From NCBI GenBank assembly GCA_965231215.1, contig OZ246423.1, forward strand, positions 704,001 to 768,000: 64,000 bases of DNA, given 5' to 3'. The DNA comes from Candidatus Altimarinota bacterium (GTDB taxonomy: Bacteria; Patescibacteriota; Gracilibacteria; UBA4473). Position 1 is the first letter of the stretch. Every line of letters begins with the position of its first letter. The notes below the pieces were generated by a model. It was given only the letters and a program-made list of their open reading frames with translations. It was not told where the DNA came from and searched no databases. Below, one piece after another: positions 1 through 64,000 of the stretch. The translations under genes and the position numbers were made by a program.

Positions 1-1548
1 TTGAGGGTAAATAAATTGGTTTTTTTCGGCTAAGTACTGAGCCATCCACGTTTCATTTTGGAGCACAATATCAAAGAAATTTTCTTCAACAGCAGACGAT
101 AATTTTTTACTCTTAATTTTTGTGATTTCATCGGATAAAAACTGTTGAAACTCGGCAGTAGAGCCTCCAGTAGGCGCTGAACCAAGATCCGAAACTACAA
201 AAATTTCTTTTTTTGCCGTATGACTTGCGCCCGAATAATCTTCGATGGTTAACTCAAGCAGATAATTTCCAAGGGCCTCAATTTTATAGCTAGGGGGATT
301 TTCTACTTCAGAAAAAATGCTGCCATTGAGTTTCCAGGTGAATGATTTTATATCTTTTGATCCATCAGGATCAGTAGATTCTTGAGCTGTAACATTGAGA
401 AAAAAAGGAGCTCTGCCACGAACTTTTCCACGGCCTTGTATTTTTATCGTGGCCTGAGGGGTTTGGTTTTGAGAAAGATTTGCTTGGCCAGAGGAGCCGT
501 TAAAGTGACGAAAGAAATCCCCCTGGGTATTTGAATCTATGCTGTCTGGGGTTCGAGCCAAAGATTCATTATCAATTAAGTCCTGAATTTCCCTACAGGG
601 GCCTGACCAGTTATTGAGCCCCATATTCTTTTCAACACGCTTCGCTTCTGTTTGGCTCAGAGTTTCATCCTTCCAGCATACAAAGTCTTCGGTCTGTTCA
701 AAACTAGTGCCTTCCCATAAAATTAGCTCCACGGTTCCGGAGCCAGATGATAAGCCACTTTTTTTGTTGCTCTGAAGGGTGTAAGGGTTTGTTTTTTGAG
801 TAATCCCGTAGTCGTTGGTGCCAACGTTAAGGATGATATACTCTCCAGGCTTTACAAAAAAATCGGTATCAAATTTCCAGAGAGAAGTACCATTATGCTT
901 TATTTCTAGATACTTTAGATTTATTTTTTCGGGGCCTGATTTGATATAAACTTCTATAAAATCAATATCATTATTACTAGGAGAAATTTCATTGATGCGT
1001 ATTTCTGTTTGATCAGAGAGTGTTGGAGACTGCGCATTGGGCAGAAGTTTTGTGTGTGCATATTTTGGGTCCAGGTTCCCCCTAAAAATAAGCGGGAAAT
1101 ATTGAGTTTCTGAAAAATTCCATACCTCACTCCAGGAGCTTCCTTCGAAAGTTCCAGATTTGGTTTTGGGATACTCAGATTGAATTAAAATTTGATCATT
1201 TTGATCTAAAATCTGAATGATCCCTCCATCATTAGCTAGATTTAGCGGAGATTTTGTCCATGAAAATAAAGCTCGCTCTGTAAGGTTAAAAGTTAATTCG
1301 CCAACTAACTCTGCCCTAGAATCAAACAAAAGACTTTCTGCGTAATCTGAAAATTTTTTAACAGTGCTGCCATTGGATATTTTCCAACCAGAGACATCTA
1401 ATATGTCTATTTCAGAAACACTAAACTCAAACCATTCTTCCTCCTCATTTATTTTGTGCGGCTGAATTTCAGTTATCTGAAGTGATTGAGCCAAGGTGAA
1501 ATTAAAAAGTAGAACAAAAAGTAAAAATCTATACATCAAAAAAGCCAT
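1..1548 (-). CDS. Secreted lamin-tail-domain + PKD-domain surface protein (3' end runs off the window)
   Basis: Manual translation (absent from ORF track): MAFLMYRFLLFVLLFNFTLAQSLQITEIQPH..EWFEF; second LTD-like IRINEISPSNNDIDFIEVY; PKD-like GRAPFFLNVTAQESTDPDG..FTWK. Confidence 0.75.
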   Translation of the reverse strand, partial: MAFLMYRFLLFVLLFNFTLAQSLQITEIQPHKINEEEEWFEFSVSEIDILDVSGWKISNGSTVKKFSDYAESLLFDSRAELVGELTFNLTERALFSWTKSPLNLANDGGIIQILDQNDQILIQSEYPKTKSGTFEGSSWSEVWNFSETQYFPLIFRGNLDPKYAHTKLLPNAQSPTLSDQTEIRINEISPSNNDIDFIEVYIKSGPEKINLKYLEIKHNGTSLWKFDTDFFVKPGEYIILNVGTNDYGITQKTNPYTLQSNKKSGLSSGSGTVELILWEGTSFEQTEDFVCWKDETLSQTEAKRVEKNMGLNNWSGPCREIQDLIDNESLARTPDSIDSNTQGDFFRHFNGSSGQANLSQNQTPQATIKIQGRGKVRGRAPFFLNVTAQESTDPDGSKDIKSFTWKLNGSIFSEVENPPSYKIEALGNYLLELTIEDYSGASHTAKKEIFVVSDLGSAPTGGSTAEFQQFLSDEITKIKSKKLSSAVEENFFDIVLQNETWMAQYLAEKNQFIYPQ

Positions 1549-1659
1549 ACCTCTGGTATTGCTAAATTCAAGAATTAGTTTTAATTGAATTTTAATAAAT
1601 CAGAATCATTCTGGCTTGTTCAGAAACACATAAATGCTTATCTTGGATGCGTTATTTTG

Positions 1660-2943
1660 ATGAAATATCTACTTAGAGGGGGTGTCATACTGGGGGTTTC
1701 GGCTTTAGCTTCAAAATTTTTGGGGCTTTGGCGAGATCGTTTAGTAGTAGAGATTTTTCCCCCTGAAGCCGGGGACCTTATCTTTGCGGCATTTCGGATT
1801 CCAGATTTTTTCTACTATTTATTGGTGGGAACTACGGTTTCTGTCATCTTTTTACCTCGAATTGTAGAGCTAAAAGAGGCTGAAAAAATTGAATATTTTT
1901 CCTCTTTTCTGTGGGGGGTGTTAATTTTCTTTGGGATTTTGAGTGGTTTTGGGGTCATTTTTGCAGAGAATTTAGCGGCCATTTTTGCTTCTGGGTTTGC
2001 GGCTCCACTGCAAGGAGAAATTGCTAATTTGGCCAAACTGCTTTTTGGTTCGGTTTTTTTATTAAGTCTTTCCAGTGTTTTTACAGCTGTATTGCAATCT
2101 TGGGAAAATTTTTTAGCCATTGCGATGGCTCCACTTTTGTACATGGGAAGTATCGCCGGAGGTTTATATCTATTCAGAGATCAGTTTGCCATTCAGATCG
2201 TAGGGATGGGGGCTATATTTGGAGCCATAGTGCATTTTTTGATCACTTCTGGGACTTATTTTTGGAGGGGAGGGAGTGTGAGATTCGTTTGGCAAAAGCC
2301 CCTTTCTGCCTGGCAAAACTTTTGGGGAGACTTTGGGCGAAGGATCTTTAATAATGCGGCCTTCCAGATAAACCAATCGGTGGATGTATGGATTGGGAGT
2401 TTTTTGATAATGGGGTCAGTAACGGCTTTTACCTTAGGCACAAATTTAGGGCATTTTTTGCTCTCTATTGTGGGAATGTCTGTGGCTAATTCTGCTTTCC
2501 CAAAACTTTCCAAAGCCAAACACAACTATCCTAAACAGAAGGAAATACTGCTTAATGCTCTTAAATGGATTTGGGCGATTTGTGTCCCAGCTTCCATCAT
2601 GTGTGCTTTGTTTTCGAGAGAAATTTTGAGCCTCTTATTTGGTCTCGAAGGAGAGCGTTTGGAGATGAGTGAAACCGTGTTTTTCTGGACAGTTATAAGT
2701 TTACCATTTGCCTGTACTTTACCGGCTTTTTCACGAGTATTTTTATCTAACGATGACACCCTGACACCGCTCTATGCCACGGTTACTTCACTTGCCATAG
2801 CCACAGGATTGGCGGCGTATTTAAGCCTGGTATACCTCCCGTACGAACAGGCCATATTGGGGTTGGCGCTTGGAAATTTTGCGGCTAATACAATTGGGTT
2901 TGTATTGTTTTGGTTTTGTTTGTGGTATAAGTACGAGCGCTAA
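1660..2943 (+). CDS. murJ: Lipid II flippase MurJ/MviN
   Basis: SKFLGLWRD, AAFRIPDFF and SAFPKLSK motifs; multi-TM; ATG at 1660 preferred over TTG at 1585. Confidence 0.85.
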   Translation: MKYLLRGGVILGVSALASKFLGLWRDRLVVEIFPPEAGDLIFAAFRIPDFFYYLLVGTTVSVIFLPRIVELKEAEKIEYFSSFLWGVLIFFGILSGFGVIFAENLAAIFASGFAAPLQGEIANLAKLLFGSVFLLSLSSVFTAVLQSWENFLAIAMAPLLYMGSIAGGLYLFRDQFAIQIVGMGAIFGAIVHFLITSGTYFWRGGSVRFVWQKPLSAWQNFWGDFGRRIFNNAAFQINQSVDVWIGSFLIMGSVTAFTLGTNLGHFLLSIVGMSVANSAFPKLSKAKHNYPKQKEILLNALKWIWAICVPASIMCALFSREILSLLFGLEGERLEMSETVFFWTVISLPFACTLPAFSRVFLSNDDTLTPLYATVTSLAIATGLAAYLSLVYLPYEQAILGLALGNFAANTIGFVLFWFCLWYKYER

Positions 2944-3821
2944 TGTTGGTACAAAAGTTTACCGTTACCGAAGATCAAAATGCAACCAGAATAGATAGTC
3001 TTTGTGCAACACTTTTTCCTGAAATATCACGATCACGATGGATTAAGCATGGGAAATTTATTTGCAATAGTGTTGTAAAAACTCAAAAAACCAAGGTAAA
3101 GACTGGTGAAGTATGGGAGGTTCAGTGTGAGGAAGAAACTTTTAGTGAAACAATAGAGCCTTGGGATACGCCCATACAGATTTTAGCCGAAACAGATCAC
3201 TGGGTAGCGGTAAATAAGCCTTATGGGATTTCTGTGCATGGTTCGGTAAGTGAGAGAACTCATAAGACGATGGTAAATGCCTTAGTACACCATTTTGGTA
3301 AAAATTTAGCCGTTAATTTTGATGAAATTGAAGGGCGAAGCCTTCCTCGTCCTGGGATCGTACATCGCTTAGACAAAACTACTTCTGGAGTTTTATTAGT
3401 CGCTAAAACCAATGCGGCTCATGCGTACTTTCAAACCCACTGGAGTGAATTTGAAAAAACCTATATCGCGATAATTTTGGGGACTCCCCCCAGCACGGGG
3501 AAAATTGAATCTGGAATTATCCGTGATCCTCACAATCGCAAACGCATGATGGCCGCTGACACAGAAAAGTCTAAATGGTCTGTGACCACCTTTGAGAAGC
3601 TCGAACAAATAGGCGATAGAGCTCGGTTAGCAGTAAAAATTTCAACCGGCAGAACCCACCAGATTCGGGTTCACCTTAGTTCGATTGGGTTCCCCGTGGT
3701 TGGAGATGTTTTGTATGGAGGCATTGAAGCGGATCGAGTCATGTTGCAGGCTCAATCTCTGAAATTTTTAGATCCGGAAACAAAAGAAGAAGTTGTTGTA
3801 GAATCTGAAGTTGAATTCTAG
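2943..3821 (+). CDS. RluA/RluD family pseudouridine synthase
   Basis: N-terminal S4-like region, VNKPYG, GIVHRLDKTTSG, TGRTHQIRVH. Confidence 0.9.
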   Translation: MLVQKFTVTEDQNATRIDSLCATLFPEISRSRWIKHGKFICNSVVKTQKTKVKTGEVWEVQCEEETFSETIEPWDTPIQILAETDHWVAVNKPYGISVHGSVSERTHKTMVNALVHHFGKNLAVNFDEIEGRSLPRPGIVHRLDKTTSGVLLVAKTNAAHAYFQTHWSEFEKTYIAIILGTPPSTGKIESGIIRDPHNRKRMMAADTEKSKWSVTTFEKLEQIGDRARLAVKISTGRTHQIRVHLSSIGFPVVGDVLYGGIEADRVMLQAQSLKFLDPETKEEVVVESEVEF

Positions 3822-3856
3822 GTGACAAAAATTCTATTTATTGTTATAATATTCCG

Positions 3857-4264
3857 ATGCAATATAAATATAGAGAGTTTGTCTTTGATAGTGACGAAGA
3901 AAGAATATTTTTTATCGCTTGTGAAGAGCTTGGTTTAGCTTTACAGGTTCACAAAAAATCACCTTACATTGATGAATTTGGAAAAAAGCAAAATAAGACG
4001 ATAGATTTTTATTGGCAAAATAAATCTTCACAAATTAAAATAGTTATTGAATGCGATGGAAATCAGCATAAGAAGCGTAAGCGAAATGACAATATTCGTG
4101 ATGACGATCTCCGGGCTCGAGGGATTGTGATTTTTAGGTTTACCGCTCAAAAAATTCGGGAAAATGCTCAAAAATGTGCACAAAAGGTTCAAGATTATAT
4201 CCTTATTCAAGAGGAAATTCTACGCCTTCAGGCTCGAGCCCGAAAGATAATATACGCTGGTTAA
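3857..4264 (+). CDS. DUF559 / Vsr-like PD-(D/E)XK endonuclease
   Basis: IDFY..IVIECDGNQH..DNIRDDDLRARGIVIFRF; TATAAT 6 nt upstream of ATG. Confidence 0.75.
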   Translation: MQYKYREFVFDSDEERIFFIACEELGLALQVHKKSPYIDEFGKKQNKTIDFYWQNKSSQIKIVIECDGNQHKKRKRNDNIRDDDLRARGIVIFRFTAQKIRENAQKCAQKVQDYILIQEEILRLQARARKIIYAG

Positions 4265-4355
4265 TTTCTTTAGCGTGTCGATCGTTTTGAGGATAGCTTT
4301 GGATTTTTTTGCGTCTTTCTTCCCGAAAACTGACCGTATTATAATTTTAATAAAG

Positions 4356-6173
4356 CTACTTCACCAAAACGGCCTTAATCCTTCTTACCCCTCGGGAGGA
4401 AGATTCTTCTTTTTTGATCTTGAAGGTGCCTTCAATCTCTTTAGTATTTTGAACGTGTGGCCCTCCACAGAGTTCACGCGTCCAGATTTTTCCGGATTCA
4501 TCTTTGAAGGTAAAGACTTTTACGATATCTGGGTATCGATCCCAGAAAGAGGCTTCAATGGTGTCGTCTTGTTGCGCTTGGTCTTTTGGAATTTCTTCGT
4601 AGATCTGTTCTGCATTGGCGGCAATAGCATCGTTAACGTATTGCTCGACCGCTTCTTTTTGTTCTGGGGTCATCTTTTCTTCGTGGGTAAAGTCAAACCG
4701 TAGACGTTCGGCCGTAATATTACTTCCAGCCTGGTGCACATGATTGCCTAGCACCTTGCGAAGCCCCGCCAACATTAGATGAGTAGAGGTATGAAGGCGT
4801 GTTTCTTCTTCAATGTTTTCTCGTGAAAGCCCTCCTTTAAATTTGCCTTCAGCCCCGGTTTTTGAGAGTTCTTGATGAGCTTTTTCAGCCGCTTTGAAAT
4901 CTTCCATGTTTATAGTCATTCCTTTTTCCGCGGCGAGTTCTTCGGTCATTTCTACTGGAAATCCGTAGGTTTGGTAGAGGTTAAAAGCTACTTCGCCAGA
5001 AAGGGTTCCAGACATATTTTCGGTCGCTTTTTGGAACATTTTTTCTCCTTTTTCTAGAGTTTCACGGAACTGTGATTCTTCACGGTTGAGCTCATCAATG
5101 ATAAAAGCCTGATTTTCCTTTAGTTCTGGATAGTGGTGTCCCATTTTTTCAATCACAGTGAGGGCGATAGGCTCACATAAATTTTGATTTATCCCTAGTT
5201 TGCGGCCGTGACGAACCGCTCGACGGATAAGTCTTCGTAAAATATATCCTTGATCTTTGTTTGAGGGCGCCACTTTGTCTCCCAAAATAACACTAGAAGA
5301 TCGCAGGTGATCTGCGATAATTCTTCCTGAATTGTGAATATCGGTCTGCCCAATTGGATCATCAGCAATTTCATTTTTTCCTGAGATTTCAGAAATTTTA
5401 GCCAGGATTGATGCAAACGCGTCTGTTTGATAGACCGAAACTTTTCCATTTAATACGGCGACGGTTCGTTCGAGCCCCATTCCAGTATCTACATTTTGGG
5501 CGGGGAGGTCTTCTAAACTACCATCGGGAAGTTTATTAAACTGCATGAATACATCATTCCAAATTTCTACCCAGCGTGGGTCTTCCCAGGTTTCTTGATA
5601 TGGCAAATCAAGCTCTGGAGCTTCTGGATCTCCGGTCCAGTAAAACATTTCGCTATCCGGTCCGCACGGGCCGGTTTCGCCTTTGGCCCACCAGTTCTCA
5701 TCAGCATCTAGATAGGCAATTTTGTGTTCTGGCATACCGACATTTTTCCAAATGGCGGCCGCTTCTTCGTCTCTAGGGGCGTTTTCGTCCCCTTCAAACA
5801 CACTTACGGCTAATCGGTTTAACGGGAGTTCTAATTCTTTGGTCAAAAATTCAAAACTCCAAGCAATTTGCTCCTCTTTAAAAAAGTCTCCGAGGCTCCA
5901 ATTTCCTAACATTTCAAAAAAGGTAAGGTGTGTGGCATCTCCGACTTCTTCGATATCTCCAGTTCGTACCGATTTTTGACTATTAGCCAAACGAACGCCT
6001 TTTGGATGAGGTTCTCCCATAAGGTACGGTACCAATGGATGCATCCCAGAGTTGATAAAAAGCGCGGTTGGGTCATTTTCTGGCACCACGCCAGCAGAAG
6101 GAATAACAGCGTGATCTTTCAAGGCCCAGAATTCCAGCCATTTTTTTCGGAGAGAGTCGGTAGTGTATTGCAT
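4356..6173 (-). CDS. alaS: Alanine--tRNA ligase (short form lacking C-Ala domain)
   Basis: DPTALFINSGM, HLTFFEMLGNWS, VDTGMGLER; editing motifs HTSTHL and ELCGGPHV. Confidence 0.97.
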   Translation of the reverse strand: MQYTTDSLRKKWLEFWALKDHAVIPSAGVVPENDPTALFINSGMHPLVPYLMGEPHPKGVRLANSQKSVRTGDIEEVGDATHLTFFEMLGNWSLGDFFKEEQIAWSFEFLTKELELPLNRLAVSVFEGDENAPRDEEAAAIWKNVGMPEHKIAYLDADENWWAKGETGPCGPDSEMFYWTGDPEAPELDLPYQETWEDPRWVEIWNDVFMQFNKLPDGSLEDLPAQNVDTGMGLERTVAVLNGKVSVYQTDAFASILAKISEISGKNEIADDPIGQTDIHNSGRIIADHLRSSSVILGDKVAPSNKDQGYILRRLIRRAVRHGRKLGINQNLCEPIALTVIEKMGHHYPELKENQAFIIDELNREESQFRETLEKGEKMFQKATENMSGTLSGEVAFNLYQTYGFPVEMTEELAAEKGMTINMEDFKAAEKAHQELSKTGAEGKFKGGLSRENIEEETRLHTSTHLMLAGLRKVLGNHVHQAGSNITAERLRFDFTHEEKMTPEQKEAVEQYVNDAIAANAEQIYEEIPKDQAQQDDTIEASFWDRYPDIVKVFTFKDESGKIWTRELCGGPHVQNTKEIEGTFKIKKEESSSRGVRRIKAVLVK

Positions 6174-6185
6174 GTTGAATGATTT

Positions 6186-6243
6186 AAAGAAAAGACCACC
6201 TGTGTGAGATAGCCTTCAGCGTTAAGTAATAGGAGAAGACTAT
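6186..6243 (-). promoter_or_regulatory. Terminator/antiterminator pair between jag and alaS
   Basis: RNA AAGGCUAUCU-cacac-AGGUGGUCUU followed by UUCUUU; competing helix AUAGUCUUC (spans the jag UAG) with GAAGGCUAU. Confidence 0.55.
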
Positions 6244-6722
6244 TTATAAAAAACTCGCACCGCTCGCGCTTTGCCTTCGCCAACGGAATCAGATTGAAGT
6301 TCCGGAAAGTTGTTGAGCACCCACATATGGACAATTCTTCGAAAATAAGGGCTCATTGGCGGGAGTTTAATTTCGGCCAAATTTCGATCCTTCATCATGT
6401 CGATAAATTTTTCAGCTTTTTGGATAACTCGTTCTTCTTGGGTTTTTCGGTAATGGTCTACATCTACAGAGACAAACAAGTTCTCTTTGTTTTGGGCAAA
6501 GAGCATATTTTTAAGGAGGGTCTGAATCGCACTGAGGGTTTCTCCATTTTTTCCAATAAGCCGGGCTGGAGTAGGGCATTCAATATTGGCGCGGTAGTGC
6601 CCATTGTCCTCAGTAACAGTGACACAGTCATACTCTGTTCCAAATTTATCCAAAAGGAGCTTAAGGGCTTTCTGTATAATCGTTTCCATCAGTTGTTTCT
6701 TATGCGGGATAAACGTAGCCAT
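6240..6722 (-). CDS. jag: Jag/EloR (KhpB) KH + R3H RNA-binding protein
   Basis: LIGKNGETLSAIQ (KH), LPPMSPYFRRIVH (R3H), SVGEG; start may be 6689. Confidence 0.85.
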   Translation of the reverse strand: MATFIPHKKQLMETIIQKALKLLLDKFGTEYDCVTVTEDNGHYRANIECPTPARLIGKNGETLSAIQTLLKNMLFAQNKENLFVSVDVDHYRKTQEERVIQKAEKFIDMMKDRNLAEIKLPPMSPYFRRIVHMWVLNNFPELQSDSVGEGKARAVRVFYK

Positions 6723-6822
6723 TTATTTATAGGGAATCGTAAAAAATTGTCAAAAATACTGAAGTGAAGTTTGTATGAAAACATACAGGTGCAAATAATT
6801 TTTCAATTTAAATAATGCCTGT

Positions 6823-7902
6823 ATGGAAAAATTAGGTTTTGTTTTAGCTATTCACCGGGGGTTAAATTTAACCCATGCACGATATGAAAAATTAAAATTA
6901 TTTTTTGATGGTGATTGGGAAAAAGCCTTTTCGGCTCCCCTTTCTGATTGGCATAAGGCCGGGATAGACCCAAAAGGCATTGAAAAATTTTTTAGTACCA
7001 GCCCAAAACTTGATCCGCAAAAAGAGTTAGATTTAGTCCAAAAGTGTGGAGCCACTGTCCTTTTATACGACGACGAAAACTATCCACTGCCCCTCAAAAA
7101 TATTTCCCAGCCCCCAGCGCTACTTTTAGTAAGGGGCAAAATAGTGTGGGATGATTTTCCTTGTTTGGCGGTAGTCGGCTCGAGAAAGATAAGTGCTTAT
7201 GGCCGTCAAGTCTTGGGGCATTTGCTTACACCCATCACCGAAAGTGGTACCACCATAGTCTCGGGTTTGGCGTTAGGCACCGACAGCGAGGGACATCGGT
7301 TTGCCCTGGGAAAGGGTGTCAGAACTTTAGCCGTTTTAGGGAATGGAATAGATCATATTTACCCAGCAGCCAATAGAGCCTTGGGGGAGAAAATTATAAA
7401 CCAAGGCGCTATTATTTCTGAGTATTTGCCAGGCATTGAAGCTATTCCAGAATACTTTCCTCATAGAAACAGAATTGTGGCGGGTCTATCGAAGGGAACG
7501 CTGGTCATAGAAGGGGCAAAAAAATCGGGAAGCCTCATTACAGCACATCTAGCCAATGATTTTGGAAGGGAGGTTTTCGCCGTTCCGGGAAGTCTATTTT
7601 CAACGACCTCTGGCGGCACAAACGAACTTATAGAACAAGGCGTGGCGCATCCAGCGTTAAGTGGAGAACAAATCCTTGAGTTGTGTGGAATAGAAAAAAC
7701 GCCCATGACACAAAAGGTTGAGCCTACGGAGCTAGAGCTAAAAATACTGAATTGTTTTGCTACTCCAGACCCCATTCATATCGATGATTTGGTAAGAAAT
7801 AGTGAATTTAGCTTACCCGTATTTAGCTCCCATTTAATGCTATTGGAAGTAAAGGGATGGATTCGCAACCTGGGAGGTCAAATGTATGTGAAAAATGTCT
7901 AA
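6823..7902 (+). CDS. dprA: DNA processing protein DprA
   Basis: AVVGSR, IVSGLALGTD, FPHRNRIVAGLS, SGSLITA, GREVFAVPG; C-terminal winged helix. Confidence 0.95.
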   Translation: MEKLGFVLAIHRGLNLTHARYEKLKLFFDGDWEKAFSAPLSDWHKAGIDPKGIEKFFSTSPKLDPQKELDLVQKCGATVLLYDDENYPLPLKNISQPPALLLVRGKIVWDDFPCLAVVGSRKISAYGRQVLGHLLTPITESGTTIVSGLALGTDSEGHRFALGKGVRTLAVLGNGIDHIYPAANRALGEKIINQGAIISEYLPGIEAIPEYFPHRNRIVAGLSKGTLVIEGAKKSGSLITAHLANDFGREVFAVPGSLFSTTSGGTNELIEQGVAHPALSGEQILELCGIEKTPMTQKVEPTELELKILNCFATPDPIHIDDLVRNSEFSLPVFSSHLMLLEVKGWIRNLGGQMYVKNV

Positions 7903-7944
7903 ACATTAATTGACTTTTTTGTCAAAAAAAAGATAAATAACTGG

Positions 7945-9534
7945 ATGCAATCTCTTTTTGAGGCACCGACCTTTAAGGATTTTGGAAACCTAGACCTGAG
8001 AATTCATTGGGCAACGGTTCAGAGTTTGGAAAAAGATTGTTTGAGAATATTACAATCCGATAGTAGGTTTAAGGAGGGTTCTGCTAACGAAAGGAGAAGG
8101 CTTATATGGTTTTATTGGCAAAACTATTTACGAGAGCGTGAGGAATTTAATAATTGTTCATGGGAAACAGTTACCATTGAGGAGTGTATGGGCTCCCCAA
8201 TAAACAATACTGTAGATGATACTCGGTCCTCAGTAGAAGATTTTGTAGTCTATTTTAAAGATCAACTAAAGACATTTGGAACTATAAGCCATAAGGATCA
8301 GATTGATTTATTTTCAGTAGATTTTGATCTTCGTTTTTTTAGAGATTTTGAAGGACTTCTGCCCAAAACGCGTAAACAGTTTTTAGCTTTAAAACTAGCG
8401 ATTCAGTCTCCTAAAAAAAGTCTAGAAACTTCAGAAGATTTCAAAGATTTGGTCAAAAAGCCTGATAAAACCGCTAACGATCTTAGATTGATCCAAGAGA
8501 ATATAGATTACTACTGGGAAGATATTTCTTATGATGAACTCAAAACAATTTATAGAAAATGCCGAGGAAATGAAGAAGTTGAAGTAGATCTAAAAATCTC
8601 ACGCCAATTAGATGAAACTTTATGGTTTGCTGAATCCATGAATCTCGAAAAAGAACATACAGAAATTTTTTTAGCGGTAGCCTTTAGGCTGGAAAGACTG
8701 TATAGAGGCCAGATTCGCCGATCCGAGTTTAGTCGGTATGCCTTTGGTTCCAATAATCCTAAAGAGGCCCATTTTAACCATTTTTTAAGAGGCATTGATC
8801 TAACTTTAGGGATGGCTGATAGTGTCATGTTAAACCCTCAAAAAAAGTCGTCTAAAATTTCAGAACAAATTAAGGGGTTTGTTAAAGACTCGGTTTCCAT
8901 TTTAGAGTTAATGCTAACGACGCTCATACATGACAGCTTAGAAGACAAATTAAAAACACTAGAAGGGAAAGATTTTGATAAGCAACAGCTAGCCTCCCTT
9001 TTAGAAAACTCTGGAGTCCCTTCAGACATGGTAGATCGGTTAAGCAAGAGAGCTCTCGTTTTAAATTCTAAAGCCCCATTGCCCTCAGAAAAGGAGAAAT
9101 CCCTCTCTTATGCACAATACATTAAACGATTACAGCAGCAGGAAGATCCTTTGCTGAATTTTGTAAAAATTATTGGAGATATTTCTCAAAATGCTTGTTC
9201 CCCTCATAGAATGCCTTTTAATCCCGAAGACTGGACTCAATTTACCTCTAAATATAGAGCTAAATTCCTGGCTACAGATAGCTTTATAGAAGCGTATGTA
9301 ACGTCTGAAATTTTTATGTTTTTTCCGTCTGAAATTTTGAACCGAATGAGGAATAATCGCCAACTGGGAGATGGTATATTCCCTCAATTTGAAAGGCTAT
9401 TTAAGCAAATAGATCAGGAGCTCGAATCCGAGTTAAAAAAAGCCTCAAGCTTTACAAGAAAAAGAGTTGGAGAGATGATCGGAAATGGAAATACATTTTT
9501 TGAAGAACCGGTTACGGCGACACAAACTGTTTAA
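7945..9534 (+). CDS. Orphan protein with a divergent RelA/SpoT (Mesh1-like) HD domain
   Basis: YRGQIRRS..HFNH, LIHDSLED and VKIIGDISQN resemble HxGQxRKS..YxxH, LLHDVVED and VKLADRLHN. Confidence 0.55.
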   Translation: MQSLFEAPTFKDFGNLDLRIHWATVQSLEKDCLRILQSDSRFKEGSANERRRLIWFYWQNYLREREEFNNCSWETVTIEECMGSPINNTVDDTRSSVEDFVVYFKDQLKTFGTISHKDQIDLFSVDFDLRFFRDFEGLLPKTRKQFLALKLAIQSPKKSLETSEDFKDLVKKPDKTANDLRLIQENIDYYWEDISYDELKTIYRKCRGNEEVEVDLKISRQLDETLWFAESMNLEKEHTEIFLAVAFRLERLYRGQIRRSEFSRYAFGSNNPKEAHFNHFLRGIDLTLGMADSVMLNPQKKSSKISEQIKGFVKDSVSILELMLTTLIHDSLEDKLKTLEGKDFDKQQLASLLENSGVPSDMVDRLSKRALVLNSKAPLPSEKEKSLSYAQYIKRLQQQEDPLLNFVKIIGDISQNACSPHRMPFNPEDWTQFTSKYRAKFLATDSFIEAYVTSEIFMFFPSEILNRMRNNRQLGDGIFPQFERLFKQIDQELESELKKASSFTRKRVGEMIGNGNTFFEEPVTATQTV

Positions 9535-10897
9535 GTTTCCCCATCAGCCTATTTTTCTTTTCTTCCAAACTATCCTCACTATTGGCTTCAATCCGGACAG
9601 CAATTTTGGGGGAAGTATTAGAGGCACGGATGATGGCCCATTCTCCATGGCCAAAATTGAGGCGGATTCCATCTAAGGTACTAGCATCTGGGAATTCTTT
9701 TTTGAGTTCAGTGGTTACCTCTTCAATCACGTCAAACTTAGATTCGTCAGGCACCGTTATTCGTTCTGAAACTTCTAACATATTTGGCCACAGAGTGGTC
9801 ACTTCTTCAATCAATTTGGGATTGGTTTGGATGGCCTGGATAAATCGAAGTGAGGCGAGCATCGCATCATCATGTCCATAAAAGTTTTCTCCAAACATAA
9901 AGTGCCCAGATTGCTCTCCTCCCAAGAGGGCCTGATTGTCTACCATGGCATGTTCAATGTGAGAGTGTCCCGTTTGGGAGAGTATTACTTGGGCTCCTTT
10001 TTCAGATAGTTTATTGATGAGTGTTTGAGAACTCATAGCATCTACTACAATTGGAGCCTTTGGATTTCGGGTTAAAAAATCACAGGCCAATACATACAGA
10101 ATTTTATCGGCACTCAGAGCGGTTTTATCTTGTAAGATTATTCCAACCCGGTCTCCATCTCCATCATATACAAAGGCTAAATCAGCTCCAACGTCGCCTA
10201 TCTTTTCTTGAGCATATACTAGGTTCTCAGGTCTTTCAGGGTCTGGTTGATGGTTGGGGAAGGTCGTATTGAGATCACAAAAAATCTCATGAGTTTCGTG
10301 TCCAAAGGCCTGGAAAAAGTTTGGATAAAAGAGTCCTGGAATAGCATTGCCAGCATCTATTAAGACCTTTATAGGGGATTGATCTGGAGTGATATTTTTT
10401 ATCTTTTTGAGATAAGCTTCTCGTATATCTATGTTTTCACAGGCTGCCGCCTCTTCTCCCCAAATATTACCATCTCGACAGCTTTGGCACTGAGCTAAAG
10501 CTTTTAATTTTTGAATTTCCTCCCCACTTACGGCTCCTGATTTATCGGTGAGTTTTAGGCCATTATCTTGAGCTGGGTTATGTGAAGCTGATATCTGCAT
10601 TGCTCCATCAAAATCACCGTGATGAAAGGCAAAATAATTCATGGGAGTGGGGATGGTATCGCCCCAACAGACTTCTGCGCCGCCGCCTTTTAATCCAGAA
10701 ATAAGAGCGGGAAAAAGCTCTGGCATAGACTGCCGTCCATCTCCAGAAACAAAGATCTTAGGAGATTGAAGTTTGAATTTTTCTCTTAAATACTGGGCAA
10801 AAGCTTGCCCCAAAATAAAAAATCCATCTTCATCAAAATCTACAAAAGCTTCGCCCCGAATATCATAGGCGCGAAAAATTTTATCTTTTAAAATCAT
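9512..10897 (-). CDS. Phosphomannomutase/phosphoglucomutase
   Basis: IFRAYDIRG, ISASHNP, DGDGDR, GGEQSGH, IRASNTSP. Confidence 0.95.
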   Translation of the reverse strand: MILKDKIFRAYDIRGEAFVDFDEDGFFILGQAFAQYLREKFKLQSPKIFVSGDGRQSMPELFPALISGLKGGGAEVCWGDTIPTPMNYFAFHHGDFDGAMQISASHNPAQDNGLKLTDKSGAVSGEEIQKLKALAQCQSCRDGNIWGEEAAACENIDIREAYLKKIKNITPDQSPIKVLIDAGNAIPGLFYPNFFQAFGHETHEIFCDLNTTFPNHQPDPERPENLVYAQEKIGDVGADLAFVYDGDGDRVGIILQDKTALSADKILYVLACDFLTRNPKAPIVVDAMSSQTLINKLSEKGAQVILSQTGHSHIEHAMVDNQALLGGEQSGHFMFGENFYGHDDAMLASLRFIQAIQTNPKLIEEVTTLWPNMLEVSERITVPDESKFDVIEEVTTELKKEFPDASTLDGIRLNFGHGEWAIIRASNTSPKIAVRIEANSEDSLEEKKNRLMGKLKQFVSP

Positions 10898-10942
10898 TTA
10901 AGGGGTTTGTAAGTATACCTTAATTATGCCAAAATTTAGACA

Positions 10943-12529
10943 ATGAAGCGACACAAAAAATTCAAACTAAGGTTGTCCAAACTACGATTAGTTTTGATTG
11001 TACTGTTTGTGTTTTTCCTTTTTTCAATTTGGCCAGTGAGGTTTTTATTAAATCCTGGTAATTGGTGGGGCCATACTTTAATCCTCTTTATGAATGAAAA
11101 TGAGGCTCGACCTTGTGGAGGATTTGTAACGGCTTTTGGGGTTTTGAGAATGCCGGCCTTTAACCTGGAATTGAAAAATGCGTATCACTTTTTAGAACTG
11201 GATTTAGGAAACGCCCCTGAACCTTTGGACAGGGTGTCTTCGCGTAAAAAATTTTGGGATGTTGGAACCAATGTGGATTTAGACCAATGTGCTCAGGATT
11301 TTAAAAAGGCTTATGAAGTTGGAGTAGATGAAAAAATTTCACAAGTAATACTTTTGAATTTTTCAGTGATTGAGTCTTTATTAGAGGTCGTTGGGGCGGT
11401 TAAATTTGAAGAACAGCATATCACCTCCAGAAATGTATTTAGTGTCCTTTCTAGATCAGTGGCTGATATTGATAGACATGATGAGGCGACACTCGAAAAC
11501 AGAAAAAAACCGCTAGTAAGCGTTGGGAAGCAGCTTATTAAAAAGTCGATATTCCAGCCGTGGAAATGGCCACGCTTAACCCGAACTTTTAGAAATCACT
11601 TGCAAACTCAAAATATATATTGGCTGGGTTTAAATGCCAAACATCCGGTAAAGCCAACAGATTTAGTGCTAGCTGAGTGGAACCTTGGCGGAGGGAAAAG
11701 CTCGCGTTATTTGCGAAAAAATTTAGTCATAGACATTAGGGAATCGATTCCAAATAAATGGACCCTAAAGGTGACTTTAGAGGTGGCTCATTTAGGAGGT
11801 TTTGATGAACCATTATCACAACACTGGAAAGGCGTGTTTGAAGTTCAGCCGCCGCATTTTGTTCTGGATGCTGTGCCTATTTTTATACAAGCTGAAATAG
11901 CTCCAGGGGAGAGTTTTAGCCGAACTCTCACCTTTGATATAAAGCCGACAGGCATGGGGTTGTCAGCATCTAAAGGCCTAAGTGAAGGCTTAGGCATTTA
12001 TACGCCTCCTTCACAAAATTGGCATCTAGATATGAGCGTTTCAGCGTTCCCTCAAAAGACGCTTGAGCGTAGCAATCTAAACCTGCATGAAAATTTAGGG
12101 ACCTGGAGAGGGGAACTTTATGGAGCCAAAAAGGTTTTTAGCTGGGTAACTAGAGCGGATAGAAACCCGCCCTTTTTGACATTACATCAGCCCATAGATG
12201 GGACTATTTTGGATTCGGCAATTCAGTCAGAACTCAACTTTGAGGAAGGGGATTTAGTGGTGGAATTGCATTTTAATGAGCCGGTAAAACGAGGGAAAAA
12301 CAAGGGCGGGAAAATCTTTTTAGAAGATCGAAATTATGCGGTTAAAGATATAGATGAAGATCCCATGTGGAAAGGGATGAAGTTGCTGGATAACCAAACC
12401 ACTCTGCTTTTAAATTTTGCACAAAACCAATACCAAAAAGACGAAAGATTTAATCTTAAAATCTTTGATATTGAAGATCTCTGGGGTAATCGGACTGATA
12501 TTGATAAAAGGACAGTAATTACGCGATAA
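10943..12529 (+). CDS. DUF4012-family membrane-anchored protein
   Basis: N-terminal TM; FMNENEARPCGGF and EWNLGGGKS motifs. Confidence 0.7.
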   Translation: MKRHKKFKLRLSKLRLVLIVLFVFFLFSIWPVRFLLNPGNWWGHTLILFMNENEARPCGGFVTAFGVLRMPAFNLELKNAYHFLELDLGNAPEPLDRVSSRKKFWDVGTNVDLDQCAQDFKKAYEVGVDEKISQVILLNFSVIESLLEVVGAVKFEEQHITSRNVFSVLSRSVADIDRHDEATLENRKKPLVSVGKQLIKKSIFQPWKWPRLTRTFRNHLQTQNIYWLGLNAKHPVKPTDLVLAEWNLGGGKSSRYLRKNLVIDIRESIPNKWTLKVTLEVAHLGGFDEPLSQHWKGVFEVQPPHFVLDAVPIFIQAEIAPGESFSRTLTFDIKPTGMGLSASKGLSEGLGIYTPPSQNWHLDMSVSAFPQKTLERSNLNLHENLGTWRGELYGAKKVFSWVTRADRNPPFLTLHQPIDGTILDSAIQSELNFEEGDLVVELHFNEPVKRGKNKGGKIFLEDRNYAVKDIDEDPMWKGMKLLDNQTTLLLNFAQNQYQKDERFNLKIFDIEDLWGNRTDIDKRTVITR

Positions 12530-14023
12530 TTATTCTTTCGGATCAGTAAAAATCTCACATTCTTTGCAGAATTGCCGAGAAATTTGATTAAAGTCTTTAG
12601 ATTTAACGAATCGTTTATCGGTGGTGAGTTCAAAGATGTCTCCCGGAGCTGGAATATAAACCCCTGCCTCCGTATCAAGGTTGTCGAGTTCTCTGATTTT
12701 TGAAGCGAGGGTCATTTGCTGGCTTTGCTCTCCATGTACGAGGAATACGTCCCGGAGCTTTCCGGCTTCATGAGCGAATTTGATGAGCCCTTTTTGGTCA
12801 GCGTGACCAGAAAAAGCATTATAAATTTCTACTAAACAGTTTACCTCATGTGGTTCGCCAAAGATATTTACTGGGGTTTCCCCTTCTACCAATTTTCGGC
12901 CTAAGGTATTTTGAGCTTGGAATCCAACGATAAGAACCAAATTATCTTCATTGGGTACATGGTTGGCTAGGTGGTGTCGAATACGCCCAAATTCACACAT
13001 GCCACTCGCGGAAATTATCACACAACATCCAGGGAAATTATTGAGGGCTTTAGATTCTTCGACACTGTGAGTAAATTGAACCCCATTGCAGTCACAAAAA
13101 GGATCAATCCCTTTATTCATGAGTTCTACCATTTCTTGATCGTAGCACTCTGGATGGAGTTGGAAGACTTCACTTGTCTTTTGCGCTAAAGGGGAATCTA
13201 CAAAAATAGGAATCGCGGGGATTTTATCCTCATCAATGAGTTTTTTGAGCATATACAAAATCTCCTGAGTTCGCCCCATAGCAAAGGCCGGAATAATAAT
13301 TTTCCCAGCTCGAGCCTGAGCCTTCCTAATAGCGGCAGCAAATTTTTCTTCTACATCTGCAATTTCATCGTGTAATCGATCTCCGTAAGTAGACTCTGTA
13401 AGTAAGAAGTCTAGGTTTTTAAGCTGTACTGGATCTTTAAGTACGGGAAGATCTTTTCTTCCCAGGTCACCTGTAAACCCAAATCGAACATTTTGTGCCG
13501 TATCGTGGTCAAAAATTTCCCATTCTTCTACCGCAGATCCGAGGATGTGCCCAGCATCATGGAACGTCACAAAGACCCCATCGGCAATTCGAATTTTATG
13601 GTCATAAGCGACGGATCTGAACTGAGCAATAGATTTTTCAGCATCAGCAATGGTGTAGAGGGGTTTGGCGTTTGGGTCTTTTCCCTTTTTTTTGATCCAT
13701 TCAGCATCCCGTTCTTGAATATAAGCAGAATCTCTCAGCATTACGGCGCAGAGGTCACGGGTTGCGTGGGTACAATAGATGGGCCCCGTGAATCCATTCT
13801 TTACTAAAAGAGGGATAGCTCCACTGTGATCAATATGGGCATGAGAGAGTACCAGGTAGTCAATCTCATCGGCCTGGAAAGGGAAAAGAGCATTCCATTT
13901 GGCCGCTTGTTTTCTGCGTCCTTGAAAAAGTCCACAGTCTAAAAGTATTTTTTTTCCGTTAACGTGGAGGAGGTGTTTTGATCCAGTAACATTTCTGGCC
14001 GCACCCGAGAATTCAATTTTCAT
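12530..14023 (-). CDS. MBL-fold beta-CASP ribonuclease
   Basis: VTGSKH, SHAHIDHSG, AGHILGS, ESTYGDR, FSGHAD, VHGE. Confidence 0.92.
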   Translation of the reverse strand: MKIEFSGAARNVTGSKHLLHVNGKKILLDCGLFQGRRKQAAKWNALFPFQADEIDYLVLSHAHIDHSGAIPLLVKNGFTGPIYCTHATRDLCAVMLRDSAYIQERDAEWIKKKGKDPNAKPLYTIADAEKSIAQFRSVAYDHKIRIADGVFVTFHDAGHILGSAVEEWEIFDHDTAQNVRFGFTGDLGRKDLPVLKDPVQLKNLDFLLTESTYGDRLHDEIADVEEKFAAAIRKAQARAGKIIIPAFAMGRTQEILYMLKKLIDEDKIPAIPIFVDSPLAQKTSEVFQLHPECYDQEMVELMNKGIDPFCDCNGVQFTHSVEESKALNNFPGCCVIISASGMCEFGRIRHHLANHVPNEDNLVLIVGFQAQNTLGRKLVEGETPVNIFGEPHEVNCLVEIYNAFSGHADQKGLIKFAHEAGKLRDVFLVHGEQSQQMTLASKIRELDNLDTEAGVYIPAPGDIFELTTDKRFVKSKDFNQISRQFCKECEIFTDPKE

Positions 14024-14133
14024 GTTTATTTGTTTCGGTTAATTATACTTGAAAATACAACTTTTTTCAAAGGGCTTTGTTATTTTTCATAATTTATTTG
14101 GAGACTATAGAAATATGAAGAAAATATGAACCA

Positions 14134-15069
14134 ATGGAACCTTCAACATTAGATTATTGCCCTCAGGGGTTGGATCCAAGTCTTTTGGAAGACGGACCAG
14201 GAGAAAAAGAAGAGGCCTTGGGGAATTCCATAAGAGCTTTAACTTGGAATGCTTGTGGAGGGCTTCTGAACGGACGTGAGATTCATGTTTCGGTGCCTTT
14301 TGCGTTAGCCTCTGGGCTCGGGCGCCCTTCCCAACTTTTGGAGGGTTTTGAGCTAACAGATGGAATGCCGGAGATAGCGGAGGAAGTTTTTAGAGTGCGT
14401 GCTAAGGCCGTTGAGGTTATTGCCTTCCAAGAAGTAATCCCAGAGAGACACCGAAATATTTTGACTGATATAAGCAGCGAAAATTTTCCTTATAGTAGCT
14501 TTTCTCCTGCTTGTAAATCTTCTGGAAGGGGGGCTGCTGGGGTTTTTCTAACGACGAAAGCCCCAAGCGAAGATATAGAAATGAATGACGTTCCTTATTT
14601 TTCTGGCGTAGTAGGAAGACATATTGAATCTAAAAATTTAAGCGTTTTTAACGCGCATTTCCCACTGGCATTTATCCGAAAAACAAAAGTTTCAGAGGCT
14701 TGGAAGTGTATGATTCGCCTTATCGAAAGAGAGCATAAAAAAGGAAGGGATGTGCTGGTTTTGGGGGATTTTAATGAAACGCTTACGCGGATTCATCAGT
14801 TTTTGAGAAAGGTAGAAAGTGGAGTAGGTTCACCTCATGGACATTCAGGACACCAGGCTTTTCAGATTTATTTAGGGAAGAGAAAAATACCTGATTGGAT
14901 AATGGCCATGTGTACGCGATTAGATCTTGATAATGGACTTTTTTTCCCTCACCCAGAGCATACAGGGAGTGTACGCTTAGATAAAGCTGAAGTTCACCCA
15001 ACTCCAGCTACCTCTGATCATCTACCCTTGGAAGTGTGGTTTACTTGGAAAAGCAACCGGGCAGCTTAA
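14134..15069 (+). CDS. Endonuclease/exonuclease/phosphatase family protein (divergent)
   Basis: TWN, AFQEV, NAHF, LGDFN, SDHLPL motifs. Confidence 0.75.
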   Translation: MEPSTLDYCPQGLDPSLLEDGPGEKEEALGNSIRALTWNACGGLLNGREIHVSVPFALASGLGRPSQLLEGFELTDGMPEIAEEVFRVRAKAVEVIAFQEVIPERHRNILTDISSENFPYSSFSPACKSSGRGAAGVFLTTKAPSEDIEMNDVPYFSGVVGRHIESKNLSVFNAHFPLAFIRKTKVSEAWKCMIRLIEREHKKGRDVLVLGDFNETLTRIHQFLRKVESGVGSPHGHSGHQAFQIYLGKRKIPDWIMAMCTRLDLDNGLFFPHPEHTGSVRLDKAEVHPTPATSDHLPLEVWFTWKSNRAA

Positions 15070-15938
15070 AGCTTCTGGGCCGCCCAGAGCTTTTGTATTT
15101 CAGCTTTAGAGGCTTCAAGGTATTTTTCATCGTTTCCAGCATAAAGTACAGATCGGCTAACAGGAATAAGTATGCCGAGTCCTTCTTTATCGCGAATAGC
15201 TAAAACATCTTCAATTTTCCCGCCTTGAGCACCGACTCCTGGGGCGAGGATCCAGGTTGATGGAGCTATTTTTCTAAAATTCGGTAATGCTTCTGGATGG
15301 GTGGCCCCAACGACCATACCAAAGCAGCTAAATTTATGGTTCATAGGTTTAATGTCCTGACTGGAATATTCTACGATTTTTGCCCAGTGCTGAGCTATAG
15401 TCTCACCAGTCTGAATTTGTACATCTTGTATTTGATTGGATGATCGATTGGAAGTTTTTACCAGAATAAATACGCCCTTTTCTCCATTATTAGTAGCTAT
15501 ATCAAAAGGAATAATAGAGTCAGTGCCCATGTACGGAGCAATAGTCACACAATCTCCTGCTAGGGGGGAATTTTTACCTAAAAAAGCCTCAGCATAAGCT
15601 TCACTGGTAGAGCCGATATCCCCACGTTTAGCATCCATCATGATGATGAGTTCAGCATGGTTTTTTCTTACAGAGGCAATAATATTTTCTGCAGCTCTAA
15701 CGCCTACTGATCCGAGGGCCTCAAAGTAGCCCATTTGGATTTTGATACCACAGACATAGTCAGCACAGGTATCCACTAGGTCAGTACAAAATTTTTCATA
15801 CACATCTGCTTTTTCCTGAAGCGATTCCCCGCTCTTTAAATGTTGAGGGATTTTTCCCCAGTGGGGGTCTAGCCCCAACATTAAACAAGAGTTCTTCAAT
15901 TTTATTACTTCCGTGAGCCTGTCAGAAAAGTGCATCAA
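15066..15938 (-). CDS. pyrF: Orotidine-5'-phosphate decarboxylase
   Basis: GLDP, DAKRGDIGST, LVKTSN, VVGAT, LAPGVGAQGG. Confidence 0.95.
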   Translation of the reverse strand: MMHFSDRLTEVIKLKNSCLMLGLDPHWGKIPQHLKSGESLQEKADVYEKFCTDLVDTCADYVCGIKIQMGYFEALGSVGVRAAENIIASVRKNHAELIIMMDAKRGDIGSTSEAYAEAFLGKNSPLAGDCVTIAPYMGTDSIIPFDIATNNGEKGVFILVKTSNRSSNQIQDVQIQTGETIAQHWAKIVEYSSQDIKPMNHKFSCFGMVVGATHPEALPNFRKIAPSTWILAPGVGAQGGKIEDVLAIRDKEGLGILIPVSRSVLYAGNDEKYLEASKAEIQKLWAAQKL

Positions 15939-15950
15939 AAGGAGTGTAGT

Positions 15951-16550
15951 TTAAAAATGAAAAACACGCCACTTGCCGTGTTTTGGTTTCAGATAAAAAT
16001 ATTCAGATTTTTTAGTCTGGATAAGCGGGAGGTTGTTATGGGTAAGAGTGGACTTCAACGCTTTAGAAATAGGGCCACTAGACAATAGTAACACGCCTTC
16101 TTGAGGCAGAGGGATGGTTGGAGGATATTGGCTACTTTTAGAAAGCACCCAAAAATTACTTTCAAAATTTATAGGCAGTTTGGGGTCTAAATTTTCAGGG
16201 GTAAAATCATCCGTAAAAAACAGTATTTGAGTCTCAGGAACACTGATTCTATACCAATTTGTAAAGGCTTCTATCTTTATCCGATTCTGAGTAAGAGCGG
16301 TATTTTTTTCTAGTTCAGCCATTGAAAAACTTCCTACGTTTTGTTTCCAGAAAGGCAAAAGTTTTCCTTTTAAACTCCTTATATCTTGATGTGTTTTGGC
16401 CGTATATACAAAACCTTCAGGATCGGCGATAGCAAAACTTTTAGGGGCCGCCCAAAGCACGTAAGTAGCGGATTTTTCTTGATGCCATACATAGCCCAGC
16501 ATTCCCAAAAAGAGAGCGGTCAGTATCAAGATAAAATGACTATTCTTCAT
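15951..16550 (-). CDS. Hypothetical membrane-anchored protein
   Basis: 199-aa ORF with N-terminal TM; overlaps the upstream gene. Confidence 0.6.
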   Translation of the reverse strand: MKNSHFILILTALFLGMLGYVWHQEKSATYVLWAAPKSFAIADPEGFVYTAKTHQDIRSLKGKLLPFWKQNVGSFSMAELEKNTALTQNRIKIEAFTNWYRISVPETQILFFTDDFTPENLDPKLPINFESNFWVLSKSSQYPPTIPLPQEGVLLLSSGPISKALKSTLTHNNLPLIQTKKSEYFYLKPKHGKWRVFHF

Positions 16551-17457
16551 CTTCTTCTTCAGAGAGTTCTTTTTGTTTTTCTTTTAGGCACTCAAAGCTA
16601 ATGTACCAAACAGCCGTAGAAAAGACCAAAACCAAAGAGGTGATATAGGCCGCCAACACAATCATTCCCAAACTAAAGAAGATGGAAAGAATAAACGCTG
16701 TAGAGTTATTAAATACGGTCATAGCTGCGATAATACCAATGGGAACGCCTAGAATAATTAAAGCATTTACGACAATCCGGAACCCGACTAAAAACATCAA
16801 AAGCCAAATAGTAAGCGTCGGCCCCATATTCAGAAATACAAGCGCTGCACTGCTCTTGATCCCTTTCCCGACACGATTATTGTCTACAGCGATATAGTAC
16901 GGGGTAAAGCTTAAAAAGAGGTTCACCAGGATCGCAATAACAATATAAACCAATATTACGGGGATAAAGATATCACTCATAGCATCAAAATATCTCAGAA
17001 ATGTAGCCGAAAATAAAGCAATAGAAACGAGAGAAAATATGGCAGTTACGGCGTTTAGCTCAAACATAGGGAAGAAATGTCCAAGCCCATCAATCATGCG
17101 TTTTGGCATGTGTAGTTCTTTTTGTGGGTGAAGGCATTTATGTTTTACCGATAGAATCAAAATAGCCGTCACCAAAGGGGGAATCACAAACATAAAAACA
17201 AGCACAAAGAATATGGCCACAATCCCCGTCCCCCAAAGCCCATACTCGGTCAAAAACTGAATGAGGGCAGAAATATTATCCAGCGTGATATAAGAGTCCA
17301 AAACCTCAAATTTAACAAAGTATAAATAGACTTGCCAGGCTACCTCCAAAACAAAGATAAAGACAGCAAAAAAACTAGGGATAAAGACAAACCACTTAAT
17401 CTTTGGATTTTCTAAGGTTAAGGTCCACGCATCACGAATGATTTTTCCATAGTTCAT
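16540..17457 (-). CDS. Hypothetical polytopic membrane protein
   Basis: About 7 hydrophobic segments; start MNYGKIIRDAW. Confidence 0.65.
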   Translation of the reverse strand: MNYGKIIRDAWTLTLENPKIKWFVFIPSFFAVFIFVLEVAWQVYLYFVKFEVLDSYITLDNISALIQFLTEYGLWGTGIVAIFFVLVFMFVIPPLVTAILILSVKHKCLHPQKELHMPKRMIDGLGHFFPMFELNAVTAIFSLVSIALFSATFLRYFDAMSDIFIPVILVYIVIAILVNLFLSFTPYYIAVDNNRVGKGIKSSAALVFLNMGPTLTIWLLMFLVGFRIVVNALIILGVPIGIIAAMTVFNNSTAFILSIFFSLGMIVLAAYITSLVLVFSTAVWYISFECLKEKQKELSEEEDEE

Positions 17458-17546
17458 GATGGAATTATTGTAGTGATTAAGGGGAAAATGCAAGTCTTGA
17501 GGAGATTTTGTAAGGCGTGTCTTTGCCGTCCGTTCGTGAGTTCAAT

Positions 17547-17574
17547 AAAAAAATCCCGCATCGCGGGATTTTTT
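17547..17574. terminator. Intrinsic terminator downstream of fusA
   Basis: AAAAAAATCCCGC-atc-GCGGGATTTTTT. Confidence 0.85.
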
Positions 17575-17608
17575 CTATTGACCATTGTTCGTTGTTACTT
17601 AAACCTTA

Positions 17609-19693
17609 TTATTCGCCTTTTCGTTCAGCGATAATCTTCTCAGCAACATTGCTTGGAACTTTGGTGTATTCTCCAAATTCCATAGTGTATGAAGCTCGTC
17701 CTTGAGTCATAGATCGGAGTTCAGTCGCGTATCCAAACATTTCAGCTAGAGGGATTTTGGCTTTTACAAATTTAGCCATACCGCGATCTCCCATTTCTTG
17801 TACCATTCCTCGTTTAGAAGAAACATTCCCCATAACGTCTCCCATGTAGTCTTCAGGAGTGATGATTTCTACATTCATCATTGGTTCTAGTAGTACTGGG
17901 TTAGCGCGTTTTCCACCTTCTTCAAAAGCTTTGATAGAAGCGATTTTAAACGCGAGTTCAGAAGAATCCACATCATGGTAAGATCCATCGTAAAGCTCTA
18001 CTTCAACGTCTACTACTTGGTATCCAGCAAGGATCCCTCGAGTAACGGCTTCTTTAAACCCTTTTTCACATCCTGGGATGTATTCATTTGGAATAGAAGC
18101 CCCTTTAATAGAGTTGATAAATTTAAGTCCGCATCCTGGTTCTCCGGGTCGGATTTTGATAAGTACGTGACCAAATTGACCACGTCCTCCTGATTGTTTC
18201 TTGTGTTGGTATTCGGCTTCTACTTCTTTTTGGATGGTTTCTCGGTACGCCACTTGAGGTTGCCCAATATTGGCTTCTACCTTAAATTCTCGTTTCATTC
18301 TATCCACGATAATATCGAGATGAAGTTCCCCCATTCCAGAAATAATAGTTTGGTTAGTTTCTTCGTCTGTTCGTACTCGGAAAGTGGGATCTTCTTCGGC
18401 TAGTTTTTGTAGAGCTAGCGCCATTTTTTCTTGATCGGCTTTGGTTTTCGGTTCTACAGAAATAGCAATCACCGGCTCAGGGAATTCCATTGATTCTAAG
18501 ATCACGGGTTGTTTTTCATCGGCAAGAGTTTCCCCCGTTTTGGCTCCTTTAAGGCCTACAACCGCACCAATGTGTCCGGCAGGGATTTCAGCAATTTCTT
18601 CTCGAGAATTGGCATGCATCTGTAGAAGACGTCCAATTCTTTCTTTCTGTCCACTGTTGGCATTGTATACATAAGATCCAGATTGGAGTGTCCCAGAGTA
18701 CACACGTACAAAGGTAATTCGTCCTACAAATGGATCGGTAGCAATTTTAAAAGCTAGAGCCGAAAGCGGTTCTGCCTTATCGGCTTTTCGTGTAATTTGT
18801 TTAGTTTCATCATCTGGGTCAGTTCCGATAGAATCTGGAATGTCCAAAGGACTTGGTAGGTAGGCCAATACCGCGTCAAGAAGCGGTTGAACGCCTTTAT
18901 TTTTAAGCGCAGTCCCTGTCAGCACCGGTACAAAGTCACCAGCAATAGTAGCTCTTCGGATACCCCCCTTTAGTTCTTCGAGTGAGATTTCTTCTCCTCC
19001 AAGGTATTTTTCCATAAGCACTTCGTCACTACCAGCGACAGCTTCAACCATTTTTTCTCGCCATTCTTTGGCGAGATCCATTTCTTCGTTTGGAATGTCT
19101 TCAACTCGAATATCTTTCCCCATATCATCGTGATAGGTAGTGGCTTTCATTTCCACTAGGTCGATGATGCCTTTAAATCCACCTTCAATCCCAATAGGCA
19201 GTTGGATTGGCCACGCATTTTTGGTCAAACGATCAGTAATAGATTCGTATGATCTCCAGAAAGAAGCTCCAGTTCGGTCGAGTTTGTTGATGAAACACAT
19301 ACGTGGAACGTTGTATTTATCAGCTTGTCGCCAAACGGTTTCAGATTGAGGTTCTACTCCGGCTACTCCATCAAATACCGTTACTCCACCATCTAGTACA
19401 CGCATTGAACGCTCTACTTCTACGGTAAAGTCCACATGTCCTGGCGTATCAATAATATTAATCTGACAGTCTTTCCAGAAGGCTGTAGTAGCGGCCGCAG
19501 TAATGGTAATACCACGTTCTTGTTCTTGTTCCATCCAGTCCATAGTGGCGTCTCCGTCATGGACTTCACCGATTTTATGAGATTTTCCGGTGTAGTAGAG
19601 AATACGTTCTGTACAAGTGGTTTTCCCCGCATCAATGTGGGCGATAATTCCGATATTTCGGACGTGCTTGAGTGGATAGTGTTTGTCGCTCAT
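17609..19693 (-). CDS. fusA: Elongation factor G (stand-alone, outside the str operon)
   Basis: [39 protein letters not shown]; own promoter TTGACC-16-TATATT at 19789-19762. Confidence 0.98.
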
Positions 19694-19851
19694 TTTTTGA
19701 GTTAAATTAATTTCAGAAGAATTTTAGTTATTGCGATAAAACACGCAAAAATTCGCGCGCGAATATAGAGATGTAGAGACAGAGGTCAAGGGGAAAAAAT
19801 ATTAGAATTGACTTTTTTGCAATTTTAATTTAAAAAACAAAAAATTTTCAG

Positions 19852-20463
19852 ATGACTTTATCAAATCCAGAGAAAAAACTTAGAAGTTCTACTTGGCCGG
19901 GTAGAAATGAAGATGCTGTAGAATTAATAACAGAAAAACTAGGAGGCAAGACTAATCTAAGACTATGTTTTATTGGTGCTGGGGCGGTTTCTTGTATTAT
20001 AAAAAAATTTCATCCACCAGGCTCAAAACATTCTTTTGGAGTACAACAAAAATTACTAAGATTTTCTTCTCGTATAGTTGATGATTTTCTCCGTAAACAT
20101 GAGCTTTATTCAAATCTTATTAGTTTTGAAGTCAAAGAAATTGTTGGTGCTATAGGTGTTGAGAATATCGAGAAAGTGTTTGTTTTAGATATAGATGAGC
20201 GAGTTTTAAGTGCCGTTAATGACGCATCATCTGAAATATCTAAAATCGTTTGTGATATAAATAAGCCTGGAAACGCTATCATCGATACAAAACCAGATTT
20301 AATTATTTGTCATAATGTTTTAAAGCTTCAAGAAGATATCAATAAAGCCTTTAGCCGTTTGGTAGAGGCTTGTGATCTTTCTGGTGGAGTAATATCGCTT
20401 GATAATAAAACCAGAGAAAAGGTTAAAGGAGAACAACTAAAAGGGGCTGATTTGGTTCTCTAA
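19852..20463 (+). CDS. Divergent class I SAM methyltransferase (CheR-like)
   Basis: TWPGRN, LRLCFIGAG, VLDIDERVL and DLIICHNVL resemble CheR TxFFR, IWSAGC, TDID and DLIFCRNVL. Confidence 0.5.
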   Translation: MTLSNPEKKLRSSTWPGRNEDAVELITEKLGGKTNLRLCFIGAGAVSCIIKKFHPPGSKHSFGVQQKLLRFSSRIVDDFLRKHELYSNLISFEVKEIVGAIGVENIEKVFVLDIDERVLSAVNDASSEISKIVCDINKPGNAIIDTKPDLIICHNVLKLQEDINKAFSRLVEACDLSGGVISLDNKTREKVKGEQLKGADLVL

Positions 20464-21284
20464 CATTTGATTTTTAAAAATACTTTCACAGTATCCTTCC
20501 AATCCTGCATCTGGGGCAGTTTGGTATTTTTGAGGACAGAATTGAGAGGGCGTTCGGCTTCAGCTCCAAAAGTTTGGGAATCGACGCGCTTGATGGTGCC
20601 TTTCCAGTGTTTGAGTTTAAGGAAATAGGCCGCAAAGTCCGCCCAACTGACAGGATCACCCGTATTTTGCAGGTGATAATGCCCGATCGGTTGTTTCTTC
20701 TTTATAAAATTTTCGATGATAAATTCGGCAAGATCTGGAGCGTAGGTTGGTCGACCAATTTGGTCGTTAATGATACTAAGTGCTGTTTTATTTTTACTCA
20801 ATTTTAGAATAGTCGAAACAAAATTTTTCCCCCCAGGGCCAAAGAGCCAAGAAGTTCGGATATTCCACCATAAAATATCACTCACTTCTAGCACTTCTTC
20901 TGCTTGTGCTTTTGAACGTCCATAGATGCTTTGTGGATCAAGTGAATAGTCTTCTGGAATTTCTATGTTTTTTGGGGCATTAAAGACATAATCTGTTGAG
21001 AAGTGGATCATTGGAATGCCACTTTTAGTGATGTTTCTTACCGCATCGACATTCAGAGCAAAGCAGTTATCTTTGTCTCCTTCCGCTCGGTCTACGTGGG
21101 TGTAAGCGGCACAGTTGATGATTAGATCGGGTTTTTCTCTCTCTAAAAATTGGATAACTGATGCAAAGTTAAGCAGTTGTACTTCTAATCGTTTTGGAGT
21201 GATAAGCTCAAAGGAAGTATTTTTTAATTGGGATTTGAATTCGGACCCGAGAAGACCCGTTGATCCAAAGAGACAGATTTTCAT
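20460..21284 (-). CDS. rfbD: dTDP-4-dehydrorhamnose reductase
   Basis: GSTGLLG, NCAAYTHVD, STDYVF, YGRSK, DQIGRPT. Confidence 0.93.
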   Translation of the reverse strand: MKICLFGSTGLLGSEFKSQLKNTSFELITPKRLEVQLLNFASVIQFLEREKPDLIINCAAYTHVDRAEGDKDNCFALNVDAVRNITKSGIPMIHFSTDYVFNAPKNIEIPEDYSLDPQSIYGRSKAQAEEVLEVSDILWWNIRTSWLFGPGGKNFVSTILKLSKNKTALSIINDQIGRPTYAPDLAEFIIENFIKKKQPIGHYHLQNTGDPVSWADFAAYFLKLKHWKGTIKRVDSQTFGAEAERPLNSVLKNTKLPQMQDWKDTVKVFLKIKC

Positions 21285-21457
21285 AGTTTTATAATAGATT
21301 ATTTTGTTATATCTGCGAAGGGAGGAATTCAATTTTCTCTGAATCTCGGACTAAGTTTGGAATAATATAGAGAAATAACAAAGAATCTTTTAAAACCTTG
21401 ATAGATCTGAGAACAGAATTATTTGCTCAATCTCATTTTTGGGCATATGATTGTCTT

Positions 21458-21829
21458 ATGAATAGACCAAAAACGGTAATAGTCTTGAGTGTTCTCTTTT
21501 TTCTGTATTTTCTTTATTTGTTATTTCAAGTGGTTAATTATGTTTTAGCATTTGGGGTATTTGAGCTTTTTGGCGCGGGAATTTTTGGACTTCTTATCAC
21601 CGTTATGGTTGGCTTGCTGTGTTTTGGGCTTTGGTTCTTGAAAAGTTGGCTTCCTAAAGTTCTTTATTTAACAACATTGGTTGTTGTAGGAAGAACTATT
21701 TTTATTTCACTCTTTAACGAAGACGTACCCTTTTACTTTTCCCTGGCTATAATATTGGTTTTGCACTCTGTTTATTTCTTTGCAATATTTTACGTCCATA
21801 AAAACAAGAATTTATTTGTTAATCGCTAA
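21458..21829 (+). CDS. Small 4-TM hypothetical membrane protein
   Basis: Hydrophobic ORF; TTGCTC-17-TATGAT promoter ends 6 nt before ATG 21458. Confidence 0.65.
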   Translation: MNRPKTVIVLSVLFFLYFLYLLFQVVNYVLAFGVFELFGAGIFGLLITVMVGLLCFGLWFLKSWLPKVLYLTTLVVVGRTIFISLFNEDVPFYFSLAIILVLHSVYFFAIFYVHKNKNLFVNR

Positions 21830-21831
21830 AG

Positions 21832-21860
21832 AAAAAAACTGAAGTTTCCTTCAGTCTTTT
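21832..21860. terminator. Bidirectional intrinsic terminator
   Basis: A-tract, ACTGAAG-tttc-CTTCAGT, then CTTTT, between convergent units. Confidence 0.7.
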
Positions 21861-21863
21861 AGT

Positions 21864-22230
21864 ACTCTTTTTCTGATAAGCCGAGTTCTGTTTTTCAGGC
21901 AAAATTTATCTGGGATTACCATTGCTGATAACCTCAAGCAACTGGACCAAAATGAGATCAAAACTTGAATACAAAGCTTCCAAATTTTGGACCACCAGCC
22001 TTGCTACCGTTTGGGTTTACCAGATTTCAAGCCTTGCGACTTGAGCCTCCTGACTTTCAGGACTTTTCACCAGTTTCCTCACATAAGTGAGGCGCTGTAT
22101 TGTTTCTGTGGCACTTTCCCTCACCAGACATTGCTGAATGATGGATCGGCTGTTAGCCGTAAACGTGTATTCGTGTAGCTCGGACTTTCCTCCACTAGTT
22201 TATACTAGCAGTATTGCCTCTCAAAAGAGC
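21864..22230 (-). ncRNA. rnpB: RNase P RNA
   Basis: Minus strand has GAGGAAAGUCCGAGC near the 5' end and ACAGAACUCGGCUUAU near the 3' end; P1 CUCUUUU/AAAAGAG. Confidence 0.95.
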
Positions 22231-22276
22231 CATTGCGTTTTATCTAAAAAAGAATCAAAAGTAAAGTCGATGATGC

Positions 22277-22447
22277 TTGTTGATCCATCTCTTTGTTTCT
22301 TGTTGTGATCAAAAAAATATAAGTGGCTCCTGGGATTATCCAGAAAGACCTGTTAGTTGGGAAAAGAATGGAGGGATTCTTGAAAAAAAAGCACTTTATG
22401 AGGGTTGCTTGCTTCGCTATTATTGGATTGATATCGATATAGATTAA
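22277..22447 (+). pseudogene. C-terminal fragment of a GNAT acetyltransferase
   Basis: ..SCCDQKNISGS..EKNGGILE..G..LRYYWIDI* resembles the family tail TCDxxNxxS..IEKNGGVLE..RYWI; no N-terminal part. Confidence 0.5.
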
Positions 22448-22531
22448 AGATTTTTTTAGTATTGACTGGCTATAAGATTCTTGTGTTTTTTTGAAGAAAG
22501 GTTAAGAGTAAGATCCCAAATAAGTTAGTAA

Positions 22532-23050
22532 ATGGAAATTTCAGAGTCTCGAGAATTTCAGGAGTGTTTAAGACAGTTAGAAATGGCTTTTCGAGTACAT
22601 AATTTGCAAAAAGCCTGTCGTGCACAGAGAGGGCTTGATTCAAGCCTAAAGGTTCGGTCGATAGATTCGTGGTTTTCGTGGATTCGAAAGGGGCTTTATT
22701 ATGTTTATGAGGAGGCAGGGGAGATGATTGCTACTTTCTACCTGCAGGATTGTGGGGACAATGTTTTTCGGGTTGGCGGTATGTGTTCTCTAAAAAAAGG
22801 ACATTTCAACCGTTCGGTTTTAAAAAAACAGCTTGAGATACATAAAACAAAGACCTTGGTACTTCAGACCTATCCTCGGTTGGCTAGGTCGTTTGTAGTA
22901 CCGCTTGGGTTTGAGGAGCTTTCAGTCTCAGAATTTGAGAGAAAATATCCAGAAATATTTAAGGCCTATCGTGCAACAGAATCAGAATCTGAGACAGCGC
23001 TAGCTGAAAAAGAAATTGAAAAATATTATTTAAAATTTCCGACGTCATGA
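22532..23050 (+). CDS. Divergent GNAT-fold protein
   Basis: YYVYEEAGEMIATFYL, VGGMCS, F..LGFEE; ATGA overlap with dnaG. Confidence 0.5.
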   Translation: MEISESREFQECLRQLEMAFRVHNLQKACRAQRGLDSSLKVRSIDSWFSWIRKGLYYVYEEAGEMIATFYLQDCGDNVFRVGGMCSLKKGHFNRSVLKKQLEIHKTKTLVLQTYPRLARSFVVPLGFEELSVSEFERKYPEIFKAYRATESESETALAEKEIEKYYLKFPTS

Positions 23051-24726
23051 ACGATAGATTTGTAGAAGACGTAAAATCACGAGTGGACTTAGTAGAAATT
23101 GTCCGCAAATATGCGGATGTAAAGAAGTCCGGTAAAAACTATATGTGTCGGAGTCCTTTTCGGAATGAAAAAACGCCGAGTTTTTCTATCAGCCAGGAAA
23201 AGCAAATGTGGTATGATTTTGGTGCGAGTGAGGGGGGAGACGCCATCTCGTTTATAGAAAAAATAGAGAACTGTTCTTTCCGCGAAGCCGTAGAAACCTT
23301 AGCTGATATAGCAGGTATAGAGGTTCCCAAAGATTTCGGCATCGAAAAAGGCCCTACCAAAGATGAGAAGAAAGATATTTATGCGCTCCATCACAAAGCA
23401 GCTGACTTTTTTGCCAATCAGTGGCAAAAACATGAGAACGCTCAAGATTATTGCATAAATCGAGGAGTGACCCCTGAAATTGTAAAAAAATGGCACCTAG
23501 GATATGGTGGGGATGGGCAGGATAAAAGTGAGTTAACTAAGTTTTTGATGCATTCTGGTTTTTCTGAAAGTCTTATCCAGCAATCTGGAGTAGCCTTTGA
23601 AAGATCTTTTGGAGATAAATCTATGATGGATCGGTTTTGGGGAAGAATTATGATTCCTATTCGTGAACCGAGGGATGGCCAAATTATCGCTTTTTCTGGG
23701 AGAGATATCCTCAACCGTGAAAAAGTAGGGAAATATGTAAATTCACCAGAAAATCCAGTATACCACAAATCTTCCACTCTTTTTGGGTTAGACCGGGCCA
23801 GAATTTCGATTCGTGAAAAAGACCAGGTGATTCTGGTTGAAGGGAATTTGGATGTGATATTTGCTCATGAAAGAGGATTTGATAATACCGTGGCCACCTG
23901 TGGTACGGCACTAACAGAAGACCATCTACGAATGTTAAAGCGATTTACCAAAAACTTTTACCTAGCTTTTGACAATGATCTAGCGGGAAAAAAAGCAACT
24001 CTAAAGGGAGTAGAAATGTGTTTGCGGGCAGAGCTAAACCCTTATGTGATTTCACTAGAAAAAGTAAAAGACTTTGGAGATTTTTTAGCCGATCCTTCCA
24101 ACGCTGAAGCGCTTGAAGAAATGATTGCTGACACCAAACCCGCTTTAGAATTTTTCTTGGATCGGTTTGCGCTCAAAAACCTTGATGGTTCTATCGATGG
24201 AGAAAAGAACTTTCTGGATAGTTTTTTCTATTTTCTCAAGCTTGTACATCGTCCATTGGAAGTAGATGCATACCTCACTCAAGTAGCGGAAAAGCTTAAA
24301 CGAAACAAATCGGTTATTGAGGCTGAATTTAAAAAATTCTCTGGGATGAACCAGCGCTATATGAAACCTAAATATCAGGCAGAAAAATCAGTTAAATTCA
24401 CGCGTGAAGAAAGCTTTGTAGGCTTCCTTTTTGCTTTTTGGGATCAGTTTTCAGATAAAATTATGCCTCAGAAAGAAACCTTTTTGGAACTGTTTTTAGA
24501 ATCAACCCCTCACCATATTTTATCTAAAAAGTTAGAAGGAGCAGAGCTTGAATCCTCAGAAAAAAGCCAGGTTCTGGCCTGGCAGATGTGGCAAGAGAAC
24601 TCATTCCAAGAAGAAGTGCCCTCAGAGGCTGTACTAGAAGAAATGTTTAAATTTTTTGGGCAAATGCTCAAAAATGAAAAGGTAAAAAAAGAGAGATTAG
24701 AAGCGGCAAAAAATATAAAAGTTTAA
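23047..24726 (+). CDS. dnaG: DNA primase
   Basis: EKTPSF, DRFWGRIMIPI, KYVNSPE, TOPRIM VEGNLDV, FDNDLAG. Confidence 0.96.
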   Translation: MNDRFVEDVKSRVDLVEIVRKYADVKKSGKNYMCRSPFRNEKTPSFSISQEKQMWYDFGASEGGDAISFIEKIENCSFREAVETLADIAGIEVPKDFGIEKGPTKDEKKDIYALHHKAADFFANQWQKHENAQDYCINRGVTPEIVKKWHLGYGGDGQDKSELTKFLMHSGFSESLIQQSGVAFERSFGDKSMMDRFWGRIMIPIREPRDGQIIAFSGRDILNREKVGKYVNSPENPVYHKSSTLFGLDRARISIREKDQVILVEGNLDVIFAHERGFDNTVATCGTALTEDHLRMLKRFTKNFYLAFDNDLAGKKATLKGVEMCLRAELNPYVISLEKVKDFGDFLADPSNAEALEEMIADTKPALEFFLDRFALKNLDGSIDGEKNFLDSFFYFLKLVHRPLEVDAYLTQVAEKLKRNKSVIEAEFKKFSGMNQRYMKPKYQAEKSVKFTREESFVGFLFAFWDQFSDKIMPQKETFLELFLESTPHHILSKKLEGAELESSEKSQVLAWQMWQENSFQEEVPSEAVLEEMFKFFGQMLKNEKVKKERLEAAKNIKV

Positions 24727-24732
24727 AAACCG

Positions 24733-24772
24733 AAACCCCCTTAACCCCCTGTTTGGCTAAAGAGGGGGGAAT
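24733..24772. repeat. REP-like C-rich/G-rich palindrome
   Basis: CCCCCTTAACCCCCT-gtttggctaaag-AGGGGGGA; single copy in this window. Confidence 0.4.
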
Positions 24773-24841
24773 TTTACAGCGTGAAGTGGGGGTATCCAGT
24801 TTTGGCTCAGGAAGCGTTTTCATTGGTAATTATGGTTCATA

Positions 24842-25303
24842 TTGAGTAAAAAGGATTCGATGATTTTAGCCGATAACCGAAAAGCGCGTTTTGATTATGA
24901 AATCCTCCAAACTCTAGAAGCGGGAATAGTGCTTGAGGGATGGGAGGTGAAGTCTCTGCGTGCCGGGAATGCGAACCTTAAGAGTTCCTGGATTAGTATT
25001 CAGAACGGAGAAGCCTACCTAAAAAACTGTAAAGTGGCCGTCTGGCGTTACGGGACAGATTCCCAGCAAGATCCTCTCAGAGAGCGGAAACTCCTCTTAC
25101 ACAAAAACGAAATTTTAAAGTTAGAACAGCAGGTTTTAGAAAAAAAAGTTACCATCGTGCCGCTTAAACTCTATCTAAGCATGGGCAAAATTAAATGCGA
25201 AATTGCCCTAGGGAAAGGTCGTCAAAAATATGAAAAAAAACAAGTCCTCAAAGAACGTTCTGTAGACAGGGAAATACAGAAAGTGATTAAGAATATGCGG
25301 TAA
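24842..25303 (+). CDS. smpB: SsrA-binding protein
   Basis: NRKARFDY, EAGIVLEGWEVKSLR, RKLLLHK, GKGRQKYEK. Confidence 0.96.
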   Translation: MSKKDSMILADNRKARFDYEILQTLEAGIVLEGWEVKSLRAGNANLKSSWISIQNGEAYLKNCKVAVWRYGTDSQQDPLRERKLLLHKNEILKLEQQVLEKKVTIVPLKLYLSMGKIKCEIALGKGRQKYEKKQVLKERSVDREIQKVIKNMR

Positions 25304-25466
25304 TAAAAATTTGCCAAATCTAATAAAATATCTATATTCGCCCGTGCTTTTTGCAAATTTGTCGAACAAAAGTGGAGAATGTAAGGGCCCTTTTGTGAGG
25401 AGCGGAAGACAGGATCTAATGCTGGCCGTAATTTCAATTGCTAAAGCATAGAGCCCTTAATGACGA

Positions 25467-25541
25467 TCCCGGGTAGCTCAGTGGTAGAGCAATTGGCTGT
25501 TAACCAATTGGCCGTCGGTTCGAGCCCGACCCCGGGAGCCA
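25467..25541 (+). tRNA. tRNA-Asn(GTT)
   Basis: Acceptor TCCCGGG/CCCGGGA, anticodon arm ATTGG-CTGTTAA-CCAAT, GTTCGAG T-loop, encoded CCA. Confidence 0.96.
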
Positions 25542-25840
25542 TTCTTTTGTCTCTGACAAGTTCAGTAACACATCAAACGGTTCGCGTAAGTCGTGCATTA
25601 GCTTACCGTCTTTTAGACGTAAGTTCGAAGTGACTAGATTTAAAAGTTGCTGCTTACGAGCTTCTGTCGCGTGTCTAAATAACGGTCCTGCTCGTTGAGC
25701 GAGGTCTAGTATGGTTAACCAGCACTAAACGAAACCGCTTGTGGATTTGGTCACGAACATCTTGCTCAGTTTCTTCAGCTTGGTTAAGCCTAAACTCAAA
25801 AAGTGAAGCGGTTTCAGAGTTTTCTTCAACAGCTATGAGT
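25500..25840 (-). pseudogene. Frameshifted C-terminal remnant of a large serine recombinase reading into the tRNA-Asn 3' end
   Basis: 25724-25500 reads ..TILDLAQRAGPLFRHATEARKQQLLNLVTSNLRLKDGKLMHDLREPFDVLLNLSETKEWLPGSGSNRRPIG*; an upstream coiled-coil piece lies in another frame. Confidence 0.7.
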
Positions 25841-25999
25841 GGGTTATCCGCTTACTACCTCGAGTAAAAACATCCAGGTATTATAGCGGATTTAGGCTGA
25901 AAATTCAATAACACACTTAGGGCAGTTTGTAAGCAAAAACCTTGAAATTGGTTGACATTTTAATATTTTATAATAAAAGGATTAAAATAATTTTTCAAC

Positions 26000-26458
26000 A
26001 TGAGAAAAACTACAATGCTATTAGCTGCTGGAGGCCTTGCTGCTACCGCTGGTTACGGTGGTTACATTAAAACTATGCCCGCTGACCCTAATTTCACCGA
26101 TAAAATTAAAACCGCGTTAAGTTGTGCCGGAAATCCTATTAATAGTGATGGTGTAACAAGGGATAATACGAAAGTCTACAGGAGAGCTGTGAGCGGAGTA
26201 ATAACAATTTCGCATACTATGGCTCAAATGCCTGATGGTAGTGTGCTGTTCTGTAAAGATGGAGCGAAAAGCTCTGTTTGCACTATTGAATCGGCTGACG
26301 GTGGGTTTGATGGAATTCCTGAAGGAACTTTTCAAATGTTGGATAACGGTCAAGAAGTGCCAGGACTTCAAAAAGGTGTAAATCAACATCAGCGAGGCAT
26401 TCGGGCTATGGCTGAAGCCTGCTTAAAGGGTGAGCCAAACTTGGTAAACCAAAACTAG
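26000..26458 (+). CDS. Hypothetical secreted/anchored protein
   Basis: 152 aa, signal-like N-terminus, 4 Cys. Confidence 0.6.
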   Translation: MRKTTMLLAAGGLAATAGYGGYIKTMPADPNFTDKIKTALSCAGNPINSDGVTRDNTKVYRRAVSGVITISHTMAQMPDGSVLFCKDGAKSSVCTIESADGGFDGIPEGTFQMLDNGQEVPGLQKGVNQHQRGIRAMAEACLKGEPNLVNQN

Positions 26459-27750
26459 CCACCGAAGTAACACCAATTACCGTTTATCGCATTACAAAAA
26501 CTATTAGTTAATTGTGTAATACTTAGTGGTTCATCGCTCCAATCTAATTCATTAGCTTTGTAGAAAAAATTACTCATTCTCATTGAAGCATCACTAAATT
26601 CAGGTCTAATCATGGTAGCCAACCTTCCAAAGTTATCTAAATTTTTAAGACCTGTTTTATCTAGCACTGGATCGAGACTTGTAAATTCTTCCATCAAGGA
26701 ATCAAAATCTGATTGACTCAGTAACTGATTCATCCCCCTGTTTGTCATCGATTGATCTAGCATTTTGTCAATTCTATTGAAGGTGGCCGAGAATTCTGGC
26801 ATTCGACCACTTGGGGCGAATTCAAGTAAATCTGATAAAAATTTGGCCTCCCTAGCTTCTAAGATAAGAGCATCTTCATATTTTAAGTTTGGTATGACTT
26901 TTCGTAAATCCGTTAAAGAAAATTCGTAATTACCAAATCGAACAGGGTCACTTTCCGTTTTAGGCATTCGTTCATGAGCCACCCAAATTTGTACGGCTAG
27001 CCGTACATTTTTAAAAGCTTTATCACCAATCTTAATATCTCGATGGTTAATATTTTGGTCAACATAAGTGGCATTGTCTAAAATTTGTCTTTGGGCATCA
27101 GGGGCACGATGAGGGAAGCGCTGATTATAAGCTTTAGCAAAGTCACCAAAGCTATCAAAACCTAATTCGTTTATAACACCCAATAGACCTTCTTCCTCTA
27201 CAAGATCGCCTCCTGCTTCTGTATTGAAACGACCAATATTTGAGATTTCACCTGATGGATGGACATAATCTAAGGAAATAATGCCATAGTCGGAAGATTG
27301 TAAAACTTTACGAACTGCATTGTATTCGGCTCTTGTACCTATTTTAATTCGCTCTTCACCTCCTTTTTGTTGCGTAGTAACCTCCCTTTTAAGGTTATCT
27401 CTTTCGACCTTAAAAGCCAGGCGGTTCATGTCATCTACACTTTCTCGCCAAGACTCTAAAGCCAAGTAATAGGTTTCCATGGCGAGTCTGGGTTGTGACC
27501 CCCAAACACCATTAACAGACAGCTTTCGGCTAAATACTTGGTTATAGTGTTGAGCAAATATTGGAAGCACTGTTTGTAGGTCATTTCCTTCAAATCCCCA
27601 GCTATTTAGAACACTAATCACATCGGCTTCTTGCTTAGGCGTAAGTTTGCGTGCAGGTAACGAGCCTAAGGCTAAGTTTCCAATTGTAACGCTTGTATTT
27701 TTGGCTTTTGCACTGGCTTTATCGTAGTGGTCGGTAATAGTTTCTGACAT
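26455..27750 (-). CDS. Hypothetical protein
   Basis: 431-aa ORF with no recognised motif. Confidence 0.7.
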   Translation of the reverse strand: MSETITDHYDKASAKAKNTSVTIGNLALGSLPARKLTPKQEADVISVLNSWGFEGNDLQTVLPIFAQHYNQVFSRKLSVNGVWGSQPRLAMETYYLALESWRESVDDMNRLAFKVERDNLKREVTTQQKGGEERIKIGTRAEYNAVRKVLQSSDYGIISLDYVHPSGEISNIGRFNTEAGGDLVEEEGLLGVINELGFDSFGDFAKAYNQRFPHRAPDAQRQILDNATYVDQNINHRDIKIGDKAFKNVRLAVQIWVAHERMPKTESDPVRFGNYEFSLTDLRKVIPNLKYEDALILEAREAKFLSDLLEFAPSGRMPEFSATFNRIDKMLDQSMTNRGMNQLLSQSDFDSLMEEFTSLDPVLDKTGLKNLDNFGRLATMIRPEFSDASMRMSNFFYKANELDWSDEPLSITQLTNSFCNAINGNWCYFGG

Positions 27751-27815
27751 AAATTAAAAAACTAAATCTTCAGATTATATCATACTTTAATCAGTTCAAC
27801 AACAAGAGAACTGGC

Positions 27816-27851
27816 AAAAAAACACTCCCAGCTTTCTGGGAGTGTTTTTTT
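27816..27851. terminator. Intrinsic terminator
   Basis: AAAAAAACACTCCCAG-cttt-CTGGGAGTGTTTTTTT. Confidence 0.9.
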
Positions 27852-27874
27852 ATTTAGACTTTAGAATTTTTGAA

Positions 27875-28639
27875 TTATCCCTGGTCAGCGTTTGGTCCGC
27901 CTCTTCGATCAGTCCGACGTTGTTGTCGGTCGTCTCGTCTTTCTTTAATTTTGTCAGCTCGTTCTGGGTTTACTTCTCGAATGTTTTCAATCATTCGGTC
28001 AGCTCGTTCTTTGGCTTCCTCTCGTTTGGCTTCGATTTGAGCTTTGGCTTCCTCTTGAGTAATAGTTCCGGCTTCAACCTGAGATTTCATATCTTCTCGG
28101 TAAGCTTTTCGGTCTTCAGCCTGCTCTTTTCTCATTTTTGACTTTTGGTCTTTGTAATCGGCACGAGTTTCGGCACGAGTTTCGGCACGAGCTTCTTTGT
28201 CGCTGGCCCGTTGAGCTTTCATAGCTTCTTTAGCTTCTTCTCTGGTCATTTCTCCAGATTCTACTTTGGATTTGATGTCAGCACGGGCGGCTTTAGAGGC
28301 TTCTCTTCTAGAAAGAGCCTTATCTAAACGGCTTGTCATTTCAGCCGCTCGTTCTGGGTTTTCTTCAGCAATAATAGCAATTCGAGCTTTAATGTTATCT
28401 ACACGAGCTTGGAATCGAGCTTCTTTTTCGGCTCGAAGGGCGGCAATCTTTTCAGCCCATTGGGTGCGAGCTTCTTCTTTCGTAATTTCTCCGGCTTCAA
28501 CCTGGGCTCGAAGTTCAGCTTTTTCAGCCTTAGCGGCTTCAATTTTAGCTTTCCAGTCTTGGTTAGAAGTTTGAGCGAAAGTAAGAACAGGGATCATAAG
28601 CGCAAGAGCCAAAGCGCTAAAAATTTTTGTTGTTTTCAT
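27875..28639 (-). CDS. Secreted coiled-coil low-complexity protein
   Basis: Signal peptide; three VExGxxTxEEA repeats; RAET repeat from a 12-bp tandem at about 28160-28192. Confidence 0.75.
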   Translation of the reverse strand: MKTTKIFSALALALMIPVLTFAQTSNQDWKAKIEAAKAEKAELRAQVEAGEITKEEARTQWAEKIAALRAEKEARFQARVDNIKARIAIIAEENPERAAEMTSRLDKALSRREASKAARADIKSKVESGEMTREEAKEAMKAQRASDKEARAETRAETRADYKDQKSKMRKEQAEDRKAYREDMKSQVEAGTITQEEAKAQIEAKREEAKERADRMIENIREVNPERADKIKERRDDRQQRRTDRRGGPNADQG

Positions 28640-28731
28640 TTTTTATTGGGTTAGTGAATGAATGATTAGAAAGAAAACTTTCACCTGATTATACGCACAG
28701 ATAAAAGTTCTCTTTCAAAAAAGTTCAAAAA

Positions 28732-28989
28732 TTAAAGTTCAAGCTCTTCTAATTCATCGATAGCTTCATCAACAGCGGCATCTTCTTCTGTTAGTTCATC
28801 GGCTTCTTGAACCGTTTCTTCCGTTTCTTCTTGAAGGGCTTCTTCGTTTTCATCCTCAACAGGGTCTGTTTCCATAGCTTCTTTCATAGCTTTTTCTACA
28901 GATTCTGGAGTTCGAGGTACTTCAACTGTAGGGGGTTTAATACAGGCTGTAAGCATAAGCGCGATCACTAGGGCAAGAAATTTTTTCAT
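28732..28989 (-). CDS. Small acidic lipoprotein
   Basis: Lipobox LTAC; Glu-rich. Confidence 0.65.
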   Translation of the reverse strand: MKKFLALVIALMLTACIKPPTVEVPRTPESVEKAMKEAMETDPVEDENEEALQEETEETVQEADELTEEDAAVDEAIDELEELEL

Positions 28990-29132
28990 TTTAAAAAAAG
29001 ATTATAAAATCGTGGCTCACTATAGTCCTATTCGGGGTTTCTGCCAAATGAAAGTTGGGTTAAACTAGTTTAACCAAATAATTATGCAGTGATTATTTTA
29101 AAAAAGTGTGGCCTTTTCATGGCGAAGCCAGT

Positions 29133-30293
29133 CTAAAGCTTTTTGAGGACACAAATTTCTCTAGCTACAAAAGCTTCATCTCTTTCATAAAAGAAGGATT
29201 TTTGGCCATTAAACATTGGTACAACTTCAAATCCCGCTTTTTGAGCCATTTCAAAAATATCATCAGCAATACTTATTTTTTTTCGCCCCTGGTTCCAAGC
29301 CGGAAGGCAGAATACCATAGAGCTTACGCTTCTAGACGCTCCAATGTGCTTAAAGAAATGTTTCCAAAGAGTGCTTACTTTTTGGGCATTCAATTGGATA
29401 TCTTGGGTAGCAGGGGTTTGAGTAAAGTTTTCACCAAGGTAACCCTCAGTGACAATAACCGGAAAACTTCCAGTAAATGCTTTATGTTGTAATTTTGTTG
29501 CATCACTCACCAAAAATTCGCCCACTTGAGGGTCATATCTAAATTTCTCGGCCATTTGTGCGAAATTTTCGTGGGATTTCTCAACAAAGCGTGGATTGAT
29601 GTCAGAACCAATAGTTTGATACCCCATTATAGCCGCCTCTATGTTGACCGTACCACTACCACAAAAAGGGTCTATGATGGTTTGTGTAATATCGGCTTGA
29701 GACAAATTGATGAGAATTTGAGCGAGTTTTGGAGGGAGCATACCCATATAGGCGTCTCGGAAACTTTTTTGTCGATCTCTAAGCGTATAGTTCCTGAGGT
29801 TTTGGTTGGCGCAGGTTTCGGCTAACAAAAAAGTATTTTCTTTCTGCCAGATAACAAATTCATGACCTTTTTGCAGTAATCTTCGGTCAAAAATTTGGCC
29901 AGAAGTCATGTTTTTGCCCTGATAATTTTCAATCCGAATTTTTCCAAAATGGTCTTTAGTAGCATAGATGATTTCCGAGAGTAAGTTTTTGCCGCCTCCA
30001 TAAACGGTAAAACCTACTTTAAGTTTTGCGTCTTCTGTGAGGCTCTTCCAGACGGCATTGAGGAGTTCTTTTTTGGAGCTAAATTCTCCTAAAATTTTCC
30101 CGAATCGAATGGTTCCTCCTAGTCTATCCAAAAAGAGTTGATGGCGGTCTCTAGGAATATTTCTGGGATTTTCAAACTTTAGATTTTCACCAATAAAGAG
30201 CGATTTTTCAGGATCTATAAAAACTTCATCACAGAAGTTCTTTAACTCTGCTCGGGAAAGTTCAAAATTACGACCAAGGATAAAAAGATACAT
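29133..30293 (-). CDS. Trm11/THUMP-like SAM-dependent RNA methyltransferase
   Basis: FILGRNFELSRAEL, GMLPPKLAQILINL, IDPFCGSGT, VTEGYLG. Confidence 0.85.
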   Translation of the reverse strand: MYLFILGRNFELSRAELKNFCDEVFIDPEKSLFIGENLKFENPRNIPRDRHQLFLDRLGGTIRFGKILGEFSSKKELLNAVWKSLTEDAKLKVGFTVYGGGKNLLSEIIYATKDHFGKIRIENYQGKNMTSGQIFDRRLLQKGHEFVIWQKENTFLLAETCANQNLRNYTLRDRQKSFRDAYMGMLPPKLAQILINLSQADITQTIIDPFCGSGTVNIEAAIMGYQTIGSDINPRFVEKSHENFAQMAEKFRYDPQVGEFLVSDATKLQHKAFTGSFPVIVTEGYLGENFTQTPATQDIQLNAQKVSTLWKHFFKHIGASRSVSSMVFCLPAWNQGRKKISIADDIFEMAQKAGFEVVPMFNGQKSFFYERDEAFVAREICVLKKL

Positions 30294-30379
30294 TGTGTGG
30301 TTCGACACTACTTTTTTTTTCAAAAAGCCAAACTAAATTTGGAAAATACAAAAAACTCGGTATAACTCCTTTAGTTTGA

Positions 30380-30454
30380 GCCGCTTTAGCTCAGTGGTAG
30401 AGCGCACCCATGGTAAGGGTGAGGCCCCGAGTTCAATCCTCGGAAGCGGCTCCA
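30380..30454 (+). tRNA. tRNA-Thr(GGT)
   Basis: Acceptor GCCGCTT/AAGCGGC, anticodon arm CACCC-ATGGTAA-GGGTG, GTTCAAT T-loop, encoded CCA. Confidence 0.96.
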
Positions 30455-30556
30455 TCTTGTTTCACAGCCTCTAGGTTAAGTAGTTTAGATTACTTTGCTG
30501 GTTTTTGATTTTTGAATTTTTGTGTATATTATGGGTGATTGTTAATTTTAAAATTC

Positions 30557-31102
30557 ATGAAAACTTATTGCTGGCTTTCCGTAGCGTTATCCTTTTTTCT
30601 GTTTACAGCTTCGCCTATAGCCTTTGCAGATGCAGAAGAGGATGAAACCACCACTTCCGAAGAAAGAACCGTTCAACTTTCAAACCTTGATGATTCACCA
30701 TATGAGTCTCGAAGATATTTTCACTACCGTCGTGGAAATGATGGCAAAGGATACACGCGGTATGACGGGCGGAGATTTACTACAGGACGAGATGCAGCGG
30801 CGGCGGCTAAATACAGTAAGGGGGCAATAAGAGAACGTCTTAAAATGGCTTTGGGGCTTAAACGAAATTCAAGCCATACTCAAGCCACGGCCGACCACAC
30901 TAACTATTTAGAGGGAGCCGAATATGATCCTCGAAAGTTTTATCACAAAAATAGATTTCAAAAAGGATACACACGATACGAAATCCGTCGCCATTCTAGT
31001 GGAGATTATGTTCGTCGTGGATCTCGATTATTTGAAAACGGAAGAAATAGAGAACCTCTAGATACTTTGGACTACTGGAGAAACTACGGAACCTCTGAGT
31101 AA
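30557..31102 (+). CDS. Secreted Arg/Tyr-rich protein with an internal duplication
   Basis: Signal peptide ending AFA; two KGYTRY-containing repeats. Confidence 0.7.
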   Translation: MKTYCWLSVALSFFLFTASPIAFADAEEDETTTSEERTVQLSNLDDSPYESRRYFHYRRGNDGKGYTRYDGRRFTTGRDAAAAAKYSKGAIRERLKMALGLKRNSSHTQATADHTNYLEGAEYDPRKFYHKNRFQKGYTRYEIRRHSSGDYVRRGSRLFENGRNREPLDTLDYWRNYGTSE

Positions 31103-31259
31103 GTAATTGGAGAGGTTTCATTTTGCTTTAGGCCGAAACTTTTCCTTTATTAAGTTTTACTTCCTCCTAAAAGCACCTTCGGTTTTTTGTTTTTGGACGG
31201 TTAAATTATTATAAAAATCTCGTGACTTTTGCAGCGGGGTTTTTATCATCTGGATACTG

Positions 31260-32240
31260 ATGAAGAAGATTCTTATTACTGGTGGTGCAGGGTTTATAGG
31301 GAGCAATTTTGTGCGGCATATTTTACAAAATCGAGAGTATGAAATTGTAAACCTAGATAAGCTCACTTACGCTGGAAACTTGGAAAACTTGAGAGAAATT
31401 CAAGACGAGCCAAACTACAAATTTGTAAAAGGATGTATTGCTGATAAGGCCTTTATGCGAGATTTATTTGAGACAGAAAGATTTGATGGAGTTATTAATT
31501 TTGCCGCAGAAACCCATGTAGATAGATCTATTGAAGATTCTTCCCCCTTCATTGATACCAACATTGTGGGGACGCACGTTTTGCTGGAACTTGCCCGTGA
31601 ATTTGAATGTGCCAAATATCACCAAGTTTCTACCGATGAAGTGTATGGAGATCTGGGAGATGGGTCTACTCATTATTTTACTGAAAACACCCCCCTAAAC
31701 CCAAATTGTCCGTATGCAGCAGCCAAAACTTCAGGCGATATTTTGGTTCAATCTTGGCAAGAAACTTATAAAATGCACACCATCATTACCCGATGTTCTA
31801 ATAACTACGGCCCCTATCAGTTTCCAGAAAAATTGATCCCATTTTTTCTGTTTAAAGCCATGAATGATGAAGTTTTACCCCTTTATGGAGATGGGCAAAA
31901 TATTCGAGACTGGCTGTATGTACTCGATCATTGTGAGGCTATCTTGCTGGCGTTTGAAAAAAGCCCAGCCGGAGAAATCTGGAACATTGGAGGCCATAAT
32001 GAAAAAACCAATTTAGAAATTGTAGATCTAATACTCAAAAATGTGCCCGCCTCTAAATCAGAGATTACTTTTGTTGAAGATCGAAAAGCCCATGATAGAA
32101 GGTACGCGATGGATGCTAGTAAGATAGAACGCGAACTGGGATGGATGCCTAAACACACCTTTGAAGAAGCCCTGCCAAAAACTATTGAATGGTATTTGGC
32201 GAATCGTGAGTGGGTAGAAACTTGTCGCCAAAAAGTTTAA
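31260..32240 (+). CDS. rfbB: dTDP-glucose 4,6-dehydratase
   Basis: GGAGFIG, AAETHVDRS, STDEVYG, YAAAK, NNYGPYQFPEKLIP. Confidence 0.96.
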   Translation: MKKILITGGAGFIGSNFVRHILQNREYEIVNLDKLTYAGNLENLREIQDEPNYKFVKGCIADKAFMRDLFETERFDGVINFAAETHVDRSIEDSSPFIDTNIVGTHVLLELAREFECAKYHQVSTDEVYGDLGDGSTHYFTENTPLNPNCPYAAAKTSGDILVQSWQETYKMHTIITRCSNNYGPYQFPEKLIPFFLFKAMNDEVLPLYGDGQNIRDWLYVLDHCEAILLAFEKSPAGEIWNIGGHNEKTNLEIVDLILKNVPASKSEITFVEDRKAHDRRYAMDASKIERELGWMPKHTFEEALPKTIEWYLANREWVETCRQKV

Positions 32241-32250
32241 TTAAAATTTA

Positions 32251-32565
32251 TTGAAAATGACCCAAATTCAAGATCTTCAAAAGTTCGTAAAAGACTTTCA
32301 ACGGGCTCGAGGCTGGGAGGTTTTTACACCAGAAAACACCGCTCGAGCCTTGCTCGTCGAAGCGGCGGAATTGCAGGAACTATTTCTCTGGAAAGATGGT
32401 GAAGGGTCTTCTGATTTTGTGAAAAAAAATCACGAAGAAGTGGCTGATGAAGTCGCGGATATTTTTGCGTATTTGCTGACTTTTTGTGATGTTACCGAGA
32501 TTGACCTCGAGAAAGCATTGCGTCATAAAATGGCAAAAAATGAACTAAGATTTTCCAAAGAATAA
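32251..32565 (+). CDS. MazG-like nucleotide pyrophosphohydrolase
   Basis: RGW..EAAELQELF..DEVADIF..KMAKN. Confidence 0.88.
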   Translation: MKMTQIQDLQKFVKDFQRARGWEVFTPENTARALLVEAAELQELFLWKDGEGSSDFVKKNHEEVADEVADIFAYLLTFCDVTEIDLEKALRHKMAKNELRFSKE

Positions 32566-33914
32566 TGGCCAAAGCAAAAACTCAATACGTCTGTAGCGAA
32601 TGTGGTGATAGTTTTCCCCAATGGTTTGGGAAGTGTCCAAGCTGTGGGGCCTTCAATACACTTAAAGCCTTTCGGGAAGCCAAAGTAAATACTTCCACTG
32701 GGAAAAAACTCTCAGCAGGGGTAGATCTAATAGATCAAAAACAAGACAAAAAATCTTCAAATCTAAAAAGAATCAAAACCAACATCGATGAAATAAACAG
32801 AGTTTTAGGAGGGGGATTTTTTCCAGGAAGTGTCACTCTTTTTGGTGGCCATCCAGGGATTGGAAAATCTACACTGGCACTGCAGACCTTTTTACAGTTA
32901 GAGAACGCTTTTTACTTTTCCGGGGAAGAAAGCCAAGACCAAGTGCTAAGCCGCGCTCAACGGATTGATCCTCAAGCCAAAGAGCTGAAAGTTTTTTCTA
33001 CCAATGCTTTGGAAGATATCATTACAACGGTTCAGACTCATAATCCAGCGTTTGTGGTAATTGATTCCATTCAGATGGTGGGGTTACAAGAAACTAATTT
33101 TGGATCAGTTTCACAGATTCGAGAAAATGCTGAGGTTTTGATAAAACTCGCAAAATCTACAGGAACCACAATCCTCTTGATAGGACATGTCACCAAAAAT
33201 GATGAACTGGCTGGACCCAAAATTTTAGAGCATTTAGTGGACGTGGTTTTATATTTAGAAGGCGAGAGAACTTCAGATCTAAGGATTTTACGAACGACTA
33301 AAAACCGGTTTGGTTCCACGCTGGAGGTGGGCGTATTTGAAATGCGATCAGAAGGGCTTTCTGAACTCAAAAATCCATCAGAATTTTTTTTGGCAGAGAG
33401 AGCTCAAGAAGCCTTTGGCTCAGTGATTACCGTTGTAAGAGATGGAGCCAGAAATTTCCTATTAGAGCTGCAGGTTTTAACCGTAAAAACCAACTTTGGA
33501 CAACCCCGGCGAACGGCTCGTGGGGTTGATTTAAACAAATTTCATTTATTACTGGCGGTCATCTCTAAATTGACTCCATTTCCCTGTGAAAATTTTGATG
33601 CCTACCTCAATATTATTGGAGGCTTACGTATACAAGATCCAGCCTCAGATTTGGCCGTTATAGCGGCAGTGTTAAGTTCGCGTGCTGAAAAAGAAATCTC
33701 CGCCAGTACTGTTGTCTTTGGCGAAGTGGGGCTATCGGGAGAAGTACGGCATGTTCCAGGTATTGATTCTCGGATTACCGAATGTGCGAAACTGGGATTC
33801 AAAACGGTTATTTGCCCCAAATTGCCGAAAGGTTTCAAGGCTCCAAATGACGTAAAAATAATAGAGGTGAAACATATCGGAGAATGTTTAAAATACCTTT
33901 TGAAAGATGCATAG
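32565..33914 (+). CDS. radA: DNA repair protein RadA
   Basis: C4 zinc finger, GHPGIGKST, KNRFG, GEVGLSGE. Confidence 0.96.
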   Translation: MAKAKTQYVCSECGDSFPQWFGKCPSCGAFNTLKAFREAKVNTSTGKKLSAGVDLIDQKQDKKSSNLKRIKTNIDEINRVLGGGFFPGSVTLFGGHPGIGKSTLALQTFLQLENAFYFSGEESQDQVLSRAQRIDPQAKELKVFSTNALEDIITTVQTHNPAFVVIDSIQMVGLQETNFGSVSQIRENAEVLIKLAKSTGTTILLIGHVTKNDELAGPKILEHLVDVVLYLEGERTSDLRILRTTKNRFGSTLEVGVFEMRSEGLSELKNPSEFFLAERAQEAFGSVITVVRDGARNFLLELQVLTVKTNFGQPRRTARGVDLNKFHLLLAVISKLTPFPCENFDAYLNIIGGLRIQDPASDLAVIAAVLSSRAEKEISASTVVFGEVGLSGEVRHVPGIDSRITECAKLGFKTVICPKLPKGFKAPNDVKIIEVKHIGECLKYLLKDA

Positions 33915-34659
33915 AAAAATAGAAGATTTTAATACTCATGATGAACTGGTCGCTCATCGAAAAAGCCTTTTTGGTAAATATGAGGCATACGTGCCAGAAT
34001 TTGTCTATGGAGGAATAGACGGAGCCGTCACAACTTTCGCGGTGGTGGCAGCCAGTGCCGGGGCAGAGCTAAGCGCGGGAATTGTTTTGATTTTAGGTAT
34101 TTCCAATATGCTGGCCGATGGATTTTCTATGTCGGTGGGGAGTTTTTTATCCACTAAGTCTGAAGCTGAAAATTATGAAAATATCAAGGCTGAAGAGTAC
34201 AAAGAAACTGAAATTTTTCCTGCAGAGGAAAGAGAAGAAATCCGTAGAATTTACCGATCCAAAGGGTTTGAAGGAAAAATACTGGAAGACATTGTAACCC
34301 ACATTATCTCCAATAAAGATCTTTGGGTTGAAGAGATGATGATTGGTGAACACGGAATGATTAAAGAAGAAAAAGACCCAAAAATAAATGGTTTTATGAC
34401 CTTTCTGGCTTTTTGTGTGTTAGGTTCTGTGCCGATTGCTCCTTATGCGTATAGTTTTGTATCTGGAAACGAAATTCAAAACAAATTTGTTATTGCTTGT
34501 GTGTGCACTGGTATTGCTTTTGGGCTTATTGGATACATGAAAGGGATAGTAAACAATACCAATAAAGGCCGAGCTATACTAGAAACTCTACTCCTTGGAG
34601 GTATTGCGGCAGGAGTGGCTTATTTTGTGGGGGACTGGTTGGAAAAAATTATCCTTTAA
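33907..34659 (+). CDS. VIT1/CCC1 Fe/Mn transporter
   Basis: VYGGIDGAVTTFAVV, ADGFSM. Confidence 0.92.
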   Translation: MHRKIEDFNTHDELVAHRKSLFGKYEAYVPEFVYGGIDGAVTTFAVVAASAGAELSAGIVLILGISNMLADGFSMSVGSFLSTKSEAENYENIKAEEYKETEIFPAEEREEIRRIYRSKGFEGKILEDIVTHIISNKDLWVEEMMIGEHGMIKEEKDPKINGFMTFLAFCVLGSVPIAPYAYSFVSGNEIQNKFVIACVCTGIAFGLIGYMKGIVNNTNKGRAILETLLLGGIAAGVAYFVGDWLEKIIL

Positions 34660-34724
34660 AGTCCTAAAAACTTTAAGGCCTTAAACTTCTGGTTTTTGAG
34701 TCTTTTGAGCTTTGCTGTTTTTTA

Positions 34725-35159
34725 CTACAAGTGGTCTTTTCCTTTAAACAAAAATTCTTGGTAGTCAGCTAGGTCGTCCCATTTTTCTGCAGCTGCAAGT
34801 TTAGCTTGTTTAGGCCAAGTGCGAGGCTCATGCATTTGGAATTTTGGTCCAGCAGCCTTGAGTATTTTAGTCAGCTTGGCATTGGTTGAGGCGGCTAAAT
34901 CCGCATAAGATTTAATGCCTTCTTTGTTAAGGAGTTCTTGGATTTTTGGGCCAATACCCTCAATAATAGTGAGATCATCTTTCCGATAGACTTTCGTTTT
35001 AGAGTTTTTATGCGATACGATGACTTCGGTTTCTTCTTCCTGCATTTCAGCAAAAACCCAACGGAATAGATATCCCAAAATAAAAGCCCCCAGAAGCATA
35101 ATCATAATTTCTAGCGAAGCGTTAATTCCGTCATAATTTTGTGTGATGTTGTGAAACAT
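34725..35159 (-). CDS. DUF4332-like helix-hairpin-helix protein with N-terminal TM
   Basis: DDLTIIEGIGPKI..TWPKQAKLAA. Confidence 0.8.
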   Translation of the reverse strand: MFHNITQNYDGINASLEIMIMLLGAFILGYLFRWVFAEMQEEETEVIVSHKNSKTKVYRKDDLTIIEGIGPKIQELLNKEGIKSYADLAASTNAKLTKILKAAGPKFQMHEPRTWPKQAKLAAAEKWDDLADYQEFLFKGKDHL

Positions 35160-35183
35160 AATTTAAAGGTATTAAAGATTATT

Positions 35184-35693
35184 TTAAGAGCCGCAGACTA
35201 TTTCATTAATTTTGTTACGGGTGGTTTCGTATATAAAACCAGTGGCATGTCCAAGTCCCCAAGGAGCTAGAATTTCATCATAGTGTTCCATTTGGAACCG
35301 TCGTATTATGGCTTTGTCATTGTCTCCGTAGTATCCATCGACAATAACATTTCCGTCAAGATAAGTATTGATAAATTCTTCAAGACGAAGGCTTTGTTTA
35401 TAGTTATTTACTTGGTGTCGCCGAATAGTAGCGTATAGATAAACTCCATCTTCACAGTGTTCACTTAAATCTGGCATGATAACCTCATTAAAAGGCTCAG
35501 GTTCCGGTTCGGTTGGGGGTGGTTTTTCAATGGTTTTCTTTTTTGGAGGGTTGGCTTTTATCGGCTTGGGGGCTTCTATTTGAGTTTTTTTGATTCCACA
35601 AAAGCCTTTGATATCACAGGTATACCAATGCCAGCTAACCATTCCCCAGATCAAGGCTCCTACAATGAGCAAAATTTTGGCGCCACTATTCAT
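35184..35693 (-). CDS. Membrane-anchored peptidoglycan-binding-domain protein
   Basis: TM, Pro-rich linker, VDGYYG..AIIRRFQ..TGFIYETTR. Confidence 0.7.
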   Translation of the reverse strand: MNSGAKILLIVGALIWGMVSWHWYTCDIKGFCGIKKTQIEAPKPIKANPPKKKTIEKPPPTEPEPEPFNEVIMPDLSEHCEDGVYLYATIRRHQVNNYKQSLRLEEFINTYLDGNVIVDGYYGDNDKAIIRRFQMEHYDEILAPWGLGHATGFIYETTRNKINEIVCGS

Positions 35694-35752
35694 ACAAAAA
35701 AAATATTATCTTTTATAATACTTTATACTATACAAAAAATTTTGGGCAAATT

Positions 35753-36046
35753 TTATTTTCCTAAACTATCTCTTAGTGCTTTTGTAAAGCGCTTGAATTC
35801 TTCTTTTTTTGATGTTGGAATTTCACGCCAATCACAATCTCTAATCGCGCCTTCAATGGCATAAAGGTAGCAGGCATTGAGACAATGAACCTGAGGGCTC
35901 GATTCCCAAAGGCGTAAAAAGGCTTCTTTAGTGCCATATTTTTTTAGTTTTTCGGGGGTATCAATGCTGGCTTTCACCATTTGAGTAGCACAGACCGGTC
36001 CGATATTCCGGAGTGTTTTCATGCGTTGGATGGCTTTTTGATTCAT
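35753..36046 (-). CDS. TfoX/Sxy C-terminal domain protein
   Basis: LRNIGP..IDTPEKL..LYAIEGAI..W. Confidence 0.85.
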   Translation of the reverse strand: MNQKAIQRMKTLRNIGPVCATQMVKASIDTPEKLKKYGTKEAFLRLWESSPQVHCLNACYLYAIEGAIRDCDWREIPTSKKEEFKRFTKALRDSLGK

Positions 36047-36831
36047 TTTTTAACATAATAATCAGCAGAGACCGTTCCGCAAAATCTATCCCAAAACATA
36101 AAAAAATACCCAAAATTACCGTTATTTTTAGTATGATGGATGTGATGAGCCGAAGCCGTTAAAATAAAACCTCGAATATATTTTTCGGGTAGTATTTCGT
36201 ATTCTAAGTGGCCATAAATATTCCAGAAAATAGTAAAAATAAAAAAGAAAAATAAGGCTTCAAAATGCACCCCCCCAACTAAAAAACTAGCCCCTAAAAA
36301 GTAAAATATAGCAAAAGAAGCATTTATAACAGTATCCAGAAAGTCAAAATTATAACTACTCCATAAGTTTGGATTAATACTGGCATGGTGAATATGATGA
36401 ATTTTCCCAAAGAGGTTTTTGTGGTGTGTCATACGGTGTACCCAATAAAAGTAAGTATCATACAAAACAAGAATGATTAAAAATTGGATCATTAATACAG
36501 GCCATGAAGGAGGATTCCAAAGTTCAATCCAGTCAAAGGAGTACATCGCCCAGATAGCTGGCATAAAGACGAGGGGGATAGTTAAAACGGTTATCCAAAA
36601 GTGGTTCAGTTCAATGTTCTTTTGTTGTTTCGATGGAGCCTTTCCAATTTTTTGAGATTTGAAGTAAGGTTGAAGAACGCATTGAGTCAAAACCCAAAAA
36701 AAAATGACAAAACTCAAGACAATCAAAAAATGTTGAATATCAATTATAAACACGGTTTTCCAGAATCCAGAGTTGAGCAGTTCTCTAAATTCAAAAGCAT
36801 TAGTAGGCATTTTTTTAGCTGAGTTTAGCAA
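36043..36831 (-). CDS. Sterol desaturase / fatty acid hydroxylase family protein
   Basis: His boxes YWVHRMTHH, IHHIHH, NIYGH, AHHIHH; NFG..WDRFCGT; start may be 36810. Confidence 0.88.
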   Translation of the reverse strand: MLNSAKKMPTNAFEFRELLNSGFWKTVFIIDIQHFLIVLSFVIFFWVLTQCVLQPYFKSQKIGKAPSKQQKNIELNHFWITVLTIPLVFMPAIWAMYSFDWIELWNPPSWPVLMIQFLIILVLYDTYFYWVHRMTHHKNLFGKIHHIHHASINPNLWSSYNFDFLDTVINASFAIFYFLGASFLVGGVHFEALFFFFIFTIFWNIYGHLEYEILPEKYIRGFILTASAHHIHHTKNNGNFGYFFMFWDRFCGTVSADYYVKK

Positions 36832-39466
36832 GTTTAGCTTTGGTTTCTTCTAGTTCATCCCTGGTTTGTTGAACCAGGTGTGGAGGGGCTTTTTCCGTGT
36901 AATCAGTATTAGAAAGTCTCCCCTCTAGCGCGGTAATAGATTTTTTGAGAGCTTCAATGGCTTTGATTTGCCGATTTTTATCCACTGGAATTTCTACATT
37001 TAACGCTAGATTCCCTTCAATAATTTGAGCCGCATTTTTACTGGTTTGGCCAAAATTTAGCCCCGCTAAAACTTCAATTAATTTTTGAGTTTCGGTATCT
37101 TCGATATTGCCTGAGACCATAAGTTTTTCTTTTGGATTGAGTTTGTTATCGGCGCGAAGTGACCGAATTTGAGTAATCACATTCTGGAGCATTTCAAAGG
37201 ACTTTTCAGCTGTTTCATCTTTGAAATTGAGTTCAGGGTACTCGCTTTGGATAAGCATTTTGTAGCCGAGTTCCTGCCATAGTTTTTCCGTAACAAATGG
37301 GCAGAGAGGATGGGTGAGTTTTAGAATTTCTTTTAGCACAAAGTTCAAAATTGTCGGATTAGATTGCACCTTGTTCGCCTCTAGATACCAATCACAAAAT
37401 TCTCCCCAGACAAAGTGATAGATTTTGTCTCCAGCCGCAGAAATGTCATATTTTTCTAAGTGGTCAGAAACTTCATTCGATACGTGTGAGAGCCTCGAAA
37501 GAATCCACCTATCGGCAAGAGATTCAGGCATAACAGTGTCCGAAATTTCCTTGCCTTCTGTCTGCATTTGTACGAATCGTGTAGCGTTCCAGAGCTTATT
37601 CACGAAGTTTCGATATCCTTTGATTTTGTTCCTCCCAATAGGAATTTTTTGTCCTGGAGTCGATCCGATAACCAAAGCCAAACGTACAGGATCAGCTCCG
37701 TATTCTGAAATCATCTCAAGTGGATCAATCCCATTGCCTTTAGATTTAGACATTTTTTTGCCGTGCTCATCGGTGACCATTCCATGAAGATACACGGTGT
37801 GGAATGGGTATTTTCCAGTAGCGTAACGTCCGAACATAATCATTCGAAGTACCCAAAAGGTTAAAATATCCCAACCGGTTTCGAGTACGTCAGTTGGGTA
37901 AAATTTTTGGAAATCAGGAGTATTTTCATTCGGCCAGCCCAAAGTTGAAAACGGCCATAAAGCCGAACTAAACCAGGTATCTAAAGTATCTTCATCCTGG
38001 CGCAGATTGAGTGTTTCTTGTTCTGGTGTTAGAAATCCTGTGGCGACGATATTGTCGTTTTCATCATACCAAACTGGGATTCGGTGTCCCCACCAGATTT
38101 GACGTGAAATACACCAGTCTTGGAGATTGTCTGTCCATTGAAAATAACCTTTTTCAAAACGTTTGGGAATAATATTTACATCCTCATTTTTAACCGCATC
38201 AGCGGTTAGCTTGCAAAGTGTTGTTGTTTCTCCGGTGTGTTTATCGGTAAATTCTTTATTAACCATTACAAACCACTGTGGAGAAATCATGGGTTCTACC
38301 ACGCATCCAGATCTATAACAGAGTGGTGTTCTGTGGGTGTAGTCTTTCTCAACTCCCACCAGCAACCCCATGTCTTCCATGCATTTTCCAGATTTTTTCC
38401 GGGCTTCTTCTACACTTAGGCCTTCGCAAGGTCCGGCAACGGAGGTCATTTTCCCTTTAAAATCAATCTTTTGGATAAAGGTTTCATCCAGACCTTTTCG
38501 TTTGGCCAGATCATAATCGTCGGCAGAATGTGAAGATGAAATGGTCATAGCGCCGGCGCCTTTTTCTGGATCAATTACCTCGTCGGCTATTACATAAAAA
38601 GATCTTTTGGCCGCGTAAGTACCGTACTCAAATTTAGTCCCCTCTAGGTCTTTACCAGTAAAAGTGTCTACCACTTCATACTCCGCCTCCGGATCAAGGA
38701 AGTTGAGGGTCTTAAAAAACTTTTCTTTATCGTTCCAGAGGTTTTCAATCACCATCAAGGTTTCATCCCCAAATTTGATTCGATGATATTTTGATTCTGG
38801 ATGAACCACTAGGGGACTATCGGCACACTTGGTTTCAGGACGCACGGTTCCGATCACAAATTCACCACATCGGATGTAGTAGAAAGGCTCTTTCACTTCT
38901 TCCCACTCAAGCTCATCATCTGATAACACTGATTGGGCCCCTACAGACCAGTTGATGAGTCGGTGTCCTCGCTCAATAAGCCCATCATCATACAACTTTT
39001 TAAAGATGTAATTTACCGCATAATTTCGTTTTTCATCAAAGGTATAGGCCTCCCGCGACCAGTCCAGCCACGATCCCATTTTTTTCATTTGATTGATGAT
39101 GTTGTCGTGTTTTTCATTTGCAAAAATTCGACAGTCATCCAGAAACGCTTCACGGTTTGGCCACTCTTCCCTAGATTTTTTTCCGTGATGTTTAATCACC
39201 ACATTTTCGGTGGCGATAGCGGCATGATCTGTTCCAGGAAGCCAAAGGACTTCATGCCCTTTCATGGCTTTGTATCGAGTCAAAATATCTTCAATAGCCA
39301 GCATTGCGGCGTGACCTAAATGGAGATTTCCTGTTACATTTGGAGGAGGCAATGGGATAGCAAACGGAGGTTTCTCTGAATTGGGGTTAGCCGTCATCGC
39401 TCCACTTTGTGCCCAGGTGGCGTAGATTTTATCTTCAGAGGATATATGATCGTAGGCTTTGTCCAT
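36815..39466 (-). CDS. valS: Valine--tRNA ligase
   Basis: PPPNVTGNLHLGH, DWCISRQIWWGH, KMSKS; C-terminal coiled coil. Confidence 0.98.
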   Translation of the reverse strand: MDKAYDHISSEDKIYATWAQSGAMTANPNSEKPPFAIPLPPPNVTGNLHLGHAAMLAIEDILTRYKAMKGHEVLWLPGTDHAAIATENVVIKHHGKKSREEWPNREAFLDDCRIFANEKHDNIINQMKKMGSWLDWSREAYTFDEKRNYAVNYIFKKLYDDGLIERGHRLINWSVGAQSVLSDDELEWEEVKEPFYYIRCGEFVIGTVRPETKCADSPLVVHPESKYHRIKFGDETLMVIENLWNDKEKFFKTLNFLDPEAEYEVVDTFTGKDLEGTKFEYGTYAAKRSFYVIADEVIDPEKGAGAMTISSSHSADDYDLAKRKGLDETFIQKIDFKGKMTSVAGPCEGLSVEEARKKSGKCMEDMGLLVGVEKDYTHRTPLCYRSGCVVEPMISPQWFVMVNKEFTDKHTGETTTLCKLTADAVKNEDVNIIPKRFEKGYFQWTDNLQDWCISRQIWWGHRIPVWYDENDNIVATGFLTPEQETLNLRQDEDTLDTWFSSALWPFSTLGWPNENTPDFQKFYPTDVLETGWDILTFWVLRMIMFGRYATGKYPFHTVYLHGMVTDEHGKKMSKSKGNGIDPLEMISEYGADPVRLALVIGSTPGQKIPIGRNKIKGYRNFVNKLWNATRFVQMQTEGKEISDTVMPESLADRWILSRLSHVSNEVSDHLEKYDISAAGDKIYHFVWGEFCDWYLEANKVQSNPTILNFVLKEILKLTHPLCPFVTEKLWQELGYKMLIQSEYPELNFKDETAEKSFEMLQNVITQIRSLRADNKLNPKEKLMVSGNIEDTETQKLIEVLAGLNFGQTSKNAAQIIEGNLALNVEIPVDKNRQIKAIEALKKSITALEGRLSNTDYTEKAPPHLVQQTRDELEETKAKLAKLS

Positions 39467-39491
39467 GGATTATTTTTAATAGGTATATTAT

Positions 39492-39517
39492 AAAAAACTC
39501 GCTAAAATACAGCGAGC
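39492..39517 (-). terminator. Attenuator terminator in the valS leader
   Basis: GCUCGCU-guauuuu-AGCGAGU followed by a U-tract, about 25 nt before the valS ATG. Confidence 0.8.
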
Positions 39518-39543
39518 TAAATGGGGGGAAAACTCGCTTTGAT

Positions 39544-39579
39544 TTAAACGTTTACGACTACCACAAAAGGCTGTCTCAT
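39544..39579 (-). CDS. valS leader peptide MRQPFVVVVNV
   Basis: ATG AGA CAG CCT TTT GTG GTA GTC GTA AAC GTT TAA; 5 of the last 6 sense codons are Val. Confidence 0.85.
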   Translation of the reverse strand: MRQPFVVVVNV

Positions 39580-39589
39580 TTCACGGGGA

Positions 39590-39618
39590 AATGTACGCTT
39601 GGAGCTTAGTTTTGTCAA
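39590..39618 (-). promoter_or_regulatory. Sigma70 promoter of the valS leader
   Basis: TTGACA-17-TACATT, ending 10 nt before the leader ATG. Confidence 0.8.
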
Positions 39619-39693
39619 ATTTTCAACAAGATTAAATTTGAGTAAAGAGAACTTGCAAAAAAACAAAAATATTCTAAATTAATCGCAAAAATT

Positions 39694-42600
39694 ATGGAAC
39701 CCTTGCGAGAACATACAGATTTTCGATCTATAAATCTATACCAAGTTATGGGTCAGATTTTGACCCCAGAGATGAGGGGATGGGTTGATGAAAACATTGA
39801 AAGGGCCAACCAAACCTTAGAAAAGCTGGTAGCAATCAGCCAAAGCCCAGACACAAAAGAGCATCTAGAATTTGCAGACTTTCAGAAGGTAATGGAAGCG
39901 GATGGGAGACTAGATCCACTCTTCCCTATGTTCTGCCAAGATCCGACACTCATGGCTAGAAATGAGATTGACCCAGAGACAACATTGAAGGTGGTGACTG
40001 ATATGATTGTGGTATACAGGCGTGCTTATCAAGAAGGGCGTAATGAATTAATTATTCCTCCTTCATTTCCGGCCGGATTCCTGTTCAAGGAAAAAAAGAA
40101 GCGATACACAATAAAGGTTTCAGAATTGTTAGATTTACTTTTTGGGAATCCTCTAGGGTGTTTTTATGGTGAAGTTGATCTTTCATTGGCCGATATTGAA
40201 GAGAATGCCACTAAAAAAGTATGGGCCTCAAGAGCCAGTAAACAGAGACCAAAAACTCCCAAAAAACTAACACAAGAGTCTATTGTAATGGATATTAAGG
40301 ATGAAGAATCTACACAAAAGTTTTTAAAGAAACTCATGGAACCAGTTCAGCATCAAGCTATTCGTCGGTTTGGACAGATGAGTGATCAAGAATTTAGAAA
40401 AAACCCTCACTATATTTTTGCTTTGTTAGCGTTCCCTGAATTCTTTCGATCTAAAAAATTTCGAGAAAGCGATATAAAAGAAGCTTTATTGGATACTTTT
40501 AGTTTTCTTATCTGTTTTAATAAATTGGGTTTAGTCGATCTTAGCGAAATTTTTATAGTACCAGAACTAGAATCTTTATGGAGATTTTTCTTTACAAGGC
40601 ATAAAGAGATTTTAGCTGATGAATCCTCAGATCTTCGTTATTTGGTCTTTGAAACCATCTTTGGAGGAAAAGAAACCCTTCCTAATAGCCTAATGAATAT
40701 TTTGACTAAAGCGAATCAGGTAAAGCGATGCTCTCAGAAGGTTCCTAGAAAAGTAAAACGTGCAATAAGAAGGAGCCCTGAAAGGCAACCTGCCTCAACT
40801 GGACAGCCTACAGATGCATGCAAAAAAAGGGAAGCTAAAGTAGCAGAGAATTCAAGGCTATCAGCACCACTTCTTGATGATAAAGAGGACTTAGAGAAAA
40901 AATTTTCTCGTGGTGAATTTGAATTTTCCATTTCCCAAAAACCTGATGAGGCTCAAATTCTGTGGGTTCATACAGGAAGGGGGCCGGAGGAATCTTGGCA
41001 GAAAATTGAGCTCAGACCAGAAGTTCAAAATTATAGTTTTCGTGGGCCAAGTTATAAAAGAAACAAGGAATACACAGTAAAGTTTGCTTATGGTTCAGAT
41101 CAATTTCCAAAAAACCGATCTCAAGAAGTTGCCGAGATTAATTTTACCTATGAACCAACTGAAAAAGTGGCTTCATCACCTACAACCTCAACGCCATCAC
41201 AAGCAGATAATCCACCCCCTTCCGCAGACATTAAATCCGATGATAATGCATCATTGGCTATTAAAGGCCCTCAAAAGCCTCCAGAGGAAACCCTCACAAC
41301 TTGTGCGGAAGGAGAGGCACTAGCGATACTTTTGTATGAAATTCAAAACTTTAATTTGGAAATTGTCCAAGAGTTTGTAACAACCTGTTTTCAAAAAGTC
41401 TACATAAAAGATAGTAGAGCTCTTTTTGAACTAAAAGGGCTAGAAAAATTCTTTAAAAGCAGCTTTCAGCATAAAGACCTAGCGGAAGCTTTAGAAGTAA
41501 GAAATAAATGGGGAGGTAAAACTCTATGTGTGGATTTTGAAGCGAAGACAGTGTGTTTGAGACTCGGAATTGATAAGAATAGAATAATGCTTTCCAGAGA
41601 ACTTTTTTTTGCCTTTTCAGAAATATTAAGAGGGGATCTTTCATTGTTACAACCGTTAGCAAAAAAACAAGAGATCATCGATAAAGAACTTGATGAAATC
41701 CATCGATTCGAACATGAGCGGTCAAAGCTTTTCCGAAAACTAGAAGAAGCTATAATAAATTTTAGGCGCTTTAGTCCAACTCAATGGCAAGGTCATGCTG
41801 CTTCTTATCAGGGGCCTGATACTCGGTTTATTTTAGAGAAAAAAGCCAAAAATTTTCCTTATAACTATCCTCAAATAAAATCCCTTAGAACCGAACTTAA
41901 TTCAGCAGGTATATTGTTTCGATTGGATTCTAATGGTAGTGTGCTGTTTGAACTAAAAATCCCAGATAAAAACGGATCAGCATGTCGTTTTAGGGTTAGT
42001 TTTAGAGAAGATTTTTCTTTTAGTTTAGAAAATGGAACTCGGCCTCTTTCTCCAACCTGGATGGAGGAGGTAAAGAAAATTGGGCGTGGAATCATGGCTT
42101 GTTTGTGTAATCTTATTATAGAGGCTGGAGACCTCCCAGCACACAGACAAGCGGATCGTGAATTAAAAGGTTTAAAGGCAGGTGCACAGAAATATAAAGA
42201 TAACCTTCATTTCCATCAAAAAAGACGGAAAAAAGCTGAAGCAAAAGACAGCGTATCCACGCCTGGGAAACCAAGTTCAAGCAGAGATTTGGTTAGTATT
42301 ATGATCAATAAATATAGGAGAGGTGGTGATTTCAGGGTCCCCGTTTATGATCGCCATACAGGGCAAATGGTTGGTTATAAAATTAGAAAGTTTGAAGCTA
42401 TAGAACCTGATGAGTCAGTGTTATTTCGAGATTTTGCACTTTGCTTTCCAGGGGAGGAGCAGGAAAGAGGCTTAGCGGAAGATGAAATTGAAGTTAAAAA
42501 CTTAAAAAATCCGCACGAAAAAAGGGTTGTTCAGGCACAGATTAAAAGAAAATATGAAGAGATTAGGGAGCGTCTTACGGAGAGAAATAAAAAGTACTTA

Positions 42601-42924
42601 ATTCTTCGAATTAGAGCTACTCATGGAGCCCCAAGCGGTCGGGATAAAGAGCCGATTCGTAACCAGCAGGTTTTAAATATTTTGAATAAGGTTTTAGCTG
42701 AAGCGGGAATAACCCGAAAAGATTTAACTAACAATCATTTGAGAAGTTCAGACTTTTTGGAATTTGCAGTCAATGGAATAAGTTTTGTAGATTACTTTAT
42801 AGACTGTCTAGAAAAAGAAAAAATACCTTTATGGTTTATTTCGGAAATGACTGTTGAGAAGAGTGATTTTGACCAAATACTAGAGGGATTACCAAAAATT
42901 GAAGCACAAATAGCTAGTACTTGA
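39694..42924 (+). CDS. Large orphan protein (1076 aa) with a possible central FnIII/Ig-like module
   Basis: Long ORF, no signal peptide; beta-rich segment W..SWQKIEL..NYSF..EYTVKFAY followed by an S/T/P-rich linker. Confidence 0.7.
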   Translation: MEPLREHTDFRSINLYQVMGQILTPEMRGWVDENIERANQTLEKLVAISQSPDTKEHLEFADFQKVMEADGRLDPLFPMFCQDPTLMARNEIDPETTLKVVTDMIVVYRRAYQEGRNELIIPPSFPAGFLFKEKKKRYTIKVSELLDLLFGNPLGCFYGEVDLSLADIEENATKKVWASRASKQRPKTPKKLTQESIVMDIKDEESTQKFLKKLMEPVQHQAIRRFGQMSDQEFRKNPHYIFALLAFPEFFRSKKFRESDIKEALLDTFSFLICFNKLGLVDLSEIFIVPELESLWRFFFTRHKEILADESSDLRYLVFETIFGGKETLPNSLMNILTKANQVKRCSQKVPRKVKRAIRRSPERQPASTGQPTDACKKREAKVAENSRLSAPLLDDKEDLEKKFSRGEFEFSISQKPDEAQILWVHTGRGPEESWQKIELRPEVQNYSFRGPSYKRNKEYTVKFAYGSDQFPKNRSQEVAEINFTYEPTEKVASSPTTSTPSQADNPPPSADIKSDDNASLAIKGPQKPPEETLTTCAEGEALAILLYEIQNFNLEIVQEFVTTCFQKVYIKDSRALFELKGLEKFFKSSFQHKDLAEALEVRNKWGGKTLCVDFEAKTVCLRLGIDKNRIMLSRELFFAFSEILRGDLSLLQPLAKKQEIIDKELDEIHRFEHERSKLFRKLEEAIINFRRFSPTQWQGHAASYQGPDTRFILEKKAKNFPYNYPQIKSLRTELNSAGILFRLDSNGSVLFELKIPDKNGSACRFRVSFREDFSFSLENGTRPLSPTWMEEVKKIGRGIMACLCNLIIEAGDLPAHRQADRELKGLKAGAQKYKDNLHFHQKRRKKAEAKDSVSTPGKPSSSRDLVSIMINKYRRGGDFRVPVYDRHTGQMVGYKIRKFEAIEPDESVLFRDFALCFPGEEQERGLAEDEIEVKNLKNPHEKRVVQAQIKRKYEEIRERLTERNKKYLILRIRATHGAPSGRDKEPIRNQQVLNILNKVLAEAGITRKDLTNNHLRSSDFLEFAVNGISFVDYFIDCLEKEKIPLWFISEMTVEKSDFDQILEGLPKIEAQIAST

Positions 42925-42955
42925 CTTTGCATAAAAAAATATTAAAAAATTTTTG

Positions 42956-43123
42956 ATGAATGAAAAAGTAGAATCTTCAATAGTAAGTGGGGAAGAGCTT
43001 ATGGAACAACAAATAATCCCTCCAAATTTAGTAGAACTTTTTGTGGATGAGCTAAGAGATCGCGGTTTGCCTATGAACTTCCAAAACGCTTTTACGGTAA
43101 CTCGTAAAATGATTGAGTCTTAA
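42956..43123 (+). CDS. 55-aa ORF, possibly the N-terminal part of a frameshifted gene
   Basis: MNEKVESSIVSGEELMEQQIIPPNLVELFVDELRDRGLPMNFQNAFTVTRKMIES*; below the ORF-track cutoff. Confidence 0.55.
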   Translation: MNEKVESSIVSGEELMEQQIIPPNLVELFVDELRDRGLPMNFQNAFTVTRKMIES

Positions 43124-43125
43124 AG

Positions 43126-43518
43126 ATGGATTTTTTTGAAGCCTCTTATTGCGATAAAAGAGGGTTAATTTTGCCTGATCCAGTTTTTAGAAGTTTTGTT
43201 CAACAGCCAGAGGAAGCTATTTTTTACCGTGCTGAATATTTTGAGTTTAATCAGGTGAGGCTTCCTTGTGGAAAAACTATATTTCTCACAGGAATACTAT
43301 TCCAGAGTGTTGAAATTTTCAGAAAGTTGGTTAGGGATGAGGTCTGGGAAGCCACTGGTGATGAAGAAATAGCCAACTGGGTGTGGACTTTTTCTGAATA
43401 TGTAAAAAAAATAGGATCAAATGGGTTAAAGTTTTTCCCTAATGGAATTCCAAACCGAACGTACAGAGTTCACCCACTTGAGGGGCTTTTACTTTTAGAA
43501 AAACCTACTCAAAAATAA
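43126..43518 (+). CDS. Hypothetical protein
   Basis: 130-aa ORF starting 2 nt after the previous stop. Confidence 0.55.
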   Translation: MDFFEASYCDKRGLILPDPVFRSFVQQPEEAIFYRAEYFEFNQVRLPCGKTIFLTGILFQSVEIFRKLVRDEVWEATGDEEIANWVWTFSEYVKKIGSNGLKFFPNGIPNRTYRVHPLEGLLLLEKPTQK

Positions 43519-43990
43519 TCGTATCCCCAATTTCACCCGGGAACATACCTTGTAGTACTTCTAGCACATACGAAGATTTCCCAGCTGGTTTATAAATTGT
43601 GCACGGCATTTGAGTGCACGGTTCGGCTGCTTGTACATCAACGACTTTTTTGTCTTCAGAAATCCACACCATATCAAGGGGAATGAGCGTATTTTTCATC
43701 CAAAAATTATGTTGATCATTTTCTTGGAAAACAAAAAGCATTCCTTCATCGGCTTTCATAGATTCACGATACATGAGCCCTTGTTCTCGTTCTGCTTGAG
43801 TATCGGCTACCTCCACGTAAAAAGTTTGCCCATTAACCTCTAAGGGTTCAAGGGTGTTTCTGCGGCCTTCTACTTCTGGAATTTCTGCAACTTCTGTAGC
43901 TTCAAAACGATTTGATTTTTCATCGGTTTTGGTGGAAAATTCGCATCCTAAAAGCACAAATGCTAGGATCAAAACGGTGAATTTTTTCAT
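43505..43990 (-). CDS. DUF192 family lipoprotein
   Basis: Lipobox LLGC; VEVADT..GLMYR..GMLFVF..FWMKNTLIPLD..YVLE. Confidence 0.92.
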   Translation of the reverse strand: MKKFTVLILAFVLLGCEFSTKTDEKSNRFEATEVAEIPEVEGRRNTLEPLEVNGQTFYVEVADTQAEREQGLMYRESMKADEGMLFVFQENDQHNFWMKNTLIPLDMVWISEDKKVVDVQAAEPCTQMPCTIYKPAGKSSYVLEVLQGMFPGEIGDTIIFE

Positions 43991-46900
43991 GGATCAAAAA
44001 TTTAAACAAACACTTGATACTTTAAATGTTTCGCAGCGTCAAGCTGTAGAAGCAGTTTATGGTCCAGTGCTTGTTTTGGCTGGACCTGGTACAGGAAAGA
44101 CTCATATGCTTACGACTCGTATTGCTCATATTTTACAGTCTGGAATTGGAGCAGAAGCTCATAATATTCTCTGTCTGACATTTACCGAAAACGCGGCTGT
44201 AGAGATGAGAACGAGGTTGCAAAAGTGGATTGGTCCTCTAGCCTACCAGGTGAAAATATTGACCTTCCATGGTTTTTGTCAGTGGGTAATTGATGACAAC
44301 AGTCAGCTCTTTTATGAGCAGATAGGACATCGAGAAATTGCTGACGATCTTCAAAAAGCTCTAATCTATCGCGAAGCGATTAAGTCTCGAAAGTGGAAAT
44401 ATTTTTCTAGCATTTGGGACGATTTTGTTTATCAGTATGATTTTTTAAAAGCGGTTAGTGATCTAAAACGTGAAAATATTAATCCTGAAAAATTAAGAGA
44501 ATTAATTCCAGAAGAGAAAAAAAGATTGGAGGCTCATCCTGATAATTTTTATAAAAGAAAATTTAAGAACTTTAACCCAGGAGATTGGAAGCCTCAAGCT
44601 CGGGTAAAAATTGATGATAAGCTTGCTCGAATGTACGAGTTAGCTGACCTCTGGGAGGTTTATGAAGGCTTGATGCAGCGACGAGGATTTTATGATTTTG
44701 ATGATTTGATTGCCTGGGTGGTTGAAGCCTTATCTACCAATGAGAGTCTGCGCTTAGATTTGCAAGAGAGATTTCAGTGGATCATGGTTGATGAATATCA
44801 AGATACAAATGATTCACAAAATGCAATACTCTGGGAGTTGGTTGAAGGTGTAGATTTGCCTAATATTTTTGCCGTTGGAGATGCGGATCAGTCAATTTAT
44901 CGTTTTCAGGGAGCGAGTGTGGCGAATGTTCAAGACTTCCGTCAGAAATTTGGAGAGAGAAAGGAAATCACGCTTACAGAGAATTATCGTTCTCACCAGA
45001 ATATTTTAGATGCCGCTTATCATTCGATAGATCACAATCTAGAAAGGGCCAACAAAGAAATGCGGCTTTCAGCCCAAAAAAAAGATTTTGCCACGAGTGA
45101 TCCAGGCACAATCTTTCAGGCAGAACTTGCGAGTCGAGCTTCTGAGATTTCATTTTTGGCTGAAACCATAAAATCTCACTTGGCGGCTGGTGTTTTGCCA
45201 AAGGAAATTGCTATTCTTGTTCGAAAGAATCGAGAAATAGAAGAGCTGGCTGAAGAATTGCCAAAATTTGGAGTACCAGTTAGTGCTCAGGTGTCTCAAA
45301 ATATTTTTGAAAATGAATATGTGAGATATTTGATTTTAATGCTCATGTGTTTTGTAGACGCTGAGGATAGTGAGAGGCTATTTGATTTATTGCACGCTAG
45401 GTTTTTGGATATTGATCCTGAGGTTTTGCTTTTGGTTTCTCTTTCAAGAGAAAGGGAAAGATCAATTATTGAAACATTGTTGCAGAGAGACTTTACAGAT
45501 AAAAAACTCCAGAATTTTTTAAACTTTTTTATTCAAGCACGTCGTGATTTTCATCATTCTAGAGCGGCTATTATCGCTGAGAAGTTGTTATATGAATCTG
45601 GCTTAGCCAAATTTTTAACTGATAAAAATAAGTTAGATGACTGGCAGTCTGTTAAAAAATTTATTGCTTGGATTCGTGAACAGGTTCAATCAGAGAAATT
45701 TCAACAGTCATTTCGTTTTGAGAAAGAGCTTCCAGAAATTCTTAATAGAATCCAACTTCATCAAAATTTAGGTATTAAAATTTTTCCCGATCCTTTACCT
45801 CAAGATACTCATTCTATCCGAATAATGACGGCCCATAAATCGAAAGGACTTGAGTTTGAAGTGGTTCTGATTCCAGGGTTGGAAGATAAAAAATGGGGAA
45901 ATCCTCGAGGAAAAGTAGGTATAGCCTTACCTCAACTGTCCTCTGAAGAATATGATGAAAATGAAGAAGAAAGACGTCTGTTTTTTGTAGCTTTAACTCG
46001 AACCAAATCACAACTCTATCTTTCTTACAGTGTTACAGATTTTTCTGGTCGAGATAAGACGCCTTCAATGTTTTGGCATGAAATTCCAGAAGAAATTTCC
46101 ACAAAAACTGAGGCAGAAGAGCTTGAAATTAAGTTGCAGCATTTATTACCGGTTTTCTTTGAGCAGGCAGAAAAGACGCTTACAAATGGAGAAAAAGCAA
46201 TTTTACAAGAGCGAGTTAAAAATTTTCGTTGGTCGGTCTCAAGCCTACAATCTTATTTGGATTGTCCACGAAAATTTCTTTATCAGAACCTTTATAAATT
46301 TCCGAGGCGACCAATGCCACAAGCTGCTCTTGGAACGGCATTACATCAAGCTTTAGAAAAAAGTTTTTTACAAATTCAGAATAAAAAAAGAGTTTTATTG
46401 GAATCAGTATTGGAAAATTTCGACTATGCTTTAAGAGGACAAAATATACCACAAGAGGATTTTGAGAATTTCCTAAGTCATGGACAAGAGATTTTACAAA
46501 TTTATTACGAACAAGAGCTAACTAATTTTGAAACGACTCATCCTTTTGGTTACGAACTTGAATATGACTTTAGTCGCTTTAATCCGATGATTGATAATAT
46601 ACGAATCACGGGAAAGATGGATAAAATAGTTTTTTTAGATGAAAAGAGATCACGTGTAAAAATTGTAGATTATAAGTCCGGAAGACCTCGTTCTATAGTT
46701 TCTGGAGAGTCTTACTGGAGGCAATTGGTTTTTTATGATTTACTAAATCGCTCTAGTCGTGGTAATGATTGGATTGTTGAGAGTTGTGAAATTGAATTCT
46801 TGACTCCTGATAGTAATGGTAAGCTTGGGAAGAGGGCTTGGGAAGTGTCCCAAGAAGATCGGGAAAAGGTAATTTCAGAATTAAAGTGGGTTCATGAAAA

Positions 46901-46994
46901 AGTGATGAATTTAGAATTTCCTCTAAAAAATCGTGCTGATAGTGATGAGCGTTTATGGGAGGAGATTCAGTACTGGCAAAGTTTTGGACAATGA
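43989..46994 (+). CDS. UvrD/PcrA-type helicase fused to a C-terminal PD-(D/E)XK nuclease
   Basis: AGPGTGKT, VDEYQD, GDADQSIY, TAHKSKGLEF, EERRLFFVALTR; GKMDKI..IVDYKSG..QLVFY. Confidence 0.93.
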   Translation: MDQKFKQTLDTLNVSQRQAVEAVYGPVLVLAGPGTGKTHMLTTRIAHILQSGIGAEAHNILCLTFTENAAVEMRTRLQKWIGPLAYQVKILTFHGFCQWVIDDNSQLFYEQIGHREIADDLQKALIYREAIKSRKWKYFSSIWDDFVYQYDFLKAVSDLKRENINPEKLRELIPEEKKRLEAHPDNFYKRKFKNFNPGDWKPQARVKIDDKLARMYELADLWEVYEGLMQRRGFYDFDDLIAWVVEALSTNESLRLDLQERFQWIMVDEYQDTNDSQNAILWELVEGVDLPNIFAVGDADQSIYRFQGASVANVQDFRQKFGERKEITLTENYRSHQNILDAAYHSIDHNLERANKEMRLSAQKKDFATSDPGTIFQAELASRASEISFLAETIKSHLAAGVLPKEIAILVRKNREIEELAEELPKFGVPVSAQVSQNIFENEYVRYLILMLMCFVDAEDSERLFDLLHARFLDIDPEVLLLVSLSRERERSIIETLLQRDFTDKKLQNFLNFFIQARRDFHHSRAAIIAEKLLYESGLAKFLTDKNKLDDWQSVKKFIAWIREQVQSEKFQQSFRFEKELPEILNRIQLHQNLGIKIFPDPLPQDTHSIRIMTAHKSKGLEFEVVLIPGLEDKKWGNPRGKVGIALPQLSSEEYDENEEERRLFFVALTRTKSQLYLSYSVTDFSGRDKTPSMFWHEIPEEISTKTEAEELEIKLQHLLPVFFEQAEKTLTNGEKAILQERVKNFRWSVSSLQSYLDCPRKFLYQNLYKFPRRPMPQAALGTALHQALEKSFLQIQNKKRVLLESVLENFDYALRGQNIPQEDFENFLSHGQEILQIYYEQELTNFETTHPFGYELEYDFSRFNPMIDNIRITGKMDKIVFLDEKRSRVKIVDYKSGRPRSIVSGESYWRQLVFYDLLNRSSRGNDWIVESCEIEFLTPDSNGKLGKRAWEVSQEDREKVISELKWVHEKVMNLEFPLKNRADSDERLWEEIQYWQSFGQ

Positions 46995-47527
46995 TTTTGG
47001 ATATTTTTTTGCTGATATTTCTTCTTTTTACCTGCTTAGCCTGTTTGTTTTGGTTTTATCTACTGGTATATTTGATGATTTATAAAGTACCACTGGTTTC
47101 TACACAAAAGAAGGTTATTGCAGAAATGGTTAAGCTGGCAAAATTGAAGACAGGCCAAAAAGTTTATGATTTGGGATGTGGGTTCGCGCCAACGCTTTTT
47201 TATGCAGCTAAAATTGGCCCCAAAAATCAGTACATTGGCTATGACGTACTACGTCCAGTGCTGTGGTACAACCAGTTTAAAAATACATTTTTGAACTACC
47301 CGATTGAATTTGTATGTGGTGATTTTTTTATGGCCGACTTAGAAGAGGCTGATGTTATTTTTTGCTACTTGTGGGATACGGTGATGGTTCGCATTTACGA
47401 GGAAAAGTGGGAGTCACTCAAAAAAGGAGCGATCCTTATTTCACATGACTTTTCAATCCCGGCACTGAAGCCCAAAAGTACTAAAAAAGTAGGACGCTCC
47501 AAAATCTATGTGTACCAAAAAAGTTAA
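46991..47527 (+). CDS. Membrane-anchored class I SAM methyltransferase
   Basis: N-terminal TM, YDLGCG, GDFF..ADVIFCYL; ATGA overlap with the helicase stop. Confidence 0.85.
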   Translation: MILDIFLLIFLLFTCLACLFWFYLLVYLMIYKVPLVSTQKKVIAEMVKLAKLKTGQKVYDLGCGFAPTLFYAAKIGPKNQYIGYDVLRPVLWYNQFKNTFLNYPIEFVCGDFFMADLEEADVIFCYLWDTVMVRIYEEKWESLKKGAILISHDFSIPALKPKSTKKVGRSKIYVYQKS

Positions 47528-47529
47528 TT

Positions 47530-48834
47530 CTAAAGCCCCTCTTGAAGGGTCTCCCTTCCAAGAATTTCACGTTCGGCTTGTTCCGGGTTTAGGTCTCCTT
47601 TGATAAGTCTTTTGGTATTGAAAAGTATTGGAAATTGCTGATGAATTTCGTGGTCATTACGATTGACCCAATCCCTAAATTCTAGAGTTTTATTTGGTGT
47701 TTCTTCGAGCACTGTAGCCAACAAGGTGTTAAGAATGGTTTGGGGATTAGTTTCTGGGAAAAATTCTACGAGTTCTTTATAAAATCGAGAAAAAAACCAA
47801 GCCTGAGTATTGCCTTGATAATTTTTTGTCTTACAGATTTTCAAGAAATAGCTAAATATACCCGCAAAAACAAGTTTTACTTGGGGGTCTGTAAGGGGTA
47901 ATTCTTGGTTTACCATATTGCCATCTTTTAGGTCTTGGAGTGTTTTTTGGAAAGTTTTCATTTCTGAAACCTCACAAAAATCGACCGTATTGTGCCAAAA
48001 AGATTCAGAAATTTTCCGACCTTCTACGGTTTTAAAATCTGCTTCTACGGTATCGGGATTTTCACCACTAGCGATTCTTTTCCCAAACTTGAAGTTGCGC
48101 GAACCTGATTCTCCTGGAAAAAATTCAAGACATAGTAAAATGTCTCCAAGCCCTGCAATCCCCCAAAATTCATGCGGATTTTCACGAGGTGGGCATTTGG
48201 CTTTTATAACTGCAAAAACGGCATCAAGAGCCTGTGATAACAATTTTATTTTTATCTCTAGACCTACTTGATCCCAAAACCTCCCAAGCTCTAGTACAAT
48301 CAAGTTTTTTAAAATTCCAGACCACTGAACCACGTTGGGAGATTCAGAGGCATATAATCTGAGCCTAGGGGTGTTTAGGTGCGAGTGTACTATTTCGGCT
48401 ACCGCTTTATTTTGTCCAGCAATAACACTAGCTGTGGGAGAACCAGTTTTTATTTGTACTGCCTTATTTGGGCCTGAGAAAATAAGTACTCGATCTTTTT
48501 CTTCCTGGGTTAGCTGTTGATACAAGTCTTGAGTCTCGACTCCCTTGGAAGTTAGCACAATGATTGAATGCGGATTTTTACGAATATAGTTCAGGGTGTC
48601 TTCTTTGGCCCAACTCGGAATAGCTAAAAATAAAATTTCAGGAGTATTTCTTTCTGGGCTCTCCATAGCGGTGGGTCTGTCGGTGCCAATTACTTGAAAA
48701 TTTTTATCTTTAGATTCTTCAGTTAGTACTTGATAAATAGCGGAACCAAAATCACCTTGAAAGCCAATAATTTCTACCTTTAAGATTTCGCCGTTCTTTG
48801 GATCTGATAATCTGGTTTGAAGGGGGAGATTCAT
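47530..48834 (-). CDS. gpsA: Divergent NAD(P)H glycerol-3-phosphate dehydrogenase with a duplicated C-terminal domain
   Basis: GFQGDFGSA, LAIPS, SKG, SGPNKA, LKN, GIAGLGDI, SRNFKFG, TVEG. Confidence 0.75.
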   Translation of the reverse strand: MNLPLQTRLSDPKNGEILKVEIIGFQGDFGSAIYQVLTEESKDKNFQVIGTDRPTAMESPERNTPEILFLAIPSWAKEDTLNYIRKNPHSIIVLTSKGVETQDLYQQLTQEEKDRVLIFSGPNKAVQIKTGSPTASVIAGQNKAVAEIVHSHLNTPRLRLYASESPNVVQWSGILKNLIVLELGRFWDQVGLEIKIKLLSQALDAVFAVIKAKCPPRENPHEFWGIAGLGDILLCLEFFPGESGSRNFKFGKRIASGENPDTVEADFKTVEGRKISESFWHNTVDFCEVSEMKTFQKTLQDLKDGNMVNQELPLTDPQVKLVFAGIFSYFLKICKTKNYQGNTQAWFFSRFYKELVEFFPETNPQTILNTLLATVLEETPNKTLEFRDWVNRNDHEIHQQFPILFNTKRLIKGDLNPEQAEREILGRETLQEGL

Positions 48835-48850
48835 TTTTGACTCTACTTTA

Positions 48851-50194
48851 TCAACTCGATAAAGCCATGTCTAAAAGAGTCTTTAAATTCTTTATAGTAT
48901 CTTCTACTGGAGCAGCTCCGTGAGCGGCAAAGACTCTTGTTCCTTTTTTTAGGTTTAAAATTTCTGCCATGGCTACACTTTTTTTTCTCGCTTGGCTTAA
49001 GTTCCAAGCTCTTCTGGGATTAAAGAACGCTTTCCAGAATAAACTCTCCTCAAAAAAAGCATCAGCTAAAATTTTAGACGCTGGAGTTGCATACACAATA
49101 GAATCCGGATTTTCAAGGATAAAGGAAGGTTCTACAAGCACAGCTTTTTGGCCAGAATTTCGTATTTCTTTTACTAATTCTTTTAGTTCAGGAGTGCCCT
49201 TTGAGTCTTCTGTTCCGTTACATAAAATATAAAATGGGCCTTGGGATTGGGGGGTTTTCCACCCTTCCTGAGTGGAGCCTTCAAGGCGATGGATTCTCGA
49301 TTTAATAGAATCCCTTGTTTTTTGATTGCTCAGGGTTCTAAAATGGCTTTTTTGACGATACAAAAGTTCTATAAACTTAAGGTGTAAGTTCCCAATAAAA
49401 CCATCGGACAAAACCACAGACGGTTGATGCTTGCTTCCATTTAACCCAATTTCAGAGAGAGGATCAAAATCGAGAAATTTACAAACCCCATGAGTTGATT
49501 GAATTTGATCTTGAATCTCTTGCGGAGAAAAGGAATCAGAAGGGAGAATCATTATGGGCCCCTCAGCATCAGATTCAGCATGTTCTTTGAGGGTGGTAAG
49601 CATCAAGGTAAAGTCTTCTATTTTAGGCTTAGGGATGGCTCCATTATCACCAAACTCTATACCTGGCATGATATTTTTAGAAATAAAGGGTCTTCCCCGC
49701 GTTCCCCTAAACTTAAGACTTCCTGCAACTTGCGCTGCGGTAGATCCCGCAGTAAAAACGGCATAAGGACTTTGCTCTTCTGCCAGCCTAAACATTTTAG
49801 CCATGGAGGTCCCAGGCACTGGTTTTTTCCCTCCCATTGGGGTTTGTTCTTCACTTTCTACTATTTGAAGAAAGTCTGTATTGTGAAAAGGTTGTTCAGT
49901 TTGAAACATATGAAAACCTTCGACCTGAGAGCTTAAAAATGCGGCTTGATCTGAACGGGATTTTATTTCGTCCAGGGCTTTTTGAATTGCTTCTCTAATT
50001 TCTGGGCCTCTTCCGAAAAGAACAAACTTTACTTTACCGGCTACAAGCTTGGAATAGTGGGTTACCAAAAAAATTTTCAAGGCTTTTAGATTCCTAAGAG
50101 CCGCATCTCCTTCGTATTCACCAGTTTTAGTCTCAGGGCTGGCATCCCCACCTAAGACGTCCCAAAAAATTAGTTTTTGATCTTCGTTCATCAT
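48851..50194 (-). CDS. plsX: Divergent PlsX phosphate acyltransferase with an internal duplication
   Basis: DVLGGDASP, TAGSTAA, RP, DNGA, VVLSDGFIGNLHLK, NGTEDSKG, AAHG. Confidence 0.7.
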   Translation of the reverse strand: MMNEDQKLIFWDVLGGDASPETKTGEYEGDAALRNLKALKIFLVTHYSKLVAGKVKFVLFGRGPEIREAIQKALDEIKSRSDQAAFLSSQVEGFHMFQTEQPFHNTDFLQIVESEEQTPMGGKKPVPGTSMAKMFRLAEEQSPYAVFTAGSTAAQVAGSLKFRGTRGRPFISKNIMPGIEFGDNGAIPKPKIEDFTLMLTTLKEHAESDAEGPIMILPSDSFSPQEIQDQIQSTHGVCKFLDFDPLSEIGLNGSKHQPSVVLSDGFIGNLHLKFIELLYRQKSHFRTLSNQKTRDSIKSRIHRLEGSTQEGWKTPQSQGPFYILCNGTEDSKGTPELKELVKEIRNSGQKAVLVEPSFILENPDSIVYATPASKILADAFFEESLFWKAFFNPRRAWNLSQARKKSVAMAEILNLKKGTRVFAAHGAAPVEDTIKNLKTLLDMALSS

Positions 50195-50222
50195 TGACTT
50201 TGTATTTTTTTATTTCAAAAAG

Positions 50223-52424
50223 TCAATAATCAAATAGATTATTTAGGATTTCTTTTCCCCATCTAGAGTTTTCTCGAGGGTCGAGGAAGTGAATTGTTTT
50301 TAGGTTTGAAAAGGTTCCCATTCTTCTGCTAATAGTTGCCTCTAACTGAGTCATGGTCCAGGTAGCCCAAAAATTTTGTCCAGACTGTTTCATGACATCT
50401 TCAAATTTTTGAAGGAGTGGACTGGGCGGAGCAAAGGGAAATTTTTGGAACACAAGGTGTTCAAAGTTAAAGCTATCTAATTTTGGGTTTAAACATTTTT
50501 GGTAGAGAAAGCAGATACGTTTGTTTTTATTTTTTTCCATCAATTCAAGCATTTTTCCGCTGCCTCCAGATATTTTTTCCCCAATCAAAACCATATTTTC
50601 TTCGAGCCTCGGAGAGATTCTGTCAAAGACTTTTCCTAAACTATCTAAACTTGAAAAATTCAGAGCTACATGCCCTTCACTCTGTTGAAATAAGTCCCAT
50701 ACAAAATCAGCCGTAAAGTCATTAAATTCTGGAGAGCTTTGAGAGACTAATTTTTTGGGAATTTGGAGCGCTGGTTTTTTGTCAGGCAGTAACGAAATTT
50801 TACCCCCTTCGGTTTGCCCAAAGAAGGTTTGAAAAAAGGCCTCATTTTTTGGATCGGTATGGCTTCTATAAGCAAAAATCTTTTTATAACTACCCAAGCC
50901 TGATTTTATATTTCGCCAATCTTCTGGGTGCCAAGAATAAAAAGTAAGATTACCACTTTCTGGGGCGTAGATTAGCCACCGAGTACATTTTGGATCTGGA
51001 TTGGTAAAGTAAGGTTCCCAGAGAGTGAAAGTATCTAGATCAACAAGGTCCTTAATCTCTTCTAAGAAAGTATCGAATCTATCTTGGACCCCAAGCAGCA
51101 TTTTTTCAGGAAAACGAGAAAGACTTTTTCCCAACTTTTTTTCTATAAAATCACGGCAAAAACGGGCGGTAAAAAACTGAGTCTTTTGAGCTACCTCTTC
51201 ATCAACATGGTTTAGATATGAGGCAAAAGATAGACTTTTTGTGGGATGAAAAAGGAGGCTTTCAGCTGCCATTTCTGCCTCATCGATTAAAAGTATACGA
51301 TCTTTAAATACGCCGGTGTCTTCTAAATCAGCTAGAGCTTTGGGAGTACAACAGAGTGTTTTTTCTTTAAATTTTTCTGTAAGTACGGTTTGGTATGCTG
51401 GGTTTTTGATATCTTGTGTATGCACTTCATCCCAAAAATCTCGTTCTTTGAAGAATAAATCAAAATGAATCAGGCCTCGGTAGCCTAAAAAATTTCGATA
51501 AATACATTTGAGATAAAAGGTGGTTTCTTGGTTGTTTAAAACGGCTCTCTGTTGGGCAAAAATATTAATTTTCTCAGGATCAAAAATAACCTCCGGGGTT
51601 GGCAGTTTTGGAATCGTTTTAAAAGACTCCAGCTTTGGGGTAATGATACAGGTTGGAGTTTTTTGAGCGGCTATAGACTCAAAAAATTCTTGAGCCTCTT
51701 TATTTGAATGGATACGACAAAACACATTGTTCTCATTTTCTAAGGCTTTTTGACACGCGTCTATCGCGGAGTCCCATTTAGAATTAGAGTTTAAGTCAAA
51801 AGGTTCAGTTTTTCTTTTTGGCAGATTAGATTGACCCTCAGTTTGGAGAAAAAGTTCACGTGCATACCACTTGGTTTGGGTTTCAAGAAAGGGTTTGATT
51901 TGTGCTAAAAAGGGTTTGGGAAGTGATTCAATTTTTTCACACAAGAGTTCAAATAAATCCTTTGAGGCCAGCACATCACTCATGGCTCTATGGGCACTTT
52001 CGTGCGTAAATCCATAATTTTTAGTTAACACTTCTAAAGCGAAACTCGGTTCTAAAGGCAGCAAAATTCGGGCTAATTCATGCGTGTCAATTCGTGGGTT
52101 TGCAGCGACATCAATTCCGTTTCCGATAAGAAAATTAATATCAAAATCAATATTATGGCCCACTATTACAGAATCCCCAATAGCTTCTTTAAGGTTGGTT
52201 TTGATTTCTTCTAAGTAGACCCCTTTTTCATCAATTTCTTTTTGGGTAATACCCGTGAGTCCTGAAACAAAATCAGTAAGAGGGGATTTATCGGGAATTA
52301 AGACTTGGTCTACTTCTAAAATCTTTTCCCCCTCTTTATACCGAACAAAAGAGATTTCAATAATAGAGTCTTTCTTTGGTTCAAACCCTGTAGTTTCTAA
52401 ATCTAAAAAACACAAATCCATCAC
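50223..52424 (-). CDS. DnaQ-like 3'-5' exonuclease fused to a degenerate DinG helicase
   Basis: DLETTG, GHNIDFD, HRAMSDV; helicase part keeps IDEA and KFPF but no recognisable Walker A. Confidence 0.8.
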   Translation of the reverse strand: MMDLCFLDLETTGFEPKKDSIIEISFVRYKEGEKILEVDQVLIPDKSPLTDFVSGLTGITQKEIDEKGVYLEEIKTNLKEAIGDSVIVGHNIDFDINFLIGNGIDVAANPRIDTHELARILLPLEPSFALEVLTKNYGFTHESAHRAMSDVLASKDLFELLCEKIESLPKPFLAQIKPFLETQTKWYARELFLQTEGQSNLPKRKTEPFDLNSNSKWDSAIDACQKALENENNVFCRIHSNKEAQEFFESIAAQKTPTCIITPKLESFKTIPKLPTPEVIFDPEKINIFAQQRAVLNNQETTFYLKCIYRNFLGYRGLIHFDLFFKERDFWDEVHTQDIKNPAYQTVLTEKFKEKTLCCTPKALADLEDTGVFKDRILLIDEAEMAAESLLFHPTKSLSFASYLNHVDEEVAQKTQFFTARFCRDFIEKKLGKSLSRFPEKMLLGVQDRFDTFLEEIKDLVDLDTFTLWEPYFTNPDPKCTRWLIYAPESGNLTFYSWHPEDWRNIKSGLGSYKKIFAYRSHTDPKNEAFFQTFFGQTEGGKISLLPDKKPALQIPKKLVSQSSPEFNDFTADFVWDLFQQSEGHVALNFSSLDSLGKVFDRISPRLEENMVLIGEKISGGSGKMLELMEKNKNKRICFLYQKCLNPKLDSFNFEHLVFQKFPFAPPSPLLQKFEDVMKQSGQNFWATWTMTQLEATISRRMGTFSNLKTIHFLDPRENSRWGKEILNNLFDY

Positions 52425-52483
52425 CTCAATTATATATCAATTAGTTATTGAAATCTTCCTCAAAACTTACATAATCGGAAACG

Positions 52484-52807
52484 ATGAAAATTTCAGAGCG
52501 TAGCAAAAGGTTTGCCGGAATTTTAGAGACTAAAATTCCCCCTCTCATACAAAAATTTTTTACTCCAGACCAAATAGGGTTTGTGACCGTTACGGCTGTT
52601 GAAGTTTCTGGAGATCTTAAAGTAGTTGATATTTTTGTGCGAAGTCTCAACGGGCCCGTGAATTTTTGCAAAAAACTCAACAAGCTCGATAAAAAATTTT
52701 CTCATGAACTTAGCCAGATACTCAAAGCCAGACAGTCTTTAATTATCCGATTTAAAGAAGATAAGTCAGTTAAAGCTGTAGAGGTGGCTAATAAAAACCT
52801 TAAATGA
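52484..52807 (+). CDS. rbfA: Ribosome-binding factor A
   Basis: FVTVTAVEVSGDL..F..D.S pattern, 107 aa. Confidence 0.8.
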   Translation: MKISERSKRFAGILETKIPPLIQKFFTPDQIGFVTVTAVEVSGDLKVVDIFVRSLNGPVNFCKKLNKLDKKFSHELSQILKARQSLIIRFKEDKSVKAVEVANKNLK

Positions 52808-53397
52808 ATATTTTGATAGCGACTGGAAACGAGGGAAAAAAGGCAGAAATACGGCAGTTTTTCAGGCCTGATTCTGGGGTTAAATTTGTAAGCCTTAAAG
52901 ATTTTGATTTCGTGGAAGAACCGGAAGAAGATGGAAAAACCTTTGAAGCCAACGCATTGATTAAAGCTCGGTATTATGGAGAAAATCATAATATCCCCAC
53001 TTTGGCTGAGGATTCTGGATTAATTCTTGAGGCTTTTCCTGAAAAATTTGGCCTCAAAACTCGTCGAGAGTTATCTGCAAAAGATGATATGGATTGGCTG
53101 GATCAGTTTTTGGAAATGATCCGAGACACTGAAAATAAAAAGGCCACTTTTTACTCTTCAATAGCTTTTTTTGATCCTATAAAAAAGATTGAACAGGCGG
53201 TGCTTGGAGTCACTTCCGGTGAAATTGTAGATTTTCCACAGGCCCCAATTGAAAAAGGAATTCCGGTTTCAAGTGTCTTCATTCCAGAAGGCTCTAGTGA
53301 GGTGTTTGCGGCTATGACTAAAGAGCAAAAGAATGCAGTATCTCATAGGGGCAAGGCTGTAGCGGCTTTTTCCGAATGGTTTGCTGAAAATTACTAA
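52804..53397 (+). CDS. rdgB: Non-canonical purine NTP pyrophosphatase (RdgB/HAM1)
   Basis: ATGNEGK, EDGKTFEANALIKA, EDSGL, KNAVSHRGKA. Confidence 0.92.
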   Translation: MNILIATGNEGKKAEIRQFFRPDSGVKFVSLKDFDFVEEPEEDGKTFEANALIKARYYGENHNIPTLAEDSGLILEAFPEKFGLKTRRELSAKDDMDWLDQFLEMIRDTENKKATFYSSIAFFDPIKKIEQAVLGVTSGEIVDFPQAPIEKGIPVSSVFIPEGSSEVFAAMTKEQKNAVSHRGKAVAAFSEWFAENY

Positions 53398-53507
53398 AAA
53401 ACTTTCCCCTTATTTTTCAGTTTCATCGAGTCTTTTTGTTTTTAAATTTTTAGAAAGTAATAGCTTGTAGCTTTACATTTTATATTTTCTTTTTAGAATT
53501 TCTGGCG

Positions 53508-54221
53508 ATGAAACCAAAGTATAAAAGAATTCTTCTCAAACTTTCTGGGGAGGCGTTATTGGGAAAAAAAGAGTTTGGCATTGATTATGAAATTTTGCAT
53601 CAAATTTGTGAAGAAGTAAAAGCCGTTCAAGCTATGGGAGTGGAAATAGCCGTGGTTATTGGAGCGGGGAATATTTGGAGAGGCACAGAGAATGGAGAAT
53701 CAGGGATTGATAGAGTGCCATCAGATTATATTGGAATGATGGGAACCCTGATGAACTCAGTGGCCCTGCAAGCAAATTTGGAAAAAATGGGCATCTATAC
53801 CCGTGTGGCTTCAGCCATGGATATTCCCTCAGTGGCGGAGCCTTACATTAGGCGCCGAGTGATCAGACACCTGGAAAAAGGGCGAATCGTTATTTGCGGA
53901 GCCGGAACGGGGAATCCCTATTTTACCACTGACTCTGCGGCCGCTCTGCGCAGTTTAGAACTGGAATGTGATGTGCTCCTTAAGGCTACAAATGTGGACG
54001 GAGTCTACGATGCTGATCCTCGTAAAAAACCTGACGCTAAAAAATACGATGAAGTGAATTTTGAAGAAGTGCTAGAGAAAAATTTAAAAGTGATGGATGG
54101 AACAGCTATTGCTCAATGTAGAGATAATAAAATGCCGATCATAGTTTTTGAGCTCATGAAAAAAGGGAATATCGTGAAAGTTGTTTGTGGTGAAAATATT
54201 GGAACTCGAATCACACTCTAA
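53508..54221 (+). CDS. pyrH: Uridylate kinase
   Basis: RILLKLSGEAL, GNPYFTTDSAA, VDGVYDADP. Confidence 0.97.
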   Translation: MKPKYKRILLKLSGEALLGKKEFGIDYEILHQICEEVKAVQAMGVEIAVVIGAGNIWRGTENGESGIDRVPSDYIGMMGTLMNSVALQANLEKMGIYTRVASAMDIPSVAEPYIRRRVIRHLEKGRIVICGAGTGNPYFTTDSAAALRSLELECDVLLKATNVDGVYDADPRKKPDAKKYDEVNFEEVLEKNLKVMDGTAIAQCRDNKMPIIVFELMKKGNIVKVVCGENIGTRITL

Positions 54222-55258
54222 TCAAACACCACGTAATCAAAGGCACCAATAGAAGTTTTTTCTGGTATGTCGATACTGATTTGTTGTGAAAACTGTTCGG
54301 CCAAACTTACGTCTGAATTTACTGTGTAGTAACTTTTTGGGAAAGGTTTCACTGTTCCTGAACCACTATATTCTACCATAAAAGGAATGCCTGGGATCTT
54401 GGTAGCGGTTCCGGTGTCTTCAAATTTTAGAAGGGATCGGAAGGTCAAACGGAAGTCGCTACAAGTGCCTCCGCCACTATCGGTACAACTCCAAAAGGCA
54501 TTGAGGTCAGTAACATTGGTGCCAGGTAAAATTTTCCCAGGAGTCGTGTTATTAGTTGAGATAGTTTGAGTTCCAGCCATAAGTTGATCTTCACAAATAA
54601 ACCCTGTGGCACCGCTACAATCGCTGTTATCGGTAGGGACAAAAGTTTCGACTCCTCGAGTTGTACTCTTACGAGAAAGAGACCAGTCTATTAGGACTTC
54701 AGTATTAGCGCTCCCAAAATCAAAACCAGAAGTAATTTCACTGGCACCATACTCAGCCAAAAGTGCATTTTTAGCCGTTGAGTTAGGGATTTGGTCTGTG
54801 TCGTTATAAAAATTTACAATCAAATCATCACTAATAAAGTTTGGGCCGCCACTGTTATTGGGAGCTATAGTAGGGTTGCCAGAACTATCCCATTGAAGCT
54901 GAATTTGTATAGTTTGGTTTTCTTTCAGCATTTCAGCGAGAGCCGCGTTATTACCATTGGAAGTCGTTGTTCGTCCCTGTAAGCTCCAGCTAGTAGTCGC
55001 ATCCACCACAGGATGAACAATAGTTTGGCTGGCGTCTCCGGAACTAAAATCAAGTCCAGCGCCTCGAGAGTTGTGATGAAAAAATGAAGCTTCAATTCCA
55101 GATTCTGAAGCAAAAAAGAGCTGAGTCGTTCTTTGGATATTTGAAGCCTGATCAAGAGATCGAGCAATAGAATCAAGCGTGGCAAAAGCGAGCGCTAAAA
55201 CCAAAAGAGAAGTTCCCATTGAGACTAATATAGAGATACCCTTTTCTTTACGAGACAT
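54218..55258 (-). CDS. PilX-like type IV pilus accessory protein
   Basis: KG followed by a hydrophobic helix, then QLFFASESGIE (PilX N-terminal pattern); Cys pairs; start could be 55372. Confidence 0.65.
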   Translation of the reverse strand: MSRKEKGISILVSMGTSLLVLALAFATLDSIARSLDQASNIQRTTQLFFASESGIEASFFHHNSRGAGLDFSSGDASQTIVHPVVDATTSWSLQGRTTTSNGNNAALAEMLKENQTIQIQLQWDSSGNPTIAPNNSGGPNFISDDLIVNFYNDTDQIPNSTAKNALLAEYGASEITSGFDFGSANTEVLIDWSLSRKSTTRGVETFVPTDNSDCSGATGFICEDQLMAGTQTISTNNTTPGKILPGTNVTDLNAFWSCTDSGGGTCSDFRLTFRSLLKFEDTGTATKIPGIPFMVEYSGSGTVKPFPKSYYTVNSDVSLAEQFSQQISIDIPEKTSIGAFDYVVFD

Positions 55259-55403
55259 TGAAAATCTAAAAATTCCTGAGGTTTCTAAAAAATATTTTTG
55301 AACACGCCGTGAAGCACTACGATTTTTGGTGAGGTTTTTCCAATAGCTCAAATTTCTTTGTTTTTCTATCATCTAGATCAATTCTACAGTAAAATTTGGG
55401 CTG

Positions 55404-56921
55404 ATGAAAAAAGTTTACCTTATAATTCTCGATGGATTTGGCTTAGCTCCCGATAGCGAAGGGAATGCCATTACTCAAGCACAGGCGCCTTATTTGAAAT
55501 CGCTGATAAGTGGAAAAGCCTATCCAATGTCTCGCCTAAAAACGCATGGAGAACCCGTGGGATTGCCAGAATTCCAAACAGGGGGATCAGAAGCAGGACA
55601 CATTACCATTGGCGCTGGACGAGCCGTGAAACTTTTATTGACTAAAATTAATGATGCTATCGAAGATGGGAGTTTTAAGTCTAACGATGTGCTGAAAAGT
55701 TTATTTGAAAAAGCCGCTAAAAATAACCGGATTCATTTTATGGGGATGGCGTCTGATGGTGGAGTTCATTCCTTTTTGCCCCACCTGTTTGGGTTACTCG
55801 ATTTGGCCAAAGAGTACGGGATTGAAAATGTATATAATCACTGTTTTTTGGATGGTCGAGATGTAGGTACTCGGACTGCAGCCGAATATTTAACTGCGCT
55901 AGAAGCAAAAGGCGGAAAGATTGCCTCTATCCAAGGGCGGTTTTATGCCATGGATCGAGACCAAAATTGGGAACGGACAGAATTAGCCTACAAAACCCTG
56001 GTAAGTGAAGAGGTTGTGCCTACTAAAAAATCATGGAAAGCCGTTATCGAAGATCACTACGCAAGCGATCCTACTATATCAGACTATTATGTGGAACCAC
56101 ACTTATTTGATACTGAGGCTCAGATACAACCAGGAGACATTGTGATTAATTGGAACTTTAGAACGGATCGTGAACGACAAATTTCTGCGGCATTATGTGA
56201 CGCTTCTTTTGAAGCATTCGATCGTCCAGTAAAAATAGACGTACAAAATTACGGAATTTTTGGGGATTATTATGAGGGAGCTCAGCAACCTTTTAATTTT
56301 GGAGATGAGACCCCTAAAAATACACTAGGAGAATATGTCTCAAATCTGGGGGGAACACAATTGCGAATATCTGAAACTGAAAAATTTAATCACGTTACTT
56401 TTTTTTACAGCGGACAACAGAAAGCGCCTTTTCCCGGAGAGGATAGAATTTTGGTGCCTTCACCTAAATGTCCAAGCTATGCCGAAAAACCTGAAATGTC
56501 GGCCTATGAAGTCCTAGAGAAAGCCTTAGAAAGTCTCAATAAAGGATACAATTTAGTCGTGCATAATTTTGCTAATCCAGATTTAGTAGGGCACTCTGGC
56601 TCCTTGGAAGCGGCTATAAAAGCTATTGAAATAATGGATGAATGCTGCGCTAAATTAATCCCTAAAATATTAGAAGCTGGATATGATCTTATCGTTACTT
56701 CTGATCACGGAAATGCGGACAAAATGATTAACGAAGACGGAAGTCCAAATGCTTCTCACACCAAAGCCTATACGCCGTGCGTAGTTATAAGCCAAAAAGA
56801 GGAATGGCAGCCTATGACCCTGCCAGAGACAGGAGACCTGCGTGATATTGCCCCCACCCTCTGCACTCTTTTGGGTATTGATATTCCAGCAGAGATGACG
56901 GGGAAGAGTCTGTTAGGCTAA
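55404..56921 (+). CDS. gpmI: 2,3-bisphosphoglycerate-independent phosphoglycerate mutase
   Basis: ILDGFG, SEAGH, DGGVHS, GRFYAMDRD, NPDLVGH, SDHGN. Confidence 0.96.
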   Translation: MKKVYLIILDGFGLAPDSEGNAITQAQAPYLKSLISGKAYPMSRLKTHGEPVGLPEFQTGGSEAGHITIGAGRAVKLLLTKINDAIEDGSFKSNDVLKSLFEKAAKNNRIHFMGMASDGGVHSFLPHLFGLLDLAKEYGIENVYNHCFLDGRDVGTRTAAEYLTALEAKGGKIASIQGRFYAMDRDQNWERTELAYKTLVSEEVVPTKKSWKAVIEDHYASDPTISDYYVEPHLFDTEAQIQPGDIVINWNFRTDRERQISAALCDASFEAFDRPVKIDVQNYGIFGDYYEGAQQPFNFGDETPKNTLGEYVSNLGGTQLRISETEKFNHVTFFYSGQQKAPFPGEDRILVPSPKCPSYAEKPEMSAYEVLEKALESLNKGYNLVVHNFANPDLVGHSGSLEAAIKAIEIMDECCAKLIPKILEAGYDLIVTSDHGNADKMINEDGSPNASHTKAYTPCVVISQKEEWQPMTLPETGDLRDIAPTLCTLLGIDIPAEMTGKSLLG

Positions 56922-58175
56922 GAGAGATTTTAACTTGGTTTCATCAATCCCTGGCCCAATGCCTGCAAAGCGAAAATTTTCAGGCTGTAATAGCTCTTTA
57001 GCAAGGGTCTCTACGGCTTCTTTTTTAACAGCTCTAATTTTTGTTTTCCAGTCTTCAAAGGATTCATTTTTTCCATACAAAAGTTGATTTTTGGCATATT
57101 CATGAGCCACCTCTTCTGTGTCCTCTGTCGTGAGGTCGGTTTTTCCGATGAGGTAGTTCCGGGCCTTTTGGAGCTCGTCTTCAGTGATCCCGCTGCGGGC
57201 AATTTGGTCGTATTCATATCGGATAGCTTCGACGGCTTTGAGCACATCATCTACTTTTACTCCGGCACGAGTGGTCATGAGCCCAGTGTCTGAATATTCA
57301 TCTACTTGAGTGCGGATAGAGTAACAAAGCCCTTTTTCTTCTCGTACGTTTTGGAACATTCTTGAACTCATATTACCCCCCAAAATTACGCCAAGGACTC
57401 GGAGAGCAGGGAAAAGTGGATCGGTCTCACTCAACGCCCTAACGCCAAAAGAAAGGTGATATTGCTCGGTTTTCTTTTCACGAATTTTGGTAATTTCCGT
57501 GGCTTTACTCCGATCAAATTTTGTAGGAGGAATACCTACGGCTTTTGATTCCATTTCAAAATAGGCCGCGATAGTTTCAAGATCATTTTTATTCACGGCT
57601 CCGGCAACAGTAACGACCATATTTTCAGGAACATACTGTGCATTTTTGTATTCTAAAAACTGTTCTCGGGTAACTGAACTTACCACTTCTTTTGTCCCAA
57701 TTTGATCCCATCCTAGCGGCTGATCCCCAAAGGTAAGTCGCTCAAAATCCCAAGAAATTTGATACATTGGAGCATCTAAGTACATGGCCATCTCTTCCAA
57801 AATTACGCCTCGCTCTTTTTCAATTTCTTCTGCTGGAAAGTTTGAATAAAGCAACATGTCAGACAATACATCTAAAGATTTTTCTAGGTTTTCTTTCCCA
57901 CTTTTAACGTAGTATCCAGCGTATTCTTTACCCGTGAAAGCGTTAAATTCACCACCAAACATATCCACGGCTTCGCTCACTTCTTTCGGGGTTTTGTACT
58001 TTTTAGCGCCTTTAAAAAACATATGTTCAAGGAAGTGTGAGATTCCGGTAATGGCTTTGGTTTCGTATCGAGATCCAGCGCCAACTAAAATAAGGACGGT
58101 AACAACACTGGTTCCTGGCATCTCTACACACTGAATTTGTAAGCCGCTTTTCGTTTTGGTTTGGTGACATTTCAT
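56913..58175 (-). CDS. M16 (pitrilysin) family peptidase
   Basis: GISHFLEHMFFKG, NAFT, MSSRMFQNVREEKGLCY. Confidence 0.94.
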   Translation of the reverse strand: MKCHQTKTKSGLQIQCVEMPGTSVVTVLILVGAGSRYETKAITGISHFLEHMFFKGAKKYKTPKEVSEAVDMFGGEFNAFTGKEYAGYYVKSGKENLEKSLDVLSDMLLYSNFPAEEIEKERGVILEEMAMYLDAPMYQISWDFERLTFGDQPLGWDQIGTKEVVSSVTREQFLEYKNAQYVPENMVVTVAGAVNKNDLETIAAYFEMESKAVGIPPTKFDRSKATEITKIREKKTEQYHLSFGVRALSETDPLFPALRVLGVILGGNMSSRMFQNVREEKGLCYSIRTQVDEYSDTGLMTTRAGVKVDDVLKAVEAIRYEYDQIARSGITEDELQKARNYLIGKTDLTTEDTEEVAHEYAKNQLLYGKNESFEDWKTKIRAVKKEAVETLAKELLQPENFRFAGIGPGIDETKLKSLLA

Positions 58176-58216
58176 GCGGTCAGAATACTAAATTTTTAGC
58201 CTCCAAAAAGAAAGCT

Positions 58217-58348
58217 TTAAGTGTTTAATTTCTTCTTCAAAATCGAGCAAGTACACCGGCTTACAACTTTTACTATATCTTCATAACTTTTGTGAATATC
58301 GGTAGGGTTTCCATCCTGTCCAATAGTCTCTAATTCACTAATTTTCAT
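58217..58348 (-). CDS. Putative 43-aa small protein
   Basis: MKISELETIGQDGNPTDIHKSYEDIVKVVSRCTCSILKKKLNT* fills an otherwise empty gap. Confidence 0.4.
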   Translation of the reverse strand: MKISELETIGQDGNPTDIHKSYEDIVKVVSRCTCSILKKKLNT

Positions 58349-58394
58349 GGCTTAAAAAATTGACATTTTTCCATATTTATTTATTAAATACAAT

Positions 58395-60362
58395 ATGAAA
58401 AGAATTTGGTCAATACTTTTTGCCCTTTTAGCACCTGTAGTGGGTTTTGCAGCCACATTACCGGAGGCGAATTTTAGTATTACGCCGGCCAAGGGGAGTC
58501 TGCATACAGAATTTGTGATTGATGCCAGTCTTTCACGGAATACCAGCGGCCTCAAAACGGGGCTTAAATATCAGTTCAAAGTGGCCCCTAATGAGCCTCG
58601 AACCCCTTTTCAGGCGAACCCGGTTTATCGGTTTACTCCGAAACAAACGGGAACTTTTAGAGCTCAAATGCTAGTGTTAGATCCAAGCGGAGGCATTACT
58701 ACTACTTTCCGAACCTACCGAGTAACACAATCGACAAATCGATCCATTCGGATAAAGACCTCAAATACAGATCCAAACAAAGGCGAAGCGGTTGAATTTG
58801 AGGTGATTGTTCTTGGAGAAAATGGATTAGATAGGAACGCTTTCAAAGTTCGTTGGGACTATAACTCTGATGGCATTTTTGAAACAAACTTCCAACCAGG
58901 CTTAACGGGCAGTTTTGTCTACCAGGTCGGATCATCTTCTCCTACGGTAGAGGTAAAGTTTCCAGATGGAGAGATTCTAAGAACTCGAGGGATTCAGTCT
59001 TCCGTTCGCGATAGGTTTACAAGAAATCGTTTGACTAATCGTGACAAAACGCCGATTAGAACTACCTCTAGTTCTCTTGCATACCCAATATTGGATGTAA
59101 GTCCAGGGAATAAGGTTACGGATGAAAATACCAGCTTTACTTTTGATGGAAGCAAAACTCAGCTTGGTTCTGGAGGGTGGCTAGAATGGCATATTGATGG
59201 TCAAAAAGTGATTAAAGATAAAAAAATAATCCAGCACAAATTTAGCTCTCCGGGCACGCATCAAGTACGGCTTCTCAATTGTTTCAATCGTGCCGAACCA
59301 ATCTGTACAGAATCTACCACTGAAGTAGAAATCAAACCAGACCCAACAGACAATATTGTAGATATCAAGTGGGCCAATTTGGTAGACCACTACCGGCCGC
59401 CGTTTGCTCAGGACTTTGTGAAAGCCACAGTCAGTGACCGGATCCGATATACCGCACAAATGATTGGGTACAATTTCCCAGGGCAACGATGGGAATATCG
59501 ATGGGATTTTAATGGTGATGGGTGGTGGGATACGGTGTTTTCTCAATCTCCTGTAGCGGAATACACTTATCCGCATGCAGGGGAGATGGAGGCGGTAGTA
59601 CAGGCAAAACCTTCTTTTGGGTTTAGCGATATTGGGTACGTAGAAAAAGCCATTCCGGTTTTTATCCAAAAAAACCTCGCCCCAAAAGGAACTTTTAGCC
59701 CCCGAAATTCGGAAAATTTTGTAGGCGATCGAGTATTTTTTGAAGCTGATTTATATGACTTTCAATCCCCACATCAAGTGGAAATTCGGTTTGATTCAGA
59801 CGCAGATGGGATCTGGGATAGTGATTTTAGACGTCAAAAATCCTGGTGGTGGGAGTATGATGTTCCAGGGACGTATGAAGTTCGGATGCAACTACGTGAT
59901 CCACAGAAAAAAGTATTTGAAACCAAACGCCTTATTGAAATTAGCCCAGCACCAGATCCGGTAGCGTATGTAAAAGTATCAGATAAATCTCTGCCAGTTG
60001 GCAAAAGCTTTACAATGGATGGAAGTAACAGCCTTGGAAGAAATCTAAACTTTGAATGGAAAATACTGGATGGACCAGTGAATACACGTCAGCAAAGATT
60101 TGGACAGAGAACGAGTTTCAGGTTTAACACTCCAGGAAAATACACAGTCTGTTTAGCGGTGACTGATAAAACTGGGAAAAGTGACCAGATTAATTTTCCT
60201 ATCTGGGTTACCGAAGCTCAAACGACCCCAAGTGTAGCAAAGTCACCTGTAGCGACACCCCCCAAAACCGCTCCAGTTCAAAATCTAAGTCCATACCAAA
60301 TAGTTACGGGATACAGTAAACCACAAAAACCCTTTCTCACTAACATGCGGCCTGGATGGTAG
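58395..60362 (+). CDS. Secreted multi-PKD-domain protein
   Basis: Signal peptide; repeated WDYNSDG/WDFNGDG/FDSDADG and F..PG.Y.V.L motifs. Confidence 0.85.
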   Translation: MKRIWSILFALLAPVVGFAATLPEANFSITPAKGSLHTEFVIDASLSRNTSGLKTGLKYQFKVAPNEPRTPFQANPVYRFTPKQTGTFRAQMLVLDPSGGITTTFRTYRVTQSTNRSIRIKTSNTDPNKGEAVEFEVIVLGENGLDRNAFKVRWDYNSDGIFETNFQPGLTGSFVYQVGSSSPTVEVKFPDGEILRTRGIQSSVRDRFTRNRLTNRDKTPIRTTSSSLAYPILDVSPGNKVTDENTSFTFDGSKTQLGSGGWLEWHIDGQKVIKDKKIIQHKFSSPGTHQVRLLNCFNRAEPICTESTTEVEIKPDPTDNIVDIKWANLVDHYRPPFAQDFVKATVSDRIRYTAQMIGYNFPGQRWEYRWDFNGDGWWDTVFSQSPVAEYTYPHAGEMEAVVQAKPSFGFSDIGYVEKAIPVFIQKNLAPKGTFSPRNSENFVGDRVFFEADLYDFQSPHQVEIRFDSDADGIWDSDFRRQKSWWWEYDVPGTYEVRMQLRDPQKKVFETKRLIEISPAPDPVAYVKVSDKSLPVGKSFTMDGSNSLGRNLNFEWKILDGPVNTRQQRFGQRTSFRFNTPGKYTVCLAVTDKTGKSDQINFPIWVTEAQTTPSVAKSPVATPPKTAPVQNLSPYQIVTGYSKPQKPFLTNMRPGW

Positions 60363-60397
60363 AATAATTAAAAGAACAAGAAAGTGTCCCAAACATA

Positions 60398-60534
60398 AAA
60401 CTCGTCATGATCATGAGAGTTTAATACAGCAGGGGTTTCATAACTTGTACTGTAGGGCTTTAGGGACCCTCATGCTGGTAAAGGGTTTGAAAAAATAAAC
60501 CCCAGGAGCAAAGCTGAAAGAATTTTGTTGTATT
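60398..60534 (+). ncRNA. Candidate structured RNA (short hairpin plus about 112-nt rod)
   Basis: AAUACAGCAGGG pairs with UUUUGUUGUAUU (G-U pairs favour the + strand); inner UUUCA/UGAAA and GACCCU/AGGGUU helices. Confidence 0.35.
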
Positions 60535-60566
60535 TAGACCGGGTTACTACGAAAGTAAAATCTATT

Positions 60567-61229
60567 TTATAAAAAGTGCCTTTGCAAATAATCGACTAAT
60601 TTTTCTGCTTGAGCTTCAACCGAGTCTACTATTTTTAGCTGGGGGAATTTTTTTTCTATAGGGAGTTTTAAAACATGGTAGTGAGTGCAGCCGAGGATAA
60701 GCGTATCAATATTTTTTTGTATAAGAGCTTCAATTTTTTCAGTCCAGTAGGCTTCGCATTCTGTAGAGGAGGCTTCACCATTTTCTATCCAGGGAACGAG
60801 TTTAGGCGTGGGTTCGGAGAAAAGTAGGTGGTTACTGCTTAAATTTTTCATTTCACGGTCATATTTTTTCGAAGCTACTGTGTGCTTAGTGGCGATTAAT
60901 CCAATGCGTCCATCTGAGTTTTCTATGGCTACTTCAATGGCGGGAATAAGGCATCCTAAAATACGTTTTCCCCTATATTTAATTTGGAGTTTTCTCAGAG
61001 CATCACTACAAGCGGTGTTGCAAGCTAGGAGAATTAAATCACAATTTTGAGCCCATAGTTTTTGAAGGCCTTGTTCGGTAAGATTGAAAACTATTTCAGG
61101 TGTTTTGTTGCCGTAAGGGGCATTTTGGTGATCACAAAAAATTTCATATGTATGTTCTGGAAGTTTTTTAGAAATTACTTCCAGGGCGAATTTGCCTCCC
61201 ATTCCTGAATCAAATATCCCTATCTTCAT
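60567..61229 (-). CDS. murI: Glutamate racemase
   Basis: IFDSGMGG, PYGNK, ACNTA, LGCTHY. Confidence 0.95.
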   Translation of the reverse strand: MKIGIFDSGMGGKFALEVISKKLPEHTYEIFCDHQNAPYGNKTPEIVFNLTEQGLQKLWAQNCDLILLACNTACSDALRKLQIKYRGKRILGCLIPAIEVAIENSDGRIGLIATKHTVASKKYDREMKNLSSNHLLFSEPTPKLVPWIENGEASSTECEAYWTEKIEALIQKNIDTLILGCTHYHVLKLPIEKKFPQLKIVDSVEAQAEKLVDYLQRHFL

Positions 61230-61231
61230 GT

Positions 61232-61356
61232 TATAAAGTTATGAAAAAGGGCGAATTTCTTTGTCGCCCAAAAAAGTTTGCGGACGTGTATAAAAAATAC
61301 ACTTACCTGTGCGCCTTTTTTACTTCCTTGAACTGCTGCTCTTTGACAACTTTCTA
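61232..61356. mobile_element. ERIC/MITE-like palindromic element
   Basis: About 125 bp, TA-flanked, imperfect terminal repeats AAAGTT..AACTTT, central GTGTAT-aaaaa-ATACAC hairpin. Confidence 0.4.
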
Positions 61357-61377
61357 TTACTTGGTTTGGCTTCATGT

Positions 61378-63036
61378 TTAGTCTTCTTTTAGTAAAGTAA
61401 CCAGCTGTAATTGTACCGAAGTTTCACCGTTCCAGGTATTTTCTTTGGCCTGTACCAAGAGGGTGTAGACAGTGCCTTCTTTAAGTTTTGCTACGATTTC
61501 TTCAGCAAAGAAGGCGACCATATTTACGTGATCTCCTTGATGAGTAAAGGTGGCACGAATATGGTTTTGATCCTGTCCCATATACCCCCAAGAAATAAGT
61601 TTCATATTTTGAAGGCCAAAGACAGGATGGGGGTTTTCAGCCCCAAATGGAGCGAGCTTTTTTTGTGATTCAAGCCAGGATTTATTCAACCATTTATGAG
61701 GGATAAAGGCTTCTAGCATATCTTCAGGCTCGGTGTCTTTTGGGACAACTGTATATCCTTTCAGAGCTTTCTTGAAAGTGTCTAAATTTTTAGGATCCAT
61801 CTGTAGGCCGGCTGCCTGGGCATGGCCGCCAAAATGTTCTAAGAATTGGGAATGGTCGGTTAAAATCTCAGTTATATGCGCACTCTTTGGGCTTCTGGCA
61901 GAACCGTGTACCTTAGCATCATTAAGTGTCAGAGCAATACAGGGTTTTTTGGTTTGGGTAGAAAAATGTCCGGCAATAAGCCCGAGTAGGCCGACAGACC
62001 AGGTTTCATGGAAAAACACATGCACCAGATCTTCGGAATTAACCTGGGCTTGAGCTGTTTTTATAGATTGTGTGGTAAGTTCACGTCGATAGAGATTGAG
62101 TTCTTGTAGATACTGGGCCTGATCAAATTGATGTTCAGGCGGACCAATAAAAAGCTGAAGCGCCTTCCCCACCTCCCCAATTCTGGAAGCAGCATTAAGG
62201 CAAGGGGCAATGGTAAAACCTATAGTTTCTTCATCTACAGAGCTCACATTGTGCAGTTTTAGAAGGTGCTTTAACCCTGACCAATGTGAATTTTGAAGGT
62301 GCTGTAAGCCCAAAATATTAAGGGTTCTAACTTCGCCAGATTGAGGCATGCAGTCGGCGGTTTGCCCTAGAGCCGCCAGTTCTAAATAAGGCGCTAAAAA
62401 GGCTTCAGCCTCTTCCAACCCCAGAGCCTTGGTAAGACCTTGCAGGAGTTTTAGTGCGACTCCAGCCCCAGATAAGTTTTTTTCTGGATAATTACACTTT
62501 TCCTGATTGGGATTAAGTATAGCAACAGCGGTTTTGGGAAATTTTTTAGGATCAGAAATATGGTGGTCTGTAATAATTACTTCCATTCCTTTTTGGGTTG
62601 CATATTCAACCTCTTGATAGTCATTTATACCACAATCACAGGTTAGGATGAGATTGGTTTGGGTCTGAGCAATTTCATCTATGTGGTAGGTTTTAAGGCC
62701 GTGAGAATCTTTGACTCTATCGGGAATGCGGTAAGAAACCTGTGCCCCAAGTCTTTTTAGTCCATCAAAAAGCATAACCGTACTCGTAATCCCATCGGTA
62801 TCAAAATCTCCAAAGATCATGATACGCTTACGGTCTTCTATCGCTTTTAAAATTCTCTGGACAGCTTTGTCCATGCCCCACATTTTTTGTGGGTCACAGA
62901 GGTGCTGAAAACCAGGATGCAAAAAAGCCTCCAACTCCTTTCCTCCAGCCCGTTCTTGGAGCATCATTTCCCATAGGTGTTCAGGGCTTTTAGGTCTAAA
63001 TTTGGGTTGCCAATTCATCATGATAATGGTAGACAT
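61378..63036 (-). CDS. recJ: Single-stranded DNA exonuclease RecJ
   Basis: GDFDTDG, TCDCG, TDHH, NAASR, GSARS, GGHAQAAG. Confidence 0.95.
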   Translation of the reverse strand: MSTIIMMNWQPKFRPKSPEHLWEMMLQERAGGKELEAFLHPGFQHLCDPQKMWGMDKAVQRILKAIEDRKRIMIFGDFDTDGITSTVMLFDGLKRLGAQVSYRIPDRVKDSHGLKTYHIDEIAQTQTNLILTCDCGINDYQEVEYATQKGMEVIITDHHISDPKKFPKTAVAILNPNQEKCNYPEKNLSGAGVALKLLQGLTKALGLEEAEAFLAPYLELAALGQTADCMPQSGEVRTLNILGLQHLQNSHWSGLKHLLKLHNVSSVDEETIGFTIAPCLNAASRIGEVGKALQLFIGPPEHQFDQAQYLQELNLYRRELTTQSIKTAQAQVNSEDLVHVFFHETWSVGLLGLIAGHFSTQTKKPCIALTLNDAKVHGSARSPKSAHITEILTDHSQFLEHFGGHAQAAGLQMDPKNLDTFKKALKGYTVVPKDTEPEDMLEAFIPHKWLNKSWLESQKKLAPFGAENPHPVFGLQNMKLISWGYMGQDQNHIRATFTHQGDHVNMVAFFAEEIVAKLKEGTVYTLLVQAKENTWNGETSVQLQLVTLLKED

Positions 63037-63065
63037 TTTTGGGCCAAAGGCGATTTAATTTTACA

Positions 63066-63962
63066 ATGAAAGTGCACGTATATGATTTTCGATGGAATGA
63101 TGAAAAATCTTTTGAATTTCAGGCTTCAAAAGATCAACGGTTTGGAGTGAAGAAATTACAAATAGGAGACACGCTTTCACTTCGCGTAATCAGTGATCTT
63201 AGTTGTGCTGGATCTCGAAGAGACGGAAATTGGCAGCCTTGTCCAGATCAAGTTCAGGGAAAGAAAAAATGTGAAGTATGTCGAAACCGCGAAGGAAATT
63301 TTGTTATTACTTCGTTTGATGGATTTAATACTGATATTTTTACACCAGAAGATTTAGCCAGGCTGGATGGAGATCACTGGGTGTATCTTGCCTTGTTTGA
63401 TACTCATGCTCAGAAAGTGGGAGTTTCTAAAGCGGAACGAAAAGTCCTGCGTCAAATAGAGCAAGGGTCCCATCAAACACTCTATATTGCTAAAACGCCA
63501 AATGGGATTTTAGCCAGACAGATAGAAACCTGTTTTAGAAATTCAGGATTAGCCGATAAGCTTCAGGCTTCAACCAAAAAAGATTTTTTATGTCCCGAGG
63601 TGCCCCCTGAAACTGGAGAAGCTTCACTTCGGGCAACCTTTGAAGCACACAAAAATAGCGTCTCTGATTTTCCACAACTTCAACCCTACCTTCTCGAAAA
63701 ACCAGAGTTTATTGATTGGTCAGACCATTTTGGGATTAACTATGTAAACCAAAGTGATAAAAGTTTTCATAACGTTAAGTTAAAAAAAGATGAATCAGTA
63801 TCCGGCCGTATTGTTGCAGTTAAAGGGCCATTCCTTATTCTGGAAACAGATACAGAGTTAGTGGCTTTGTGTGCTAAAGATTTAATGGGAAGAATGGTTG
63901 ATTTTGATCCATTACCAGCAGGGCTCACGCTTAATTCAGCTTTCCAAGGTGCTTTATTCTAA
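63066..63962 (+). CDS. DUF2797-family protein
   Basis: Cys cluster, HWVYLA..KVGVS..RQIEQG, G.IVAVKG. Confidence 0.75.
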   Translation: MKVHVYDFRWNDEKSFEFQASKDQRFGVKKLQIGDTLSLRVISDLSCAGSRRDGNWQPCPDQVQGKKKCEVCRNREGNFVITSFDGFNTDIFTPEDLARLDGDHWVYLALFDTHAQKVGVSKAERKVLRQIEQGSHQTLYIAKTPNGILARQIETCFRNSGLADKLQASTKKDFLCPEVPPETGEASLRATFEAHKNSVSDFPQLQPYLLEKPEFIDWSDHFGINYVNQSDKSFHNVKLKKDESVSGRIVAVKGPFLILETDTELVALCAKDLMGRMVDFDPLPAGLTLNSAFQGALF

Positions 63963-64000
63963 TGAAAACAGTAGAAATTCAGGCTACAGGTAAACGAACC
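63962..64000 (+). CDS. Start of next gene (truncated by the window edge)
   Basis: TAATG overlap; MKTVEIQATGKRT. Confidence 0.5.
   Translation, partial: MKTVEIQATGKRT

Follow-up and report, generated by a model that had tools for sequence, protein, structure and literature searches.

The valS gene in the 64,000 nt stretch of DNA from a Candidatus Altimarinota bacterium analysed here (the window) is preceded by a leader that carries a valine-rich upstream ORF (uORF) and two alternative RNA helices, and the arrangement of these elements makes it likely that the leader is a ribosome-mediated (leader-peptide) transcription attenuator, through which valS expression would be set by the charging of tRNA-Val. 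Little regulation is generally ascribed to the CPR/Patescibacteria, which are uncultured and have small genomes. No description of leader-peptide attenuators in CPR bacteria was found in our literature searches, as the original prediction made from the letters of the window had also supposed, and the Peribacteria genome paper contains no word beginning ‘attenuat’, ‘leader’ or ‘riboswitch’. If the leader sequences are read correctly, a conserved ribosome-operated valS switch and a more widespread thrS one would mean that tRNA charging is monitored gene by gene.

The elements of the leader are listed in Table 1 in the order in which they follow one another on the minus strand. The downstream gene had been taken for valS, and on this Pfam and NCBIfam agree: the product has the domains tRNA-synt_1, Anticodon_1 and Val_tRNA-synt_C and scores 864 bits against NF004349 (cut-off 704). 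The proposed promoter, TTGACA-17-TACATT, is present as P1, with 10 of 12 matches in the promoter scan, and the 11 aa uORF is read where it had been placed, 77 nt upstream of valS on the same strand; the run of four Val codons is joined by a fifth Val codon further on, and between them all four Val codons are used, as had been claimed. The -10 hexamer of P1 lies 10 nt from the uORF ATG, which predicts a very short 5′ UTR, and the lack of a Shine–Dalgarno (SD) site before the uORF is not special to it because the genome as a whole is without SD motifs. The anticipated antiterminator and the terminator exclusive to it were likewise recovered: segment 2 can pair with segment 1 to form an antiterminator of 8 bp, or with segment 3 to form a terminator of 9 bp, the two helices having 8 nt in common, and the latter was also returned by the terminator scan as a hairpin of 9 pairs at 39518-39496, its T-run ending 25 nt before valS, where about 25 nt had been claimed. 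The T-run itself is short, with only six T's. The neighbouring ORF, from 39694 on the plus strand, is divergent to valS, so that the terminator in the valS leader ends no upstream gene. In the genome at large, terminator-like hairpins are enriched outside long ORFs, 125 of 319 being located in the 11 % that such ORFs leave free.

Table 1. Elements of the valS leader and the gene downstream (positions within the window)
Feature	Position	Strand	Details
Promoter P1 (predicted)	39590..39618	-	TTGACA 39618-39613; 17-nt spacer; TACATT 39595-39590
Leader uORF MRQPFVVVVNV, 11 codons + stop	39544..39579	-	ATG at 39579; TAA 39546-39544; putative regulatory Val run GTG GTA GTC GTA, 39564-39553; fifth Val codon GTT, 39549-39547
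Segment 1, AGCGAGTT	39531..39538	-	Antiterminator 5′ arm; 5-nt gap after uORF stop
Segment 2, AGCTCGCTG	39510..39518	-	Shared strand, 39518-39510; its first 8 nt are AGCTCGCT, 39518-39511
Segment 3, TAGCGAGTT, and T-run	39492..39504	-	Terminator 3′ arm, 39504-39496, containing AGCGAGTT, 39503-39496; six-T run 39497-39492, its first two T's being the last two of segment 3
TATAAT hexamer, possible second -10	39487..39492	-	Begins at last T of T-run; 20 nt before valS ATG
valS, valine--tRNA ligase, 883 aa	36815..39466	-	ATG at 39466, 25 nt after T-run

Our working model is that the 5′ end of the P1 transcript lies at the AUG of the 11-codon leader ORF or a few bases upstream of it. When Val-tRNA is plentiful, a ribosome translating the uORF would reach the stop codon, and because segment 1 begins 5 nt after the stop it would be covered by the ribosome footprint; with segment 1 masked, segment 2 would pair with segment 3 and transcription would terminate at the U-tract, 25 nt before valS. 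When charged tRNA-Val is scarce, the ribosome would stall among the four consecutive Val codons, which lie 15-26 nt before segment 1, and segments 1 and 2 would be free to pair, so that no terminator would form and transcription would run on into valS. From toeprinting and profiling, the ribosome footprint is known to reach about 12-14 nt beyond the A-site codon on its 3′ side, and the spacing of the leader fits both masking at the stop and a free segment 1 on stalling at Val. The masking at the stop that the original prediction had proposed also fits the leaders of relatives described below, in 12 of 13 of which the gap between the stop and segment 1 is 3-7 nt (12 nt in G014).

The likening of this layout to attenuators of the trp/his/ilv/pheST type stood as far as the leader peptide and the exclusive helices are concerned, but not for the four-segment protector hairpin. 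In the four-segment trp/his type of E. coli, region 1 in the leader ORF pairs with region 2 and termination follows if the RNA is untranslated, whereas the valS leader is without such an element: its layout has three segments, and neither a protector helix nor an evident pause hairpin was found in the fold of the window leader. Indeed, in the MFE fold the uORF has a weak internal hairpin only, with no pairing to segment 1, and the 8 bp helix of segments 1 and 2 is included (-21.7 kcal/mol, z = -2.33; 7 of 200 shuffles fold as well or better). Since untranslated RNA defaults to the antiterminator in this fold, the model holds only if translation is tightly coupled to transcription. Taken separately, the hairpins of the window have energies of -11.5 kcal/mol for the terminator versus -10.3 kcal/mol for the antiterminator. 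The three-segment arrangement arose once when the post-stop region of the window leader was shuffled 2,000 times, and in 25 of 26,000 shuffles over the 13 leaders, a control that is somewhat circular because its criteria were taken from the observed cases.

The valS upstream regions of relatives were compared in 42 genomes of one family, which makes up the whole order (43 genomes). As the original prediction had expected, uORFs with runs of Val codons and the same layout were found: a uORF with at least three consecutive Val codons precedes valS in 13 of the 42 genomes, from eight genera, including 5/5 genomes of the window's own genus. The distribution within the family is patchy, with the run absent in 29 of 42 genomes, among them members of genera that have it (g18, 2/3; g20, 1/2), and outside the family a Val run was seen in only 1 of 40 sampled genomes of the class, at a distant position (-260 to -191). 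The residue of the run is cognate to the gene downstream, Val runs preceding valS in 13/42 genomes and Thr runs in 1/42, and Thr runs preceding thrS in 22/30 and Val runs in 1/30. Within the run, conservation is at the level of the peptide and not of the nucleotide sequence, GT being fixed and the third base free (GTC 22, GTG 17, GTA 13 and GTT 5 in the 13 runs), and the residues that flank the run are not conserved among the 13 leaders. In all 13 the uORF frame is intact from start to stop and a promoter-like TTGACN-16/17-TAnnnT lies 4-12 nt upstream of the uORF start, the position of the -10 element predicting a 5′ UTR of about 0-5 nt for these RNAs.

The geometry of the segments recurs equally. 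In each of the 13 leaders, segments 1 and 2 can pair over 7-8 bp and segments 2 and 3 over 6-9 bp, the two helices have 5-8 nt in common, and a T-run follows, with 53-63 nt between the stop and the T-run; automatic folding mis-assigned the helices in three (G001, G002 and G018). In the 12 leaders in which the run was placed automatically, 24-33 nt separate its first Val codon from segment 1. Where both hairpins could be isolated, the antiterminator ranges from about -6 to -14 kcal/mol and the terminator from about -9 to -14 kcal/mol. Antiterminator cells are paired in 76.9 % of cases compared with 26-51 % when the partners are slid, and terminator cells in 84.6 % compared with 33-47 %. Covariation of the stems is modest. 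The covariation score was equalled by 9 of 500 shuffles for the antiterminator and 4 of 500 for the terminator, in tests that are inflated by the relatedness of the sequences, and the helix cores, GCGAG/CTCGC, are largely invariant. Of the covarying stems that the original prediction had proposed to look for in relatives, some compensatory change was seen, as in one antiterminator pair that is AU in six sequences and GC in five; pairs changed on both sides (four in the antiterminator, three in the terminator) were, however, not above shuffles (151/500 and 142/500, respectively).

When such a leader is considered, it is important that the hexamer after the T-run is taken into account, as through it valS may have a transcription start downstream of the hairpin, which the original prediction had counted against itself. 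The uORF–hairpin unit could be real and valS could still be transcribed mainly or wholly from a second promoter consisting of a -10 element only (TATAAT, Table 1); in that case the uORF and hairpin would matter little for valS, or would form an independent short transcript (a small RNA, or one for a peptide) that ends at the terminator. A TAnnnT motif directly follows the T-run in 10 of the 13 valS leaders and is rarer at the same position elsewhere (54 of the 319 terminator-like hairpins of the genome and 2 of 19 thrS leaders), and in 8 of the 10 it ends 7-12 nt before the valS ATG, the spacing also seen between P1 and the uORF. However, the 10 leaders are related to one another, and few evolutionary events may lie behind them, segment 2 (CTCGCY) sits 17 nt upstream of the hexamer so that there is no -35 element, and the promoter scan, which needs both hexamers, lists nothing there. 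A stand-alone transcript would, moreover, leave unexplained why Val runs precede valS and Thr runs thrS, and why the spacing from the stop to segment 1 is fixed. We therefore regard transcription mainly from this site as unlikely; a weak second promoter for basal expression would not conflict with the attenuator model.

The choice of residue also bears on whether valine itself is sensed. A switch responding to general translation capacity, in which readthrough follows whenever the ribosome is slowed in the leader or does not initiate, and the Val run is incidental or serves peptide-mediated stalling, would sit well with a leader of three segments and no protector helix, whose untranslated RNA already favours the antiterminator, and an effect of the hydrophobic run in the exit tunnel is conceivable. 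It would not account for the match of residue to gene, which holds in both directions (13/42 against 1/42 for valS; 22/30 against 1/30 for thrS) and is seen again at leuA and DAHP synthase of this genome, nor for the lack of conservation around the Val run, and we consider it improbable. Slightly less probable again is switching of the helices by a trans-acting factor, whether uncharged tRNA-Val in the manner of a T-box, ValRS or a GCGAG-binding protein. Segments 1 and 3 are direct repeats whose GCGAG core is conserved in most of the 13 leaders, and T-boxes are described as regulating most aminoacyl-tRNA synthetase (aaRS) genes in Firmicutes (PMC1262725). However, the T-box model RF00230 had no match in the valS leader region at E ≤ 10 and none in the whole genome at E ≤ 0.001, where the control search matched 5 of 14 control genomes, and the 53-63 nt from the stop to the T-run are too short for a T-box (model of 219 positions). 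The best Rfam match at the valS leader was to an unrelated sRNA model (E = 1.7, below the gathering score), and nothing was found at E ≤ 0.1 in the leaders of thrS, leuA, DAHP synthase, the proB-like gene and PEP carboxylase. A Val run that varies synonymously and stands at a fixed distance from segment 1 would be left unexplained by such a factor, and the thrS leaders have another core (GGAG/CTCC), so that no common protein motif is evident. Finally, that a short ORF and a hairpin without function have met by chance in an AT-rich intergenic region can be given almost no weight, being contradicted by the comparative data. Both elements are common, with 94 entries in the uORF scan of the genome (many ORFs being entered more than once through nested starts) and 319 terminator-like hairpins, but the arrangement recurs in the same order and spacing in 13 genomes from eight genera, the shuffles reproduce it as rarely as stated above, and uORFs with at least four Val in six residues occur at only three loci of the genome, including valS.

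The attenuator at valS may not stand alone. In the scan of aaRS leaders that the original prediction had proposed for this genome, a Thr-rich leader with the layout seen at valS was found before thrS, and leuA has a leader with a Leu run. When the 117 promoter-like sites of the genome were scanned, blind to composition, for the combination of strong promoter, near-leaderless uORF, terminator and gene, five matched, and in each of them the uORF is rich in one amino acid: Val at valS, Thr at thrS, Phe/Tyr/Trp at DAHP synthase, Asn at PEP carboxylase and Met at a methyltransferase gene. We put forward tentatively, at a little under an even chance, that this CPR class senses amino acids at the RNA level mainly by near-leaderless, SD-independent leader-peptide attenuation, in place of T-boxes, and that such leaders form a lineage-wide set. 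The set may comprise Val/valS; Thr/thrS, in the family and at least four further families; Asn/PEP carboxylase; Phe/Tyr/Trp/DAHP synthase; Pro/glutamate-5-kinase-like gene, an exporter gene and argS; and Met with the gene cluster from methyltransferase to SHMT. These pairings of gene and amino acid were not found in print, and such a set, if true, would imply tight transcription–translation coupling in bacteria usually described as regulation-poor. Our data suggest that in the CPR organisms considered here translation is closely coupled to transcription and is initiated independently of SD sites, probably on near-leaderless RNAs. Leader ORFs of 10-25 codons are invisible to gene callers, and a search for uORFs with cognate codons is therefore a simple route to regulated genes and to the annotation of promoters and terminators in uncultured lineages.

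Several known systems resemble the proposed valS attenuator. The pheST attenuator of E. coli and other gamma-proteobacteria likewise has tandem cognate codons, alternative antiterminator and terminator helices and a cognate aaRS as target. It differs in having a Phe-rich leader before phenylalanyl-tRNA synthetase where Val precedes valS here, and in the valS leader, in turn, only three RNA segments and no protector helix were found, there is no SD site and the predicted 5′ UTR is a few nt long. For aaRS attenuation in proteobacteria, pheST is the example given in PMC1262725. The T-boxes of Firmicutes, which precede valS and other aaRS genes, follow the same logic, low charging of the cognate tRNA leading to antitermination and more synthetase, but their sensor is an RNA that binds uncharged tRNA directly, without translation, and none is detectable at valS here.

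A further group comprises leaders read from the very 5′ end of the RNA. Leaderless leader peptides before alaS, thrS, trpS and leuS are described in Streptomyces lividans (PMC8079986), and in Streptomyces leuS and trpS are also listed with candidate attenuators (PMC1262725); as predicted for valS, these are short ORFs at the 5′ end, rich in the cognate residue, placed before a single aaRS gene and followed by hairpins. The cases listed in the sections of these papers available to us do not include valS, and several of them have few cognate codons or no U-tract (PMC8079986), whereas the valS leaders carry 3-5 Val in a row and a clear hairpin with a T-run; the phylum is Actinobacteria in the one case and CPR in the other. 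Polycysteine leaderless short ORFs in mycobacteria, described as cysteine-responsive attenuators (bioRxiv 10.1101/834739), are leaderless ORFs with single-residue runs that control downstream genes, as is proposed for the valS leader, but their amino acid and, in the portion of that report available to us, their targets are different. In Deinococcus, an organism said in the available part of the published account to rely heavily on leaderless mRNAs, a leaderless leader peptide before cysS has already been described as one of a larger set from across the genome, in which cognate-rich leader peptides are leaderless and escape gene callers, much like the set in this genome; the starts were mapped there by dRNA-seq, whereas those of the valS leaders are predicted only. 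The mechanism and its use at aaRS genes are already known, then, from pheST, from leuS, trpS, thrS and alaS of Streptomyces and from cysS of Deinococcus. The mechanism is textbook, and the advance is one of scope, the target gene and the phylum being new, and not of principle.

All elements of the original prediction, namely a promoter, an 11-aa Val-rich uORF, two antiterminator arms and a terminator followed by valS, were found in that order on the minus strand at the positions it had assigned to them (see the table of features), and the uORF does use all four Val codons. The RNA downstream of the uORF may be described as three segments, where pairing of segments 1 and 2 gives the antiterminator, pairing of segments 2 and 3 gives the terminator, and segment 2 is common to both. 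In the minimum free energy fold of the leader (−21.7 kcal/mol, z = −2.33), segments 1 and 2 are paired in the helix of 8 bp. The product of the downstream ORF carries the Pfam domains tRNA-synt_1, Anticodon_1 and Val_tRNA-synt_C and scores 864 bits against NCBIfam NF004349 (cut-off 704), making it a valine--tRNA ligase. The genome containing the window (the own genome) is a single 1.33-Mb contig of 40% G+C, and the description of the host as CPR-like agrees with the nearest valS relatives, which are from Candidatus Altimarinota, Candidatus Peribacteria and Candidatus Gracilibacteria. The upstream neighbour of valS, an ORF of 1,076 aa at 39694-42924 that matches none of the Pfam families at E ≤ 0.001, is divergent on the plus strand, so that the leader hairpin ends no upstream gene. 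An ORF of the fatty-acid-hydroxylase family (36043-36831, minus strand, 262 aa, listed with a TTG start) shares 17 nt with the 3′ end of valS, which suggests that the two are co-transcribed and that the same attenuator may govern both.

Features of the valS leader and of the other leaders of the own genome (plain coordinates are window positions; L numbers denote loci of the own genome)
Feature	Position	Strand	Basis or remark
Promoter −35, TTGACA	39618-39613	−	Sequence and consensus scan (10/12 matches for promoter)
Promoter −10, TACATT	39595-39590	−	17-nt spacer from TTGACA
uORF MRQPFVVVVNV	ATG 39579, stop 39546-39544	−	ATG 10 nt past TACATT
Segment 1, AGCGAGTT	39538-39531	−	5 nt past uORF stop
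Segment 2, AGCTCGCT	39518-39511	−	Sequence read
Segment 3, AGCGAGTT (same word as segment 1)	39503-39496	−	Merges into six-T run ending at 39492
Hairpin followed by T's	39518-39496	−	Terminator consensus scan
valS ORF	36815-39466	−	ATG at 39466
thrS leader, Thr-rich uORF MQNTTNTTTAKAG	L111:126-239 = C1:655326-655439	+	Sequence; also in composition-blind scan, as is the Val-rich valS uORF
DAHP synthase leader MQKFFYGFFYFWFNRGLA, aromatic-rich	L113:82-211	+	Composition-blind scan; terminator-like hairpin after
Archaeal-type PEP carboxylase (PF14010) leader MFLTNIKTANNNRNVFRAV, Asn-rich	L248:89-209	+	Composition-blind scan; hairpin after
Methyltransferase leader MQNLSMAMTMMMTSLKRSGRISA, Met-rich	L115:4282-4423	−	Composition-blind scan; strong terminator
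leuA leader MKNFSLLLLLTLEIRAV, Leu run	L112:1646-1771	−	uORF scan; terminator-like hairpin after
Glutamate-5-kinase-like (proB-like) leader MKNLIVVPAPRPPQN, Pro-rich	L114:76-211	+	uORF scan

Val-codon uORFs also occur upstream of valS in relatives, as the original prediction would have it. The family, which is the entire order, comprises 43 species genomes, and the valS N-terminus was located in 42 of these. The region ahead of each valS, to a maximum of 400 nt, was read for uORFs that are no longer than 40 codons and contain three or more Val codons in a row, and 13 of the 42 genomes proved to have one, a count that, like all those over relatives, is inflated by common ancestry. The 13 leaders come from eight genera: the window's own, in which all five genomes have one, and seven others. 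Their peptides diverge outside the Val run (for example MKNSFVVVVVNL, MKLSVVVVVNPT and MNQPVVVVVTPN), and in all 13 the run lies one to four codons ahead of the stop. The runs are made up of GTC (22), GTG (17), GTA (13) and GTT (5), compared with an own-genome usage of 0.13, 0.22, 0.36 and 0.29, respectively; the third base is thus free, and what is conserved is the amino acid or the tRNA and not the nucleotides. Of the 35 tRNA genes detected by aragorn in the own genome, the two for Val carry the anticodons GAC and UAC, and the window's run has codons for both.

The leader is evolutionarily labile. It is absent from 29 of the 42 family genomes, from some because valS closely trails another gene, and beyond the family a Val run upstream of valS was seen in only one of 40 sampled genomes (13 other families of the class), where it lies 191-260 nt upstream of the gene and is probably due to chance. 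Three more genomes (G048, G055 and G056) have mixed Val/Ile uORFs and, by eye, an apparent three segments; they were not confirmed as further leaders under a rule of at least 6 bp of antiterminator and stand outside the 13. Genus g2 retains the core within a terminator-like hairpin (G005, G044 and G046; G045 by eye) and has, in all four genomes, neither a Val-rich uORF nor an antiterminator ahead of valS; this may be an attenuator that has decayed, or some other arrangement. In the last 45 nt before valS at the four g2 loci (L015, L123, L125 and L124), the GCGAG-core hairpin is followed by TACAAT. The same survey yielded two observations on the synthetases themselves. Many family ValRS matches (e.g. 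loci L006-L010) are split between residues ~473 and 484, and the open frame in many relatives is ~1,050-1,280 aa, against 883 aa in the window, suggesting that these relatives carry an insertion of ~170-400 aa missing from the window's enzyme. In several other families of the class, valS and thrS contain numerous TGA codons in frame (as many as 13 within 230 residues), and the window's family has none in its valS/thrS matches, a pattern that fits reassignment of TGA in those other lineages.

The RNA architecture is common to all 13 leaders, each having an ungapped segment 1:2 helix of 7-8 bp, a segment 2:3 helix of 6-9 bp, an overlap of 5-8 nt of segment 2 between the two, a 12-18 nt loop between segments 1 and 2, a terminator loop of 3-7 nt and a T-run. 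These values are from a table of ungapped helices, used because automatic hairpin assignment was wrong in three leaders (G001, G002 and G018); where folding separated both hairpins, the antiterminator had energies of approximately −6 to −14 kcal/mol and the terminator −9 to −14 kcal/mol. The three-segment arrangement arose in 25 of 26,000 shuffles in which the T-run was kept, a control that somewhat overstates the case since its criteria were taken from the observed leaders. Pairing was counted in trimmed alignments of the antiterminator (A2) and terminator (A3), each with 13 rows and none dropped; the whole post-stop MAFFT alignment (A1) misplaced two sequences and was excluded. In A2, 76.9% of cells were paired (26-51% with slid partners), the covariation score of 0.209 was reached by 9/500 shuffles, and four pairs had changed on both sides, a count reached by 151/500 shuffles; in A3, the corresponding values were 84.6% (33-47%), 0.282 (4/500) and three (142/500). 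The figures are lowered by G023, G020 and G018, which are in a shifted register and were counted as partly unpaired. The clearest compensatory site is the antiterminator pair flanking the core, A-U in six sequences and G-C in five. Since the cores GCGAG/CTCGC are nearly invariant and the double changes are within the shuffle range, the support from covariation is real but modest. Of 319 terminator-like hairpins in the own genome, 125 are in the 11% outside coding sequence and 67 directly follow a same-strand stop, suggesting that the organism uses intrinsic termination.

Specificity of residue for gene is seen when valS is set beside thrS. A strict scan of the own genome, for terminators whose 5′ arm can also pair with an upstream segment, gave five sites, and only valS and thrS had an enriched uORF; the thrS segments are CCTGGAG / CTCCGGG / CCTGGAG, followed by nine T's. 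Upstream of valS, Val runs were present in 13/42 family genomes and Thr runs in 1/42; upstream of thrS, for which loci were obtained from 30 of the 43 genomes, the figures were 1/30 and 22/30, the genomes here being related and not independent but spanning many genera. The thrS leader is the more widely spread: in a sample of 40 genomes from elsewhere in the class, six, belonging to four families, also have Thr runs ahead of thrS. The original prediction had pointed to other aaRS leaders of the genome as possible sites of cognate uORFs: among 19 aaRS-type ORFs only valS and thrS have such a leader, and the other 17, identified (some below cut-off) by Pfam/Rfam profiles other than those specific to HisRS and tetrameric GlyRS, have no cognate-rich uORF. 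A composition-blind scan, for a strong promoter, a uORF 4-13 nt on, a terminator-like hairpin and a long ORF in that order, retained five of 117 promoter-like sites, and every uORF was rich in one residue; the leuA leader, whose stem is bulged, and the proB-like leader, with its loop of 10 nt, escape it. The small methyltransferase gene heads a cluster that ends with serine hydroxymethyltransferase (SHMT), and a second Met-rich uORF lies 3′ of the methyltransferase gene. The Pro-rich leader, with segments AGCGAGTGG / CACTCGCT / AGCGAGT and a core in common with that of valS, is followed in turn by a gene resembling that for glutamate-5-kinase, whose NCBIfam match is below cut-off, one for an RhtB-type exporter, and argS.

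The uORF start lies 4-12 nt past the end of a promoter-like TTGACN-16/17-TAnnnT element in 13/13 valS and 17/22 thrS leaders, and an SD-like word precedes the uORF in 1/13 valS leaders, which predicts a transcript whose 5′ end coincides with the uORF start codon or precedes it by a few bases. SD-like words precede 12/345 long ORFs of the own genome, against 9.5% among random 17-mers; a search of this genome for a 12-base anti-SD motif found none, and SD-independent initiation appears to be the rule. An SD-less uORF is therefore not distinctive, and ‘leaderless’ stays a prediction.

The main alternative is that TATAAT at 39492-39487 (minus strand), which begins at the last T of the T-run, may serve valS as a further promoter consisting of a −10 element alone. 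TAnnnT is found at the end of the T-run in 10/13 valS leaders, usually 7-12 nt before the ATG, compared with 54/319 genome terminators and 2/19 thrS leaders; however, the window's hexamer has no −35 partner because segment 2 occupies the place 17 nt upstream. It could act as a weak promoter that keeps an essential gene expressed at a basal level, or be an oddity passed on by descent, and were it the sole valS promoter the attenuator reading would be refuted. Switching of the same helices by a protein or tRNA effector fares worse, leaving the translated-looking Val run unexplained. Within the reach of Rfam, the leader is neither a T-box nor another curated RNA: 38900-40200 gave only weak matches to unrelated families at E ≤ 10, the T-box model had no match in the entire own genome, and there were none at E ≤ 0.1 on five other leaders (thrS, leuA, DAHP synthase, proB-like and PEP carboxylase) or the ileS upstream region. 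A chance arrangement is contradicted by the comparative data from relatives. An antisense ORF at 39409-39609 (plus strand, 66 aa) was considered as a gene and rejected, being without a Pfam match at E ≤ 1 and not conserved; antisense ORFs of at least 40 aa occur at differing positions in 3/13 valS leaders, a count that took in only 12 nt of valS and hence does not list the window's own.

The valS leader is probably a ribosome-operated attenuator, a reading which as a whole is drawn from sequence, and would work as follows. Of the sequencing runs searched for the locus, three contained it, all from a single study and none of them of RNA. A ribosome covers ~12-14 nt beyond the first base of the A-site codon, as known from toeprinting and profiling. 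The gap from stop to segment 1 is 3-7 nt in 12 of the 13 leaders (12 nt in G014), and the stop lies 53-63 nt from the end of the T-run. With such a footprint, a ribosome at the uORF stop would mask part of segment 1, burying its first half, so that segment 2 would pair with segment 3 and the terminator would prevent transcription of valS. In the window, segment 1 begins 15 nt past the last Val-run codon, and a ribosome stalled anywhere in the run would leave it free to form the antiterminator, with readthrough into valS. The free-energy fold of the leader gives segment 1 no partner within the uORF; an untranslated leader should thus default to readthrough, and the system must rely on prompt ribosome loading.

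Attenuators of aaRS genes with leader peptides are established or predicted in several groups (PMC1262725, PMC2965389, PMC8079986, PMC4007540). Examples include pheST in gamma-proteobacteria and leuS and trpS in Streptomyces (PMC1262725), hisS paralogues in bacilli (PMC2965389), leaderless leader peptides of alaS, thrS, trpS and leuS in S. lividans (PMC8079986, Table 4) and, in Deinococcus deserti, fourteen tRNA synthetase and biosynthesis genes, cysS among them (PMC4007540). Literature searches brought up no relevant account of a leader peptide for valS or valyl-tRNA synthetase, although the Deinococcus list (PMC4007540, Table S9) may include valS. No work joining leader peptide and attenuator with the Candidate Phyla Radiation was found, in keeping with the lack of such descriptions claimed at the outset; for Patescibacteria, the leader peptides retrieved were those of bacteriocins, and the Peribacteria genome paper has no attenuator or leader wording. 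The kind of mechanism is known, and what would be new here is valS as target, the phylum and a minimal three-segment, probably leaderless form. The logic would be that of the trp, his and pheST attenuators, as originally proposed, with the valS leader lacking the first of the four classical regions and switching with three segments only.
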